A DNA stretch of 64,000 nucleotides, taken from an uncultured Enterobacteriaceae bacterium (GTDB lineage Bacteria; Pseudomonadota; Gammaproteobacteria; Eutrophobiales; Eutrophobiaceae). The DNA lies in NCBI GenBank assembly GCA_964523895.1, contig CAZGBJ010000002.1, positions 86,898 to 150,897 on the forward strand, written 5' to 3'. Both the position numbers and the translations under genes were made by a program. This document shows, in pieces, positions 1 to 64,000 of the stretch (position 1 is the stretch's first letter; every line of letters begins with the position of its first letter). The notes under the pieces are model-generated. The model did not search any database, was not told the origin of the DNA, and was given only the letters and a program-made list of their open reading frames with translations.

Positions 1-1037
1 GCTTTTTCACCATACTCTCTGATTTTAGCTTCAATCTCTGCCAGAGATAATGCATCACCATCCCGTACTATAGGTACGACCAGACCTCTGGGAGAACTGA
101 CAGCAATACCGATATCGAAGTAACCATGATAAATGATGTTATCACCATCAACTGATGCATTAATGACAGGAAATTTTTTCAACGCTTCAATGACGACACG
201 TGTAAAAAAAGACATGAAGCCCAGTTTAATTCCGTGTGTTTTTTCAAATTCATCTTTATAACGTTTACGCATATCCATTACTGCTTGCATATTGACTTCA
301 TTGAACGTCGTTAACAGCGCATTTTCCTGTTGCGCACTGAGTAATCTTTCAGCGACTCGTTTGCGCAATCGTGTCATAGGTACTTTTTCTTCGGGCCGGT
401 CGCCGGTACTATTAGTCAAGACAGGCACGGGTGCAGCTTCCGTAGTTTTACTACTAGTGGATTCAATTTTTGCAGCAGGCGCTGGTTCTACAGGAGTAAT
501 TGCAGGGGCGGGAGTTTCAACCGGGGGTGCCACTGTTTTTTGCTCTGTTACGACGTCATTCTTATTACTCGTACTGTTACCGTCAATATAACGAAGTACA
601 TCTTCTTTAGTAATACGATCTGTTGTTGTCGGAATATCTGTTGCGTCAAGTTGATGTTCTTCCATGAGATTTCGAACAGCAGGACTTAATTTTGGTAAAT
701 CTGCTTCAGATAATTCTCCAGCTTTGGTATCCATTTCAGGAAGAGATTGTTGCTCAGGCTTTGATGTAGGTTCAGCATCCTCAGTTGCGCCCGCTTTTGC
801 CTCGGTATCAATGCGAGCGATAACTTCGTCGCTTAGAACAATTTCACCATCATCTTTTAATATTTCCAGAATAACGCCATCATTTAAAGCGGACACTTCA
901 AGCGTGACTTTATCAGTTTCTATATCAATTAAATTGTCGCCGCGTTTTACCTGATCTCCGGCACGCTTTTGCCAGGTCATTAATGTTGCTTCAGCGACGG
1001 ATTCTGCTAAGACAGGAACTTTGACATCAACTAGCAC
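1..1037 (-). CDS. sucB: Dihydrolipoamide succinyltransferase (2-oxoglutarate dehydrogenase E2), N-terminal part; 3' end lies beyond the window. The six-frame track misses it because the start is GTG.
   Basis: Minus-strand translation from the GTG at 1037, preceded by a GAGGAGAAG SD, gives VLVDVKVPVLAESVAEATLMTWQKRAGDQVKRGDNLIDIETDKV, a lipoyl-domain sequence. It sits immediately downstream of sucA on the same strand. Confidence 0.8.
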   Translation of the reverse strand, partial: MLVDVKVPVLAESVAEATLMTWQKRAGDQVKRGDNLIDIETDKVTLEVSALNDGVILEILKDDGEIVLSDEVIARIDTEAKAGATEDAEPTSKPEQQSLPEMDTKAGELSEADLPKLSPAVRNLMEEHQLDATDIPTTTDRITKEDVLRYIDGNSTSNKNDVVTEQKTVAPPVETPAPAITPVEPAPAAKIESTSSKTTEAAPVPVLTNSTGDRPEEKVPMTRLRKRVAERLLSAQQENALLTTFNEVNMQAVMDMRKRYKDEFEKTHGIKLGFMSFFTRVVIEALKKFPVINASVDGDNIIYHGYFDIGIAVSSPRGLVVPIVRDGDALSLAEIEAKIREYGEK

Positions 1038-1065
1038 GGTCTTCTCCTCTTTTATCTATCATAGA

Positions 1066-3909
1066 TCACACAATTTGTCTGTGTGTGGTTACTTCAAGTT
1101 TATCAATTTGTAATGCATTCGATACCAGTTCTTTTTGTTGAGCAAGATGAACTGGCATTAATCCCGTTGCTGGTGATGCAGAATAAAATCGCCCTGCATA
1201 ACCAAACGTGTGTTGTTTATTTAAACTACCAATCATAGTGCCTCTTGATTGCATGTAATACCAACTCCCCTGATTTTTTGGCTCCTCTTGTACCCATACG
1301 ACTTCTTTCAGTTTTGGATAGGAATTAATAACGGCTTGTATATCATCATGTGGGAATGGAAATAGTTGTTCGATTCGTGCAATCGCGATATTAGTGATTT
1401 CACTTTCACGTCGTTGTTCTAATAAATCGAAATAAACTTTACCACTACAAACTAGTAAACGTGTTATTTGTTCTCGATCAAGTTCATCTATTTCATCAAT
1501 TACCGTTTGAAATTTGCCATTAATTAAATCTTCTACCGGAGAAGTAGATAACTTTCTTCGTAATAAACTTTTTGGGCTCATGACGACAAGCGGTTTACGG
1601 TATGGGCGCAGAATTTGTCGTCGCAACATATGAAACATTTGCGCAGGTGTACTTGGAAAGCAGACTTGCATATTCTCTTCCGCACAAAGCTGTAGAAAGC
1701 GTTCCAGACGTGCTGATGAATGTTCTGGCCCCTGTCCATCATAACTATGAGGTAAGAGCATGGTCAATCCGCAATAGCGTCCCCATTTGGATTCACAAGA
1801 ACTAATGAATTGATCAAATACAACTTGTGCACCATTGGCAAAGTCACCGAATTGTGCCTCCCATATGACCAGAGAATTTGGTTCTGCACTACTGTATCCA
1901 TACTCATAAGCAAGCACAGCTTCTTCAGAAAGTGTTGAATTAATGACCAGAAAATTAGGTTGCCCCTTTTTTATGTGTTGTAGAGGTAAATGTTTTTGCC
2001 CGTCTTCCATATTATGTAGTACTGCATGGCGATGGAAGAATGTACCTCGGCCACTATCTTGTCCTGAGAGCCGAATCGGGTAGCCCGCATCGAGTAAAGA
2101 AGCATAAGCCATAGTCTCGGCAAAGCCCCAATCCATGAGCATCTCGCCTTTACCCATTTTTTCTCGGCTTTCAATTATCTTTTTAACGGCAGGACTTAAC
2201 TTAAAATTTTCAGGGATGTATGTGATCGATTCAGTCAATTTTTTAATAGCAGTTTTACTAATAGTCGTGTCGACCGCATGTTTCCATTCCGTTCCAATGA
2301 AATGTGAAAAATCGATCAGGTATTTTGGATTGGCATGTTCTGCATGCGTACCAGCAACACCCTTATTGCTTTCCAGTGAGTCGATATATTCTTTGACTAT
2401 TGCATCTGCATCATTTTGCGTAATAATGCCTTCAGCAATTAATTTATCCGTATGTAATTTGCGCACACCAGGATGATTTCGAACATGTTGATACATAATC
2501 GGTTGTGTTGACATCGGGTCATCAGCTTCACTGTGTCCATGTTTACGATAACAAACCATATCTATGACAACGTCTTTATTAAATTCCATCCTGAAATCAA
2601 GAGCGAGTTTAGTCACTAATACGACTGCTTCCGGGTCGTCGCCGTTAACATGGAAAATAGGCGCCTGAACCATTTTGGCAACATCAGTGCAATAAAGTGA
2701 TGAGCGTGAATCAAGAGGATCACTGGTGGTAAAGCCAATTTGATTATTAATAATGATATGTACTGTGCCGCCAGTGGTATAGCCACGCGTTTGCGAGAGA
2801 TTAAAGGTTTCCATGATGACACCTTGACCGGCGAAGGCGGCATCGCCATGAATTAACACAGGCAATACTTCATTGTGGCTATGATCGTTACGCCTATCCT
2901 GTCGTGCTCTAACAGAACCTTCAACCACGGGATCAATTATTTCAAGATGAGAAGGATTGAATGCCAGGGTTAAATGAACACTACCGCCAGGCGTGCTAAT
3001 GTCTGACGAATAGCCCTTGTGATATTTCACATCTCCCGAGCCGTTCGTGGTATCTATGGTCTTGCCTTCGAATTCATCAAATAATTCACTCGGCTTTTTA
3101 CCAATGATATTGACTAATACATTAAGTCGACCACGGTGAGCCATGCCAATAACCATTTCTTTAATATCTTGTGCTCCCCCCGATTGAATAATTTCATTAA
3201 GTAGAGGGATAAGTGACTCACCACCTTCTAGAGAAAATCGTTTTTGACCGACATACTTTGTGTGTAGATATTCTTCTAATGCATTTGCATCAATGACGCG
3301 ATCGAGTATGCGGATCCGTTCTTCTTTGTCGTAATCGGGTGTGGCAAGTGATTCTTCAAGACGTTTTTGTAGCCAGCGTTTTTGTTCGGTCTCATTAATA
3401 TGCATATATTCCGCACCGATGTGGCCGCAATACGTCGTTTTAATGATGTGGATGATTTCGCGCAGGGTGATTTCATCGGGCGCAAACAATGAACCTGAAT
3501 TGAAAGTTTTATCCATGTCTTCTTCAGTTAATCCGTGAAAAGCGGGATCAAGCTCAAGGGTATCGGGTCGTTGATATTGTTTTAGTGGATCCAGATCGCT
3601 TTGGCGGTGTCCATTAAAGCGATGTGCATTAATCAAGCGTAAAACAGAAGCCTGTTTTTGGTGTGAAATTGCATCAGCCGCCGGAGCCTGGCTCAATGTT
3701 GAATGAAGGCGATGTTTAGCGGCGTTGGCATACGCTTGTTGGACAGGGGTATGCGCAATATCTTTGGCTGACGATCCGTCTTGAAGAGAATCAAAATAGT
3801 CACGCCATTCCTGATCAATACTATCTGGTTTATTTAGATAGGTTTCATATAATTCTTCTACAAACCAGGCATTACCACTGTATAAGTGCGAAGGCACCGT
3901 ATTTTTCAT
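1066..3909 (-). CDS. sucA: 2-oxoglutarate dehydrogenase E1 component
   Basis: 947-aa ORF beginning MKNTVPSHLYSGNAWFVEELYETYL, with the typical OGDH E1 N-terminus and ThDP-binding regions. sucB follows downstream. Confidence 0.95.
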   Translation of the reverse strand: MKNTVPSHLYSGNAWFVEELYETYLNKPDSIDQEWRDYFDSLQDGSSAKDIAHTPVQQAYANAAKHRLHSTLSQAPAADAISHQKQASVLRLINAHRFNGHRQSDLDPLKQYQRPDTLELDPAFHGLTEEDMDKTFNSGSLFAPDEITLREIIHIIKTTYCGHIGAEYMHINETEQKRWLQKRLEESLATPDYDKEERIRILDRVIDANALEEYLHTKYVGQKRFSLEGGESLIPLLNEIIQSGGAQDIKEMVIGMAHRGRLNVLVNIIGKKPSELFDEFEGKTIDTTNGSGDVKYHKGYSSDISTPGGSVHLTLAFNPSHLEIIDPVVEGSVRARQDRRNDHSHNEVLPVLIHGDAAFAGQGVIMETFNLSQTRGYTTGGTVHIIINNQIGFTTSDPLDSRSSLYCTDVAKMVQAPIFHVNGDDPEAVVLVTKLALDFRMEFNKDVVIDMVCYRKHGHSEADDPMSTQPIMYQHVRNHPGVRKLHTDKLIAEGIITQNDADAIVKEYIDSLESNKGVAGTHAEHANPKYLIDFSHFIGTEWKHAVDTTISKTAIKKLTESITYIPENFKLSPAVKKIIESREKMGKGEMLMDWGFAETMAYASLLDAGYPIRLSGQDSGRGTFFHRHAVLHNMEDGQKHLPLQHIKKGQPNFLVINSTLSEEAVLAYEYGYSSAEPNSLVIWEAQFGDFANGAQVVFDQFISSCESKWGRYCGLTMLLPHSYDGQGPEHSSARLERFLQLCAEENMQVCFPSTPAQMFHMLRRQILRPYRKPLVVMSPKSLLRRKLSTSPVEDLINGKFQTVIDEIDELDREQITRLLVCSGKVYFDLLEQRRESEITNIAIARIEQLFPFPHDDIQAVINSYPKLKEVVWVQEEPKNQGSWYYMQSRGTMIGSLNKQHTFGYAGRFYSASPATGLMPVHLAQQKELVSNALQIDKLEVTTHRQIV

Positions 3910-4216
3910 GGGTTATTCCTTTAATTTTTGTTATTTATCACACCTTAGTCGTGCGTTTGGTTCAAAATTTCGAAAGAAATATTATAATTTTGTAATAAGG
4001 ACTCTAATTAAAATAAGTATCATCTCTAACTATAAGATTTCCTGAAAATAATTCCCATCGTTTTCATCTAATTTAAGCACATCAGTAGCAAATATCCATG
4101 CACAATTCAGGCCTAAGCATAATAAGGGGTCTTGCTGCAATGCCGTAAAGGCCTGTATGCTTGAGAAATTTAATATTCACAACTATAAATACAAGAAAAG
4201 ATTAGGGAGAAGTTCA

Positions 4217-5512
4217 ATGGCTGACACAGTCACGATTACTGATAACCGGACCGGAAAACAGGTCGATTGTCCGATACTGGATGGCGTATATGGTGCCCCG
4301 GTGATCGACACAAAGACACTTTATAAAGATCTAAATATGTTTACTTTCGATCCAGGCTTTGTGACGACAGCGGCATGTAAAAGCGCGATTACCTATCTGG
4401 ATGGGGAAAAAGGTATTTTACTTCATCGTGGTTATCCTATTGATCAATTAGCTGAAAACAGTTCCTATCTGGAAGTCTGTTATCTGTTGCTTTATGGGGA
4501 ATTACCTACAGAGACACAATTTAATGCATTTCGTACTAATCTTAATTCTCGTAATCTGGTACATGAACATCTTGAACGTTTTTACACGGGTTATCTGTAT
4601 GACGCGCACCCTATGTCGATGCTGATTGGTGTTACTGGAGCACTCTCTTCATATTATCACGAGGCAATGGATATCAATGATCCTGCTGATCGTGAACTAA
4701 CTGCAATTCGTATTATTGCCAAGATGCCAATTCTTGCAGCGCATTGTTATAAGCATTCAGTGGGACATCCTTTTGTCTATTCTCGAGATGATTTGGGTTA
4801 TGTTGAGAATTTTCTAAATATGATGTTTTCAGTACCGATGCGTGAATATGTGCCAAATCCAACAGCGGTTAAGGCTTTGAATTTAATGCTTATTTTGCAT
4901 GCTGATCATGAGCAAAATGCATCAACATCAACAGTAAGACTTTCGGGTAGTGCCGAGGCTAATCCCTTTGCCTGTATTGCTGCAGGTATTGTGACTTTAT
5001 GGGGCCGAGCCCACGGTGGCGCTAATGAAGCTGTTTTGAAAATGTTGGCCGAAATTGAAACGGTTGAGAATATTCCAAAATTTATTGAACGTGCTAAGGA
5101 TAAGAACGATCCATTTAGATTGATGGGTTTTGGCCACCGTGTTTATAAGAATTACGATCCTCGTGCGACCATTATCCGTCAGGTTTGTCATGATCTGCTG
5201 GAAGAAATTGATACTGTTGATCAACCTTTGTTTGATACGGCAATGGCGCTTGAAGAGATCGCATTAAAAGATGAATACTTTATTGAGCGTAAACTGTATC
5301 CCAATGTTGACTTTTACTCGGGTATTATTCTCAAGGCATTGAGTATTCCGACATCAATGTATACGGTTATGTTTGCTCTGGCTCGATCCGCTGGCTGGAT
5401 AGCACAGTGGTTAGAGATGATGGAAGATCCGGATTTCAAGATCGGTCGACCAAGACAATTGTATACGGGTTATGAATCAAGAGATTATGTCCCTATTGAT
5501 AAACGTGGTTAA
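4217..5512 (+). CDS. gltA: Citrate synthase (type II); start placed at the internal ATG that follows an AGGGAGA SD
   Basis: [15 protein letters not shown]...GYPIDQLAE...[14 protein letters not shown] are hallmark citrate synthase motifs. The gene is divergent from sucA. Confidence 0.9.
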
Positions 5513-5567
5513 AATTTTAGCCGTACTTTATAAAAATAAAATTGAGCTTTAAAAGGAGAGTGTTGTA

Positions 5568-6545
5568 ATGAAATCGCCTGTTCGTGTTGCTGTCACTGGA
5601 GCTGCTGGTCAAATTTGTTATTCGTTATTATTCCGTATTGCTTCCGGTCAGATGTTAGGCTCTGATCAACCGGTTATTTTGCAATTACTTGAAATCACAC
5701 CGGCGATGAAAGCATTGGAAGGTGTGGTGATGGAAATTGATGATTGCGCCTTTCCTCTGTCTGCTGGTTTTGTCTTGACGGATGATGTGAATACCGCGTT
5801 CAAAGATGTGGACTATGGTTTATTAGTTGGCGCAAAACCTCGTGGACCCGGCATGGAACGTAGTGACTTATTGGAGGCCAATGGCGGTATTTTTAAAGTT
5901 CAGGGAAAAGCATTGAACGATAATGCGAATGAAAATGTAAAGGTGGTGGTAGTCGGTAATCCAGCTAATACTAATGCAAGTACTGCGATGCTGAGTGCGC
6001 CCGATTTAAACCCTAGAAATTTTACGGCTTTGACTCGACTTGATCATAATCGTGCCTTGGCACAGTTAGCAGAACAAACGGGTTCTCAGGTAAGTGACAT
6101 TAAAAAAATGACGATTTGGGGTAATCATTCTACAACGCAGTATCCTGATATCAGTAATACGACTGTTGGCGGTAAAGCGGCAAAAGATCTGGTTGATGCG
6201 AGCTGGTATGAAAATGATTATATTCCTCGTGTTGCGAAACGTGGTGCCGAAATCATTGCAGCACGTGGTGCTTCAAGTGCGGCTTCTGCTGCAAACGGCG
6301 CTGTTGATCATATACATGATTGGGAATTAGGTACGCCTGATGGTGACTGGACCAGCATGGCCGTACCCAGTGATGGCAGTTATGGTATTCCAGAAGGCTT
6401 GATGTATTCATTTCCTGTGACTTGTAAGGACGGTGATTATTCTATTGTGCAGGGACTGGAAATTGATGAATTCAGTCAGGCAAAAATGGATGCGACTCAA
6501 AAAGAGTTGGAGGAAGAAAGAGACGCAGTAGCAAAAATGCTTTAA
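5568..6545 (+). CDS. mdh: Malate dehydrogenase (LDH-like, 325-aa type)
   Basis: [16 protein letters not shown] Rossmann N-terminus and an NAD-dependent MDH signature, preceded by an AAAGGAGAG SD. Confidence 0.9.
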
Positions 6546-6569
6546 GTTTAAGAAGTATTTAAAAATACA

Positions 6570-6606
6570 AAGCCTTTAACTAGAAATAGTTAAGGGCTTT
6601 TTTGTT
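6570..6606 (+). terminator. Rho-independent terminator of mdh
   Basis: Hairpin of about 12 bp (agcctttaacta / tagttaagggctt) followed by TTTTTTG. A second GC hairpin lies at 6619-6642 (gttcccgcgtaggcgggaaac). Confidence 0.6.
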
Positions 6607-6990
6607 TAGGTAATATGTCGTTCCCGCGTAGGCGGGAAACCAGTGGATAATGTTATCCCTATTGTTCTTAATATTTTGTATTCTACGTACTGTGCATTTC
6701 GCCTGACGGCGAGTCCACTGCTCTTTCGCATCCATGCGATCGCAGCATAAGTACATCCATGTACAAAACTTTTTTGCGTGGCCAAAAAGAACTAACGAAG
6801 AAAAAGGCCCCCAAATGTCTTGCCCTGCTGGTACCTTCTAGGCAATGATGACTATCGCGTTTTCACACAGTCTGGGTCGCTAGTAGTGTAAGTCATTATC
6901 TCAAACTAATAATAGGTCAGTTTTGTTTTTCTGCATTATTAAATGGTGATTGACACGGGTTTATTATGATGGGGTGGTTCAGCATAATTA

Positions 6991-7293
6991 TTATGCAATC
7001 AGTCTATTAGCGATATATTTTGGATCTTGTGCTGCGTGTATAACTGCTAATACAAAAATCGTATCATTCTCGATGGTATAAAAAACGATGTAGGGAAATG
7101 TGTGAGTAATTGATCTTCGGATTCCTTCATCGATTTCCTGATATTGGTGTGGATTGGATTTAATTCGATTTAAAGAATTCTCTATCTCATTCAGGAACCG
7201 CTCTCCTAGACCGTTGAGACGTTCTTCATAATCAACAAATCCATCCAGGATGTCAGACTCCGCTGACGATTTTACATGAAGCTTCCAGCTCAT
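6991..7293 (-). CDS. Type II toxin, RelE/ParE family
   Basis: 100-aa protein with a RelE/ParE-like sequence (…FPYIVFYTIENDTIFVLAVIHAAQDP). It overlaps the upstream antitoxin gene by 4 nt. Confidence 0.8.
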   Translation of the reverse strand: MSWKLHVKSSAESDILDGFVDYEERLNGLGERFLNEIENSLNRIKSNPHQYQEIDEGIRRSITHTFPYIVFYTIENDTIFVLAVIHAAQDPKYIANRLIA

Positions 7294-7505
7294 TTATTCA
7301 GTATTCTACCTTTTACCTCTTCCCAGGGTGATCCATCTTCAGGGTTAACCTTATGTTCAGACAATCTTTTCTTTAATAGCTCCAAAGTTGCTTCACTTAC
7401 TTCAATATTTTCTGGATTTTTTGCAATACTGTCCCAAATTTCTGCAACGAGTTCTATTCGTTCAGAGATTGGTAGCTCCAGGGTTTCAGCAATAGCTGGT
7501 TTCAT
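7290..7505 (-). CDS. Antitoxin (putative addiction-module component, TIGR02574-like)
   Basis: 71-aa protein MKPAIAETLELPISERIELVAEIWDSI, typical of this antitoxin family. It overlaps the RelE-like gene. Confidence 0.75.
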   Translation of the reverse strand: MKPAIAETLELPISERIELVAEIWDSIAKNPENIEVSEATLELLKKRLSEHKVNPEDGSPWEEVKGRILNK

Positions 7506-7567
7506 GTTTATAATTTAACATATTTACTTGGTAGATGTGATGAGTATAGCCTCTATATTAAGGCTGT

Positions 7568-8221
7568 CTATCTAAGACTAATCAACGGCCAGTTTTGTTT
7601 TTTTGCTTCTGCTACTAGAGTTTCATCTGCATCAATTGCAATCGCGTGGTCGACTTCTTTTAGTAATGGAATGTCATTATGTGAATCACTGTAGAACCAG
7701 GTCTCATCAAATGTTTGTCCGTAATTTTTTAACCAGTCATTAAACCTCGTTACTTTTCCTTCGGCGTAGGAAGGCGTGCCGACGACTTTACCGGTGTATT
7801 GACCATCAATTAATTCCGGTTCACAGGCAATTAAATTATCTATTTTAAACTCATTGGCAATGGGTTCGGTGATAAATCGATTGGTTGCCGTAACAATTAA
7901 TAATTCGTGACCTTTCTGACGATGTTCATCAATTAGTTCAATTGCTTTAGGTAGCATGATCGGTTTGATCTTTTCTTCAATATAATTTTTTCGCCATTCT
8001 TCTAATTGAAGTCGATCATTATCAGCCAGTACTTTTAACTGAAATTCCAGAAATGCATGAATATCCATAGTGCCGGCGACGTATTCTTCATAGAATCTCT
8101 CGTGGCCGGCCTGATAGGCCGCTGAATTAACATAGCCTTGCTCTGTCAGGTATTCTCCCCATAAGCAATCACTGTCTCCGGCGATTAAGGTATTATCAAG
8201 ATCAAATATAGCAAGTTTCAT
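7568..8221 (-). CDS. HAD-superfamily hydrolase (HAD-IB / phosphoserine-phosphatase-like)
   Basis: MKLAIFDLDNTLIAGDSD motif I and a downstream HAD fold. The track ORF begins at a TTG (8257); the ATG at 8221 gives the canonical HAD N-terminus. Confidence 0.75.
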   Translation of the reverse strand: MKLAIFDLDNTLIAGDSDCLWGEYLTEQGYVNSAAYQAGHERFYEEYVAGTMDIHAFLEFQLKVLADNDRLQLEEWRKNYIEEKIKPIMLPKAIELIDEHRQKGHELLIVTATNRFITEPIANEFKIDNLIACEPELIDGQYTGKVVGTPSYAEGKVTRFNDWLKNYGQTFDETWFYSDSHNDIPLLKEVDHAIAIDADETLVAEAKKQNWPLISLR

Positions 8222-8347
8222 GTTGTTGAATATTAAACAATTAAATAAAAACGCCAAGTTTAGAAGCTATTTCAAGCTAGGTAAATGAATTGCTTGTTTT
8301 GTTCTATTATTGGAGAATAAAGCTATGAACATATTTGGAATATTAGC

Positions 8348-8839
8348 GTGATTGATGGAGAGGGATTCCGAGCTAACGTTGGAATTATACTGACGAATAA
8401 TGATGGCCAGGTTTTTTGGTGTCGACGTTTGGGCGCTGATGCTTGGCAGTTTCCGCAAGGTGGTATAAAAAAAGATGAATCTTCTGAGTCAGCCATGTAT
8501 CGCGAGCTTAAGGAAGAAACAGGTCTTGAATCCGAACATGTGGAGATTGTTGGTTCTACTGATGATTGGCTGCGTTATTGGCTGCCGAAACGTTTTATTC
8601 GGCACAATACACATCCTTTATGCATAGGGCAGAAGCAAATTTGGTATTTATTGAAACTGATTGCTGATGAGAGTCATGTCAATCTGACTCATTCCGAAAA
8701 ACCTGAGTTCGATTTATGGAAATGGGTCGATTTCTGGTATCCGATTGATGAGGTTGTGTCATTCAAGCGTAATGTTTATGAACAGGCGCTAAAACAATTC
8801 GAACCGTTTATATTGAACAGTTTTGAACATAGTCAATAA
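8348..8839 (+). CDS. rppH: RNA pyrophosphohydrolase (Nudix)
   Basis: [15 protein letters not shown]...[28 protein letters not shown] is near-identical in pattern to E. coli RppH, including the Nudix box. GTG start. Confidence 0.9.
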
Positions 8840-8856
8840 ATAGCTAGAGCTAGGAG

Positions 8857-9228
8857 TTATTGACTTTGTGAAGCTCGATAGCTCATCAGGTTTCTTATTA
8901 AATTATTCGCACCTTTGTTACTGATACTACTAACAAAACTGCTCATTGCTTCAGGTGGATAACCTCCCGCTACTAAAAGTTGATAGAGTTCTTCAAGATG
9001 AACCACACAATCTTTCATAGCATGATCAGCTACAACTCTAATATCTGGCTGGCTCTGAGCATGATTAAGAGCAGACTCTTGCAGGCAATCATTATAATCT
9101 GCTGACGATTCCCTGACCTTTTGATATTCTTCATTAGTCATCTGACCAACATTTTTACTTTCAGCAAAGACATTCAGACTAATAACACAAAGCATTGAAG
9201 CCAGAGTGAGAATGATTTTAGCGTGCAT
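8857..9228 (-). CDS. Hypothetical small secreted protein
   Basis: 123 aa with an N-terminal signal peptide (MHAKIILTLASMLCVISLNVFA). No recognisable domain. Confidence 0.5.
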   Translation of the reverse strand: MHAKIILTLASMLCVISLNVFAESKNVGQMTNEEYQKVRESSADYNDCLQESALNHAQSQPDIRVVADHAMKDCVVHLEELYQLLVAGGYPPEAMSSFVSSISNKGANNLIRNLMSYRASQSQ

Positions 9229-9260
9229 CTTATTTCCTCATATCATTTATATTCATTAAT

Positions 9261-10421
9261 ATGAACAACAATAACACGAAAGATTCAGTTTTTCATAAAA
9301 CTGATTTAATTACTCCTTCCTATATCTATGAGCAGGAAAAGATTTTTCATGTGCTTGAATTGCTTGCTGAGATAAAAGAAAAGACGGGATGCTTTATTCT
9401 TTATTCGATTAAATCGGCAAACGTGACAGGTTTATTGGAAATAATTAAACCTTGCGTTGATGGGTTTTCTTGCAGTTCATTATTTGAAGTAAAGCTGGCA
9501 AAAGAAATACTTGATGATAATCAAACGATTCATATTACAACGCCTGGTTATCGAAATGATGAAATGGATATGATTCTCGAAAACACTGATTACGTAACGT
9601 TGAATTCTAATACACAAATAAATATCTATTCTGAAAAAGTTAATAGCATCGCAAGTTGTGGTATTCGCATTAATCCGGAAATATCGTTTGTTCAAGATGA
9701 GCGATATGACCCTTGTCACATTCATTCAAAGTTAGGTATTTCATTGGACGACATTACTGATAAAAGAATAAATATTGACTGGCAGTCTGTTGAAGGACTG
9801 CACCTTCATAATAATTGCGAATCTACTAACTTTGATGAATTAAAACAAAGTGTTCAAAAAGTGATGACAGGAATATCCACTGATGAAATGAATTTAAAAT
9901 GGATTAACCTTGGCGGTGGTTATCTATTAAATTCTAAATCAGAATTGACTCCATTAACTGACACGATTAAATGGTTACAAGATCATTACGCCGTTGATGT
10001 TTACTTTGAACCAGGTAAAGCAATAACAGGCCATGCAGGTTATTTAGTTTCAAATGTAATTGATCTTTTTACCAGTGATGGGAAACAGGTTGTTGTGTTG
10101 GATACAGCGATAAATCATTTACCGGAAGTCTTTGAATACCAGTATCAACCAAAAGTTATGAATAGCTGTGACAAGGGTGATTATGAATACCGTTTGGCCG
10201 GTTGCAGTTGCTTAAGTGGTGATTTATTTGGTGATTATTTCTTTGATGAACCGCTATCAATAGGAAGTCGAGTCGTTTTTGAAAATATTGGTGCCTATAT
10301 GCAAGTAAAGGCAAATACGTTTAATGGAATTAACTTGCCGGCGACATACTTGTTGAATAATAAAAATGAGTTTGAATTAATAAAGCAACATGACTATGAT
10401 TTTTTTCGACGTCGACTATAA
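9261..10421 (+). CDS. nspC: Carboxynorspermidine/carboxyspermidine decarboxylase
   Basis: Motifs KWINLGGGY, EPGKAITGHAGYLVS, YRLAGCSCLSGD..GDYFFDEPL and KANTFNGINLPA match the CANSDC family. Confidence 0.75.
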   Translation: MNNNNTKDSVFHKTDLITPSYIYEQEKIFHVLELLAEIKEKTGCFILYSIKSANVTGLLEIIKPCVDGFSCSSLFEVKLAKEILDDNQTIHITTPGYRNDEMDMILENTDYVTLNSNTQINIYSEKVNSIASCGIRINPEISFVQDERYDPCHIHSKLGISLDDITDKRINIDWQSVEGLHLHNNCESTNFDELKQSVQKVMTGISTDEMNLKWINLGGGYLLNSKSELTPLTDTIKWLQDHYAVDVYFEPGKAITGHAGYLVSNVIDLFTSDGKQVVVLDTAINHLPEVFEYQYQPKVMNSCDKGDYEYRLAGCSCLSGDLFGDYFFDEPLSIGSRVVFENIGAYMQVKANTFNGINLPATYLLNNKNEFELIKQHDYDFFRRRL

Positions 10422-10575
10422 AATCATTCAAAATAAAACGGTATTTTTTAGTAGCAGAGTTTCCTGTATTCCTGACAGATAAAAATATACGTAAAGTATC
10501 ACGGCTATATATACGCTACTATGTAGCGAAAACTCTATTCATGATTTTGCATTAATATTTAAGGATTTCAAGGTT

Positions 10576-11118
10576 ATGTTATCCACTAGTAAAGTACTTT
10601 TTTTAGCATTTTTTGATATTTGTCGTTTGATCAAACGACCACAGGACATTGCCGAGTCAAAAAACTTATTAACACTTTGCGTGATTGTTTATGGTTTTTT
10701 ATCGATCCTGTTGGCGAGTTTGTCTTACCCTACTGATAAAGCCATGCTTGCCGGTGTTGTGGAAGTATCACTAATCATGCTTTTTTCTTTGGCGTTATTG
10801 CAAATTTGTGGAAAATCTTCGCGTTGGACACAGACGGTTACAGCATTGGTTGGCACCAATATCATTATTAGTGTTATTGCATTTCCTATTTACATTTTAA
10901 TCGGTGTAGGTGAGCTCAGTGAGCATGAATCCAGTACAGGTCAGAGTATAGGCTTGTTGTTACTTGCATCGCTGGCGTGTTGGAATATTGTTATCATGGC
11001 ACATATTTTACGACATGCTCTTGAAACTAACTTTGTGTTGGCAATATTTCTGGCCATTACTTATATCTGGATTATTTTTAGCTTTACGTCGGTAATCATG
11101 CCTATGGAGACGAATTAA
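10576..11118 (+). CDS. Hypothetical integral membrane protein
   Basis: 180 aa with 5-6 predicted TM helices. No recognisable family. Confidence 0.5.
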   Translation: MLSTSKVLFLAFFDICRLIKRPQDIAESKNLLTLCVIVYGFLSILLASLSYPTDKAMLAGVVEVSLIMLFSLALLQICGKSSRWTQTVTALVGTNIIISVIAFPIYILIGVGELSEHESSTGQSIGLLLLASLACWNIVIMAHILRHALETNFVLAIFLAITYIWIIFSFTSVIMPMETN

Positions 11119-12470
11119 TGCATATTCATATTCTAGGGATTTGCGGAACATTCATGGGCGGTATTGCCCATATTGCGCGAACCTTGGGTCATGAAGTGAC
11201 GGGCTCGGATCAAAATGTTTACCCACCGATGAGCGAGCAACTTGAACAACAGGGCATCGCGTTGATGCAGGGTTACAAACCAGAACATCTTGATCCGGTG
11301 CCCGATTTAGTTCTTGTTGGAAATACAATTTCACGTGGAAATGCCGCTCTAGAATATGTACTGAACAGACAGATTCCATATACATCCGGGCCAGAGTGGC
11401 TATATAAGGCTGCTTTACATAATAAGCATGTTTTGGCGGTATCTGGTACGCATGGCAAAACTACGGCGACATCAATCTTAAGCTGGATACTTGAATATGC
11501 TGGGTTAAATCCCGGGTTTTTAATTGGTGGTGTAGCAGAAAACTTTGGAATATCAGCACGTTATACAGATTCAGAATACTTTGTTATTGAGGCTGACGAG
11601 TACGATACGGCTTTTTGTGATAAACGATCAAAATTTGTTCATTATCACCCAAAAACGTTGATTATTAATAATCTTGAGTTCGATCATGCTGATATCTTTC
11701 ACGATATTGCTGCTATAAGACGCGAATTTCATCATTTATTACGTATTTTGCCGGAACAGGCTAGGGTCATATATCCAGAAAACGAGCCAGAGATAGAAAA
11801 TGTACTCGAAATGGGCTGTTGGACGCCGACGGTCAGTTTTGGCGAAGTAAGCGCTAACTGGTCAATTGTGTCTGCGGATGTCGATTATCGACACTTTAAA
11901 GTAGAGCATGATGGAGAACGGCTAGGTGAAGTAAATTGGTCTTTGATTGGAGAACATAATGCTAATAATGCTTTGGCAGCAATTATAGCGGCAGAGCACG
12001 TAGGTGTTTCGGTAGATAAGGCCTGCAAAAGCCTGTCTGAGTTTAAATCGGTGAAACGCCGTCTTGAGTGTATTTTCGACTCGAATAATACCCGTATCTA
12101 TGATGATTTTGCCCATCATCCGACAGCGATAGCTAAAACACTTGAGGCTTTACGACAGCACGCAGGAGATGCACGCATTATTGCTGTGATGGAACCTCGT
12201 TCAAATACAATGCGTATGGGGTTTCATGCTGAGACGTTGGCGGCTTCTTTTGATAAGGCAGATCAAATTTTTCTTTTTCAGGCAGACAACGTGGATTGGG
12301 ACATAGCAAAACATATGCATGAATTAGGTGATCGCTGTATGGTCTTTACCGATATAGAAACAATGGTTAATTTGATAGCTGAGCAACATCAGCAGGGAGA
12401 TCAGATTGTAATTATGAGTAATGGTGCATTTGCTGGAATCCACAAAAAACTGATCGACAAATTAAGCTGA
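11118..12470 (+). CDS. mpl: UDP-N-acetylmuramate:L-alanyl-gamma-D-glutamyl-meso-DAP ligase
   Basis: MHIHILGICGTFMGGIAHIA... with the Mur ligase P-loop SGTHGKTT. 450 aa. Confidence 0.9.
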   Translation: MHIHILGICGTFMGGIAHIARTLGHEVTGSDQNVYPPMSEQLEQQGIALMQGYKPEHLDPVPDLVLVGNTISRGNAALEYVLNRQIPYTSGPEWLYKAALHNKHVLAVSGTHGKTTATSILSWILEYAGLNPGFLIGGVAENFGISARYTDSEYFVIEADEYDTAFCDKRSKFVHYHPKTLIINNLEFDHADIFHDIAAIRREFHHLLRILPEQARVIYPENEPEIENVLEMGCWTPTVSFGEVSANWSIVSADVDYRHFKVEHDGERLGEVNWSLIGEHNANNALAAIIAAEHVGVSVDKACKSLSEFKSVKRRLECIFDSNNTRIYDDFAHHPTAIAKTLEALRQHAGDARIIAVMEPRSNTMRMGFHAETLAASFDKADQIFLFQADNVDWDIAKHMHELGDRCMVFTDIETMVNLIAEQHQQGDQIVIMSNGAFAGIHKKLIDKLS

Positions 12471-12473
12471 TTT

Positions 12474-13064
12474 ATGAAGATCCCTTTATTTCTTCTAAAT
12501 ACAGTCATTTTCCCTGAAGGAGAGCTTCAACTGAGGCTGTTTGAACCTCGATATATTGATATGGTTAGTGAGTGCCTACGTAAGGAGTGTGGTTTTGGTA
12601 TTTGTTTAATACGTGAGGGAGAAGAAGCAGGTCAACCGGCTGATTTTTTTTCTATGGGAACCTATGTAAAAATCATCGACTGGCAGCAAATGGATGATGG
12701 TTTACTGGGCATTTCGGTAGAAGGTGAACAGCGTTTCAGAGTAGAGAGTTTTAAGATTCAGCAAGATAATTTATGTGTTGGCGAGATCATCTGGTTGAAT
12801 GATGATGAGGATCTCTTACCTGTCTCTTATCAGGGATTTTCAGATTTATTAAAAGAAATAGGACATCGTTATAAATTACCTTTTGTAAAAGAACCAGAAC
12901 GATTTAATGAAGCAAATTGGGTTAGTGAACGTTTGGCAGAATTGTTACCGTTTGAGATGACTGCCAAGCAGGAATTATTGGAAATGGATAGTGCTTTGTG
13001 CCGTTTTGACTATATGCAGAGTATGTTGGAGAAAATTGATTCAGGTGATCTTGCTAATTCCTAG
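12474..13064 (+). CDS. LON N-terminal (substrate-binding) domain protein
   Basis: MKIPLFLLNTVIFPEGELQLRLFEPRYIDMV matches the Lon N-domain signature. 196 aa. Confidence 0.8.
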   Translation: MKIPLFLLNTVIFPEGELQLRLFEPRYIDMVSECLRKECGFGICLIREGEEAGQPADFFSMGTYVKIIDWQQMDDGLLGISVEGEQRFRVESFKIQQDNLCVGEIIWLNDDEDLLPVSYQGFSDLLKEIGHRYKLPFVKEPERFNEANWVSERLAELLPFEMTAKQELLEMDSALCRFDYMQSMLEKIDSGDLANS

Positions 13065-13092
13065 AGGTCTTAGCAAAAGCTCTTTTGAATAT

Positions 13093-13200
13093 TTATTGAA
13101 TAAACTAAATAAGTAGGGTCAGGTACAACTTTTTAGATATCTTAATAAGTAGAATACGAAAAGTTGTACCTGACCCTACTTATTCTTTATCGAATAAACT
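13093..13200. repeat. MITE-like element: 27-bp perfect terminal inverted repeats flanked by 9-14-bp direct repeats
   Basis: aataagtagggtcaggtacaactttt (13108-13134) is the exact reverse complement of 13159-13184. The flanking direct repeats are ttattgaataaact (13093-13106) and ttatcgaataaact (13187-13200). Confidence 0.4.
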
Positions 13201-14044
13201 TGTTAGAGTCAGGTTCGTCAATTATTGGATTTTTTAGAACGCCAATATTTTCAATTTCTATTCTTACTTCATCACCTGCTTTCATATATCCACGTGGTTT
13301 CATCTTAACGCCGACACCGCTACTAGTTCCAGTCGCAATGATATCTCCTGGCTCGAGCGTCATCACTTGTGATAAGTACTCAACTAAAAAGTAACAATCA
13401 AAAACCAGATGTTTGGTACTAAAGTTTTGTCTTAAATCCTCATTGACCCAGGTTTTTATATTAAGATTATGCGGATCACCAATTTCATCGGGAGTGATAA
13501 TCCAGGGGCCGACAGGGCCATGTGTATCAAATGATTTGCCTAGCGTCCAGGTATGCGAACGCATTTGCCAATCACGAACGCTGACATCATTTACGATGGT
13601 ATAACCACCTATAACACTTGCAGCTTCATCATAACTGATGTTCCTACAACGTTTACCTATGATGACACCAAGTTCGCCTTCGTAGTCTAGTTTTTCAGAA
13701 ACATTGGGTCTGTGGATGGCATCGCCATCACCAATCACACAGGTGTTTTGTTTATTAAAAAGTGTTGGATATTCAGGTTTCTCCAAGCCGGTTTCTTCAA
13801 TGTGATCCGCATAATTTAAGGCAACGCCAAAAAATTTTTCAGGTTTGATTATAGGGGCAGTTAGTTCAATATCTGTTAATTCGTAATGTGTATTATCTGA
13901 TAATTGAGCTGAAGTAATTTGATCTTCAAGAAACTTAATCATTCCTTGTTGGCCATAATATTTAGAGTCTTGTTCGATGATTTGCGAATCTTTTATGATA
14001 CCAACGCGATATGTTTCGTTGTGAATAAAGGTGGCTAATTTCAT
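13187..14044 (-). CDS. Fumarylacetoacetate hydrolase (FAH) family protein
   Basis: 285 aa with FAH-fold motifs (…GDGDAIHRPNVSEKLDYEGELGVIIGK…). Confidence 0.85.
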   Translation of the reverse strand: MKLATFIHNETYRVGIIKDSQIIEQDSKYYGQQGMIKFLEDQITSAQLSDNTHYELTDIELTAPIIKPEKFFGVALNYADHIEETGLEKPEYPTLFNKQNTCVIGDGDAIHRPNVSEKLDYEGELGVIIGKRCRNISYDEAASVIGGYTIVNDVSVRDWQMRSHTWTLGKSFDTHGPVGPWIITPDEIGDPHNLNIKTWVNEDLRQNFSTKHLVFDCYFLVEYLSQVMTLEPGDIIATGTSSGVGVKMKPRGYMKAGDEVRIEIENIGVLKNPIIDEPDSNKFIR

Positions 14045-14220
14045 TATTTAATTATACAGGTTTATAGGATTTTATTGAAAGTGGGGATTATTAAGACAAA
14101 TGGTAATTGAATCTTTGACTTTAAAGGATTTGAGTTTAATTACACCCTGGCAAGTAATAACTCACATTTACTTTAATTCTCATATAGAATAGCTCTTTTC
14201 CTAGTTGTGGGTCATGTCGC

Positions 14221-14757
14221 ATGATTCAAAAATTTCAAAACGATGATATTCTAAAAGGCTTACTGGCATTCTCTCCTTTTTTTCTGAGTATTACTTCATT
14301 ATTTATTGGTTTCAGTACGGCTCTGATCGTGCTCGTTCTTATTTTATTTTTTGTGCCGATGAACTATTTTTTACGCAAGTTGATTCCGCCACAACAGAGA
14401 CTCGCTTTTATTCTTGTTTTTGGTGTCTCCTCGATGTTAATAATCAGGATGTTTCTTGAGGCTGAAGTTTATTCGCTGGCGGAAAAAATAGGCTTGTTTT
14501 TACCTTTGCTGTTAGTGAATAGTATGGTTTTATCTATAAGCGAATCGGTTTATTCATTGCCTGACCTTAAATCTGTAATGGGTAAGGTATTCTCTGTAGG
14601 CATAGCTATTTTATTATTCTTTGTAATATTTGGCTTCTTACAAGAATTGTTAAATGAGGTTTCATTTTTTACATCACCTGCAGGCTACTTCCTTCTTTCA
14701 GGCCTTCTATTTGCAATGATTAATTGCTTCAATAGAAAAACATTAAAAAGTTTATAA
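14221..14757 (+). CDS. Rnf/Nqr-family membrane subunit (RnfA/RnfE-like), orphan
   Basis: LAFILVFGVSSMLIIRMF and GLFLPLLLVNSMVL resemble the conserved RnfA/RsxE segments (RTLAFILVIAVVVQ; GIFLPLITTNCAVLG). It lies immediately upstream of nth, as rsxE does in E. coli. Confidence 0.55.
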   Translation: MIQKFQNDDILKGLLAFSPFFLSITSLFIGFSTALIVLVLILFFVPMNYFLRKLIPPQQRLAFILVFGVSSMLIIRMFLEAEVYSLAEKIGLFLPLLLVNSMVLSISESVYSLPDLKSVMGKVFSVGIAILLFFVIFGFLQELLNEVSFFTSPAGYFLLSGLLFAMINCFNRKTLKSL

Positions 14758-14760
14758 GCA

Positions 14761-15405
14761 TTGAATAAAGAAAAACGAACACGCATCTTTAATATATTGC
14801 GAGAACAAAACCCTTCACCTACGACAGAATTAATCTATCAGACACCATTTGAGCTATTAATCGCTGTCATATTGTCAGCTCAAGCTACGGATGTTGGTGT
14901 GAATAAAGCTACAAAAAAACTTTATGCTATTGCTAATACGCCAGAAGCTATTTTTTCTCTGGGATTAAAGCAACTGAAATCATATATAAAAACAATTGGT
15001 CTTTATAATAACAAGGCGAAAAACATTATTGAAACGTGTCGAATTTTGATCGAAAAGCATAATGGCAAGGTTCCTCAGGATCGTGAAGCATTGGAAAATT
15101 TAGCAGGTGTAGGTAGAAAAACCGCAAATGTAATTTTGAATACGGCTTTTGGCGAACCTACGATCGCTGTTGATACACATATTTTTCGCGTCTCAAACCG
15201 TACAGGAATAGCACCGGGTAAAAATGTGGTTGAAGTTGAGAAGAAATTATTAAAGTTTGTCCCGGATGAATTTAAAAAAGATGCACATCATTGGCTAATT
15301 TTACATGGCCGATATACTTGTATTGCTAGAAATCCAAAATGTAATACTTGTCTGATCTTTGATGAATGTGAGTGGAAAGATAGGAGAAAGCATATATCCC
15401 CATGA
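14761..15405 (+). CDS. nth: Endonuclease III
   Basis: HhH-GPD motif and a C-terminal 4Fe-4S cysteine cluster (CIARNPKCNTCLIFDEC). Confidence 0.9.
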   Translation: MNKEKRTRIFNILREQNPSPTTELIYQTPFELLIAVILSAQATDVGVNKATKKLYAIANTPEAIFSLGLKQLKSYIKTIGLYNNKAKNIIETCRILIEKHNGKVPQDREALENLAGVGRKTANVILNTAFGEPTIAVDTHIFRVSNRTGIAPGKNVVEVEKKLLKFVPDEFKKDAHHWLILHGRYTCIARNPKCNTCLIFDECEWKDRRKHISP

Positions 15406-15482
15406 TAGCTATGAACACGCATTTCTAACTATCATGGGTATAAAACATTGATAATAAAGCGTAAAATATTGGTAATAACTAA

Positions 15483-15920
15483 TTGGCTGAAATTATGTTT
15501 GTGCAGGATCGAAATGAAGCTCGTGATTACTTCTTTCAGGTGTGGGGTAAGCACAAGAATAAACTTCCTTTAGAGCCCATCGAGGCAATAATATCGGACG
15601 TGATATTGGAGCATCCTGAATATCATCATTATCTGGATGATAAAGAAACTTCTTCTAATAGTGACTTTAAACCTGAGCAAAATAAAACAAATCCTTTTTT
15701 ACATATGGGGATGCATATCGCACTAAAAGAACAAGTCAGTTCTGACAGACCAGCCGGGATTAATAATGTGTTTAATCAATTGATGACTAAATCAATTTCT
15801 ATTCATGATGCCGAACATAAAATGATGGAATGTCTGGGTCAAAGTCTGTGGGAAGCGCAGCGTAATAACGCACTTCCTGATGAAAATAATTATCTGGAAT
15901 GTTTGAAAAGGATTTCCTGA
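15483..15920 (+). CDS. DUF1841 family protein
   Basis: The NPFLHMGMHIALKEQVSSDRPAGI and EHKMMECLGQSLWEAQR motifs are characteristic of DUF1841. Confidence 0.7.
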   Translation: MAEIMFVQDRNEARDYFFQVWGKHKNKLPLEPIEAIISDVILEHPEYHHYLDDKETSSNSDFKPEQNKTNPFLHMGMHIALKEQVSSDRPAGINNVFNQLMTKSISIHDAEHKMMECLGQSLWEAQRNNALPDENNYLECLKRIS

Positions 15921-17200
15921 TGGAAACTCGTAACGTATATGATCTGTTTAGAAAACACGAATCTCATTCGCTTGAAGAGCAACTGCAACTTTTAGTAGAC
16001 ATTGCGCGAGGGTTTTCGAGCAGCCTCGATATTTCCAAGACATTAAAAAATTCCATAGAAAAAATTATGGAATACATGAATGCTGAAGCAGCTTCGATAT
16101 TTTTATTAGAAAATAATGCGAGTGAACTTGTGTGTGCTGAATGCGCCGGGCCAGTTGATATTACGGGTCTAAGGTTATCAGCGGGACAAGGTATCGTCGG
16201 GAAAACTGTAGAGGTGGGTTCTTGTCAGATGATTCGTGATGTTCTTAACGATAAAAATTTTACCAAGACAGTCGATCTGGGCACTGGTTTTCAAACGCGT
16301 TCTATCCTTTGTTCGCCGTTGATTGTTAATAATGAATGTATCGGTGCACTGGAACTATTAAATAAAAAAAATGATGATTTATTTGACGAACAGGACAGAC
16401 AACTTTCGTCGACATTAGCTTCGTATGCTGCCTTGGCGATCCATAATGCACGCATGGCAGATGCACTGGTTGAACAGGAACGTATGCGTAAAGAACTTGA
16501 ATTGGCAAGAGAAATCCAGCTTGATCTTTTACCTGATGAGTCTAAAGCAACGAATTTTCCTGTTAAAGGTATGAATGTTCCGGCACTGGAAGTCTCTGGA
16601 GATTTTTATGATTTTTTTAAACGAGACGATGGTTTAATTTATTTCAATCTGGCAGATGTTTCCGGCAAAGGTATGAATGCTGCCATGTTAATGGCAAAAG
16701 CGAGTAGCTTATTGCATCACCTGGCCAAGAACATTGATGATCCAGGTGAATTACTGGCCAGGGTTAATGATGAAATTTGTGAAACTGTTTCGCATGGCAT
16801 GTTTGTTACTATTGTATCCGGATTCATTGATACCAGTAATTGTACCATTCAGTTTTCAAATGCAGGTCATCAACCACCATTATTCCATCATATTTCGGGT
16901 GAGTTCGAAGAATTAGAAGCGAGCGCACCGCCACTTGGAATTATTGCTGGAACAGAGTTTCCTGTTTCAACAATTCGTCTTGAGGGGGGCTCAGTTTATT
17001 TATTCACTGATGGCGTGACTGAGAGCATGGATGAAGATCAAAAACTATTAGATGTCGGTGGTTTGATTGAGCTGATTGAAGATAACTCGAGACTAACTGC
17101 ATCAAAGCGACTGGAAGATATAGTTGCAAAAATTATTCATCCAAGCGTTGACCAACGAGATGACATTACTTTAATGGTGATAGAGTGCTGTCTGAAATGA
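15920..17200 (+). CDS. GAF-domain PP2C-type (SpoIIE/RsbU-like) serine phosphatase
   Basis: N-terminal GAF domain (…GIVGKTVEVGSCQMIRDV…) and C-terminal PP2C/SpoIIE motifs (GDFYDFF…, DVSGKGMNAAM, FTDGVTE). Confidence 0.8.
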   Translation: METRNVYDLFRKHESHSLEEQLQLLVDIARGFSSSLDISKTLKNSIEKIMEYMNAEAASIFLLENNASELVCAECAGPVDITGLRLSAGQGIVGKTVEVGSCQMIRDVLNDKNFTKTVDLGTGFQTRSILCSPLIVNNECIGALELLNKKNDDLFDEQDRQLSSTLASYAALAIHNARMADALVEQERMRKELELAREIQLDLLPDESKATNFPVKGMNVPALEVSGDFYDFFKRDDGLIYFNLADVSGKGMNAAMLMAKASSLLHHLAKNIDDPGELLARVNDEICETVSHGMFVTIVSGFIDTSNCTIQFSNAGHQPPLFHHISGEFEELEASAPPLGIIAGTEFPVSTIRLEGGSVYLFTDGVTESMDEDQKLLDVGGLIELIEDNSRLTASKRLEDIVAKIIHPSVDQRDDITLMVIECCLK

Positions 17201-17613
17201 GTATTGAAACCTTATTTGAAGTTCGATTTCCGGCCAAAGCAGAGCGTTTATGTCTGATTCGTGCTTTAGTTAAAAGAACGGCTGAAGTAGTGGGTTGTTG
17301 TTCCGAACTATCGGATAGACTGGTGCTTGCTGTGAATGAAGCCTGCATGAATGTTATCCAACATGCCTATCAGGGTGATGAACTGGGTGAAATCGTGCTT
17401 GAAATGCTCAATAATAATGGGAAGCTTCATTTCAGGTTAGTGGATTACGCTAAGCCTATTGATCTGGATTCAGTTAAACCACGTGATCTTGAAGATATAC
17501 GTCCGGGAGGACTGGGAACACATTTTATCAATGAAATTATGGATGAATGTGATATGGGGCATCTTGAGGAAGGCAAGGGGAATTATCTCGAGATGATAAA
17601 AAAAATAAGTTAA
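17197..17613 (+). CDS. RsbW/SpoIIAB-like anti-sigma-type Ser kinase (HATPase_c)
   Basis: 139-aa GHKL ATPase fold (NEACMNVIQHAY, GGLGTHFINE). Its ATGA start/stop overlap with the phosphatase indicates translational coupling. Confidence 0.75.
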   Translation: MSIETLFEVRFPAKAERLCLIRALVKRTAEVVGCCSELSDRLVLAVNEACMNVIQHAYQGDELGEIVLEMLNNNGKLHFRLVDYAKPIDLDSVKPRDLEDIRPGGLGTHFINEIMDECDMGHLEEGKGNYLEMIKKIS

Positions 17614-17631
17614 CAAAAACGAGTATCAAGC

Positions 17632-17964
17632 ATGAATATCAGCTCAGAAGAAAAAGAAAAATATACGCTTATTGGATTGGAAGGTGATGTTGATTTGTCA
17701 TGTTCGCCTGATGCTCGCAAAAGTATTCTCGCTGTACTGGAAGAAAATAAAAGTCTGTTAATTGATCTCGGGATGGTCACATATATCGATAGTTCCGGTA
17801 TTGCCAGTTTGGTCGAAGGTTATCAAACCGCTAAAAAACAATCATTGAGATTTGGTTTAGTGGGTGTCAGTGATGCTGCAATGAGCGTCCTGAAACTGGC
17901 AAGGCTTGATAAAGTTTTTCCTATATTTGATTCATTTGAAGACTATGAAAAAGAGGATATCTAA
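17632..17964 (+). CDS. STAS-domain anti-sigma-factor antagonist (RsbV/SpoIIAA-like)
   Basis: 110-aa STAS domain with the conserved phospho-Ser context (YIDSSGIASLVEG). Confidence 0.8.
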   Translation: MNISSEEKEKYTLIGLEGDVDLSCSPDARKSILAVLEENKSLLIDLGMVTYIDSSGIASLVEGYQTAKKQSLRFGLVGVSDAAMSVLKLARLDKVFPIFDSFEDYEKEDI

Positions 17965-18056
17965 ACTTCATTTCTATACTCAAACCTATCTAAAAATGAA
18001 CTTACTAAAATGAGCCAAATGCTCAATTAATTAACGTAAAAACAGTAAGCTTATAA

Positions 18057-20318
18057 ATGAATGCCATTCTAAAATTAATTAAGAAACAGTATTTACGAAT
18101 ACTACTTAATTTATTAATTACCATTATATTTCTTTCCTTCGTAGGATCTTACGATGATTCTTCTGGCGAAGGGAAAAATTATCTTTCTATAATGGAAAAT
18201 ATTGCTTATGACTATCGTATTGCTTTAACGATGTCTAACACGGTTGATGAACGTATTGTTATTATCGACATCGATGAAAAGAGTCTTGCAAAAATAGGTC
18301 GTTGGCCATGGGGCAGAGATACGATGGCTAACTTAACGAACCAATTGTTCGATGTATATGAAGTTGACTTGGTTGGTTTTGATATTGTTTTTGCCGAAGA
18401 AGATAAAAGTTCTGGATTACATATCTTAAATAAGCTGGTTGACAATGAACTAAATGATCAAAAAGAATTTATACAACGTGTTACAGAATTAAAAGATGTA
18501 CTGGATTACGATCAATTGTTTCTTAATAGTTTGTTGAACAGAAAAGTTGTTCTTGGATATTATTTTAATCGTGCAATAGGTGAAGAAGGAAAACTGATAA
18601 GTGGTAAATTACCAGAGCCTGTATATTCATCTGAAGAATTGAATGACATTAATATCGACGCAAGAAGTGCAACAGGCTATGGATCAAATCTTCCTCGATT
18701 TCAATCGGGTAGCACGGCTGCAGGACATTTTAATCCATCGATCGATACTGATGGCGTAGTTAGAAGAATACCTATGCTGTATGAATATAATGGTGATTAT
18801 TATGAGTCACTTTCTCTTTCTATGGCTCGTTTATTACTAGATGTTGATGTCATCATTCCTGTTTTTGCAGGTTCGAGTGAAACGGGCTCAGATTATTTTG
18901 AACTTGAATCACTGCAAATAGGTGATTTGAACATCCCTGTTGATGAACATATCCAGGCACTGGTTCCCTATCGTGGACGACAGGGAAGCTTTAAATATAT
19001 CTCCGCAGTAGATGTAATAAATGGAAAAATAGAAAAATCCGAATTACAGGGTCGTATTATATTGGTTGGTACATCTGCGCCTGCTTTATTCGATATGCGG
19101 ACTACCCCCGTGGGTGAAATTTATCCCGGTGTTGAGGTTCACGCCAATATGCTAGCCGGAATTATTGATGAGAGTATTAAATTAAAACCAAAATTTATAC
19201 TTGCCGTGGAATTCATTCAAATATTATTTGTTGGTCTCATTCTTTCTTTCATAATTCCTTGTATTAGTCCGTTAATGGCGAACTTTGTTTTTGGAATATT
19301 TTTGGCAATATTAATCGGTTTTAATTTTTATATTTGGGAAACTGCAAACCTGGTACTACCGATCGCACCCTTATTGTTGATGTTGCTTACTTTGTATCTA
19401 TTTAATATGACGTTTGGCTTTTTTATTGAACGACGAGGTAAACGTGAGATTTCAGGACTATTTGGTCAATATATTCCGTCGGAATTGGTTGACGAAATGA
19501 GTGACAATCCAGCGGCCTGTTCGATGGATGCAGAAAACAGAAATATGACGGTGCTCTTTTCTGATGTGAGGGGCTTTACCACAATATCAGAGGGTCTTGA
19601 ACCGGCTGAATTATCAAATTTAATGAATGCGATTTTGACACCACTGACAGGTGTTATTCATCACAGCCGAGGCACGATAGATAAATACATGGGTGATGCC
19701 ATTATGGCATTTTGGGGTGCGCCACTAGAAGATGAGAACCATGCTCGACATGCATTGCAAGCTGGTTACGATATGATCGAGCGATTACAGGCACTGAAGC
19801 ATGAATTCAAGGAACGTGGCTGGCCGGAAATTAATATCGGCGTGGGTATTAATACCGGTGAAATGAGTGTCGGCAATATGGGATCGGAATTTCGTATGGC
19901 CTATACCGTACTAGGTGATACTGTTAATTTGGGTTCAAGACTGGAAGGACTAACTAAAAATTACGGTGTTGATATTATTGTTAGTGAGTCGACAAAAGAC
20001 GCCGTGCCTGAATATATTTATATGAAACTTGATCGAGTTAAGGTAAAAGGAAAAAACGAGCCTGTAACGATTTATGAACCAGTAGCACTAATAGATGAAA
20101 TTTCCCCTGATGAAGAAATTGAAATAGATGAATACGATAAAGCGCTTAATTTTTATTATAGTCAGGATTGGGGCAGGGCTAAAAGTAAGTTTAATCTTTT
20201 GAAGGAATCTTATTCAGAAAGAAAAATCTATGATATCTATCTTGAGCGAATAGAGAATTATATCAATACGCCTCCGCCAGAAAAGTGGGACGGTGTGTTT
20301 ACTCACACTACGAAATAG
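18057..20318 (+). CDS. CHASE2 sensor-domain class III adenylate/guanylate cyclase
   Basis: N-terminal CHASE2 (…AKIGRWPWGRDTMA…), TM helices, and a C-terminal CYCc domain (MTVLFSDVRGFTTISE…DKYMGDAIMAFWGAP). Confidence 0.8.
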   Translation: MNAILKLIKKQYLRILLNLLITIIFLSFVGSYDDSSGEGKNYLSIMENIAYDYRIALTMSNTVDERIVIIDIDEKSLAKIGRWPWGRDTMANLTNQLFDVYEVDLVGFDIVFAEEDKSSGLHILNKLVDNELNDQKEFIQRVTELKDVLDYDQLFLNSLLNRKVVLGYYFNRAIGEEGKLISGKLPEPVYSSEELNDINIDARSATGYGSNLPRFQSGSTAAGHFNPSIDTDGVVRRIPMLYEYNGDYYESLSLSMARLLLDVDVIIPVFAGSSETGSDYFELESLQIGDLNIPVDEHIQALVPYRGRQGSFKYISAVDVINGKIEKSELQGRIILVGTSAPALFDMRTTPVGEIYPGVEVHANMLAGIIDESIKLKPKFILAVEFIQILFVGLILSFIIPCISPLMANFVFGIFLAILIGFNFYIWETANLVLPIAPLLLMLLTLYLFNMTFGFFIERRGKREISGLFGQYIPSELVDEMSDNPAACSMDAENRNMTVLFSDVRGFTTISEGLEPAELSNLMNAILTPLTGVIHHSRGTIDKYMGDAIMAFWGAPLEDENHARHALQAGYDMIERLQALKHEFKERGWPEINIGVGINTGEMSVGNMGSEFRMAYTVLGDTVNLGSRLEGLTKNYGVDIIVSESTKDAVPEYIYMKLDRVKVKGKNEPVTIYEPVALIDEISPDEEIEIDEYDKALNFYYSQDWGRAKSKFNLLKESYSERKIYDIYLERIENYINTPPPEKWDGVFTHTTK

Positions 20319-20384
20319 GGGACTGAATCCAGGGGGCAGGATTTAGGTACTGCTCTGTTTATACTCAATTCCCTAAAAACTATC

Positions 20385-21077
20385 CTAGGCTGCAGTAAAC
20401 TCCATCTTGATACCCGCTAGCTCAATCAGATCACTGCCCTTTAATTGATACGCTTTTGCACCTATTTCTTCACCATTTACAACAGGAAAACTGCTGCCTT
20501 CAATATGTGTGAGAAAATAACCTTGGGGTCGACGAGAAATAACCGCAACCTGAGTTCCTGGTTTACCTAAGGTGATTAATGCCTTGGTTAATTCCAATTC
20601 TTTGCCTGCTATTGGTCCATTTAAGACCGTTAAACGACCGAGAGGCATTCCACCTCCGGCAGGTGCAGCAGTAGCAGGCGCCGCAGATTCAACCGCTTTA
20701 TCAGCAGCTTGTGCCGCAGCAACGGCAGCACTAGCTGAACCAGGCTTGATGATCATGGTTTTTTCAAAATCATCATCATCCGCAGTTGCGTGTTCATTGA
20801 CGTATTTCAGTTCATGCTTACCAATAGCAATCACGTCACCATCTTTAAGTGCATGTTTTTTAACAAGCTTACCGTTTACGTAGCTGCCGTTCGTGCTACC
20901 AAGATCTTCCAGGAAAGAATCGTCGAGTATTGTTATAACCAGCGCGTGTTTACCACTAACCGCCAGGTTATCGATTGGAATGTCATTGTCAGGTTTACGC
21001 CCAATGGTCAATCGCTCTTGAGTGAGTTCATATTCACCTTGAACAACACCATTCATGCTTAGAACTAACTTAGCCAT
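20385..21077 (-). CDS. FHA-domain protein (N- and C-terminal FHA-like domains joined by an Ala-rich linker)
   Basis: LTIGRKPDNDIPIDNLAVSGKHALV… is an FHA signature. A second FHA-like segment lies at the C-terminus. Confidence 0.8.
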   Translation of the reverse strand: MAKLVLSMNGVVQGEYELTQERLTIGRKPDNDIPIDNLAVSGKHALVITILDDSFLEDLGSTNGSYVNGKLVKKHALKDGDVIAIGKHELKYVNEHATADDDDFEKTMIIKPGSASAAVAAAQAADKAVESAAPATAAPAGGGMPLGRLTVLNGPIAGKELELTKALITLGKPGTQVAVISRRPQGYFLTHIEGSSFPVVNGEEIGAKAYQLKGSDLIELAGIKMEFTAA

Positions 21078-21101
21078 AGCTAATTGCTATCCCCGTATTT
21101 C

Positions 21102-21929
21102 TTATTTATTAAAACGTTTTTTAATTTTTTGTAAAAAACCTTTGGGTGAAGAAAAATCTTCCCGGATACGCACCAAAATGATCGAGATGTTATCCTTGCC
21201 CCCTCTTTTGTTCGCAAATTCCACTAATTTATCTGCGGTTTGTGCAAGATTAGCACTATATTTACTTAGGGTTAAGTGAATTTCTTCATCTTTTACCATA
21301 TCATTCAATCCATCCGAGCAGAGAAGGTAAATATCGTCTGGTAAAACGCTTTCTTCGACCAAATCGACATCAACATTTGCATCTATTCCCATGGCTCGTG
21401 TCACCAGATTTTTAGGTGTGTTGGCATGTGCTTCTTCCGGTGTATATAAACCCCGGTCTATAAGCTCCTGAATTAAAGAGTGATCCTTGGTGACTTGTTG
21501 TAACTCATTGTTTCTTAAGCGATATAAGCGTGAATCGCCGACATGGGCAATGGACAAGATATTGTCATGAAAGAGTCCAACAACAATGGTTGTACCCATG
21601 CCCTGACATTGTGGATCGGCCTTGGCGGTATTGTAAATGACTGAATTTGCTTGAACTACCATCTCACGAACGACCAGAGACTCATTGCAGAAACCAGTAG
21701 CTTCATCAATTTGTCCTTTTTTTGCTTTATTTAGTCCATTAGTGATGCCATACAAAATATTGGTAACAGCAAGTGCACTGGCGACTTCTCCAGCTTTGTA
21801 GCCACCCATTCCGTCCGCTAGAATGACCAAGCCCTGTCTCCCATCAGTAATCGTGCTGTCTTCATTGTGTGGCCGCTTCCGACCAACATCAGACTGATTT
21901 ACGATTTCAAGTTTAGCTGAGAGATCCAT
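21102..21929 (-). CDS. PP2C-family Ser/Thr phosphatase (Stp-like)
   Basis: Motifs DVGRKRPHNEDS and ILADGMGGYKAGEVAS. 275 aa. Confidence 0.85.
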   Translation of the reverse strand: MDLSAKLEIVNQSDVGRKRPHNEDSTITDGRQGLVILADGMGGYKAGEVASALAVTNILYGITNGLNKAKKGQIDEATGFCNESLVVREMVVQANSVIYNTAKADPQCQGMGTTIVVGLFHDNILSIAHVGDSRLYRLRNNELQQVTKDHSLIQELIDRGLYTPEEAHANTPKNLVTRAMGIDANVDVDLVEESVLPDDIYLLCSDGLNDMVKDEEIHLTLSKYSANLAQTADKLVEFANKRGGKDNISIILVRIREDFSSPKGFLQKIKKRFNK

Positions 21930-24439
21930 TATTTATTTTTTTGTATAATTTTCAAGCAATTACGTAAATCTTTTACTAATTCCGCACCTGTTTGATAACG
22001 ATCTTCAGGTGTTTTTTCTAGCACCTTATTTATCATCGTACTTATCTCTGATGAAATTGGCATTAACTCTTTGCGTAAGGCTATTATTTCAGGATGTGGT
22101 TCATTTGCAATGCAAAACATTAATGAGGCCATTGAATCACCTTTAAATGGCAATTCTCCGGTTAATAATTGAAATAACATGACGCCAAGCGAGAATATAT
22201 CTGAGCGGCCATCAATATGTTTTCCCACGAGCTGTTCTGGTGACATATAAGAAGGTGTGCCTAACACCATCCCTGTTTTTGTTTTACTTGAATCTGTAAT
22301 TCGCGCTATACCAAAATCAGTTAGCTTAACCGTCGATTCTTTGGGAATTAACATAATATTGGCAGGTTTAATATCACGATGTACGACTTTTTGTTGGTGC
22401 GCATAACTTAATGCTTCGGCTGAAAGAATAACCAGTTGAATAACGGTTTTAATCGGAAGCAGTTTACCCTGTTTCGTATAACGCATGAGATCATGTCCAT
22501 CGAGAAATTCCATGGCGATGTAGGCCAGATCATGTTCATCACCGACATCAAAAATGGTGACAATATTAGGGTGGGTTAAGCGTCCGGCAGTTTCGGCTTC
22601 GCGAAAAAAACGTTCCTTGGCCTCATTTAGCTCATCTCCTTCAAATTCTTGTGACAAGGCCATTGTTTTTATTGCAACGACGCGATTGATTTTTGGATCC
22701 TTGCCCTGATAAACAATGCCCATCGCACCTTTACCTAATTCTTTTTCAATCTGAAAACGGCCTAGCATGGGTTTTTCTACAGAGCCATCTTCTAGAATAC
22801 TGACACCCGCTGTTCCACCGGAAGCACCAAACATAACGGTATCCTGCATAGCATTACTGCGTTTTATTCGATCAGCTACGTCCTTAAATTTAGCATCGTG
22901 TTTAGTCATGTATTCATAGATAGAAGATGCTTTATTAAATTGACGTTTGCGTTCGAAGTCGAGTGCCAGGTTATAAAGTGGTTCCATAATAGAGTCGTCG
23001 AGTGGACATTGGCGAAACTTATCCAACGCCATATCCAATTGCCCTTGTTGCTGGTAAGACAAGCCCAATGTTCGATTACTATCAGCCGATGCTTGATCTG
23101 ATTGAATCTTGCCTTTTTCTGTTACCAGGTAACGTTTGGATATCAGCAGTATGTAGCCGGCAATAAGTAATGTCGTCGGTAACATAAACTGTAACCAGAG
23201 ACCGGAATACAACAAAAACTGACTACTACCGATTAACAAAACAAAACAAACAAAACTGATCGTTGCAGCTAAGTTTGCAGATAGGCGTGGTAGTAATAAC
23301 ATCAGGTAGAGTGCAATCAGGATAAAAACAGAAATTTCAACTGGCCAGGCCCAGCCGGGTATTTCAATAAAGTCCTGATTCAAAATACTGGCAACAATAT
23401 TTGCTAAAACTAATACCGGTGGCATAGCTTCAGCAATCGGTGTAACAACCGAAGTGCCAACACCAAAAGCACTTGCGCCGATTAATACAATCTTGTCTTT
23501 GTAAATGCTTGCATCTATAACGCCGGAATAAACATCGTAAAATGAATCCATAGAAAAAGAAGAGTTACCTTGTGCATCCTGATAGAAGAAAGGATAAATG
23601 CGACCAATATCATCTAAAGTGATCGAAAGGTTACCGAGATTAAATTGTTTGTTTTCTGAAATTTTTAGATCCTGACTGCTAAGGTTCAGACTAGCGGCAG
23701 CAATCATTGCCGCAAGTGAAGGTATAATTTGTCCGTAGTGATCGACGGCCAACAGATCTGAACGAATACCGCCATCATTATCCAGCCACATATTCAGATG
23801 GCCTATGGCATGTGTTGTTTCGCCAAGAATATTGATTGGTGGTGTAGCACTGATGGTTGGATAAATATAGACACCACTGTCTATGTCTGCATTAAATCCC
23901 ATAGCATTACGAGAAACATATTCAGGCAAAGGTTCATCGGGTTTGCCAAGTGGCGTCCCTAGTTGAAACTGCATACCCATAACTACGTTGCCAGCGTGTT
24001 GCATGGCGTTGGCAAGCTTGCCGTCTGAATCCAGTTCGGATTGGCCTTGTTTCAATATATTTATAGCCTCACTCAATTCGGGATCAGATTTAGACTCAAG
24101 ATTATTAATTGCGTCGTTAAAGTATTTATCACCCAGATGGGTCTGAGGTTCTGATAAAAGAATACTGTTACCAATGACACTTACGCCACCTTGCGCGAGC
24201 TTTTCAATCATCTCTGCTTGAAGAGAACGTGGCCAGGGCCAACGTCCCAGGTTCTCTATGCTTTTATCATCAATAGCAATGACGGCGATATTTTGTTGTG
24301 ACTCACGAGCAAGCAGGTTCATTGCAAAGTCATAATTTGCAAATTCCAGTTTTTCAATGAATTGACTGTTGGCAAGGAATAAGAAAACAAGGGTTATAAA
24401 TAACCCTGCAAACCAGTCTTTTTTCCAGAAAGTTCCCAT
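21929..24439 (-). CDS. CHASE2-domain transmembrane Ser/Thr protein kinase with TPR-like linker
   Basis: N-terminal CHASE2 (LGRWPWPRSLQA), multiple TM helices, and a C-terminal Hanks kinase (LGKGAMGIVYQG…AIK; HRDIKPANIML; DFGIA). Confidence 0.85.
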   Translation of the reverse strand: MGTFWKKDWFAGLFITLVFLFLANSQFIEKLEFANYDFAMNLLARESQQNIAVIAIDDKSIENLGRWPWPRSLQAEMIEKLAQGGVSVIGNSILLSEPQTHLGDKYFNDAINNLESKSDPELSEAINILKQGQSELDSDGKLANAMQHAGNVVMGMQFQLGTPLGKPDEPLPEYVSRNAMGFNADIDSGVYIYPTISATPPINILGETTHAIGHLNMWLDNDGGIRSDLLAVDHYGQIIPSLAAMIAAASLNLSSQDLKISENKQFNLGNLSITLDDIGRIYPFFYQDAQGNSSFSMDSFYDVYSGVIDASIYKDKIVLIGASAFGVGTSVVTPIAEAMPPVLVLANIVASILNQDFIEIPGWAWPVEISVFILIALYLMLLLPRLSANLAATISFVCFVLLIGSSQFLLYSGLWLQFMLPTTLLIAGYILLISKRYLVTEKGKIQSDQASADSNRTLGLSYQQQGQLDMALDKFRQCPLDDSIMEPLYNLALDFERKRQFNKASSIYEYMTKHDAKFKDVADRIKRSNAMQDTVMFGASGGTAGVSILEDGSVEKPMLGRFQIEKELGKGAMGIVYQGKDPKINRVVAIKTMALSQEFEGDELNEAKERFFREAETAGRLTHPNIVTIFDVGDEHDLAYIAMEFLDGHDLMRYTKQGKLLPIKTVIQLVILSAEALSYAHQQKVVHRDIKPANIMLIPKESTVKLTDFGIARITDSSKTKTGMVLGTPSYMSPEQLVGKHIDGRSDIFSLGVMLFQLLTGELPFKGDSMASLMFCIANEPHPEIIALRKELMPISSEISTMINKVLEKTPEDRYQTGAELVKDLRNCLKIIQKNK

Positions 24440-24535
24440 ATATTCCCAGTTATTATTTTTATTTAGAATGCAATATAAATTAAAAGAATGGTTTTATTAT
24501 ACGCATCAACGAAATGGAAAACGATTAGTTATAGT

Positions 24536-26431
24536 CTATATTTTGGTCTCCAAATCATTTTTCTTTTCAAAACCAGAGAGAATAATTTCAACCTGTGTTC
24601 CATGCTCATCACTAGAAATATCCAGTTTTGCATTAATGCCTTCCGCACGTTTTTTCATATTTTTAAGTCCACGGCTTGTTCGGTCACTTTGATCGCACCA
24701 ACTTCCATCATCACGAATATGTATTAAAATTTCATGAATACCATCTTCATGATTATTTGATTTAGTTGCAACATAAAGATTTTTTGCACGACTATGTTTT
24801 AATACGTTTGATATAGCTTCTTGCAAAATTCGCATTAAATGGAGTGCTTTACGTGGGCCAAAATCTTCCAATATAGGTAAAGGTTTTACTTGCCAGTGAA
24901 GTTTTATACCATGTCCATCTAATCTTGGTTGTAAGCGAGAACGTAACATACCAAGCAGCGTTGGTAGATCTTCGCTCGCTGTATCTAATGAATCAATTAC
25001 AAGTCGTAAATCTGTTAAGCTCTGTGCTAACGCATCGCGCATATCTGATTGTGAAATACGGCCAGTATCAATCTCAGCTAACATTGCCACAAGTTGACCA
25101 CCAACACCATCATGCACATCCTGCATAATTCTATCGCGTTCTTCAGACAGTAGTTTTTCCTGTTCCATTTTTTTTAAGCGTTCATAGTTTTCCGTTAGTT
25201 CAATTTCCTTATTTTTAATTCTTTGTTCAAGTTGAAGGTTTAGTGATTCAGATTCTCTAAGTACATTTATGAATCTTGACAATAAAAACCAGATTAAAAC
25301 TAACATTGTGGGTAGACCACTGTATTGGATTAATAGACCTCGGGTTCGATCAATAAGTCCTGAAATAACTAAAAAATCATTTAAGCCAAACGTAAAAATG
25401 ATGGTTCCTGCAATTAGTAATAATTTAATTTCAATTATCGGTTTTTTACCATGTGCATATAAAAGGAAAAGCATCGTATAAGTTCCAATTGGTAATAATG
25501 AAAGATCCCATACCAAATAAGCATATTTATGAACCCATTCTTGTGAAAAGATAAATAAAGGTAATGCACCTAATAATCCATAAATCATTAAAGCTTTTTC
25601 TCGCTTTGGATAAACTTTACCAACATAACGATGGTTAAAAATAATTAACGCAATAACCATCCATCCTAACAAAGTAAAATATAAACCGTCCCACAGTGTT
25701 ACTGATATTCCATGCGGTGGATCGATAAAATGAGGAATGTTATGTAAGGTCCAAAAGAAGGTGCAAGCGGTAAACCACCCATACATTGAATCTTGTCTAC
25801 GTAATATCCAGAGTACTCCCATGAATAAACTTAAAAACAGCATGCCAAAAGTAATAATAGCAACAAGGGTAAAGCGATAATGATAGCGCCACTCCCAGGC
25901 AGATTTCATAGCTTGTGTCGGACCAAAATAAATATCACCGAGTAAACCATTTGCAGATGGCGAGCTGTGTAAATATATTTCTATCAGATGCTCGCCAGAG
26001 TTGAGACTACTTTCAGGTAGACTGACAAATAATGGTCTACTCCAGATACGACCACTTACAACATGTTCTGGATAATTGCTTTTGACAGGAGTTTGATCAA
26101 CCCAGACATCAGCAATCTGTTGAACATGCGTAATAAACAGTGCTAATGGTTGATCAATTGATTCTTCTATCGTTACTGGAATTTGATACCAACCAGATTC
26201 AATAGCAGTATCAACTCCTCGCCAATCATGAGGTAGTTGAATTAATTTTTTATTATTTGTTGGCTGATCGTTATCAGTAATGAAATAAACATTATCAAGT
26301 TTAAAGGATGAATCAGGATCAGGTAGCCAGGATGGTGAGAAAAAGACGATTAGTAAAAAAAACACACCAAAAACGAATATCCATCTTGGTGTATTTCTAA
26401 TAACAGAATATGTTTCTCTTAATACCTTCAT
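24536..26431 (-). CDS. 7TMR-DISM sensor histidine kinase (HisKA_3/NarX-type)
   Basis: Periplasmic 7TMR-DISMED2-like region, 7 TM helices, a coiled coil, then HisKA_3 (DVHDGVGGQL) and HATPase_c. Confidence 0.8.
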   Translation of the reverse strand: MKVLRETYSVIRNTPRWIFVFGVFFLLIVFFSPSWLPDPDSSFKLDNVYFITDNDQPTNNKKLIQLPHDWRGVDTAIESGWYQIPVTIEESIDQPLALFITHVQQIADVWVDQTPVKSNYPEHVVSGRIWSRPLFVSLPESSLNSGEHLIEIYLHSSPSANGLLGDIYFGPTQAMKSAWEWRYHYRFTLVAIITFGMLFLSLFMGVLWILRRQDSMYGWFTACTFFWTLHNIPHFIDPPHGISVTLWDGLYFTLLGWMVIALIIFNHRYVGKVYPKREKALMIYGLLGALPLFIFSQEWVHKYAYLVWDLSLLPIGTYTMLFLLYAHGKKPIIEIKLLLIAGTIIFTFGLNDFLVISGLIDRTRGLLIQYSGLPTMLVLIWFLLSRFINVLRESESLNLQLEQRIKNKEIELTENYERLKKMEQEKLLSEERDRIMQDVHDGVGGQLVAMLAEIDTGRISQSDMRDALAQSLTDLRLVIDSLDTASEDLPTLLGMLRSRLQPRLDGHGIKLHWQVKPLPILEDFGPRKALHLMRILQEAISNVLKHSRAKNLYVATKSNNHEDGIHEILIHIRDDGSWCDQSDRTSRGLKNMKKRAEGINAKLDISSDEHGTQVEIILSGFEKKNDLETKI

Positions 26432-26599
26432 CTTTTATAAGAGCTTTGCATGGATAGATATTTTGTTTTCATACGAGGCAAGAATGCGCGGAGAAGCGGA
26501 GTTTATATTACATAAATGAGTATTCGAGCACATTATTACCAACAGTAGGCGCTTTAGGCGACAAAGTTATGGGAGCAAAATAGCATTCGTGAAAAGCCC

Positions 26600-27307
26600 T
26601 TATGTGTCGGATTTGATAATACCTTGCTGCACTCCCTTCATAACAGCTTCAGCTCGTGTCTTGACTGCTAGCTTGCGATAAATATTTCGAATATGCGTAT
26701 TGACTGTATGACGTGAGATTTCATTTTGATCAGCAATCTCCTGCGCATTATATCCATGACTGACAAAGTTTAGAATTTCCTGTTCTCGTTTAGTAATTTT
26801 TTCTGTCGCTTGGTCATCTGATTCTTCAACAATAGGTTCATCATTACTTCGAAACCGTTTTAATAAATGTTGTGCAATTGCAGGACTGATTGGTGCACCA
26901 CCATTCATTAATTGAAAGATGGCATTGGCAATTTGATCAGCGCCGCCATCTTTTAATAAATAGCCACCTGCACCTGCTTCAATAGCACGAATAACATGTC
27001 TTTCATCACCAAATACCGAAATTACCATCGCTTCAGTATTCATATCATTTGTTTTAATCTGGTGAATCAAGTCCACTCCATCACCATCAGGTAAATCCAA
27101 ATCAGTAAGTAAAATATCAGGTGATAATTTGTGTAAGAGAGCACATGCCGTTGCATAGTCACCGGCATCACCCAGTAATTCCAGTTGTGGATGGCCAGTG
27201 ATAACTCGAGAAAAACGTTCACGTGTGGACGAATCATCCTCAACAATTAGGACAGTGGCTATTTTTTCCATTATTTCCGGTTGTTCTTTTATGGTGGATA
27301 GATTCAT
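26600..27307 (-). CDS. NarL/FixJ-family response regulator (REC + LuxR HTH)
   Basis: TVLIVEDD REC domain and a C-terminal LuxR-type HTH (LTKREQEILNFVSHGYNAQEIAD). The true start may be the internal ATG at 27271. Confidence 0.85.
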   Translation of the reverse strand: MNLSTIKEQPEIMEKIATVLIVEDDSSTRERFSRVITGHPQLELLGDAGDYATACALLHKLSPDILLTDLDLPDGDGVDLIHQIKTNDMNTEAMVISVFGDERHVIRAIEAGAGGYLLKDGGADQIANAIFQLMNGGAPISPAIAQHLLKRFRSNDEPIVEESDDQATEKITKREQEILNFVSHGYNAQEIADQNEISRHTVNTHIRNIYRKLAVKTRAEAVMKGVQQGIIKSDT

Positions 27308-27579
27308 ATGGAAAACTATCCTGCCATTTAAATTAGCCTACGAATATACCTAATTCTCAGTATATGAAACAGTAAATCTACCTAATACTGGTGATTGGAA
27401 TTAATACTTAAGCCCCACAAAATAGACACATTACTGCGAAATAAAGTTACGGGGTTGGGGGTCCTTTTGTTAACAGCGTTATATAGGGCTAAAATTCGTA
27501 TGCTTATGATATTTAACATGTTATTGTTTTTCTCAATAATAAAAGTCAAATCATTGGCGACAAAAACAACGGTAAAACA

Positions 27580-29148
27580 ATGGCTTGCATCAGGCTCAGT
27601 AGATTCATGTGTTGCGCAATCACACTATATGGTTTTATTGCCATGAGTCCTCTATTGTCTGCTGAAGAGATTCCCACGGTCAGTTTTTCTGTGACCGAAT
27701 TTTCTATTTTAGGTGAAAACCCTATTTCAGAGGAAGAAACTAATCAAACCTTATCTTCCTTCCTAGGCGAGCATCAAGGTCTTGACGGGTTATTAGAAGC
27801 GGCAGCTGAACTTGAAGCTGCGATTTTGAATGCCGGTTATTCATTTAATCGCGTCGTTCTACCACCGCAGACTTTACAAGCTGGAGTTGTTCAATTGAAA
27901 ATCACGCAAATTAAATTGGCCAATATTGAAATAGAAGGAAATCATTTTTTTTCAAATGAAAATATTATTCATTCAATCCCCGGTTTAGTTCCGGATACGG
28001 TTCCCGATACCAGACAACTGGCAAGGCAATTAATCGTTGCAAATAATCATCCATCTAAAAGCGTCACGATCAGAATGAAACAAAGTAAAAAACCAGAAAG
28101 TGTCGATGCTGTGCTGAATGTACAAGATCAACGACCCTGGCAAATATTTAGTGTTTTAAACAACATCGGCACATCGAAGACAGGTCGTTTAAGGTTTTCT
28201 GCAGGAGGACAACATAACAATCTATTAGGTTTCGATGACAGCCTTACTGCAAGCTATACCACCTCACCTGGCAATACCTCTGATGTAAAACAATGGGGTT
28301 TAAATTATCGGATACCCGTTTATAAATATTCCGGAGAGTTTAACTTCTTTTATTCTCGTTCAGATGTGGATAGCGGAACAGTACAAAGTGTTTTTGATGT
28401 GAGTGGTGCAGGTAAATTTCTTGGTGGTAGTTATACGCATACATTTCTCAATCGAAAAAATTATCGTCATCGGATGAGTGTCGGCGTTGATGATAAATTT
28501 TTTCAAAACAATGTGGCATTTCTAGGAGCACCAATCGGTATTGATGTTAGAAGCCGTCCATTGATGCTTTCTTATTTTGGTGAATACCAGATGGAAAAGT
28601 CACAAATCCGATTCAATATCAGCCATGTTCGTAATTTAAATGGCGGTAATTTAAATAGTAGTACAACTTATGCTGCTTCTCGAGCAGGTGCTCAACAAGA
28701 TTGGGATGTTGTTCGTTACAATGCTACCTATAACAGAGCATTATCTAAAAATTGGTTATTAAAATTTTCCTGGAATGGACAATGGAGTAATGAGCCTTTA
28801 ATCAGTGGTGAACAATTTGGTATTGGTGGTGTAAATTCAGTACGAGGTTTTGAAGAGCGTGCTGTTACTGGTGATAGAGGCGATCAGGCAACAGTCGAAT
28901 TTTCAAGACCAATCTTAAATAACAATACACAAGTAAGACTATTCACAGATATAGGCCATATTAAAGTTATATCACCTGCAGCGGGTCAAGTTGCCAGTCA
29001 AACATTAGCCAGTATTGGCGCTGGAATAAGCTGGCGCTGGAAAGACAAGCTGAGTTTCTCGCTAGATTATGCACATGAATTAAATGATGGCCGCACAATA
29101 GATATTGGTGGCACAAAAACACATGCCAGTATTTTCTTTCGGTTTTAA
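27580..29148 (+). CDS. Two-partner secretion outer-membrane transporter (TpsB; ShlB/FhaC/HecB family)
   Basis: POTRA and beta-barrel pattern with a C-terminal ...FFRF aromatic terminus and a signal peptide. The start codon is uncertain. Confidence 0.85.
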   Translation: MACIRLSRFMCCAITLYGFIAMSPLLSAEEIPTVSFSVTEFSILGENPISEEETNQTLSSFLGEHQGLDGLLEAAAELEAAILNAGYSFNRVVLPPQTLQAGVVQLKITQIKLANIEIEGNHFFSNENIIHSIPGLVPDTVPDTRQLARQLIVANNHPSKSVTIRMKQSKKPESVDAVLNVQDQRPWQIFSVLNNIGTSKTGRLRFSAGGQHNNLLGFDDSLTASYTTSPGNTSDVKQWGLNYRIPVYKYSGEFNFFYSRSDVDSGTVQSVFDVSGAGKFLGGSYTHTFLNRKNYRHRMSVGVDDKFFQNNVAFLGAPIGIDVRSRPLMLSYFGEYQMEKSQIRFNISHVRNLNGGNLNSSTTYAASRAGAQQDWDVVRYNATYNRALSKNWLLKFSWNGQWSNEPLISGEQFGIGGVNSVRGFEERAVTGDRGDQATVEFSRPILNNNTQVRLFTDIGHIKVISPAAGQVASQTLASIGAGISWRWKDKLSFSLDYAHELNDGRTIDIGGTKTHASIFFRF

Positions 29149-29153
29149 ATAAA

Positions 29154-30521
29154 ATGAATCAGCAAACACACACATCATTTTTTTTACATTTAGCATTTTT
29201 GTTTGTGTGTTTACCAACAATAGTTAAAGCGAATGTAAATCAGGAAGAAATTGGCGAAGTTGTTTTTGCAAGAGGCGCAGTATCTGCTCAATCTCAAATT
29301 GGTGAAGTTCGTGTACTAGGAAAAGAAGCACCTATTTTTCAAGGTGATGTGATAACAACGGGACCAAAAAGTTTTAGTGTCATAAAAATGATGGATGATA
29401 GCCGAATATCAGTTAGACCCGACACGGTGTTTTCATTTGAAAATTATTCGATGAAAGAAAATGATGAAAGTGCAGTAATGCAATTATTCAAAGGTGGCTT
29501 AAGAGCAATCTCCGGGCTAATTAGTCAACGTAATCCAGAAGCCTTTAAATTGAATACCGCTGTAGCAACCATTGGCATACGCGGAACAGATTTCGATGCA
29601 AGACTATGTGAAATCGATTGTGCAATTGATGATAAAAAATATAAAAAGAAAGACGCGACTGTTGCAAAAGTCGTATTCCTAAGAGGCAATGTAAGTGCCG
29701 TCAATATAAACAATGAACAACGAGAGCTTGAATTAAATTCATCTGTTTATGAAGGCGAAACATTAATAACAGGTAAAAAATCTTATGCTGTCATCGCGTT
29801 TAACGATGAAAGTAAAATGACTTTAAAAGCGGAAACAGAATTAAAAATAGAAAGACACCGTTATATCTCGCCCGAATCGGATAAGAATGATGCCGTTTAT
29901 AAATTAATCAAAGGTGGTATGCGCGCCTTAACTGGTTTGATAGGTAAAAACAATAAAGAGGCCTATAAAGTTAAAACAGCAACAGCAACGATCGGTATTC
30001 GTGGAACTGGCTATGACTTGATCTGGTTAGGTGCATGTACCGGTGGCGCCAGCAGTTGTGGTCTAACGGGTTCAGTCTGGTTAGGAGCTATCTATGCAAA
30101 GAATGATGCTGGTGAATTCGAATTATTGGAAAATCAATCATTCATAATTCGATTAACTGATACACCCGCTACAATTATAAATACACCACCGGTGTTTGAT
30201 AGTCCGCGACCAGATAAAGTGGATGTTAACTTTGACGAACTGTTTGGAGACGAAGCCGAAGATGTTCCATCAGGATTGTACGCCAATACCCGTGAAGGCA
30301 TTGTTTATATGGAACGCGATGGCGAGATTATTGAGATGCGACCGGGCGAAGGCGGCTTTGTCTCAACTGATGGCAGTATCATTGTTAAATTGGAACGACC
30401 ACGAAACTTCCAAACGAATGATCCGTATTTACAAACGATCAATGAAGAGTTTGAAACGCTTTATGAGTTACTCGATGACAGTGTTATCGAACAAAATGAA
30501 TTTGAGTGCATTGTGCAATGA
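29154..30521 (+). CDS. Double FecR-domain protein, secreted
   Basis: Signal peptide plus two FecR-like domains (VVFARGAVSAQ…; VVFLRGNVSAV…). Confidence 0.7.
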   Translation: MNQQTHTSFFLHLAFLFVCLPTIVKANVNQEEIGEVVFARGAVSAQSQIGEVRVLGKEAPIFQGDVITTGPKSFSVIKMMDDSRISVRPDTVFSFENYSMKENDESAVMQLFKGGLRAISGLISQRNPEAFKLNTAVATIGIRGTDFDARLCEIDCAIDDKKYKKKDATVAKVVFLRGNVSAVNINNEQRELELNSSVYEGETLITGKKSYAVIAFNDESKMTLKAETELKIERHRYISPESDKNDAVYKLIKGGMRALTGLIGKNNKEAYKVKTATATIGIRGTGYDLIWLGACTGGASSCGLTGSVWLGAIYAKNDAGEFELLENQSFIIRLTDTPATIINTPPVFDSPRPDKVDVNFDELFGDEAEDVPSGLYANTREGIVYMERDGEIIEMRPGEGGFVSTDGSIIVKLERPRNFQTNDPYLQTINEEFETLYELLDDSVIEQNEFECIVQ

Positions 30522-30536
30522 TAAAATATATTTTCG

Positions 30537-30800
30537 CTAACCAGACGTATGTAATTCTTCACGAATTATTTTGCGTAATGTTTTTTCAAGAGGTTGTTTA
30601 TTTTGCGAAATAGATTCTCTAAGCGCATCATTAATCAAGGTCTGGTAGTTACCACCACCGGCTTTATGAACTATTTTTTTAAAGTGATCAATGATGTCTG
30701 AATCTAATCGAATAGTTATGCGTACTTTATTCGGATCTGGTTTAACTACAGGTCCGCGTTTACCTTTACTGAAATCATCTTTCATAGTCTGTTTTTTCAT
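30537..30800 (-). CDS. brnA: BrnA antitoxin (RHH/CopG-like)
   Basis: …RITIRLDSDIIDHFKKIVHKAGGGNYQTLINDALRE is a BrnA signature. It sits downstream of brnT with a short overlap. Confidence 0.75.
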   Translation of the reverse strand: MKKQTMKDDFSKGKRGPVVKPDPNKVRITIRLDSDIIDHFKKIVHKAGGGNYQTLINDALRESISQNKQPLEKTLRKIIREELHTSG

Positions 30801-31059
30801 AATATTGTTTCGTTTCATGTTTTGTTGCTTTTCGTGCCGATATAATACGAATACAAGAATCATCAAGTTCTGCATGGATAACCAAAAGAAGTTTCAATTT
30901 TGCTCCTATACCAAGAGTTTTGAATCTCTGTTCAGCATGGTTAGGGTCTTCTATCGTCAAAGCCATGTCATCTTCCAAAGCAAATACAGCATCCGCAAAA
31001 TCAACACCATGCTTGCGAAGATTTTGGACTGCCTTGTCCTTGTCCCATTCATATTCCAT
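30775..31059 (-). CDS. brnT: BrnT toxin (DUF497 ribonuclease)
   Basis: MEYEWDKDKAVQNLRKHGVDFADA … IRIISARKATKHETKQY is a BrnT signature. Confidence 0.8.
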   Translation of the reverse strand: MEYEWDKDKAVQNLRKHGVDFADAVFALEDDMALTIEDPNHAEQRFKTLGIGAKLKLLLVIHAELDDSCIRIISARKATKHETKQYYEKTDYER

Positions 31060-31109
31060 ATACATCCAAGTATATGCACAAACTGTGCACAAATAAAGGT
31101 ACGGAAGAT

Positions 31110-34100
31110 ATGAAACGGATAAATAAAGCTATTTTCTGTGGATTAATTTTAGGTTTAGCTTGTGGTCAAACTGCTTATGCGAATCCGACAGGTGCAACTT
31201 ATGATCCAAGTCAGGTCAGTATGGCTACACCTACTCCAAATACATTAGAGATTACTAATACCAATGGTGCGATTATTAATTGGCAACAGTTTTCTATTCA
31301 ACAAAATGAAATTACTCGCTTCATTCAGTCAGGTGCGAATAGCGCTGTATTAAATCGTGTGACTGGTGGCAACCCCTCCTCTATTCTCGGGCAACTACTT
31401 TCTAATGGCCGTGTCTTTTTGATCAATCCGAATGGCATCGTCTTTGGTCCGAACTCAGTGATTGATACTGCAGGATTGATTGCCTCAACCCTGGACATGA
31501 CCGATGAAGATTTTATCAATCAAAATCTTAAGTTTCAGGGAGACAATGCAGCCGATATAAGTAACAAGGGTTATATAAAAGCCGGTGCTAATGGTGATGT
31601 CTTTTTAATTGCGCCGAATATAGAAAACAGCGGCATCATCGAAACTAACGGTGGTGAAATTATTTTAGCGGCAGGTGAGAGCGTCACCATTGCCAGTTTG
31701 GATTCTGATCACATTGTATTTGATGTACAAGCACCGGAAAACGAAGTGGTTAATCTCGGTGAGATGATCACAAATGGTGGTGCAGCCAAGATGTTTGCCG
31801 GCACCATTAAACACAATGGTTCCATTAATGCGAACAGTATCAGTGTTGATGCAAACGGCAACGTACAACTTTTTGCTAAGGCCGACATTGAAATCACCAA
31901 CGACGCAACGATTACTGCAAATGGGTCAAGCGGTGGCGAAATAAAAATAAAAAGCGACACGGGTACCGTTTGGAGCGCAGGTACGATTGAAGCCAAAGCC
32001 GAGGGTAAAGGAGGTAGTGTCCAATTACTCGGTGAGCGAGTTGCCTTACTAGATGATGCCAGTATTGATGTATCCGGTGAAACTGGTGGTGGTGAAGTAT
32101 TAATTGGTGGTGATTATCAAGGCAAAAATGACGAAGTTAAAAATGCCAAGCAAACCTATGTTGGTGAAGATACAACAATAACAGCGGATGCGATTACAAG
32201 TGGTGATGGTGGTAAAGTTATCGTTTGGGCAGATGAAACTGCACAAATACACGGCGATATCTCAGCCAAAGGTGGAAGTGAATCAGGTAATGGCGGTTTT
32301 GTTGAAACCTCAGCAAAAGAAAATCTTCAGATAACTAAAACACCTGATGTAACTGCACCAAATGGTCAGGGTGGTGAATGGCTTATCGATCCGAATAATA
32401 TTGATATTGTGGCAGGTGGTGGTAACACAAATATCAATGCCGTTGATCCTTTTGTATCAACAGCGGATGGTGCACAACTTGGTGTTGATCTCATTGAGGC
32501 AGCATTGAGTGGTGGTGTCAGTGTCAGTGTCACCACCGCTGCAGGTGGTGCTGAGCTTGGTAATATAAACCTGAATACTATATTAGAACTGGATGATACG
32601 GGTGGTCCAGCAACCAACACACTAACCCTGAGTGCCCACAACGATATTAATATTAATAGTGCCATTGTTGATACCACACCAGGTGGGCAAACACTTAATC
32701 TCACATTAATCGCAGATAGCGATTCATCAATTGGTGGTGTTATTAATATCAACGCTGATATCGATACTAATGGTGGATTGATTGATGCACAAAGCGCGGG
32801 TGCGGGTGTAATTTCGTTTAATGCGGCCTCATCCACAATTAATAGTAATCTTAATGCAACAACATTAAACATAGACGGTACAGACAACGTCAGTTTTAAT
32901 GGCACCACCAGTACCAATACACTTTCTCTCACGGGCAGCGGGACATTAAATGGCACGGGTAACGTGATAGTAACGGGAGATGGAACATCGGCAACGGATT
33001 TCACATGGAGCGGTTCCAGTACGGTATCGGGTGTTGCATCCAGTGGCGTTTTTCTCACTACGGGGTCTAGTGTTGATACCAACACAACCACGGGAGTGAC
33101 AACCAGTCTGGATACCAGCACTAATAATTTGATTCTTGACGGAAGCAGCTGGACCAATAATGGCACTCTCACATGGTCCCTGATCTCTGGCGACAGTAGT
33201 TGGCGCGTGATCAATGCTTCGACGGTTAACAACGCTGGGGTTTTCAATATCACTACGGGTTCAGGTGCGAATGTCAGTCAAACCGGGGGAACGGTGGGAA
33301 CAATTAACAACTCGGGTATCCTTAATTACAGTTCCAGCGGATCCACCACCGACCGATTGGATATTCATAGCAATTTTAACAATACGGGAACGTTAAATGT
33401 GAATGCGGGTTTTTTACAGATTGGTTCATCCGACTCTTCAGCTAGCGGAATCAGTTCTGGAAGCTTTGTTGTGGCCAGCGGAGCTATATTGGAGTTCCAG
33501 AACGATGTGCAAACAATATCTGGAACCTTCAGTGGAACAGGTTCCGTACGAATAGCATCTGGCACCCTAAACCTTAATGCAGATAACACCATCGCTGATT
33601 TGACCATGAGTGGAGGAACGTTACAGGGAACCGGGGATGTAACGGTAACAACCGCGATGTCGTGGAGTGGTGGGACGTTTGGCGGCACGGGAACGCTGAC
33701 CACGAACTCTGGCGTTACAACAACGATGGACGGAACTGCCGCTACCACTTTGGATCGTGACTGGACGAACAACGGCACGATCGATTGGACGACTACTTCG
33801 AGTCAAGATTTTACCATCAACAACACGTTGACCAATACCTCTACCGGCAACTTCAATTTGCAGAATACGGCTTCTGCCGCAGACATTGTCGGGAGCGGAA
33901 CTATAGATAATGCCGGTACGGTGACGGTGAATTTTACGGGTGGCGCCGATACTGATATTTTTCCGACCTTCAACAACACAGGCACGGTGACGGTCACTCA
34001 GGGCAATCTGGGAATCTTTGGAACAGGAACGGACACGGGAAGCTATACCGTAGCCAGCGGCGAAATCCTGACGTTTTCAAATTTCGTGACACGTGACCTG

Positions 34101-36866
34101 CAGGCGGGTTCGAGCATCACCGGCGCAGGGACGGTGTCCCTTGGCACGGGCACCCGCACCTTTGCCGGTACCTATAATATAACGGGGGTAACAAATCTCA
34201 ATAATGGCTCGAATAACTTTAATACGACAGCTTCAACAAATACGTTGATTCACACTGCTGGTATTTTAGGTGGCAGCGGCAGTTTAACGGTTAACAACAC
34301 CTGGACACCGACATCGGGTGTGACGATAGATGGTAATCTGATAACGCCGAATACACCAGTCAGCTTTGGTACATTTACTATTAAAGGATCAGGTGCAATT
34401 ACTTTGGGTGGTTCATTAACATTGAATAGTGGCACAACTGATATTGATCCAACATTGAATGTCACTGGTTTAACCACGATGAATAGCGGATCAACTTTAG
34501 ACGGTACCAACACCTTATTTGCGAATGGTGGATTCAATGTTGCTGGATTTGGCGGTACATTAACCTGGGTTATCAATCGAGCTGTACAAATAGCTGGAGG
34601 CACCTGGAATCCAAGTGCTGCAGGCAACCCAGCAACTAAACTGTTATCCGGTACAGGGTCAATTACTAATACGGGGACCTTAAATGCAACGGCAGGTTCC
34701 GGTTTTTCAACGTTTAATAATCGTTTACGCGTAGCAGTACCGTTTACAAATAACGGTATTGTTAATAAAAACACCAGTACTGATCGCGTTGACTTTGAGA
34801 ATACATTTAATAATAACGGTACTATCAATACTAATGATTCTGCAAAAGAACTTCTATTGAGTGGTGGTGGTACGCATACTGGTACATTTAGTGGTAGTGG
34901 TTTTCTCGATCTCGCTGGCGGTCATACCTTTAATACAGGTACAGTTTTTAATGGTTCGGGCAATGTTGAATTCTCTGGTGGTACCAATACGTTTAATGCG
35001 GGTACTTACAATATTACTGGTCAGACTCTTCTAACCGGCGGTACAACAACATTCGATGCTTCATTGAATTCGTCCTCATTATCTATTGGAAGTGGTACAT
35101 TGGATGGCACAGGTAACTTCAACATATCAGGATCAACCATATTAAATAATGCTGGGACTATTGGCGGCACAGGTATCTTGTTTGCGAATGGTGGGTTTAA
35201 TGTTTCTGGTTTTGGTGGTGGTTTAACCTGGTTCGTCAATCGCGATGTGCAAATGGCGGGGGGTAGTTGGAATCCTTCACATTCCGGTAACCCGGCAACG
35301 AAGCTCTTGTCTGGTTCCGGGTCAATCACGAATACGGGTACCTTGAATGTAACAGCGGGGTCGGGATTTTCAACCTTTAATAACCGTTTACGCGTTGCAG
35401 TAGCGTTTACCAATAATGGTATTGTGAACAAAAATACCAGTAATGATCAGGTTGATTTTGAAAGTACATTTAACAATAACGGTACGGTTAATGCCAATGA
35501 TGCTGCCAAGCCATTGCGCCTTACAGGTGGCGGCACACATACTGGCACGTTCAACAATACTGCAGCGCTCGTATTTGATGGTGGCATACATAATCTTGAT
35601 GACGGTGCGTTACTAACGGGTGGCGGAACCTATTTTTATACGGCTGGAAATTTAAATGCGATTGGTACGGGTGCTGGAGCAACACTTGATACCGGAGCGA
35701 CGTTAACTGTTAACGGTGGTCGTACCTTGGGTGGTGCCGGGAAACTTTCAAATAACGGTACACTTGTTTTTAATAGCGGTAGTCTGAGTGCCGATTTAAT
35801 TAATAACAATATGGTTCAATTTACTGGCGGTACTAATAATATCAATTCAGGTTCTGATGTCAGTGGAGGAGGTGATATCGCATTTACCGGTGGGACGACT
35901 ACTTTTGCTGCAGGTTCAACTTACACCATCAGTGGCGATACTGGTATCAATGGTGGTGATGCGGTTTTTAATATTAATGCTATTACTAATTCCTTAACTC
36001 ATGCAGCCGGGTCGTTTGGAGGTGGTAGTAGTGGCGATATCACAACATCAACCTGGATGCCAACCAGTGGTGTCACACTGAATGATATTGACCTGATACT
36101 TGCTGCAAATGGCACAAACACACTTACGGGTATTACTGTTAACTCTGCGGGTACGGCTACGGTCACTAATCAGGGTTCGTTAACCGTAAACGGTAGTACC
36201 ATTGCTTCGAACTTTACTAATACCGGTACATTTAATGTTAGCGGATCTTTAAATAATCTATCAGGTACCGCGACACAGTCTGCTGGTAGTTTTATATTAG
36301 GTGCGGGGTCAGATATCACAACTGCAAACTTGAACGTGGTTGGTGGAACATTAACAGGTACAGGTACACTTAATGGTAGTGTTAATAACTCGGGCGGCAC
36401 ACTCGCTGCGGGTAGTTCGCCAGGTACGTTAATTATTGGTGGTAATTATATTCAAGGTGCCGGTGGAACCTTCCTTGCTGAACTCGCTGGTACAGCTGTC
36501 GCTGGAACGGATTACGATTTATTATCTGTCGGCGGCACAGCTTCATTAGCAGGAACCTTAGATATTCAGTTGTTTGGTGGATTTAACGGTAATGTCGGCG
36601 ATCAATTCGACATCATTCAATCTACAGGCGCAGTAAGTGGTGACTTTACGACTGTGACTGTGCCTACTACACATACGTTTACCAATACACCACTTGCTAA
36701 TTCTTATCAGATTGAGATAGCAACAGTTTCATCTGGCACTACAACTGTTAATGCTACGGATGATATTGTTGTACTGGATGATTTTCAGGATCAACTGACG
36801 GTGATCTTTGTTGATCCAGATTCAAATGAAGAAGACGAAGAGAAAAAAGATCTCGCGTGTCGATAG
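31110..36866 (+). CDS. Large TPS-domain exoprotein (TpsA; filamentous-haemagglutinin-like beta-helical adhesin/exoprotein)
   Basis: Signal peptide, TPS domain with LINPNGIVFGPNSVIDTAGLIAST, then about 1700 aa of G/T/S/N-rich beta-helix repeats. It is the cognate TpsB cargo. Confidence 0.85.
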   Translation: MKRINKAIFCGLILGLACGQTAYANPTGATYDPSQVSMATPTPNTLEITNTNGAIINWQQFSIQQNEITRFIQSGANSAVLNRVTGGNPSSILGQLLSNGRVFLINPNGIVFGPNSVIDTAGLIASTLDMTDEDFINQNLKFQGDNAADISNKGYIKAGANGDVFLIAPNIENSGIIETNGGEIILAAGESVTIASLDSDHIVFDVQAPENEVVNLGEMITNGGAAKMFAGTIKHNGSINANSISVDANGNVQLFAKADIEITNDATITANGSSGGEIKIKSDTGTVWSAGTIEAKAEGKGGSVQLLGERVALLDDASIDVSGETGGGEVLIGGDYQGKNDEVKNAKQTYVGEDTTITADAITSGDGGKVIVWADETAQIHGDISAKGGSESGNGGFVETSAKENLQITKTPDVTAPNGQGGEWLIDPNNIDIVAGGGNTNINAVDPFVSTADGAQLGVDLIEAALSGGVSVSVTTAAGGAELGNINLNTILELDDTGGPATNTLTLSAHNDININSAIVDTTPGGQTLNLTLIADSDSSIGGVININADIDTNGGLIDAQSAGAGVISFNAASSTINSNLNATTLNIDGTDNVSFNGTTSTNTLSLTGSGTLNGTGNVIVTGDGTSATDFTWSGSSTVSGVASSGVFLTTGSSVDTNTTTGVTTSLDTSTNNLILDGSSWTNNGTLTWSLISGDSSWRVINASTVNNAGVFNITTGSGANVSQTGGTVGTINNSGILNYSSSGSTTDRLDIHSNFNNTGTLNVNAGFLQIGSSDSSASGISSGSFVVASGAILEFQNDVQTISGTFSGTGSVRIASGTLNLNADNTIADLTMSGGTLQGTGDVTVTTAMSWSGGTFGGTGTLTTNSGVTTTMDGTAATTLDRDWTNNGTIDWTTTSSQDFTINNTLTNTSTGNFNLQNTASAADIVGSGTIDNAGTVTVNFTGGADTDIFPTFNNTGTVTVTQGNLGIFGTGTDTGSYTVASGEILTFSNFVTRDLQAGSSITGAGTVSLGTGTRTFAGTYNITGVTNLNNGSNNFNTTASTNTLIHTAGILGGSGSLTVNNTWTPTSGVTIDGNLITPNTPVSFGTFTIKGSGAITLGGSLTLNSGTTDIDPTLNVTGLTTMNSGSTLDGTNTLFANGGFNVAGFGGTLTWVINRAVQIAGGTWNPSAAGNPATKLLSGTGSITNTGTLNATAGSGFSTFNNRLRVAVPFTNNGIVNKNTSTDRVDFENTFNNNGTINTNDSAKELLLSGGGTHTGTFSGSGFLDLAGGHTFNTGTVFNGSGNVEFSGGTNTFNAGTYNITGQTLLTGGTTTFDASLNSSSLSIGSGTLDGTGNFNISGSTILNNAGTIGGTGILFANGGFNVSGFGGGLTWFVNRDVQMAGGSWNPSHSGNPATKLLSGSGSITNTGTLNVTAGSGFSTFNNRLRVAVAFTNNGIVNKNTSNDQVDFESTFNNNGTVNANDAAKPLRLTGGGTHTGTFNNTAALVFDGGIHNLDDGALLTGGGTYFYTAGNLNAIGTGAGATLDTGATLTVNGGRTLGGAGKLSNNGTLVFNSGSLSADLINNNMVQFTGGTNNINSGSDVSGGGDIAFTGGTTTFAAGSTYTISGDTGINGGDAVFNINAITNSLTHAAGSFGGGSSGDITTSTWMPTSGVTLNDIDLILAANGTNTLTGITVNSAGTATVTNQGSLTVNGSTIASNFTNTGTFNVSGSLNNLSGTATQSAGSFILGAGSDITTANLNVVGGTLTGTGTLNGSVNNSGGTLAAGSSPGTLIIGGNYIQGAGGTFLAELAGTAVAGTDYDLLSVGGTASLAGTLDIQLFGGFNGNVGDQFDIIQSTGAVSGDFTTVTVPTTHTFTNTPLANSYQIEIATVSSGTTTVNATDDIVVLDDFQDQLTVIFVDPDSNEEDEEKKDLACR
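34500..35555 (+). repeat. Internal tandem duplication within tpsA: two copies of about 390 nt, 665 nt apart
   Basis: Copy 1 is 34500-34890 and copy 2 is 35165-35555. They encode about 90% identical 125-aa segments (FANGGFNV.GFGG.LTW.VNR.VQ.AGG.WNPS..GNPATKLLSG.GSITNTGTLN.TAGSGFSTFNNRLRVAV.FTNNGIVNKNTS), but the DNA has diverged mostly at synonymous positions. Confidence 0.7.
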
Positions 36867-36869
36867 TTA

Positions 36870-37310
36870 TTAACAATTTTCTTTTATGTATTTTTCGCGT
36901 TTATCTTCTTCGGCTTTGCGTTCTTTATCGGTATAAATTTTAGGGTTATTAGGATCGTCCGTTTCCTCGAATAAATGAGTAGAGTCTTTCATTTTTTTTA
37001 ATTTCTTTTTCATGTCAGAGCACTCTTTTTCTTGTTTCTCTTTTTTCTCCTTCTCTTCATTTTGTGACGTAATTTTTTCGTCTCGTTCTTCCTGTATTAC
37101 ATTAAGTAATTTTTGCTGTCTTTCATAGCGCTCCTGATAATACTTATCTTGCTTAGGTGGGTTTTTAATTTTTATTTTATCGGCATCGTTCGTTGTCGGC
37201 TTATCGCCATAGATTACCTTTCCATTTTCGTCGATCCATTTATAAACTTCAGAATAGGCAGTACTTACTTGGAGAAGCAGTAAGGTAATAAATAATAGTG
37301 TTTTATACAT
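36870..37310 (-). CDS. DUF4124-domain secreted protein with a Lys/Glu-rich tail
   Basis: Signal peptide followed by EVYKWIDENGKVIYGDKP, the DUF4124 signature. Confidence 0.7.
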   Translation of the reverse strand: MYKTLLFITLLLLQVSTAYSEVYKWIDENGKVIYGDKPTTNDADKIKIKNPPKQDKYYQERYERQQKLLNVIQEERDEKITSQNEEKEKKEKQEKECSDMKKKLKKMKDSTHLFEETDDPNNPKIYTDKERKAEEDKREKYIKENC

Positions 37311-37338
37311 AGTTCCTTTCTAGGCATAAATAATTGAA

Positions 37339-38760
37339 TCAGGCTACTTTTTTTACGATATCCTTTTTTGTTAGAGTAGACTCTATCGCTGTCTTGAGTT
37401 CGGTGCAAACTAATTTAAATGATTGTAGTTCGCTAGTTGCTAATTTCTTGTTAGATTCTCCATGGTCGACGTAAAAACACCCGGTTACTCTATTGTTTAT
37501 GTAAAATGAATTTACAATGATAGTTGCTGATGATTTCATTGGTCGTAATGCACTGGGAAGCATTTCTATGAATTTATGCTGGTTTTTTGAATTAATACAG
37601 AGTGTTTGTTCTTTTTTTAATAATTGACGAAAAAGTTTATTTAATTCAATCGAGATCTTTAATTGTTTAAGATTTGGAAGATTATTATCCAGTGATTGAA
37701 ATTTTACATTCAGGCATTTTTCATTTGTATCAAACGACATAAAGAGTACACGCGAGAATCCTATACCTTCTTTCATGGCTTTTATCGAAATTTCTATAAG
37801 TTCGCGTGCTGATTTAGCTGGATTATTCGAACGGAGTAATTTCATGCAATCTGGAAAAATTGTATTTTCGGGCGCTTCAATTTCTTTCGGCTCCTTTTTA
37901 ATGGATGACGGATAGCTCATCATCATCAGTAATAGAGGTTGATAAGGCAGATACTGTTGACTATGTCGAATGGTATTAATAATAACCCGATTTATTTCTC
38001 CCGCTGTCTGGTTTGCCGGAATACGAATATATTCTGCGATACGGTCGATCAACTCTTCAGGGTAGTGAATTGATGAATGAGTAACTATTTGATGCATCAG
38101 TTCTGTTGTAAGTAGTATCCCGGTTATTTTGGGATTATGGTGTTTGCCGGAATAGCTTTCACAAATTAATTCAGGTAGTTTCCAGTTTTTAGCCAGGGAC
38201 TCTGATATTTCATCCAGACTGTTACCAAGCAATTCTTTTTCCTTACTTATATAATTTTCACTCTCTGAAAAATATAATTCTTCCACTTGTCTGGCCTTTT
38301 CAGAATCAACCAGATACAACATGAAGCTTAAAAAGCTATGATTTAAACCTGCGGTAAAGAGTTCATTGTTTTCAGATTCCTTTCTCAAAATAGACCACTG
38401 TTTCGCCATGCAGGCAATTTGATGTTGATAAGCATAGATGTGCAGTATTTTTGTTACGATTTTCTTATCCAGCACTTTTTCTAACTGTGGTAAGTCCGTC
38501 AGCATCTTAGTCACAATGGGTATACTTATGAGAGAGATCGCATGAGAGAGAGTGGTGATTTCTTTTTTACTGGCACGGCCGGCATGGCGTAATAGTGACA
38601 TCGAAAAACCCGGGTCTTGCATAGCAATATCAGTCAAGACATTAAACGTAATGTCTTGTTCGTTTTCTTGTAGTTCATAAAGTCTGTGTTTGCTCTGATA
38701 CAAAACAGGTATTTCGCAATCGCTGAAGGCTTTTATCCAATGTGACAATGTATTAGCCAT
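37339..38760 (-). CDS. HDOD-domain signalling protein
   Basis: 473 aa with an N-terminal HDOD-like region. No catalytic GGDEF, EAL or HD-GYP motifs were seen. Confidence 0.65.
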   Translation of the reverse strand: MANTLSHWIKAFSDCEIPVLYQSKHRLYELQENEQDITFNVLTDIAMQDPGFSMSLLRHAGRASKKEITTLSHAISLISIPIVTKMLTDLPQLEKVLDKKIVTKILHIYAYQHQIACMAKQWSILRKESENNELFTAGLNHSFLSFMLYLVDSEKARQVEELYFSESENYISKEKELLGNSLDEISESLAKNWKLPELICESYSGKHHNPKITGILLTTELMHQIVTHSSIHYPEELIDRIAEYIRIPANQTAGEINRVIINTIRHSQQYLPYQPLLLMMMSYPSSIKKEPKEIEAPENTIFPDCMKLLRSNNPAKSARELIEISIKAMKEGIGFSRVLFMSFDTNEKCLNVKFQSLDNNLPNLKQLKISIELNKLFRQLLKKEQTLCINSKNQHKFIEMLPSALRPMKSSATIIVNSFYINNRVTGCFYVDHGESNKKLATSELQSFKLVCTELKTAIESTLTKKDIVKKVA

Positions 38761-38925
38761 ATCAATTTCACTTTGTTAGTCAGGAATAACCAGAGACTAG
38801 CGAGATTGTGTTTCAGTCCAGCATGCGCCTCTGTCTTAAAGGTTATCGGGAGAAAATGGGTAAATCTTGAGTAACTTGGTAGAAAATAAGAGGGCAGAAG
38901 GAATCTGCCCCCTGGAATAATCGTG

Positions 38926-39249
38926 TTAGCGTTCGAGGTGCTCTAGTTTACCGCTCTTGTCTTTCCACTCATCTGCATCTTCAGGCGCCGGTTTCATTTC
39001 GTTAATAACCGGCCAATCCCTTGATAATTCAGCATTTAATTCGATGAAGCTCTGATTATCTTCAGGCACATCTTCATCCGCCATAATGGCTTCAACCGGA
39101 CATTCAGGCTCGCATAGCGTGCAATCTATACATTCGTCCGGGTCAATGACCAACATATTTGGGCCTTCGTGGAAGCAATCGACCGGGCAAACTTCAACGC
39201 AATCGGTGTATTTACATTTAATACAGCTTTCGGTTACAACAAATGGCAT
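38926..39249 (-). CDS. fdxA: 7Fe ferredoxin (Azotobacter-type, [3Fe-4S][4Fe-4S])
   Basis: [29 protein letters not shown]…[12 protein letters not shown] shows the characteristic cysteine spacing. Confidence 0.9.
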
Positions 39250-39354
39250 CGTTTTTACCTATATATTCATAATTGTAGAAAAGAACGCGATCATACTCGT
39301 TCATAGCCCGGCATAAAAGCCCTGTTTTAGAGCAATTATGTTAGGCAATCCTAA

Positions 39355-40284
39355 TCAATTATTGTTCTTAATGACCTCTAAAATTTCGTCAGCAAGCGCC
39401 TTGCCTTTTTTTAGTTCTGATACGGCAATTTTTTCTTCACTAAGCTTAGAAAGTATCTTGATTTGAAGTTGTTCTGCCGAATCATCGTCATAATAGATTA
39501 GCCAGGATTTCATGTCGTTCTTGTCATTTTCAATTTTATTGATACCGCTAATTTCTTTTAGTATTTCGGATAAATTCACATCACTGGCTTTTTCCAGTCC
39601 GAGGCTAAAACATTGGCTAGTTCGGGTTAGTTCAGACAGGCTGCTATGGGTAACTAATTTACCTTTGTTCATAATGACAATGTCACTGCAGATATCTTCG
39701 ATTTCGGCTAAATTATGCGAGCTGATAACAACACTGTATTCACTACCTAATTGCCTTAATAAATTTCGTACTTCTGTTGCTGCAACTGGATCAAGACCGG
39801 ATGTCGGCTCATCCATCAATATTATTTCAGGATTACCAATCAAGGATTGCGCCAGCATCACGCGTTTACGTTGACCAAAGCTTAATGTTTCAGGGAATTG
39901 CTTGGCAAAGGCCATTCCGTTGACTTGTGACAAAACATTCTCCACTTCTTTAACAGAATTTTGCTTACTGATACCTTGTAGGCGAGCGTAATGTTTTAAT
40001 TGTGTGAATACATCGATACCTTTAAACATTAAGGTATCTTGAGGTAATAAAGATAATTTCCCTTTTACAGAAGAAGATTCTGGAGACTCGCCCATGACGA
40101 GAACCTTGCCTGATGTGGGCTTGATAAATCCACATAGAATAGCGAACAGTGTTGATTTCCCCGCACCATTCGGACCAACAATTCCGGTAGGTTGCGTTAT
40201 ATCGAATTGCAGGTTAAATCCATCGAGCGCTTTAATTGTCTGATAGCGTTTGCTTAGTGCTTCACATTCAATATGTACACTCAT
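39355..40284 (-). CDS. ABC transporter ATP-binding protein (ABC-2/DrrA-like)
   Basis: Walker A (GPNGAGKST), signature (LSFGQRKR) and Walker B (ILMDEP) motifs. 309 aa with a C-terminal accessory domain. Confidence 0.85.
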   Translation of the reverse strand: MSVHIECEALSKRYQTIKALDGFNLQFDITQPTGIVGPNGAGKSTLFAILCGFIKPTSGKVLVMGESPESSSVKGKLSLLPQDTLMFKGIDVFTQLKHYARLQGISKQNSVKEVENVLSQVNGMAFAKQFPETLSFGQRKRVMLAQSLIGNPEIILMDEPTSGLDPVAATEVRNLLRQLGSEYSVVISSHNLAEIEDICSDIVIMNKGKLVTHSSLSELTRTSQCFSLGLEKASDVNLSEILKEISGINKIENDKNDMKSWLIYYDDDSAEQLQIKILSKLSEEKIAVSELKKGKALADEILEVIKNNN

Positions 40285-41094
40285 TTACATATCCCTACGA
40301 TTGAATATGAAAAAACCTAAACTAAAATAGAATATTGAGTAAGCAATAAGGGCTGTAAATGAAGTAATAATATTTTCCATATTGATGTTTAAAAGCATGG
40401 ACTTGAATTCACTCGGGATTAAGTAGCTTGCGTATTCAATATCATTTTTTAACCAAAAGCTGAGAGCAATAAGAAAAACATACAGCATCATTCCCAGAGA
40501 TAAACATCCAAATGCAGAACGTGCAAATGCGGATACCATCGACATAAAAGCAATAAATGGCAGGCTGTATAAAAATATAATAGTAAAAGATTGCAGACCA
40601 TAAGTTATTACAAGTTCAATTGCTTCTTCTTCATTTATCAATGCCAGAATCGAAGCCCATAGGGAGGTAAGAAAGAGACACAATACAATCAGAAGGGTAA
40701 CGGAGATAAATCGAGATAAATATAATTCCATTCGTGTTGCACGGGTCAAAATAAATCGAAATGCGCCTCGCGATGCGTCACTGGAAGATTGATTGTTTGC
40801 TGCCAGCAAAATAAAAAAAGGAGCGGTTGTTAATGATAGAAACAGATAAATAGACAAACTGGCGGAACGGTCAACTAACATTTGTATAACCAGATCTTGA
40901 TCTTGTAATAACCATGACGCAAAAAATATACTTTCTGCACCTGATAAATTTTCAATAGGTATTTCATTTAAGCGATCAAAAATAAATAACCAGAAAAAAA
41001 AGTAGGGGATAATAAAGGCCAGGCTTTTTAGACTAGCCAATGATTGTTGAAAATCAAAGAGAGTAAGTTCTTTTAGTCGATATAGATTTAGCAT
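40285..41094 (-). CDS. ABC-2 type permease
   Basis: 269-aa, 6-TM protein adjacent to and translationally coupled with the ATPase. Confidence 0.65.
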   Translation of the reverse strand: MLNLYRLKELTLFDFQQSLASLKSLAFIIPYFFFWLFIFDRLNEIPIENLSGAESIFFASWLLQDQDLVIQMLVDRSASLSIYLFLSLTTAPFFILLAANNQSSSDASRGAFRFILTRATRMELYLSRFISVTLLIVLCLFLTSLWASILALINEEEAIELVITYGLQSFTIIFLYSLPFIAFMSMVSAFARSAFGCLSLGMMLYVFLIALSFWLKNDIEYASYLIPSEFKSMLLNINMENIITSFTALIAYSIFYFSLGFFIFNRRDM

Positions 41095-41200
41095 ATTAAA
41101 TAAGAAGTCAGTAGTCAGAAGTCAGTTGCAGGTGAAATTGGTTTAACCTGATGAACCTCTTTTCTGAATACTGTCTTCTGGATTCTATTATTCTTTGGCA

Positions 41201-43756
41201 TCATTGATCCAGCATTGCACGTAGTTCATATAATATTGCCAGTGCTTGTTTTGGATTGGTTGAGTCGGGGTCAATGTTTTTTAATTTTTCCAGCAAAGGA
41301 TTTTCATTAAATAAATCAGCTTGTGGTTTTTCTGTGTTTTCTATTGGGCTTTGATGTTCTATTTCATTTAAGCGATTTTTGGCAGCAGTAATAATGGTTT
41401 TTGGAATGCCGGCAAGCGAAGCCACTTGTATGCCATAGCTTTGATTTGCTGGACCCGGTTTTACTGAATGTAGTAAAACGATTTCATCGCCATGTTCAAC
41501 AACATCCATATGTACATTAACAACATTGTTTTCGTGTTCTGGTAAAGACGTTAATTCAAAATAGTGAGTAGCAAATAATGTATATGCACGGGTTACTTTT
41601 GCCAGATGTGAAGCGCAGGCCCAGGCTAATGCCAGCCCATCGTAGGTACTTGTACCGCGACCTATTTCATCCATTAAAATCAGGCTGTTGTTTGTTGCAT
41701 TATTAAGGATGTTTGCCGTTTCAGTCATCTCCACCATGAAGGTTGAACGGCCGCTGGCTAGATCGTCTGAAGCACCGATACGGGTAAATATTCTATCAAT
41801 GGGACCGATGATAGCCTTTTTTGCCGGAACATAACTGCCAATATGAGCAAGCAGTACTATCAACGCTGTTTGACGCATATAGGTTGATTTACCGCCCATA
41901 TTCGGACCAGTAATAATCAGCATTTGGTGATCAGTATCCAACGTTAAGTCATTTGCAATAAAAGGTTCGGACTGAATTTGTTCAACGACAGGGTGTCTTC
42001 CCGCCTCGATAGTAATTACTTTATTCTTTGTCAGGACAGGCGCGGTAAAATTTAACGTTTCAGCAATTTCTGCAAAGCAAAGGTAAATATCAAATTCAGC
42101 AAGTGCCGAAGCACATAGTTGCAGTTTAGATAAATAGTTAGCAATGATATCCAGTAATTGAACATATAGGATTTTTTCGCGTGCTAAAGATTTGTCCTTT
42201 GCACTTAGGATCTTATTTTCAAATTCTTTTAATTCCGGCGTAATGAAACGTTCGCTCGCTTTCAATGTTTGGCGACGATTATAATTGTCGGGGACATCAG
42301 CAGAATGGAGGCGACTGATTTCTATGTAGAAGCCGTGGACGCGATTATAGCCGACCTTTAAACCTTGAATTCCGGTGCGTTGTTTTTCTTGCTCTTCCAG
42401 ATCAGTTAAAAACTTGCCTGCATCATCACTAAGTTGTCTTAATTCATCCAATTCAGAATCATAACCCGCAGCGATAACACCACCATCGCGTATAATCAGC
42501 GGTGGCTCATCTACTAATGCACTGTTTAATGTTTCAAGTAACTCAGGAAATAAGTCAATATCTTGAGACAGGTTGTCGAGTCTGGGACTGTCAATTTTAG
42601 CCAGGTCTTGTTTAATTTCCGGCAAAAGACTCAGGCTGTCTCGAAGTTGTATCAGATCACGTGGTCTTGCTGATTTTAAAGCGACCCGTGACATAATGCG
42701 TTCGATGTCACAAATACCCCGCATGCTTTCATGGAAATCACTATGACATCGATTGTTTATTAATTTTTCTACGGCATCGTGACGTAGCCTTAAGCTGTCA
42801 TGATTGCGTATGGGTTGTTGACACCATCGACGCAATAAACGTCCGCCCATAACGGTTGAAGTTGTATCGATAACATTTAGTAGAGAGTGTGATTTTCCTT
42901 CAACTAGTCCGGTTTCAAGTTCAAGATTACGGCGTGAAATAGCATCGATTTGAATAATATCATCGGCAAGATTTATCTTTGGTGTTTGTAAATGAGGTAA
43001 GCTTATTTTCTGCGTATCATTAAGATATTGAATCAAACATCCCAGTGCTGCTACGCAGGCATCCATATCCTGACAACCGAAACCATTCAGATCGTTAACC
43101 TCATACTGTTGCTTAATAATTGATTCAGCCGTCGTTTGATTAAAGTGCCAGTCAGGACGTTTAGTCAGAATTTTGTTTTGGCTACCTAGTGTTTTTTGAT
43201 CAAATGATTCGCTAATTAATATTTCTGCAGGTTGATATTGCTCAATAATATCTTCTAAAGAGTCACCATGTTCAATTTCTAAAAGAGAGACCTGACCACT
43301 GCTCAGTTCAACAGAAGCTAAACCAATGTGATTTTTTGTTTCGTAAATAGATAATAAAATGTTTGAAACTCGTTCTTCCAGTAAAACCTCTTCAGTTATA
43401 GTTCCGGGTGTGATTATTCGAGCTATTTGTCGCTCAACTGGACCTTTACTGATAGCGGGATCACCGACTTGCTCACAGATAACAATGGATTCACCGAGTT
43501 TGATTAATTTAGCCAGGTAATTATCAACTGCATGGTAGGGCACACCTGCCATCGGGATGGCATTACCGCCTGATTTACCACGTTTAGTCAGGGTAATGTT
43601 TAATAAACGCGCTGCCTTTTTTGCATCTTCGTAGAACAATTCATAAAAATCACCCATACGAAAAAACAACAACATATCGGGGTACTCGGCTTTAAAACCG
43701 AGATACTGCTGCATTACGGGTGTATGTTGTGGGGGCTGCTGTGTTTTTACAGGCAT
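41201..43756 (-). CDS. mutS: DNA mismatch repair protein MutS
   Basis: 851 aa with N-terminal mismatch-binding (…[26 protein letters not shown]) and a Walker A ATPase (GPNMGGKST). Confidence 0.95.
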
Positions 43757-43813
43757 GGAAAGCTATTCTAATAAAATAGCCAGGAATTCGCTAGTGGGGT
43801 GTGATGTTTTGAC

Positions 43814-44743
43814 TCAACAGGACAGTGGATTAGCAGAGTCAAGCATTTTGCATTCGATAGCAGCTGACTGCATTCTCATTATTCCCTGAGCGTTGAGAAC
43901 GACACTGTATCGTTGATCACCATTAGGCTCAATATAATTTATACAGGTAGCAGCAAAGGTCCCTGCGGTCGGTGTACCAAAGTACGCTGAATTATTTGTT
44001 GTGTTTCCACCGGTTCGTTTTGATTCAATGTCAGCGCCACCACTCAATGCATGTAATGACCATATAATCCTATCAGCAAAAGGAACAATTAATTCAAAAC
44101 AGTAACCAACATGAACTTTCAGCAGGTTGGCATCTTGAAGTGATTGTGATGAGACTCCACCACCAACTAATCTTGCGTCCCGATACATTAAATTGTCATT
44201 AGGAATGGCTGTTTCAGTTGAGCCATCGACATCGATATCAACGCCAAAATCTGTAAAAGAACTTACACTTGGGTTAACCACGGTAATATTGACTAAACCA
44301 TTACTAATTTCATCTTGCACTTTACGTCTGGCACATATCACACTGTCTGAGTTGAAATTACCAATATTGGCATTGCGAACGTTTTGGGTATTAATATCAA
44401 CTATTTGAGTTGTACCTACTCTAGCTTGTCTGCCGGCATCAGTATTTAAAAAAGTACTAGAGCAATCATTGCTTGTATCTATACTGTAATAGCTGGTGGT
44501 GTAGAGCGGCGCCATATTACTGGCAAAAGCCATTTCCATGTCATCAAGAGAGGCATTGTTTATGCTACCCGTTCTAGCAGTTTGAAAGGCCGCATAGTTG
44601 AGCGTGATTTTAGCTTGGTAGATGAAAGCAAATTGTAATAAGCCCATTATCAGAAGTAACATCACCGGCAAGATAATAAGAAATTCGACCATTGCCTGTG
44701 CGTTAGAAAATTTGTTTAGCTTTTTTAAATAGATTTTACGCAT
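43814..44743 (-). CDS. TadE/TadG-like pseudopilin (Flp-type prepilin-like N-terminus)
   Basis: N-terminus …AQAMVEFLIILPVMLLLIMGL… followed by the TadE-like motif. Confidence 0.65.
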   Translation of the reverse strand: MRKIYLKKLNKFSNAQAMVEFLIILPVMLLLIMGLLQFAFIYQAKITLNYAAFQTARTGSINNASLDDMEMAFASNMAPLYTTSYYSIDTSNDCSSTFLNTDAGRQARVGTTQIVDINTQNVRNANIGNFNSDSVICARRKVQDEISNGLVNITVVNPSVSSFTDFGVDIDVDGSTETAIPNDNLMYRDARLVGGGVSSQSLQDANLLKVHVGYCFELIVPFADRIIWSLHALSGGADIESKRTGGNTTNNSAYFGTPTAGTFAATCINYIEPNGDQRYSVVLNAQGIMRMQSAAIECKMLDSANPLSC

Positions 44744-44778
44744 ACTTATCTAGAGAATATTTTCTCGAATTTGTTTAT

Positions 44779-45237
44779 TCATTTCTGTTCAATAATAGTT
44801 TTAATCCCTTCCAGCAAATCTTTCGCTTTGTCATACAAAGGGTCATCTATATCAGCATACTGTATCATTTCATTTAGACTGTAAGCCGTCTGCTTCAATT
44901 GGACAATGCTTAAGTTATACCAGGCCTTGGTATATTTTGGGTTACGAATTACAGCTTCACGGTATAGAGTAATCGCCGCCGAAGGACGATTAGTACGAAC
45001 AAATATATTAGCCAGTCTGAACCAATTTTGCGCAATTGCAGGTTTTTCTTTAACCAGAATTTGGTAACCTTTTTCGCTCTCTACCAGATCATCATTTAGA
45101 TATGCCGTGTCAGCTTGTTTTTGAATTTCAAAATAGTCGATATTGGCGCTATTGCTAGTTTCTATATTTTCTTCTTTTATGCTTGACGTATTGCAGGCTG
45201 CAAGATTAAACATCAAGATTATTGTTAGTATTCTCAT
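44779..45237 (-). CDS. TPR-repeat lipoprotein (TadD-like)
   Basis: Lipobox LAAC plus TPR repeats. Located within the tad operon. Confidence 0.6.
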   Translation of the reverse strand: MRILTIILMFNLAACNTSSIKEENIETSNSANIDYFEIQKQADTAYLNDDLVESEKGYQILVKEKPAIAQNWFRLANIFVRTNRPSAAITLYREAVIRNPKYTKAWYNLSIVQLKQTAYSLNEMIQYADIDDPLYDKAKDLLEGIKTIIEQK

Positions 45238-45243
45238 ATTAAA

Positions 45244-45597
45244 CTAGGCATTTTCATGCCATTCCAGTTGTTGTCCATTAGTTAATTGTAATCGCTCGAG
45301 GCTATCCGTTGCCAATTCTAATACCATACTTGCGGCACTTGAAGCCGCCATACGCCAGGGCTTTAGTGCCTTAACAGTTTTTATGATAGTCAATTGTTTA
45401 TCGAGAAATACCAGGTCAATGGCATAAGTCATGCCAAAGGTATGTACTGAAGAACAGGGCACGATCAATAAACCTTCGTTTTGTTTAAGCGGGGCTGAGC
45501 CTAAAAGGCCGCGCATTCTGTCAATGAAATTAGTAGTTTTTGAAACGTTCTGTATTACTCGATCATCATTAGCTCTGGTCAAGCAGCCATGGATCAT
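45244..45597 (-). CDS. DUF192-domain protein
   Basis: …GLLGSAPLKQNEGLLIVPCSSVHTFGMTYAIDLVFLD… matches the DUF192 pattern. It overlaps tadC by 4 nt. Confidence 0.7.
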   Translation of the reverse strand: MIHGCLTRANDDRVIQNVSKTTNFIDRMRGLLGSAPLKQNEGLLIVPCSSVHTFGMTYAIDLVFLDKQLTIIKTVKALKPWRMAASSAASMVLELATDSLERLQLTNGQQLEWHENA

Positions 45598-46475
45598 AAC
45601 ATTCCTTCACCCATAAACTTCATGACGATAGGGAAACCAAGAACGATAAATGTAACCGGGAAGATAAACATGATTAATGGACCTACCAGTTTAATTGGTG
45701 CTTCCATTGCCAGCTTTTCTGCACGTTGGAAACGTTCATCGCGGCGTTGTTCGGATTGAACCCTTAAAACAGTTGCAAGCGAAGCCCCCATTTTTTCTGC
45801 CTGAATAATGGAGCTAACAAAGCTGGTGATTTCAGGGATATCAAGTCGTTCTGCCATACGTCTTAAAGCATCTGCACGTGACAGTCCTGAACGTAGATCG
45901 CGAAGTACAATTGCAAATTCATTACGCAATGGCCCAGGAGGTGCTTTTTCCATTGCTTGACCTAATGCACCTTGTAAGTTCAGGCCGCCTTCCACACACA
46001 TAGTAATAAAATCGAGATAGACTGGTAGGCTGCGAATGACAGCAGTATTGCGTTTCTTTCGGGTGTCAGATAACCATATCAACGGCAACATAAAACCAAC
46101 TATTGGCATAAAGATAAACCAGATAGGTTGAAAATTATTGAGGCAGATCATAATAAACAGTGCCATACCAGGTGCGATTATGGCTGAGATGATACGTAGG
46201 GCTATAAATTGTTCTGCATTGAGAAGATATCCTACACCAGAATTAGTAATTTTTGTTTCCGTGCTTTCAAGTATCTCGTAGGGTAAATAGACACAGAAAA
46301 AATTAGCGATGATTTGGATAAAGGGCCAGATTAATTTTAATTTCCAGGATAAAGGATCCATAAATGCCCTGTCATCCTGATTGACCATGGCATAGAGAGT
46401 GCCAATCAGTAATGTAAACAGAATAGTAGCAAGAGCATAAGAGATGATGCTACCTTGAAAATAAATGCTATCCAT
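45594..46475 (-). CDS. tadC: Tad pilus inner-membrane platform protein TadC (T2SS-F fold)
   Basis: T2SS-F domain. The start is set at the internal ATG at 46475 to avoid a 100-nt overlap with tadB. Confidence 0.8.
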   Translation of the reverse strand: MDSIYFQGSIISYALATILFTLLIGTLYAMVNQDDRAFMDPLSWKLKLIWPFIQIIANFFCVYLPYEILESTETKITNSGVGYLLNAEQFIALRIISAIIAPGMALFIMICLNNFQPIWFIFMPIVGFMLPLIWLSDTRKKRNTAVIRSLPVYLDFITMCVEGGLNLQGALGQAMEKAPPGPLRNEFAIVLRDLRSGLSRADALRRMAERLDIPEITSFVSSIIQAEKMGASLATVLRVQSEQRRDERFQRAEKLAMEAPIKLVGPLIMFIFPVTFIVLGFPIVMKFMGEGML

Positions 46476-46489
46476 TATTTCGTATCCTA

Positions 46490-47371
46490 TTAAACATCGA
46501 TACTTGTTATTTTGGTAATCATAAAATAGCCAAGTATCTCCATCATGATGATAATGGACAGAACGATATAACCGATGGTGGTTGTCCATAGCTTACTCAT
46601 GGCTTCTGGTTCCATGAAATTAAGTAATACGCCAAGCAAGACAGGTAGCCCAGTCATCACAATACCTTGAAGTTTACCTTGAGCAGTTAGACTCTGGATT
46701 TTACCTTCCATCATGCCTTTTCGACGTAGGGTTTCTCCCAGCGTTTCCATAGTTTCTGCAAGGTTGCCACCGACTTCACGGTTAATCAGAAGGGCAGTGA
46801 CGAGCATGCCAAAGTCCTGAATAGGAATGCGTTCTTCCATTTTTTTTAATGAATCTTCAAACTCTACCCCGAGCCGTTGTTCTTTGAGGAATAATTCAAA
46901 TTCTTGTGAAAGCGGCGCAGGTTGTTCTTTGACCAAACTTTCAAGAGCAATCGTCAGACTAGCACCGGCACGCATTGCACCAGAAATCATAACCAGGCCA
47001 TCCGGTAATTGCTGTTCAAAGCGTTTCAGGCGTTTATTGCGCATAGAACGATAAAAGAGAGAAGGTAACAAAATAATAACGACCAACATGCCTAAGGTTG
47101 CAGGTAGGTCTTCTGTTATAAACCAGGTCAGGATGGGCAAAACGATAATTGCAACAATATTGATCATAAACATCTGATTGGCATCAATAGATAAAAACAT
47201 ATCAGACATATTACTACTGGCCGTCTGAGTGAAATTCTCTTTGTAATTATCCATAAATGTTTGCGCTTTCCTTAAAAACGCAAACCACAGACAGGCCATC
47301 GTAATAAAAACGGCAGCCAGCGTTAGATAATAACTGGTACCGGCGGTGAAATTGATTATGGCATCAAACAT
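46490..47371 (-). CDS. tadB: Tad pilus inner-membrane platform protein TadB (T2SS-F fold)
   Basis: 293 aa with the T2SS-F domain and characteristic TM topology. Confidence 0.8.
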   Translation of the reverse strand: MFDAIINFTAGTSYYLTLAAVFITMACLWFAFLRKAQTFMDNYKENFTQTASSNMSDMFLSIDANQMFMINIVAIIVLPILTWFITEDLPATLGMLVVIILLPSLFYRSMRNKRLKRFEQQLPDGLVMISGAMRAGASLTIALESLVKEQPAPLSQEFELFLKEQRLGVEFEDSLKKMEERIPIQDFGMLVTALLINREVGGNLAETMETLGETLRRKGMMEGKIQSLTAQGKLQGIVMTGLPVLLGVLLNFMEPEAMSKLWTTTIGYIVLSIIIMMEILGYFMITKITSIDV

Positions 47372-47375
47372 TTTC

Positions 47376-49064
47376 TTAAGAAAATATTGACATATCTACG
47401 GGTAAACCACGTTGACGCATTTCTTCATAAAAGTGGGGTATTGCGCCTGTTGCTTCGAAATGCCCTTTTACTTTACCATTTTCATCAAATCCCTCTTGTT
47501 GATAACGAAAGATGTCTTGCATTGATACGATGCCAGATTCAACGCCTGTTATCTCAGTGATATTGGTAAGGCGACGACTACCGTCGGAGTAGCGAGATAT
47601 TTGAACGATCATGTGAATAGCAGAAGCGACCATTTCCCGAATAGCTGATACAGGTAAATCCAGGCCTGACATCATTACCATGACTTCTAAGCGGGCGATC
47701 ATATCCCGGGGTGTATTCGCATGAGCCGTTGTTAAGGAACCGTCATGGCCGGTATTCATAGCTTGTAACATATCCAGTGTTTCACCACCACGACACTCAC
47801 CAACAACGATTCTATCAGGTCGCATACGTAAACAGTTTTTCACCAAGTCACGAATAGGAATGGCGCCTTTGCCTTCCAGGTTTGCCGGCCGTGCTTCAAG
47901 GCTGACCAGGTGGGGTTGTGTTAATTTTAGTTCTGCAGCATCTTCGACGGTAATGATACGTTCGCCAGGGGGAATAAAATTAGACAAAACATTCAATAAG
48001 GTTGTTTTACCACTGCCAGTACCGCCAGAAATAAGAATGTTCATATGGTTATTAACAGCGGTTTCCAGAAACTGTACCATCCCGTCATTTAATGCGCCAA
48101 AGTTAACCAAATCGGAAGCCTGTAACTTTTGTTTGGCAAATTTTCGAATCGTCAGACAAGGGCCACGTAATGCCAGTGGGGGAATGATGGCGTTAACACG
48201 TGAGCCATCTTTTAATCGGGCATCAACCAGGGGTGAGCTTTCGTCGATGCGCCTTCCCAAAGGGGAAACGATACGCTCGATGGACGTCATGACAGCATCA
48301 TCACTTGAAAATGTGATATCAGATAAGGTGAGCTTGCCAGATTGCTCAATAAAAATTTCATCAAATTTATTGACCATGATTTCTGTGACAGTATCATCAG
48401 CAAGCAATTGTTCTAGCGGTCCTAATCCAACCGCCTCATTCAATACATCCTCTAAAAGTTTTTGCTTATCTACATCAGCGGGTAATTTGGAACCCATCTC
48501 ATCGATGATTTCTTTAACCATACCCTCTACGTGTTTACGTAAACCGTCCTCATCCATACTGCTGATATCAGTGCGACGTAAATCCATTGCCGCGAGTAAT
48601 TCTTCGTGTACTCGGTTACGCCATTTGAATTTTTCGTTGTGCTGCAGGTTGACTATTGTTTTACTGAGTTCTTCTGATTCATCCAGGACTTCATGTTGCT
48701 GAACACCGATGACGGTCTTCATGTCTTCAAAGGCATCGTCATCGTCATCATCGATTTCCTCTGCCGAATCAGCGCTGATACCCGCCTGTATATGGTAACC
48801 CGCAATAATGATTTTATCCGCGGAGCGGATTGGACCATGATGATCAACATCTTCATCATTAACTTCGATGCGACTTTGACCGGTTTTATCTTCTATAAAA
48901 AGGCCTTCAGATGTACGGCTGATGACAGCATGATAGGGAGCTACTTTCCAGCCACGTAATTGTATGAAGTTATCGCGTGCCTTGCCGATAGTGCATTCAG
49001 CAACCGGGCAACTAAAGTTCTTAATTCGTTCGCCTTTACTGTTATTAACTAAAACATCAAACAT
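47376..49064 (-). CDS. tadA: Tad/Flp pilus ATPase TadA/CpaF with N-terminal FHA domain
   Basis: N-terminal FHA (…CTIGKARDNFIQLRGWKVAPYHAVISR…SRIEVND…) and a C-terminal CpaF ATPase (ISGGTGSGKTTLLN; VGECRGGE; HDGSLTTAHAN). Confidence 0.85.
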   Translation of the reverse strand: MFDVLVNNSKGERIKNFSCPVAECTIGKARDNFIQLRGWKVAPYHAVISRTSEGLFIEDKTGQSRIEVNDEDVDHHGPIRSADKIIIAGYHIQAGISADSAEEIDDDDDDAFEDMKTVIGVQQHEVLDESEELSKTIVNLQHNEKFKWRNRVHEELLAAMDLRRTDISSMDEDGLRKHVEGMVKEIIDEMGSKLPADVDKQKLLEDVLNEAVGLGPLEQLLADDTVTEIMVNKFDEIFIEQSGKLTLSDITFSSDDAVMTSIERIVSPLGRRIDESSPLVDARLKDGSRVNAIIPPLALRGPCLTIRKFAKQKLQASDLVNFGALNDGMVQFLETAVNNHMNILISGGTGSGKTTLLNVLSNFIPPGERIITVEDAAELKLTQPHLVSLEARPANLEGKGAIPIRDLVKNCLRMRPDRIVVGECRGGETLDMLQAMNTGHDGSLTTAHANTPRDMIARLEVMVMMSGLDLPVSAIREMVASAIHMIVQISRYSDGSRRLTNITEITGVESGIVSMQDIFRYQQEGFDENGKVKGHFEATGAIPHFYEEMRQRGLPVDMSIFS

Positions 49065-49082
49065 AAGTGTTCCTTGGAAATT

Positions 49083-50567
49083 TTAATAAACGATATCAAG
49101 AGATTTTTCATCAATTACGTTGATGATTTTTTCAATATGATTATTGGTATTTTGAATGTCTCTCTGATTAAGTTCAGACTGTGCATCAAATACGGTAGGT
49201 GTAACAAATATAACCAATTCACTCTTTTTATCTCGGAAGCTTTTGGATTGAAATAGTTGTCCGAGTATGGGTATATCCATAAGGAATTTAAGTCCACTGA
49301 TATCTTTGGATGCCTCCTGATTGAGCAAACCTGACATGACTAACGTTTCACCTGATCTGAGAATAACATCAGCATCAGACGTTCTTGTAAGTAGCCCCGG
49401 AATACCATTAATAGCAACGGAATTATCAATTGAACTAAGTTCGGTCGAGACTTTTGCTCGAACATTGTTATTAATATCTACGACAGGTTGTACAGAAAGT
49501 TTTATACCAAACTGTTTAAACGTCACTGTCGTGCCATTGGTGTTCGATGTTTCTATAGGGAACTCACCACCCGCATGAAAGTTTGCTTCACCACCGCTAC
49601 GAGCTGACAAGCGAGGTTCAGCTAGAATCAATGCATTACCTGAACTAACTGCAAAGTTAATTCGAGATGTGATTTCCGAGACTATACCAAAGTATCCGAG
49701 TGCACTGCGTCCTATCTCAGGCGCCAAACCAGCAAAGGATGTATTTGGCAATTCTGAAGCTGCAAATGTTGCATTACTTACGGCGCTAGAAGCTACCGCA
49801 GCTGCAGGACCAGCAACAGATGAATCCCACTCAACACCCAAAGATTCAAGGTAGTTTTTATTAAAATCAGTGATCTTGGTTTGAACGATCACCATTTTAT
49901 TATCTGGACTTTCCATATTGATACTGTCACCGCTGCGAGTCAGATCCATGACTTCTGCAAATACGCTTTTCACGGTGTCAATTGAGTCTTTATATCCTTC
50001 ATCAATGTTTCCAGTCAGGACAATATGTTCACCGACCAAGCGTACATTTAATCCATCAACATCAGAAAGCATGTCTTCGATTTCCAGTTTCTTTCTGACT
50101 AGAGTATTTACGGCAAAATTGATATTAATGACGACTTCTTCATAGGTTTCTTTGATGCTGTTGATTGAATCTTCATGTCCAAAGGCAACCAGTCCTGACA
50201 GTACAATTCGATCACCAACAATATCTATTGCAAGTCCATCTATATCAGAGAAGATCCCTTCTAATTCAGCTTTTCTTTTAATGAGATTGCCAGATTGTTC
50301 AATGACATGAACGGTGTAATCATCTTCATTGCCGTTATTAAACCAGATATGTAAATTACTGGTGCCAGCGGACTCTGCGATAAGTAGTAATTGGCCATTA
50401 TTGAGCAATGAGTTACTGGCGACTTCAGGATCACCCATTGCGATACGTTCGATATCTCCGAGCCGGAGGATCTTTATCTCACCAACGTAAAGTTCTATTT
50501 GTTCTCCCGCTATACAAATACTTGTTGTAAATAGCAAAAGACTAGCCACGAATATATTTTTAATCAT
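49083..50567 (-). CDS. rcpA: Tad secretin RcpA/CpaC
   Basis: Signal peptide, two BON-like N-terminal repeats and a C-terminal secretin domain (…LVMSGLLNQEASKDISGLKFLMDIPILGQLF…VIFVTP). Confidence 0.85.
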   Translation of the reverse strand: MIKNIFVASLLLFTTSICIAGEQIELYVGEIKILRLGDIERIAMGDPEVASNSLLNNGQLLLIAESAGTSNLHIWFNNGNEDDYTVHVIEQSGNLIKRKAELEGIFSDIDGLAIDIVGDRIVLSGLVAFGHEDSINSIKETYEEVVININFAVNTLVRKKLEIEDMLSDVDGLNVRLVGEHIVLTGNIDEGYKDSIDTVKSVFAEVMDLTRSGDSINMESPDNKMVIVQTKITDFNKNYLESLGVEWDSSVAGPAAAVASSAVSNATFAASELPNTSFAGLAPEIGRSALGYFGIVSEITSRINFAVSSGNALILAEPRLSARSGGEANFHAGGEFPIETSNTNGTTVTFKQFGIKLSVQPVVDINNNVRAKVSTELSSIDNSVAINGIPGLLTRTSDADVILRSGETLVMSGLLNQEASKDISGLKFLMDIPILGQLFQSKSFRDKKSELVIFVTPTVFDAQSELNQRDIQNTNNHIEKIINVIDEKSLDIVY

Positions 50568-50710
50568 GATGTATATTTCCTGATTCCCTTAAACAATATA
50601 TTTTAATTTTTATAAACAGTCGTATTAACTATGACTGATATTTTTTCTAATTTTAGAAACTGATTTATGAGCTAAATACAGCTATGAGTTAGCTCTCTTT
50701 CTGTTTCAAA

Positions 50711-50992
50711 CTAATCCTCGACGGGTAAGTTGACTTGTTTCGCCAACCCATCCTCCGACTGTCCACCTACTATCATTTTTATAGAACGTCCTTTTTGTTT
50801 TTTTATAACCCTGGTACTGATAATTCCTTCAGGCAATTTTTTTGACATAGTGTCTGTATTAATTGTCTGTTTATCATCAGAGCTCATATCCTCCACTAAT
50901 GATTCTTTATAACTGTCTTCTTCTGCTGCAAGTGTAAGATAACTCCATCCCATCATAATAATGATGGGATAGAGCAATGGTCTAATGCGCAT
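50711..50992 (-). CDS. Small secreted protein sharing a C-terminal motif with the CpaB-like protein
   Basis: Signal peptide. Its C-terminus IVGGQSEDGLAKQVNLPVED parallels the CpaB-like C-terminus IIGGASEDGVAKSTTVSVP. Confidence 0.4.
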   Translation of the reverse strand: MRIRPLLYPIIIMMGWSYLTLAAEEDSYKESLVEDMSSDDKQTINTDTMSKKLPEGIISTRVIKKQKGRSIKMIVGGQSEDGLAKQVNLPVED

Positions 50993-51004
50993 AAGCCTTA
51001 ACAG

Positions 51005-53116
51005 TTATTTTTTCTCTCCACTTTCTTTATCTTTTGGTACAGATACGGTTGTTGATTTAGCAACGCCATCTTCACTCGCACCACCGATGATAAGGTCGTA
51101 GTTCTCAGGCGTTTTTAACTCACCTGTAATCGACTGATTTTCGGCAATCAATGCAATCTCATCTGAACTTAGAATCTTGCCATTAGCGCCAATCATGATA
51201 TTGCTTGGGTCGACAATATTGCCATCCTTATCAACAATATCTCCATTCTCATTAATGGTGTAACCAGCTGCTTCTAATTGTGCGCGACTGGCGAGTGTCT
51301 TACCGCTCGCGTCAACCAGGTTGCCATTTTCATCGACACCCGATGCGACCTTAATACCAGACGCTTCGAGTTGTTTCTTACTGAGAATCTCGCCGTTAGC
51401 AGAAGTGATCAAATCATCTTTATCAATGACATTGCCATTCGCATCAACAATCTCACCGTTCTCGTTAATGCTGAGACCGGCTGCTGCGAGTTGCTCTTTG
51501 GTCATGATGCTGCCGTCGGCTGCAACGACCAGGTTATTCGGATCAACGATGTTTCCATCCTTATCCACGATTTGTCCATGCTCATTGACCGTCAGTCCGG
51601 CTGCGGCTAATTGTTCTTTACTTAAGACAGAGCCATCAGCGGCGATATTTAGATCTTCAGGATTAATGACGTTGCCATCTTTATCAACAATCTCGCCATT
51701 CTCATTGACACTGTAGCCTGCGGCTGCCAATTGCTCCTTCGTTAATACGGTGCCATCTGCATTTACGATGATATCTTTGGTTGAAATAACCTTGCCATTG
51801 GCATCGACGATTTCACCATTTTCATTGACGCTGAGTCCGGCTGCTGCCAATTGCTCTTTGGTCATGACACTACCATCAGCGGCAATAACAACATCATTTG
51901 CATTAACGACATTACCGTCTTTATCAACCAGTTGTCCGTTTTCATTGACAGTGAGTCCGGCGGCGGCGAGTTGTTGTTTGTTCAACACAGTACCATCTGC
52001 GGAAACACAAAGGTCAGTTACATTAACGGCATTGCCATCTTTGTCTACGACTTGTTTATTGTCATTGATATTATAACCAGCAGCAGTCAGTTGCTTGCGA
52101 TTGATGAGTTTGTTTTTATCTGCATCGATTAGATTACCATTTATGTCGATGTCTACAGCACAAGCGGCGCGAGAAGCGCGATCTTTCTCTGCTGCAGCCA
52201 TACGCGAGGCATTGCCAAATAGATCAGTAGGGGCAACAGAAGTAAAAGAAGAAGCACTTTGATCATCCCGATTACGTAATAATGCCAACATGTCACCTTT
52301 GTCTTCAGCCAAGGTAATCAGAGCCGCCTGGTCTGGCGTTACTTCAATAGTGATATGAGAAAAATGGGTTTCAGTACGGCGTTGTGGTTGTCGTAATGCA
52401 TCCAGCGTTTCTTGGTAGGGGTCTCGACCGGTAGCTAATACAGTGATATTTTGCAGTACAGGTATAATAACGTCAGTAGGTGAAATACCGGCTAATAGTG
52501 CTTCAGGTTCTTCTAAGGTATCCGTAGCTGCCAAAAGTTCAGCCGGGATCATATCTTGCGCTTCTTGTGGTAGTAGTTCTAACAGACCGGCTTCTTTTGC
52601 AGCGATGATCATTGCGGGATTAATACCCGATGTTGCAAATGGAATATTGACAAAAACATCGATGCGATTACCCGGACGTAGAAAGCCGCCAATAGAGTTT
52701 ACATCATCAACAGTAATAGTAATGGCGCGTTTACCTGGAGGTATGATGTCAGAGAAGTCACGAGGAAAATCTTCATCCACAAAGCTTCTTAATAGGGGTT
52801 TCCCTCTACCTAGGTTGGTGGTCAGCGAGCGTCCCAAATAACGGTCAAATTCACTTGGGTAAATAGCATCTTCATGTACATAATTGGTAGGGACAGGACG
52901 CTGACTAAAAAGGTTTTGTGTTATCTCTTGTCCTTTGCGTAAATCGCCAGTTGCCACAACGACCATGATTTGCCTGGCCTTGTCTTGTTCGTATTTTGCT
53001 TTTAACTGCGCTTCACGTGTATTTAGATAAAACATTGCTAGCAAAGCGGCGATAATACCGAACCCGATTGCACCTGCCAGTAAAGGCATAGAATTTTTTT
53101 CTTGTTTTTTAGCCAT
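51005..53116 (-). CDS. cpaB: CpaB/RcpC-family Flp pilus assembly protein with a long C-terminal tandem-repeat extension
   Basis: N-terminal TM helix and SAF/CpaB domain (…QIMVVVATGDLRKGQEI…), followed by 8 tandem 40-aa repeats of KEQLAAAGLxVNENGxIVDKDGNVVxxxDLxIAADGSVxT. At 703 aa it is far longer than the usual 250-300 aa. Confidence 0.8.
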   Translation of the reverse strand: MAKKQEKNSMPLLAGAIGFGIIAALLAMFYLNTREAQLKAKYEQDKARQIMVVVATGDLRKGQEITQNLFSQRPVPTNYVHEDAIYPSEFDRYLGRSLTTNLGRGKPLLRSFVDEDFPRDFSDIIPPGKRAITITVDDVNSIGGFLRPGNRIDVFVNIPFATSGINPAMIIAAKEAGLLELLPQEAQDMIPAELLAATDTLEEPEALLAGISPTDVIIPVLQNITVLATGRDPYQETLDALRQPQRRTETHFSHITIEVTPDQAALITLAEDKGDMLALLRNRDDQSASSFTSVAPTDLFGNASRMAAAEKDRASRAACAVDIDINGNLIDADKNKLINRKQLTAAGYNINDNKQVVDKDGNAVNVTDLCVSADGTVLNKQQLAAAGLTVNENGQLVDKDGNVVNANDVVIAADGSVMTKEQLAAAGLSVNENGEIVDANGKVISTKDIIVNADGTVLTKEQLAAAGYSVNENGEIVDKDGNVINPEDLNIAADGSVLSKEQLAAAGLTVNEHGQIVDKDGNIVDPNNLVVAADGSIMTKEQLAAAGLSINENGEIVDANGNVIDKDDLITSANGEILSKKQLEASGIKVASGVDENGNLVDASGKTLASRAQLEAAGYTINENGDIVDKDGNIVDPSNIMIGANGKILSSDEIALIAENQSITGELKTPENYDLIIGGASEDGVAKSTTVSVPKDKESGEKK
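51190..52150. repeat. Tandem 120-nt coding repeats (about 8 copies) inside the cpaB-like gene
   Basis: Periodic DNA/protein repeat. It also generates spurious antisense ORFs (51278-52132 +). Confidence 0.75.
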
Positions 53117-53154
53117 AATCCGTTTTACTTTTTAAGTTGGTATTTGTTTGATGT

Positions 53155-53520
53155 TTAAAAAAAACTGGTTGCCTCTTCAGTTATCTGATCGACTAGATAA
53201 TCTTTGCCCATGTCTAAATCAGGTACTTCCAAGTCAGGAAAACTGGTGTATTCCTCTAATGCTGTAACTAGAGCTGACGGGTCAATTGGATTGATGACAT
53301 CTGCATCAATTAAGTAATCTGCCAGATTGTCATGATCGGGTAGGGTAGATAAGGAACTGGCGTACGAATAACCTTGATACTTATCATTCATGACCCCGAG
53401 TAGATCCAGTAATACATCTCCGCCAGGGCCGACAGTCATTACCATGACACCAAACACCAGAACGACAACATATTCGACCATACCCTGGCCTCGCTGCTTT
53501 ATGTGCTGTTTCGTTTTCAT
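53155..53520 (-). CDS. Flp-like prepilin/pseudopilin with an acidic C-terminal tail
   Basis: N-terminus …QRGQGMVEYVVVLVFGVMVM… carries the Flp-type G/xxxxEY prepilin motif and hydrophobic helix. Confidence 0.5.
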   Translation of the reverse strand: MKTKQHIKQRGQGMVEYVVVLVFGVMVMTVGPGGDVLLDLLGVMNDKYQGYSYASSLSTLPDHDNLADYLIDADVINPIDPSALVTALEEYTSFPDLEVPDLDMGKDYLVDQITEEATSFF

Positions 53521-53536
53521 GTCAATCCCAATTATC

Positions 53537-54292
53537 TTAAAAAATAGAGTTAGTTACAGAATTGATGACGATCCGAGTGTCATTATTATCTTTTATGAAT
53601 ATCATAGTAATTCTATTTCGTTTACTTTTAAAGACTAAACTGTGCATTTTGCCTACGCCGCCAAGATCCGTATCTGTTTCGTTAGTCCAGCCCAAGCCCT
53701 CATAGTGGCTGCGGTAGAAAGCAATATTATTTTCTATCGTATGGTTATTGGAAATAAGTAACGTTTTTGCCTTTTTCCCGGGATCTTTACTGGTTGATTC
53801 ATTGAGTACTTGGCTGTCCCTCATTTTGGGTATGCCTTTACCCCGTTCAAAATCAAAATCGTCCATATCGGGTAGACGACCCAGAGATAAATAGCCCCAG
53901 GATCCTTTACCAGTACGCTCATTGACTTGAACCTGCACCGTAAGCAGATAACCTTTTTCAGCGCGGCTGATAATATACCAGGGAGCCGCTGCAATATTTT
54001 CCAAATAGCCAGGCATATCTTTGCCAACCGGATTTCGCCATTCCTTACGATAAAATTCCACGACGTCTTCTATCGACTTATTACTATGAAATGCGCGTAC
54101 AGCTGATGGAATGCCATTAATTTCCATATTTTGTCCGACCCATTCGACGCTTGCTTGCGGCGGCGGTGGAAAATCAGGCGCGGCGCTGAGTATGGTTGGA
54201 TTCAAACATATAACGATCAGAGCAAACGTTAGCCATGGAGATTGGTTCATAAGTCTATATGTTCGATTAGTCAACATCATGGTGCCAAGCAC
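53537..54292 (-). CDS. Hypothetical secreted protein in the tad operon
   Basis: Signal peptide and no known domain. It overlaps the upstream gene by 16 nt. Confidence 0.45.
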   Translation of the reverse strand: MLGTMMLTNRTYRLMNQSPWLTFALIVICLNPTILSAAPDFPPPPQASVEWVGQNMEINGIPSAVRAFHSNKSIEDVVEFYRKEWRNPVGKDMPGYLENIAAAPWYIISRAEKGYLLTVQVQVNERTGKGSWGYLSLGRLPDMDDFDFERGKGIPKMRDSQVLNESTSKDPGKKAKTLLISNNHTIENNIAFYRSHYEGLGWTNETDTDLGGVGKMHSLVFKSKRNRITMIFIKDNNDTRIVINSVTNSIF

Positions 54293-55368
54293 TCTCGTTC
54301 AGCAAGTGTGCGAATCACATCAAAATCACACATACCGGCATCATTACATGAATGAGCGCCAATGGTGTCTCCTGTATTCGGGTCAATCAGTCGATCGGGG
54401 TGTGTGGCGTCAATATCAATATGTCCGAGCCACAAACTGCCTTTGTCATCTGCTGGATATATACCTCCTGGATTACACAGGCGTAGTTCAGGCGCAAAGA
54501 TGGTTACGGCATTCCAAATATCTGTCATGCCTGGAATTAGAGTAAACAAAGAAGCTAACATCGTGATCGGTGCCGTACCTCCCACTTGATTATAGGTATG
54601 AACTTTACCGCCTGCATTCCAGGCATTTGATAGCACTGCGGCGCTACTATTAAAATCCAGTGTGCCGCCAGTTAGTTCATTGGATGTACCGGCTACCCCA
54701 TTCATATTGTTGTAATTTGTCACGAAAGTGGGATTCACAGCCACCTGCATTGAGATGGTTGACTCAGCATAAGCATCATTATTGATTGCATCAAACCCGA
54801 CATTGGAGCCCACAAGCCCCATTAGATCACCGAAAATCTCGAAGATGAAACCAATACCATCACTGATGACTTGAACGATGTCGCCGAGTACGGGTACGGT
54901 CGGTGTGTCTTCTGAGCTTCGCAAACTCGCAGTTGCTCCATCAACACCGGAGTATAAAATATTGCCTGCATGATCGGTCCAGAGTGGGTTTCTACTTGCA
55001 GTGGTCCAGTCAGTGACTGAATCTGTACTGGTAATCGGCAAGGTCGTTGTTTCATTACCGGGATTGGTAAAAAAACGTTGCCGCGCCTCTTGTTGAGTCT
55101 CTACTGTAGACTTGAATGGTTGAGTAACAATAGCAGTACCACTGTCATCTTCGAAGCCCGACATGATTTCTGAATTACTGTCATACCAGACAGTGTACTC
55201 CCATGCTTGATAACGTGAGGCCTGAATAGCTGAATGTTTAATATCGATATATTTTGCCAATAGTGAGACACCAAGAAAGAGGGGTACAAGAGCGAATGAG
55301 GCACAAACCAAAAATTCAGTCATAGCTTGACCGCGTTCACTTTTGAATATTCTGTTAATCAGTATCAT
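54277..55368 (-). CDS. TadE-like pseudopilin
   Basis: N-terminus …ERGQAMTEFLVCASFALVPLFLG… shows the TadE-like motif. Confidence 0.7.
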   Translation of the reverse strand: MILINRIFKSERGQAMTEFLVCASFALVPLFLGVSLLAKYIDIKHSAIQASRYQAWEYTVWYDSNSEIMSGFEDDSGTAIVTQPFKSTVETQQEARQRFFTNPGNETTTLPITSTDSVTDWTTASRNPLWTDHAGNILYSGVDGATASLRSSEDTPTVPVLGDIVQVISDGIGFIFEIFGDLMGLVGSNVGFDAINNDAYAESTISMQVAVNPTFVTNYNNMNGVAGTSNELTGGTLDFNSSAAVLSNAWNAGGKVHTYNQVGGTAPITMLASLFTLIPGMTDIWNAVTIFAPELRLCNPGGIYPADDKGSLWLGHIDIDATHPDRLIDPNTGDTIGAHSCNDAGMCDFDVIRTLAERECLAP

Positions 55369-55369
55369 T

Positions 55370-57307
55370 TTAAAATGGTAAATAACTCAATAGATCGCCA
55401 AAAATAGTATTAAATGAGCCTGTGAGGTTGATAAAATTTTCTTTTTGTTGAATGAGTAAAGCAAGTATACGGTCAGCATAACTCGTCTCGATTAATCGCG
55501 CTTGCCAGTAGGGGTTGAAGGCATTTCCTGTCTCTGTATAACCATCCCCACGATGAAAATGGGAGGCCAGATTATCGGTAGGTCTGGCAAAGTAAAGTTC
55601 TGATTTTGATAAGACAGCCAACTCATCATCAGCGAGATCCTCGGTAAGGGAGAAGCGACCCGTGGGTTCGCTGTTAGCAGGAGTGGTGCTATCAAAATCG
55701 GGTTCGTCTTGCACCAATCCAATAATAACATTCGGCGCTCCGACTCCCATGAAGGACTCATGTCCCGAATTTGAATCAACATAATAGGGCAGGCCTTTAT
55801 AACTTTTGTTGACTCGGTTACCGACAGTTGTTTGCAGTGGTTCAAATGAAGATGGATGGATACCATAAGGCCCTGTTCCTGGTACCGTTACGTACCAGGC
55901 CGCCAGATTATTAGCGGCTTCTCCATATTGATCATTTTCGACAGGACCCGGGTTCGTCATATGCCCAGAATTCAAGTTATTGTCTGTTTTACCGACCTCT
56001 GCAAATCCGGCAGCAAAAGGGACACCGGTGGGGACTGGAATAGAGGGAATGATAGGTATATCAATGCCCCAAAAACTCACAGTCAGACTGAGCGAAGAAT
56101 CACCGAAGTCTAGTTCTCCACCTACGTCGAGTAGATCTTCACATGCTCCAAGTATGCAACCCTCAACCCAAAGTCGAAATCGCAAATAAATATCAAGAAA
56201 TAGACCGGTTGTATCGGCGGCGGACCAGTTAACGTTTCCGGCACTGACATTACCAGACGTGGGTAAGACAAAACGCATTTCAGTGCCACCTCTGCGTTCC
56301 AAAGATATATCAAGGTAAAACTCAAATTCAAAACCGGCCTCAATACAGCCGACGGCACAAGGACCGTAGGGGCCAAACGTTTCACTTTCATCGATATCTA
56401 TGGGAGGAAACGCTTTCAGTTCCCAACCTGGACGCCCATCTGCTAACTCTTGAGTAGTGCAGAACAAGCAGAAGGGATCCTGACCGCGGTACATACTGAA
56501 GGGATCACGGGAATCTCTAATCAGGGCTTGCAGGCGGGCATAACCATAGCCACCATCATAATCTCCATTTGCGTCTTCAGTGCTACCATAATCAGCGACG
56601 TCGACCGTTGTTGCGCCATAACCAGGGATGCCTCCAGCACTATATACCGTTGTAAATTGGTCGCCGGGTAGGCTGGGGTGTAGACCTAAAGTGGCAATAT
56701 GTGCAATAAGTGAAATAATACCGAAATCAGAGAGTTTGGCACCGGGCGGACCATTTTGTGTGATCGTGTCATCCAGTACACCAATAGAAGAAATAATACT
56801 GACGATATGCAATATGGTTGAGGCAAAACCGTAAATTTGATTAATGATGTGTAGTGCAGATGTGATCCCATTGGCTAGGGTCTTCATTGCCGTAATTGCT
56901 ACTCCCCCACCTGCTTTCCAGACGCTAGTAATTGCTGAAACGATGGGGGTTGAAGTCCCTAAAGTGATTGGTGAGAACAGTAGTTTGTCGTAAAGATCGA
57001 GATATTGGGCAAATGAATTGAAATGGTATGCCCAGGATGCCAAGCCAACGCTTTGGCCGATGGCGACTTCATTAGCGACGATGCCCCGATTGATATAAGC
57101 GGTGAAATTCATGTCTCGCGCTTCTACCGTAGACATACTATAGGCAGCGGCATCTGCAGCATTTTGCAACTGCATTTTGTTACTGGTGAGTTTCCCCATC
57201 TTGAACAGGGTGAGGGCGGAGACGACCAAGATTGCCATAAACAGCATCACCATCACCGCAGCCTGACCGCGTTGTGAAGAATGACTTATGGACTTATATC
57301 CTGACAA
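55370..57307 (-). CDS. TadG-like pilus assembly protein
   Basis: N-terminus …QRGQAAVMVMLFMAILVVSAL…NAADAAAY… matches the Tad-like PF13400-type N-terminus. 645 aa. Confidence 0.7.
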   Translation of the reverse strand: MSGYKSISHSSQRGQAAVMVMLFMAILVVSALTLFKMGKLTSNKMQLQNAADAAAYSMSTVEARDMNFTAYINRGIVANEVAIGQSVGLASWAYHFNSFAQYLDLYDKLLFSPITLGTSTPIVSAITSVWKAGGGVAITAMKTLANGITSALHIINQIYGFASTILHIVSIISSIGVLDDTITQNGPPGAKLSDFGIISLIAHIATLGLHPSLPGDQFTTVYSAGGIPGYGATTVDVADYGSTEDANGDYDGGYGYARLQALIRDSRDPFSMYRGQDPFCLFCTTQELADGRPGWELKAFPPIDIDESETFGPYGPCAVGCIEAGFEFEFYLDISLERRGGTEMRFVLPTSGNVSAGNVNWSAADTTGLFLDIYLRFRLWVEGCILGACEDLLDVGGELDFGDSSLSLTVSFWGIDIPIIPSIPVPTGVPFAAGFAEVGKTDNNLNSGHMTNPGPVENDQYGEAANNLAAWYVTVPGTGPYGIHPSSFEPLQTTVGNRVNKSYKGLPYYVDSNSGHESFMGVGAPNVIIGLVQDEPDFDSTTPANSEPTGRFSLTEDLADDELAVLSKSELYFARPTDNLASHFHRGDGYTETGNAFNPYWQARLIETSYADRILALLIQQKENFINLTGSFNTIFGDLLSYLPF

Positions 57308-57392
57308 TGTTAACTCCGTTAAATTGCCAGAATTATCTGAGAATGGGCTTTATTCTTTAATATTGCTGGCTTTTATTATTCTTATAGACGGT

Positions 57393-57420
57393 GCTTCTGC
57401 CAGCCTAAGGCTGGCAGAAG
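57393..57420 (-). promoter_or_regulatory. Perfect 12-bp stem-loop immediately downstream of flp (possible attenuator or mRNA stabiliser)
   Basis: cttctgccagcc / ggctggcagaag with a 3-nt loop. No canonical U-tract follows. Confidence 0.35.
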
Positions 57421-57448
57421 ATGTCATTCATACTTTAATTAAGGCTAA

Positions 57449-57691
57449 TTATTGTACAGTGTCACTGTCTACGTAGGTTGCCATACCTCTTTGGGTCTCT
57501 GCAGCACCACCCTCAGTATAAGTATCTGCAGTTGCAGTGCCACCGGATAGCTCTGCCGTCATGTTACCCATTTGGTCGGTAATGGTGTCGCCAAAGACAC
57601 TATAGATACCGATTGCTGCAATAGCGATTAGCGCAACGATGATGATGTATTCTGTCATGCCTTGACCTAACTGTTTCATAAAACGTTTCAT
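57449..57691 (-). CDS. flp: Flp-family major pilin
   Basis: MKRFMKQLGQGMTEYIIIVALIAIAAIGIY: Flp prepilin motif (G/xxxxEY) and hydrophobic helix. 80 aa. It is the first gene of the tad operon. Confidence 0.8.
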   Translation of the reverse strand: MKRFMKQLGQGMTEYIIIVALIAIAAIGIYSVFGDTITDQMGNMTAELSGGTATADTYTEGGAAETQRGMATYVDSDTVQ

Positions 57692-57826
57692 ATTTCTCTC
57701 TCCAGAAAATTTACTAACTATTAAGCACTTAATGTCTAATTATTGCTCCTAATCAGGCTAAACGCAATGTCCGGTTCGGGTAAATTATTAACTAAATATC
57801 AACTCTAAGTGGTTTCCCAATAAATA

Positions 57827-57854
57827 CTTGAAATAAATCAGTTAATCCCAATAT
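57827..57854 (+). promoter_or_regulatory. Sigma-32 (RpoH) heat-shock promoter of htpG
   Basis: CTTGAAA, 13 nt, then CCCAATAT matches the sigma-32 consensus CTTGAAA-N13/14-CCCCATNT. It lies about 45 nt upstream of the htpG ATG. Confidence 0.5.
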
Positions 57855-57898
57855 ATGCCAGACAACAAATTCATATCATTTTGAGGTGGAATACAAAC

Positions 57899-59854
57899 AT
57901 GTCTGTCGAAGCAAAACAGGAAACATTAGGGTTTCAAACCGAGGTTAAGCAGTTGCTGCACCTCATGATCCATTCTCTTTATAGTAATAAGGAGATATTT
58001 TTACGTGAGTTAATCTCGAATGCCTCGGATGCAGCAGATAAATTACGTTTTGAAGCACTAAAAGACGATGGACTTTATGAAGATGATTCTGAGTTAAAAA
58101 TAAGAGTTGAATTTAATAAGGATTTAAAAACGATTACCGTCATCGATAATGGTATCGGTATGTCGCGAGATGATGTTGTCGAACATCTCGGTACCATTGC
58201 TAAATCGGGCACCAGCCAATTTTTTGAAGCACTTACTGGTGATCAATCTAAAGATTCACAACTCATTGGTCAATTTGGAGTGGGTTTTTATTCCTGTTTT
58301 ATTGTCGCAAAGAAAGTCGAAGTCACCACACGGCGCGCTGGACTAGCTGCAGAGGAAGGTGTGCGTTGGACATCAGAAGGTGAAAATGATTACAACGTAG
58401 AAACGCTGGATTGCCTCAAGCGCGGTACTAAAGTGGTATTGCATCTGCGTGATGATATGGATGAATTTTTAAACGACTATAAATTAAAAGGGATTATCAC
58501 TAAATATTCTGATCATATTTCTTTGCCAATCGTCATGGATAAAGAGGTGCAGATTGAAGAGCCTGAAGAAGAAGGCGAAGCTAAAGAAGCTGAGAAAAAA
58601 GAAGATGAAAAGAAAGAGCCTAAATTTGAGGTAGTTGAAGATACGGTTAACAGTGCTACGGCTTTATGGGCACGTAACAAGAAAGACATTAAACCCGAAG
58701 AATATAACGAATTTTATAAACATGTCGGTCATGATTTTGAAGATCCGATGGCGCATATTCATAGCAAAGTTGAAGGTAAGCTCGAATACAATTCTCTCTT
58801 ATATATACCTGCAAGAGCGCCATTCGATCTGTGGGACAGAGATCAACGTCATGGCGTAAAGCTATATGTAAAACGTGTGTTTATTATGGATGATGCGGAC
58901 CAGCTAATTCCATCATGGTTACGTTTTGTGCGTGGCGTTGTCGATTCAGATGATTTGCCACTCAATGTGTCACGTGAAATTTTGCAACATAATAAAGTGA
59001 TCGATTCGATACGTTCAGGTAGTACGAAAAAAATTCTTGGCTTGTTAAAAACAATGTCTGAAAAGGAACAGGATAAGTACGCTGAGTTCTGGAAAATTTT
59101 TGGCAAGGTGTTAAAGGAAGGTGTAATTGATGCACCGGATCATAAAGAGGATTTATCAAATCTATTCCGTTTTGCCAGCTCACATGAAGATAGTGAAGAA
59201 CAAAAAGTATCTTTGAAAGATTACGTTGAGCGTATGCAAGAAGGACAAAAAGCCATATATTTTGTTACAGCTGATACCTATGCCAAGGCGAAGAATAGTC
59301 CGCACCTTGAAATCTTCAGGAAAAAAGATATTGAAGTATTATTATTCTCGGATCCGATAGATGAGTGGGTAACATCGCATCTAAATGAATTCGACGGTAA
59401 ACCATTACAGTCAGTCAATAAGGGAGCACTTGATCTTGGTGATATTCAGGATGAAGATGAAAAGAAAGAAGATGAGAAAAAGAGCCAGGATTATGACAAA
59501 TTGGCAAAACGCATTAACAAGATTCTGGATGAAAAGGTTAAAGAAGTTCGCGCGACATCACGTTTAACAACTTCACCTGCTTGTCTGGTCAGTGATGAGC
59601 ATGATATGGGACGACATATGGAACAGATACTTCAGGCTTCTGGACAAAGTATTCCCGGTTCCAAACCCATTCTTGAGATTAATCCAGATCATCCGATTGT
59701 TAAAAAGATAGATAATGAAGCGGATGAAGATTTATTTGCGGATTGGTCTCACATTCTTTTCGAACAGGCCTTATTAAGTGAGGGTGGACAACTGGATGAT
59801 CCTGCCACTTTTGTAAATAAACTGAATGCGTTGATAGTCACGCTAGCAGACTAA
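57899..59854 (+). CDS. htpG: Chaperone HtpG (Hsp90)
   Basis: GAGGTGG SD, then MSVEAKQETLGFQTEVKQLLHLMIHSLYSNKEIFLRELISNASDA, the canonical HtpG N-terminus. Confidence 0.95.
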   Translation: MSVEAKQETLGFQTEVKQLLHLMIHSLYSNKEIFLRELISNASDAADKLRFEALKDDGLYEDDSELKIRVEFNKDLKTITVIDNGIGMSRDDVVEHLGTIAKSGTSQFFEALTGDQSKDSQLIGQFGVGFYSCFIVAKKVEVTTRRAGLAAEEGVRWTSEGENDYNVETLDCLKRGTKVVLHLRDDMDEFLNDYKLKGIITKYSDHISLPIVMDKEVQIEEPEEEGEAKEAEKKEDEKKEPKFEVVEDTVNSATALWARNKKDIKPEEYNEFYKHVGHDFEDPMAHIHSKVEGKLEYNSLLYIPARAPFDLWDRDQRHGVKLYVKRVFIMDDADQLIPSWLRFVRGVVDSDDLPLNVSREILQHNKVIDSIRSGSTKKILGLLKTMSEKEQDKYAEFWKIFGKVLKEGVIDAPDHKEDLSNLFRFASSHEDSEEQKVSLKDYVERMQEGQKAIYFVTADTYAKAKNSPHLEIFRKKDIEVLLFSDPIDEWVTSHLNEFDGKPLQSVNKGALDLGDIQDEDEKKEDEKKSQDYDKLAKRINKILDEKVKEVRATSRLTTSPACLVSDEHDMGRHMEQILQASGQSIPGSKPILEINPDHPIVKKIDNEADEDLFADWSHILFEQALLSEGGQLDDPATFVNKLNALIVTLAD

Positions 59855-59874
59855 TCTGAATGCATTAAGTCGTT

Positions 59875-59900
59875 ATGGGGCGACATCGCCCCATTTTCCA
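59875..59900 (+). terminator. Rho-independent terminator of htpG
   Basis: atggggcga cat tcgccccat hairpin followed by TTTTCC. Confidence 0.55.
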
Positions 59901-59956
59901 TTTCACTCTTCATGGCGCATACCCTAAAATGAGTTCAAATCATTTTTTGGCTTGTT

Positions 59957-61594
59957 ATGGAATATTCTGAAAAAAATATTTCGAGTTTACTTCGTGAACT
60001 TAACGAAATTGGTATCGCGCTATCTGCAGAAAAAGATCACGCTCGTTTATTAGAACTCATTCTGGTCAAGGCGATGGAAATCACCAACGCCGATGGCGGC
60101 ACCTTATATAGTTGTACTGAAGATGATCACCTTAAGTTTGAAATTCTGCATAATCAATCTCTGAACATCCATAAAGGCGGTACCAGCGGCGAAGAAATTT
60201 CTTTTCATCCGCTGGCCTTGTTCGACGACGAAGGTAAACCTAACCATCATATGGTTGCTGCTAGTACTGTAGTTCGTGGTGAAACAGTCAACATTCCTGA
60301 CGCCTATGCCAGCAAAGAATTTGATTTTTCCGGTACGCGTAGTTTTGATAACAAAATGGGTTATCGTTCAACTTCATTTCTGACAGTACCGATGACCAAC
60401 CATGAAAATGACATCATCGGTGTATTGCAACTCATCAATGCCATTGAACAGGATTCAGGTAAGGTCATTCCCTTTTCATCATTGGATCAACAAGTCGTGG
60501 AATCACTTGCTTCACAAGCCGCAGTGACTATTACCAATAAAGGCTTAATAGATGCACAGAAAAATTTATTCGATTCATTTATTCAACTGATAGCCGATGC
60601 GATTGACGAAAAGTCACCATATACAGCAGGTCATTGTCGCCGTGTTCCTGTGTTGACCAATATGCTGGCAGTGGCAGTAAATAAAATTGATGTAGGTCCG
60701 TTAAAAGACTTCAGTATGACTGAAGATGAAATATATGAACTTGATGTTGCTGCCTGGTTACATGATTGTGGAAAAATCACGACACCAGAATATGTTGTTG
60801 ATAAAGGAACAAAACTGGAAACAATCTTTGATCGTATCAACTTGGTAGATATGTCATTTGAAGTATTAAAGCGTGATGCTGTTATTGATGCACTAAAATC
60901 TAGATTAGTAAACGGAAATGGTTCGGCTGATATTGATCAGGAATTAGAGTCTGATACAGACTTGCAAAATAAATTCATCGCCTTAACAAAGGAAAGAGAA
61001 GATATACGTAAATACAATGTTGGTGGTGAATCACTGGAAGATGAAGATATAAAACGGATCGAAGAGATTGCTAATAGAACATACGTCGATCCAGAAGGTG
61101 AAACAGTTAAGTTGTTGGGTGAAGAAGATGTAGAAAATCTGGAAATAGGTCGCGGTACACTTTCAATTAGAGAAAGAGAAATTATTAATAATCATGTTTC
61201 AGTTACGATAAAGATGCTTGAATCTTTACCTTATCCTAAACATCTGACTCGCGTGCCCGAATTTGCAGGCGGACATCACGAGAAAATGGATGGCACTGGC
61301 TATCCAAACAAATTAACAAAACAACAAATGTCAGTACAAGCGAGAATGATTGCAATTGCTGATGTGTTTGAAGCCCTCACTGCCAGTGACAGGCCTTACA
61401 AGAAAGCAATGAGCTTATCACAATCATTAAAAATACTAGGGCAGATGAAGCTGGATAATCATGTTGATGCTGATCTATTTGATATTTTTATACATGAAAA
61501 AATTTATCTTGATTATGCCAATAAGCATCTAGGTAAAAAACAAATTGATGATGTTGATTTTGAAGATATTCCCGGTTATGAAATGCTTGAGTGA
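59957..61594 (+). CDS. GAF-domain HD-GYP c-di-GMP phosphodiesterase
   Basis: N-terminal GAF and C-terminal HD-GYP (HDCGKITTP… GGHHEKMDGTGYPNKL). Confidence 0.8.
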   Translation: MEYSEKNISSLLRELNEIGIALSAEKDHARLLELILVKAMEITNADGGTLYSCTEDDHLKFEILHNQSLNIHKGGTSGEEISFHPLALFDDEGKPNHHMVAASTVVRGETVNIPDAYASKEFDFSGTRSFDNKMGYRSTSFLTVPMTNHENDIIGVLQLINAIEQDSGKVIPFSSLDQQVVESLASQAAVTITNKGLIDAQKNLFDSFIQLIADAIDEKSPYTAGHCRRVPVLTNMLAVAVNKIDVGPLKDFSMTEDEIYELDVAAWLHDCGKITTPEYVVDKGTKLETIFDRINLVDMSFEVLKRDAVIDALKSRLVNGNGSADIDQELESDTDLQNKFIALTKEREDIRKYNVGGESLEDEDIKRIEEIANRTYVDPEGETVKLLGEEDVENLEIGRGTLSIREREIINNHVSVTIKMLESLPYPKHLTRVPEFAGGHHEKMDGTGYPNKLTKQQMSVQARMIAIADVFEALTASDRPYKKAMSLSQSLKILGQMKLDNHVDADLFDIFIHEKIYLDYANKHLGKKQIDDVDFEDIPGYEMLE

Positions 61595-61636
61595 AACGTC
61601 GAGCGTGAAAAGTGCACTTTTAACGTTTCACGTCGC

Positions 61637-62500
61637 ATGACTCCTCGACAATTAGTTCAACAAACTGAAAAAATATTTTCATCATCTGACTTACATTACG
61701 GTCATGGTACTGACAATGCACTTGATGAGGCTTTTTATCTGGTAATGGCTGCCGCTGGACTGGAATTTGATTGTGGTGAAGCGAAATTAGACGAAGACAT
61801 ACAGCAAAATTTACTTAGCCATATTGAAAGTCTGATCGATAAACGGATGACGCAACGCATTCCCGTTGCCTATCTTGTTAATCAGGCCTGGTTTGCCGGG
61901 CGAGAATTTTATGTTGATGAACGGGTCTTGATACCGCGGTCACCGTTTGCGGAATTAATAACATCACAATTTATGCCCTGGCTATCTTTTAATAAGGTCA
62001 ATTCGATTCTCGATATTGGAACCGGCAGCGCTTGTATTCCCATTGCCTGTGCTTATGAATTTCCTCATGCTGAAATTAATGCCGTTGACATTGACGATGA
62101 TGCACTTGAAGTTGCGAAAATAAACGTAAAGAAACACGGTTTTAATGATCGCGTACAACTTTATAAATCAAATTTATTCGAACAACTTGAAGGTAAAAAA
62201 TATGATTTAATTATTAGTAATCCACCCTATGTGGGTAATGATGAAATGCAATTGTTACCGGAAGAATATCTACATGAACCAAGTCATGCTCTGGAAGCGA
62301 ACGACAATGGACTGGAATTAGTTGGACAAATTTTAAAACAAGCTTCGGCTTATCTAAATGAAGGCGGTGTTCTCGCAGTTGAAGTAGGCAATAGTAAAGA
62401 GATATTGATTGAGCAGTATCCAGAGCTTCCCTTCATTTGGCTGGACTTTGAGAACGGTGGTGACGGTGTATTTCTGTTGAATAAAAGCGATTTGGCTTAA
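61637..62500 (+). CDS. prmB: Ribosomal protein L3 glutamine N5-methyltransferase (HemK family)
   Basis: SAM-binding DIGTGSACI and NPPY motifs, plus the PrmB-type N-terminal region. Confidence 0.8.
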   Translation: MTPRQLVQQTEKIFSSSDLHYGHGTDNALDEAFYLVMAAAGLEFDCGEAKLDEDIQQNLLSHIESLIDKRMTQRIPVAYLVNQAWFAGREFYVDERVLIPRSPFAELITSQFMPWLSFNKVNSILDIGTGSACIPIACAYEFPHAEINAVDIDDDALEVAKINVKKHGFNDRVQLYKSNLFEQLEGKKYDLIISNPPYVGNDEMQLLPEEYLHEPSHALEANDNGLELVGQILKQASAYLNEGGVLAVEVGNSKEILIEQYPELPFIWLDFENGGDGVFLLNKSDLA

Positions 62501-62589
62501 ATTTAAAAAATATAGGAAGTATTCGGAAACTAATTTAGTATTTATACTACTAAAAGTTGAAATAACAAAAATAATAGCGAGGCAGGTTA

Positions 62590-63954
62590 ATGGCAGGGGC
62601 TGACAGCAGGGAACTGAAACTCGAGGAAAATCAGGTTGCTGGCAATGGCTTACTTGATCGACGCCTGTTTTTAAAAAAAGGTCTGCAGTTTGGTGCGATT
62701 ACCACACTTGCTTCAACAAGCTCGCTAGCGGCATCTGAATCAGCAACACCTGCTAAGGTTGAACCGGATAAGCTGCCGTGGATGCATACGCCTGGTAAGC
62801 CCTTTTCAATTTATGGCTCCCCCTCAAGTTTTGAAGATAATGTGGTTCGCTATCCCTCGCCGAATGAACTTGTTGCTGGCAATGGTGTTTCCTGGACACC
62901 GTTACATTTAATGGAAGGCAGTATTATCCCCAACGGTCTCCATTACGAACGTCACCATAACGGCGTGCCGCAAATTGACCCCAAAAAACATCGTTTGTTA
63001 ATTCATGGTCTGGTAAAGAAGGATTTAAGTTTTAGCATCGATGATTTATTGCGTTATCCGATGCAGTCTAAAATTTGCTTTATCGAATGTGGTGGTAACA
63101 GCAATGCTGGCTGGAACAAACAACCGGCGCAGGCAGAAGCCGGCTACTTCAATGGCATGGTATCTGGTAGTGAATGGACTGGTGTGCCGCTTTCTGTTTT
63201 GTTAGATGAAGTCGGTTTAAGAAAAAAAGCAAAATGGATTATAGCTGAAGGTGCTGATGCCTTTGCCATGCAAATGTCGATTCCAATAGAAAAAGCACTG
63301 GATGATGCATTCCTTGCACTGTACCAAAACGGTGAACGTATTCGTCCGGAAAATGGCTATCCCTTGCGTTTAATTGTTCCCGGCTGGGAAGGCGTTTTGA
63401 ATGTGAAATGGTTACGACGACTCAAAGTCACTAATCGTCCAGTCATGGCGCGCAATGAAACGTCGAAATACACTGAATTACAACCTTCCGGCAAGGCAAG
63501 AATGTTTACCTTTCTGATAGAGGCAAAATCTTTAATTACTTCTCCCTCGGCACACATGTTGTTAAAAACTCCCGGCTTATATCAACTGACCGGACTAGCG
63601 TGGTCGGGTCGTGGCAAGATTAGTCAGGTTGATGTGTCTGCCGATGGCGGTAAAACATGGGCAGAAGCTGAACTACAAGAACCCGTTTTAGACCGTGCCT
63701 TGACTCGATTTAGATTACCCTGGCATTGGGATGGTTCGCCAGCAGTATTATTAAGTCGCGCGGTGGATGAAACAGGTTATGTGCAACCGGATCGAAATAC
63801 TTTAGTTAAAGAGCGAGGTCGAAAAGGCTTCTTTCACTACAACGCAATCACACGATGGAACGTCGACACAGATGGTTTTGTATCACATGTTTATAAAAAA
63901 GATGAATCAGCAAAAGATACTTCTGATATCAGCATTGATAGCGACTGGGATTAG
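62590..63954 (+). CDS. TAT-exported sulfite-oxidase-family molybdoenzyme (SoxC / sulfite dehydrogenase SorA-like)
   Basis: Twin-arginine signal (RRLFLKKGLQFGAITTLA) and Moco-binding and dimerisation-domain pattern. Confidence 0.7.
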   Translation: MAGADSRELKLEENQVAGNGLLDRRLFLKKGLQFGAITTLASTSSLAASESATPAKVEPDKLPWMHTPGKPFSIYGSPSSFEDNVVRYPSPNELVAGNGVSWTPLHLMEGSIIPNGLHYERHHNGVPQIDPKKHRLLIHGLVKKDLSFSIDDLLRYPMQSKICFIECGGNSNAGWNKQPAQAEAGYFNGMVSGSEWTGVPLSVLLDEVGLRKKAKWIIAEGADAFAMQMSIPIEKALDDAFLALYQNGERIRPENGYPLRLIVPGWEGVLNVKWLRRLKVTNRPVMARNETSKYTELQPSGKARMFTFLIEAKSLITSPSAHMLLKTPGLYQLTGLAWSGRGKISQVDVSADGGKTWAEAELQEPVLDRALTRFRLPWHWDGSPAVLLSRAVDETGYVQPDRNTLVKERGRKGFFHYNAITRWNVDTDGFVSHVYKKDESAKDTSDISIDSDWD

Positions 63955-64000
63955 TCCTGCACTCGCTGAATCACCTCAAGGCCCGGGACTGGGAAGTAAT
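63902..64000 (+). CDS. 5' end of a signal-peptide protein overlapping the SoxC-like stop (possible cytochrome c partner SoxD/SorB); truncated by the window
   Basis: An ATG at 63902 opens MNQQKILLISALIATGISPALAESPQGPGLGSN, a typical Sec signal peptide. Genes of this family are normally followed by a c-type cytochrome subunit. Confidence 0.3.
   Translation, partial: MNQQKILLISALIATGISPALAESPQGPGLGSN

Follow-up and report, generated by a model that had tools for sequence, protein, structure and literature searches.

The window, meaning the whole stretch of 64,000 nucleotides that was analysed, derives from an uncultured marine gammaproteobacterium and harbours a chromosomal tad locus (43814-57307) with genes for a TadG-like protein, a Flp-like pilin, a secretin, CpaF, TadB/C, a TPR protein of the TadD-like type and a TadE-like protein. 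Next to the secretin gene, and on one strand with it and with the CpaF, TadB/C, TadE/G-like, TadD-like and Flp-like genes, lies an open reading frame (51005..53116, minus strand) with a product of 703 residues. The features of this protein and of two nearby genes are the following:

49083..50567, minus strand: Tad secretin (RcpA/CpaC type), 494 aa; Pfam Secretin E 4.3e-38, T2SS-T3SS_pil_N E 1.1e-13 at aa 22-88
50711..50992, minus strand: secreted protein of 93 aa, its signal peptide apparently cleavable, with the C-terminus SIKMIVGGQSEDGLAKQVNLPVED; detected with an HMM of the CpaB C-terminus
51005..51037, minus strand: charged C-terminal tail of CpaB, PKDKESGEKK, and stop codon; pLDDT <50 at aa 693-703
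51038..51106, minus strand: C-terminal beta-hairpin of CpaB, YDLIIGGASEDGVAKSTTVSV, aa 671-693, putative secretin-docking element; AF2 strands 671-677 and 687-693
51152..52153, minus strand: hairpin-repeat array of CpaB, aa 322-655; repeat detection, Pfam DUF3659, AF2
52154..52261, minus strand: proximal L3 of CpaB, aa 286-321, with a conserved helix at aa 296-314; AF2, TIGR03177 end at aa 322
52262..52756, minus strand: D2 of CpaB (RcpC domain), aa 121-285; PF16976 in 2 stretches, weak phmmer match to 9gzr RcpC (PDB) at aa 122-158, Foldseek match to 9gzr_B
52772..52978, minus strand: D1 of CpaB (SAF fold), aa 47-115; Pfam SAF, Foldseek matches to type III antifreeze/SAF and FlgA structures
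52979..53116, minus strand: aa 1-46 of CpaB, with one TM helix (hydrophobic aa ~11-30) behind a short, basic N-terminus in the cytoplasm, MAKKQEKNSMPLLAGAIGFGIIAALLAMFYL; AF2 helix aa 9-44, TIGR03177 start at aa 12

The 703-aa protein is a genuine CpaB/RcpC, as the original prediction had it, and thus belongs to the periplasmic alignment complex of a Tad (Flp) pilus machine that is encoded on the chromosome. The TIGR03177 equivalog profile matches aa 12-322 with 139 bits (cut-off 71, E 1.6e-40), and 144 bits are reached when the array is deleted in silico. Pfam recognizes both SAF (PF08666, E 3.6e-6, aa 51-110) and RcpC (PF16976, E 4.9e-23), and the full-protein model retrieves P. aeruginosa RcpC (9GZR, chain 9gzr_B) in Foldseek with an E-value of 1.6e-11. 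Taken together, AF2, Pfam and Foldseek show a membrane anchor at the N-terminus, then a SAF-like D1 and after it an RcpC D2.

The RcpC of P. aeruginosa is built in the order TM-L1-D1-L2-D2-L3-C-terminal beta-hairpin (PMC12307814). The CpaB described here shares with it (PDB 9GZR; Evans et al. 2025) the TM helix, the SAF-like D1, the RcpC D2, L3, a terminal hairpin (here a predicted one) and the setting in a tad locus beside the secretin gene. Three differences can be observed. RcpC counts 303 aa with an L3 of ~35 residues, whereas ~334 residues of repeats are found in the L3 of the present protein. Its D2 contains an extra helical insertion (~aa 160-212) that is predicted with low confidence (AF2 pLDDT 52-61 over four 10-residue blocks, aa 171-210), and the sequence identity is only 18-19%. 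The repeats correspond in position to L3, as they start after the end of TIGR03177 (aa 322) and stop before the terminal hairpin (aa 671-693), which confirms the original placing of the array after the CpaB domains and ahead of a conserved C-terminus. The proximal L3 contains the residues F291, L299, F300, A303, A307 and R316, invariant in 38 homologues.

The array had been read as eight near-perfect 40-aa repeats at 51190-52150. Its location holds, essentially as 51152..52153, and so do the 40-aa period (120 nt in the DNA) and the eight QL[AT]A[AS]G anchors, at aa 342, 382, 422, 462, 502, 542, 582 and 613. One unit, however, is 31 aa long, and there are half units at both ends. In all, the array comprises seven units of 40 aa and one of 31 aa, preceded and followed by a half unit:

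51998-52117, minus strand: R1, 40 aa
51878-51997, minus strand: R2, 40 aa
51758-51877, minus strand: R3, 40 aa
51638-51757, minus strand: R4, 40 aa
51518-51637, minus strand: R5, 40 aa
51398-51517, minus strand: R6, 40 aa
51305-51397, minus strand: R7 (aa 574-604), 31 aa
51185-51304, minus strand: R8, 40 aa

Near-perfect the units are not: their pairwise identity is 33-78% for protein and 49-72% for DNA, with means of 54% and 61%, no exact DNA repeat exceeds 17 nt, and 41% of the third codon positions are identical between units. Tandem Repeats Finder (TRF) reports a score of 282, yet just 2.1 copies at 75%, and a repeat finder returns 7 in-register copies. The periodicity is far beyond chance. 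Plus-strand ORFs across the array (51278-52132) were disregarded as antisense by-products of the repeat.

A tandem repeat in the gene of a surface machine, with a copy number that differs between related genomes, could be a contingency locus (phase- or length-variable) or an assembly artefact, and phase variation had been suggested originally. This reading has an almost negligible probability. Both phase variation and mis-assembly are unlikely because the units have diverged and share exact DNA repeats of at most 17 nt; by the same measures (61% mean DNA identity) the array falls outside the class of slippage-prone tandem repeats. The unit length is moreover a multiple of 3 and slippage could therefore not switch the frame. 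Phase variation is also contradicted by the positional orthology of the units across species, with an identity of 0.68-0.77 on the diagonal vs 0.42-0.48 off the diagonal. An assembly artefact is unlikely in view of an identical 2112-nt gene on another contig, in a separate ENA record, and of the 700-709 aa length class that is common to 19 homologues.

The variation in copy number between lineages is in itself real. Relatives contain 4-13 units, the protein length follows the unit number, and the number changes in single steps between close relatives. Block duplications are visible as duplicates with 85%, 92% and 100% identity in the homologues P0003, P0006 and P0010. Copy number grows through the duplication of two-unit blocks and is stable within a lineage. 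In distant CpaBs other flavours of hairpin repeats, with repeat lengths that visibly differ, occur at the same position, which suggests that selection acts on the hairpin-repeat rod and not on one particular sequence.

A search with the unit through 1.84 billion representative proteins yielded 138 matches only. Full-length unit matches are essentially confined to proteins with a CpaB N-terminus or to short fragments, while the matches in other proteins cover unit positions 13-35 only and leave the QLAAAG helix outside. All members found belong to uncultured Gammaproteobacteria, and nearly all are labelled as MAGs, among them a Nitrincola and an Oceanospirillales MAG; experiments would need heterologous reconstruction. 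The literature searched on CpaB with tandem repeats contained nothing relevant, and that on DUF3659 was fungal only. The repeat-bearing CpaB thus seems, judging from the homologues, to be present in many related species without a prior description in that literature.

The repeat, originally not recognized, does give a match above the Pfam cut-off in a profile search, though for a hairpin sub-motif only. DUF3659 (PF12396) scores 85.7 bits over the whole protein (GA 24.8, E 2e-24, 6 stretches), and PF12396 and PF16976 are both present in the precomputed annotation of 120 of the 120 homologues listed. The common element with this mainly fungal family (e.g. LdrD of Aspergillus oryzae, bioRxiv 10.1101/2022.11.24.517872) is a double hairpin of ~20 residues, G-x-V-[ND]-x-x-G-x-[IV]-V-D-x-x-G-x-V. 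Unlike the 61-aa Pfam unit, the CpaB array has a period of 40 aa and an added QLAAAG helix, and its matches are partial: the best stretch runs from profile position 5 to 54, whereas bona fide fungal members match positions 1-61 in full with 315-726 bits. As DUF3659 itself has no known function, membership would explain nothing.

Each unit is predicted to contain three tight beta-hairpin turns (ADG, NENG and DKDG) and a short helix (KEQLAAAG). Across 892 units detected in the 120 homologues, positions D1, G14, G28 and A40 are conserved at ≥99%. The array is rich in N (12%), A (12%), D (10.5%), V (10%) and G (10%), with a net charge of ~-30; its wealth in D, N and G follows from the three tight turns per unit (DG, NG, DG). 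The DKDGN motif was considered as an EF-hand or DxDxDG loop and dropped, as the Gly stands at position 4 and not at position 6.

Predicted structures and conservation suggest that the array is a folded module and not a floppy linker. The AF2 models are of monomers and were made from shallow alignments of 11 and 38 sequences; they reach a pLDDT of ~80-90 for the array in the full protein and 84.6 (~85) for the array alone, with a pTM of 0.66. The array is also as conserved as the globular domains, with an orthologue identity of 0.54-0.90 vs 0.55-0.87 for D1/D2, and its units display a regular hydrophobic pattern with invariant turn glycines (892 units). These same observations, together with the positional orthology of the units, argue against a flexible tether, i.e. 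an array without defined structure or length that gives the hairpins of twelve CpaB protomers the freedom to meet a secretin of 13- or 14-fold symmetry. Such a tether would suit the documented 12:13 symmetry mismatch between RcpC and RcpA and the poor order of L3 in the cryo-EM map (PMC12307814), and a variable copy number as well as a secretin length that does not co-vary with that of CpaB (see below) would be in line with it. We nevertheless consider it quite improbable.

Foldseek retrieved no global analogue for the array model from either PDB or BFVD (TM ≤0.14). The 40-aa period resembles that of WD40 repeats, phmmer matches the designed 8-blade propeller Tako8 (E 9e-4) and Foldseek the 7-blade virginiamycin B lyase (E 2.5e-4), and one might hence picture eight units that close into an eight-bladed propeller-like domain within L3. 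The Tako8 alignment, however, is marginal and consists of scattered identities over a shared 40-aa period, the superposition on propellers gives a TM of 0.10-0.14 with an rmsd of 16-19 Å, and no WD40 Pfam match is found. A unit number that runs from 4 to 13 in single steps, a unit of 31 aa and a helix in each unit likewise do not fit a closed propeller, which is very improbable. The array was accordingly not assigned to the WD40-like or beta-propeller class.

Locally, the array does match hairpin repeats, with E-values of 6.6e-5 to 1e-2 in PDB and 5.7e-7 in BFVD. Choline- and glucan-binding repeats contact their ligands through aromatic residues. Adenovirus fibre shafts are trimeric. The array has its local hairpin-repeat geometry in common with both groups. 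Dextransucrase (5ngy, E 6.6e-5), with its glucan-binding repeats, and Pce (2bib) and LytA (1hcx), with their choline-binding domains, give the best local matches, and these might suggest a ligand-binding module: the ligand would be peptidoglycan, a different glycan of the envelope or, for rigidity, Ca2+, and the array would anchor or position the machine in the cell wall, projecting from the ring and not spanning to the secretin. Its acidic, D/N/G-rich composition with an invariant Asp and Asn would be compatible with this. To date no peptidoglycan-handling partner is known for Tad, RcpC has been suggested as its likely recruiter (PMC12307814), and CpaI of Caulobacter touches peptidoglycan (PMC13170226).

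Against binding stand the global comparisons, with a TM of ≤0.14 to 5ngy, 2bib and 1hcx and Foldseek probabilities of 0.1-0.3. Unlike the aromatic-using repeats of LytA, Pce and dextransucrase, the array contains no Trp or Phe in a composition count over aa 322-655, and Tyr makes up 0.9%. There is no Pfam match to CW_binding, LysM, SPOR, OmpA or similar families, and the array therefore does not belong to the CW_binding_1 type, with its hairpins of ~20 aa and conserved aromatics. Beta-turns suffice to explain the D, N and G residues. We regard ligand binding as unlikely.

We favour, with moderate confidence, a structural function for the array: most likely it is a folded arm of fixed length that would bridge the alignment ring at the inner membrane and the secretin. 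The L3 linker has expanded into about eight folded 40-residue modules that separate the inner-membrane-anchored ring domains D1/D2 from the C-terminal hairpin. Each protomer of the CpaB ring (dodecameric by homology) would carry such an acidic arm, with a reach set by the number of modules, and the arm would present its docking hairpin to the secretin complex in the outer membrane. The original idea of a spacer between the inner-membrane platform and the secretin thus stands in outline, since the array is placed exactly there, in L3. The shape is probably elongated, and by our own rough estimate a unit would add between 1 and 2.4 nm, so that the whole array would come to ~8-19 nm. With its conserved folded rod of 4-13 modules at the junction of hairpin and secretin, the family would provide a natural length series from which to learn what sets the spacing and linkage of the two membrane sub-complexes.

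Structures from 2025-2026 identify CpaB/RcpC as the Tad alignment complex, with a link from hairpin to secretin that is direct in P. aeruginosa and runs via CpaI in Caulobacter (PMC12307814, PMC13170226). The RcpC hairpin, required for Tad function, is modelled to complete a beta-sheet of the N-domain of the RcpA secretin (PMC12307814). That the hairpin docks to the secretin in the source organism as well is deduced by analogy to these RcpC and CpaB proteins (PMC12307814, PMC13170226), and the pil_N domain of the secretin is the presumed partner. The terminal hairpin would be the equivalent of that of RcpC by its position and predicted structure; the TIGR03177 and PDB alignments of the array-deleted construct stop before it and do not align it to the RcpC hairpin. 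Its residues G678, G679 and G684 are invariant in 38 homologues and the motif is kept in 108 of 120, at a pLDDT of only ~55.

In P. aeruginosa, where the periplasm measures ~24 nm, the model of the RcpA:RcpC complex reaches a height of 21 nm (PMC12307814). This speaks against an arm, as an architecture like that of P. aeruginosa could accommodate an additional rod of 8-19 nm only if ring and secretin stood apart or if the arms were tilted or splayed. The lengths of CpaB and secretin do not co-vary (Spearman -0.02, 68 loci) and give no sign of a compensatory tuning of length; the Pearson coefficient of 0.33 over the same loci probably stems from truncated outliers, e.g. L063 and L070.

The connection between inner and outer membrane differs among Tad systems, and many of them are without CpaI (PMC13170226). 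As the arms would present the docking hairpin to the secretin, they would do in cis what the contact of D2 with the secretin does in P. aeruginosa and CpaI in Caulobacter. In Caulobacter crescentus, too, a CpaB ring near the inner membrane has its hairpin joined to the outer-membrane complex via an additional element reaching across the peptidoglycan region (PMC13170226). The bridge there is the separate CpaI that receives the hairpin, whereas the proposed bridge here lies within CpaB; a non-rigorous check identified no CpaI homologue here. GspC of the T2SS and PilP/PilN/PilO of the T4aP are likewise anchored in the inner membrane, cross the periplasm, contact the N-terminal domains of the secretin and form a cage (compared in PMC12307814 and PMC13170226), though with unrelated folds. 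No tandem hairpin-repeat rod is known in GspC or PilP/PilN/PilO.

A more far-reaching proposal, which we put forward only tentatively, is a third, so far undescribed way of joining the two membrane halves in Tad machines with a long CpaB. Twelve modular CpaB arms would together build a cage or conduit of adjustable length through the periplasm. The co-encoded small secreted protein, which bears a duplicate of the docking hairpin, would sit on these sites of the secretin too, or would regulate them. It might, for example, fill sites that are spare from the 12:13 mismatch, or hold sites until CpaB engages. Unlike CpaI of Caulobacter, this small protein bears a hairpin and does not receive one, and it would give further access to the docking site. 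The C-terminus of the 93-aa protein repeats the hairpin motif of CpaB, and the protein has no match in Pfam or NCBIfam. The HMM of the CpaB C-terminus detects small ORFs with E-values down to 1.7e-10 (37 loci <1e-3), and the gene is conserved directly downstream of long cpaB genes, with 21 homologues.

The 703-aa protein belongs to the CpaB/RcpC family. It matches the NCBIfam equivalog TIGR03177 (Flp pilus assembly protein CpaB) over aa 12-322 (E 1.6e-40; 139 bits, cut-off 71 bits), and Pfam detects SAF at aa 51-110 and RcpC (PF16976, E 4.9e-23). The top PDB match of the full-length AlphaFold2 (AF2) model is P. aeruginosa RcpC, solved by cryo-EM (9gzr, Foldseek E 1.6e-11). The gene lies in a complete tad locus, all on one strand (43814-57307) and flanked by mutS and htpG. 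The locus runs from a TadG-like gene through two unknown genes, a Flp-like pilin, cpaB, a 93-aa ORF and the secretin to the CpaF ATPase, TadB, TadC, a DUF192 gene, a TPR TadD-like gene and a TadE-like gene. Neither TadZ/CpaE nor a prepilin peptidase was identified among the scanned locus genes.

Features in and around cpaB
45244-45597, minus strand: DUF192 (COG1430) gene inside the tad operon, with tadC on one side and the TPR TadD-like gene on the other
47376-49064, minus strand: CpaF/TadA ATPase with an N-terminal FHA domain (E 2.4e-6)
50711..50992, minus strand: 93-aa ORF with signal peptide, C-terminal end SIKMIVGGQSEDGLAKQVNLPVED
51005..53116, minus strand: cpaB, 703 aa (TIGR03177, SAF, PF16976)
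51152..52153, minus strand: array, aa 322-655, in-register repeat with a 40-aa period
51278-52132, plus strand: four antisense ORFs of 93-131 aa opposite the array
53155-53520, minus strand: 121-aa ORF upstream of cpaB with a Flp/TadE-type class III signal motif (RG|QGMVEYVVVL)
53537-55368, minus strand: two genes (251 aa, 363 aa) separating the TadG-like gene from the pilin

The 121-aa ORF has no Pfam or NCBIfam match; its length is unusual for a Flp pilin and its C-terminal half is acidic. The 251-aa and 363-aa genes are without a Pfam match, and at the same positions in locus L001 lie two genes of about these lengths (245 and 363 aa). The D2 (RcpC) domain of the window CpaB carries a helical, low-confidence insertion (aa ~160-212, window 52480-52640, minus strand; pLDDT 52-61 at aa 171-210). 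Canonical RcpC appears to lack it, judging from the Pfam RcpC match, which is split into two stretches, and the partial alignment to 9gzr.

The array predicted from the DNA is real, with QL[AT]A[AS]G anchors at aa 342, 382, 422, 462, 502, 542, 582 and 613. Seven units of 40 aa and one shorter unit of 31 aa are flanked on both sides by half a unit. The residues N, A, D, V and G are abundant, Trp and Phe are absent from the composition count, and the net charge is about -30. The units had been described as near-perfect repeats, which is wrong: they share 33-78% identity in protein (mean 54%) and 49-72% in DNA (mean 61%). Identity at third codon positions is 41%, the same codon is used at only 45% of identical residues, TRF reports just 2.1 copies (at 75%), and no exact DNA repeat is longer than 17 nt. 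An identical 2112-nt gene, with zero differences, is present on another contig in a separate ENA record. The array could in principle be a contingency repeat or an artefact. However, the divergence of the units and the identical gene in the second record make mis-assembly very unlikely and likewise slippage-type phase variation, an idea of the original prediction; both are rejected here. The plus-strand ORFs were also rejected as genes; they arise from the periodicity of the codons in the array.

A profile search with the 40-aa unit had been proposed. The repeat matches a known family, albeit partially. The window CpaB matches Pfam DUF3659 (PF12396) at 85.7 bits (threshold 24.8) in six partial stretches, the best spanning profile positions 5-54 of 61, whereas bona fide fungal members match over the full length (315-726 bits). 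When the unit profile was run against 1.84 billion representative proteins, only 138 matched (E <= 1e-3). Whole-unit matches comprise about 40 clusters with a CpaB N-terminus and a set of short fragments that have the terminal IIGG..DG hairpin; the remainder, the fungal DUF3659 members among them, are confined to unit positions 13-35, the double hairpin. This distribution argues that CpaB proteins have elaborated a generic hairpin motif into a 40-aa unit specific to them. Database annotation already shows RcpC together with DUF3659; no paper describing this combination was found in the searchable literature.

The array is confidently modelled, both in the full-length AF2 model (pLDDT ~80-90) and alone (pLDDT 84.6, pTM 0.66). 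In each unit, short strands are predicted round three tight turns, at ADG, NENG and DKDG, together with a helix of six residues (KEQLAA). Among solved and viral predicted structures, Foldseek returned no global analogue (TM <=0.14); glucan-binding repeats, choline-binding repeats and adenovirus fibre shafts show local hairpin-repeat likeness only. For a closed propeller, another reading considered, the matches are just as poor. In same-length orthologues the array is as similar to the window protein (identity 0.54-0.90) as D1, the SAF-like domain, and D2 are (0.55-0.87). Unit i best resembles unit i of other species (0.68-0.77 on the diagonal versus 0.42-0.48 off it), and concerted evolution among the units is not observed. 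Across 892 units from the 120 homologues listed, D1, G14, G28 and A40 of the unit are conserved to >=99%, and L10, G21 and D25 to 98%. These three agreeing lines of conservation point to a structured, selected module, against the alternative of a floppy, low-complexity tether.

[quoted passage not shown] The CpaB hairpin of Caulobacter is predicted to pack on CpaI, a bridge to the secretin that, according to the authors, is absent from many Tad systems (PMC13170226). In the window CpaB the profile match stops at aa 322, where the array starts, a conserved helix (aa 296-314) precedes it, and the AF2 model ends in a beta-hairpin (strands 671-677 and 687-693, YDLIIGG...KSTTVSV). The array is thus an expansion of distal L3, with the ring on one side and the docking hairpin on the other. 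Across 38 homologues the glycines of the hairpin do not vary. Sequence profiles (PDB sequence comparison, TIGR03177) fall short of this hairpin, and its equivalence to that of RcpC is proposed from position and predicted structure.

The spacer of the original prediction is plausible and fits this architecture; its action as an arm we infer throughout. Every CpaB protomer would carry a folded acidic arm that holds out the docking hairpin towards the secretin complex, its reach being set by the number of modules. Such an arm would replace the direct D2-secretin contact of P. aeruginosa, or the bridge that in Caulobacter is a separate protein, CpaI, and here would be part of the CpaB chain. Among the readings considered, which include binding of a ligand or peptidoglycan, the arm is the best supported. 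Its length is roughly estimated at ~1-2.4 nm per unit. The P. aeruginosa stack measures 21 nm in a 24-nm periplasm (PMC12307814), and a rod of the array's size would misfit a similar stack unless ring and secretin were separated or the arms tilted. CpaB and secretin lengths do not co-vary.

A protein search with the window CpaB returned 332 clusters; the 120 listed all combine PF12396 with PF16976 and fall into length classes near 577, 617, 657, 703, 750 and 795 aa. Copy number varies across relatives, with 4-12 units per protein by HMM count (mode 7). Of 121 relatives in species-representative genomes, 80 loci were kept, all from uncultured organisms and nearly all labelled Gammaproteobacteria or lineages inside; their CpaBs are mostly 510-840 aa long with up to 13 units. 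The array grows when a block of two units, the 31-aa one and the Tyr-type one after it, is duplicated; the duplicated units are identical to 85% in P0003, 92% in P0006 and 100% in P0010. In the last of these relatives (747 aa, locus L015), with two 40-aa units identical in protein, the duplication is very recent. The window array holds no recent duplicate, its most similar units sharing 78%. More distant CpaBs, such as those of Oceanospirillales and Nitrincola MAGs (L079/L081), a Chromatiales MAG (L080) and loci L052 and L068, carry other hairpin-repeat patterns at the L3 position; their repeat lengths differ visibly and the QLAAAG helix is missing. This pattern indicates that L3 was expanded by hairpin repeats recurrently and independently, and so favours a geometric role over a sequence-specific one.

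The docking-hairpin motif also recurs outside CpaB. The C-terminus of the secreted 93-aa protein is a copy of it (MIVGGQSEDGLAKQVNLPVED), and in about 45 related loci a long cpaB is followed by an equivalent ORF of 83-145 aa. An HMM of the CpaB C-terminus matches these small ORFs at their extreme C-termini (37 loci below 1e-3, best E 1.7e-10). The family has neither a Pfam domain nor a name. The 93-aa protein may share the binding site of the CpaB hairpin, perhaps as a competitor or co-ligand at the secretin N-domain. A further match of the unit profile, P0143 (520 aa), has a signal peptide and a pil_N domain of the secretin type (PF13629, E 3.6e-16), along with hairpin repeats and, at its C-terminus, a FIPGGTSKDGLLPILKV hairpin. 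The presence of receiver domain, repeats and docking hairpin in one chain suggests a possible CpaI-like bridging protein.
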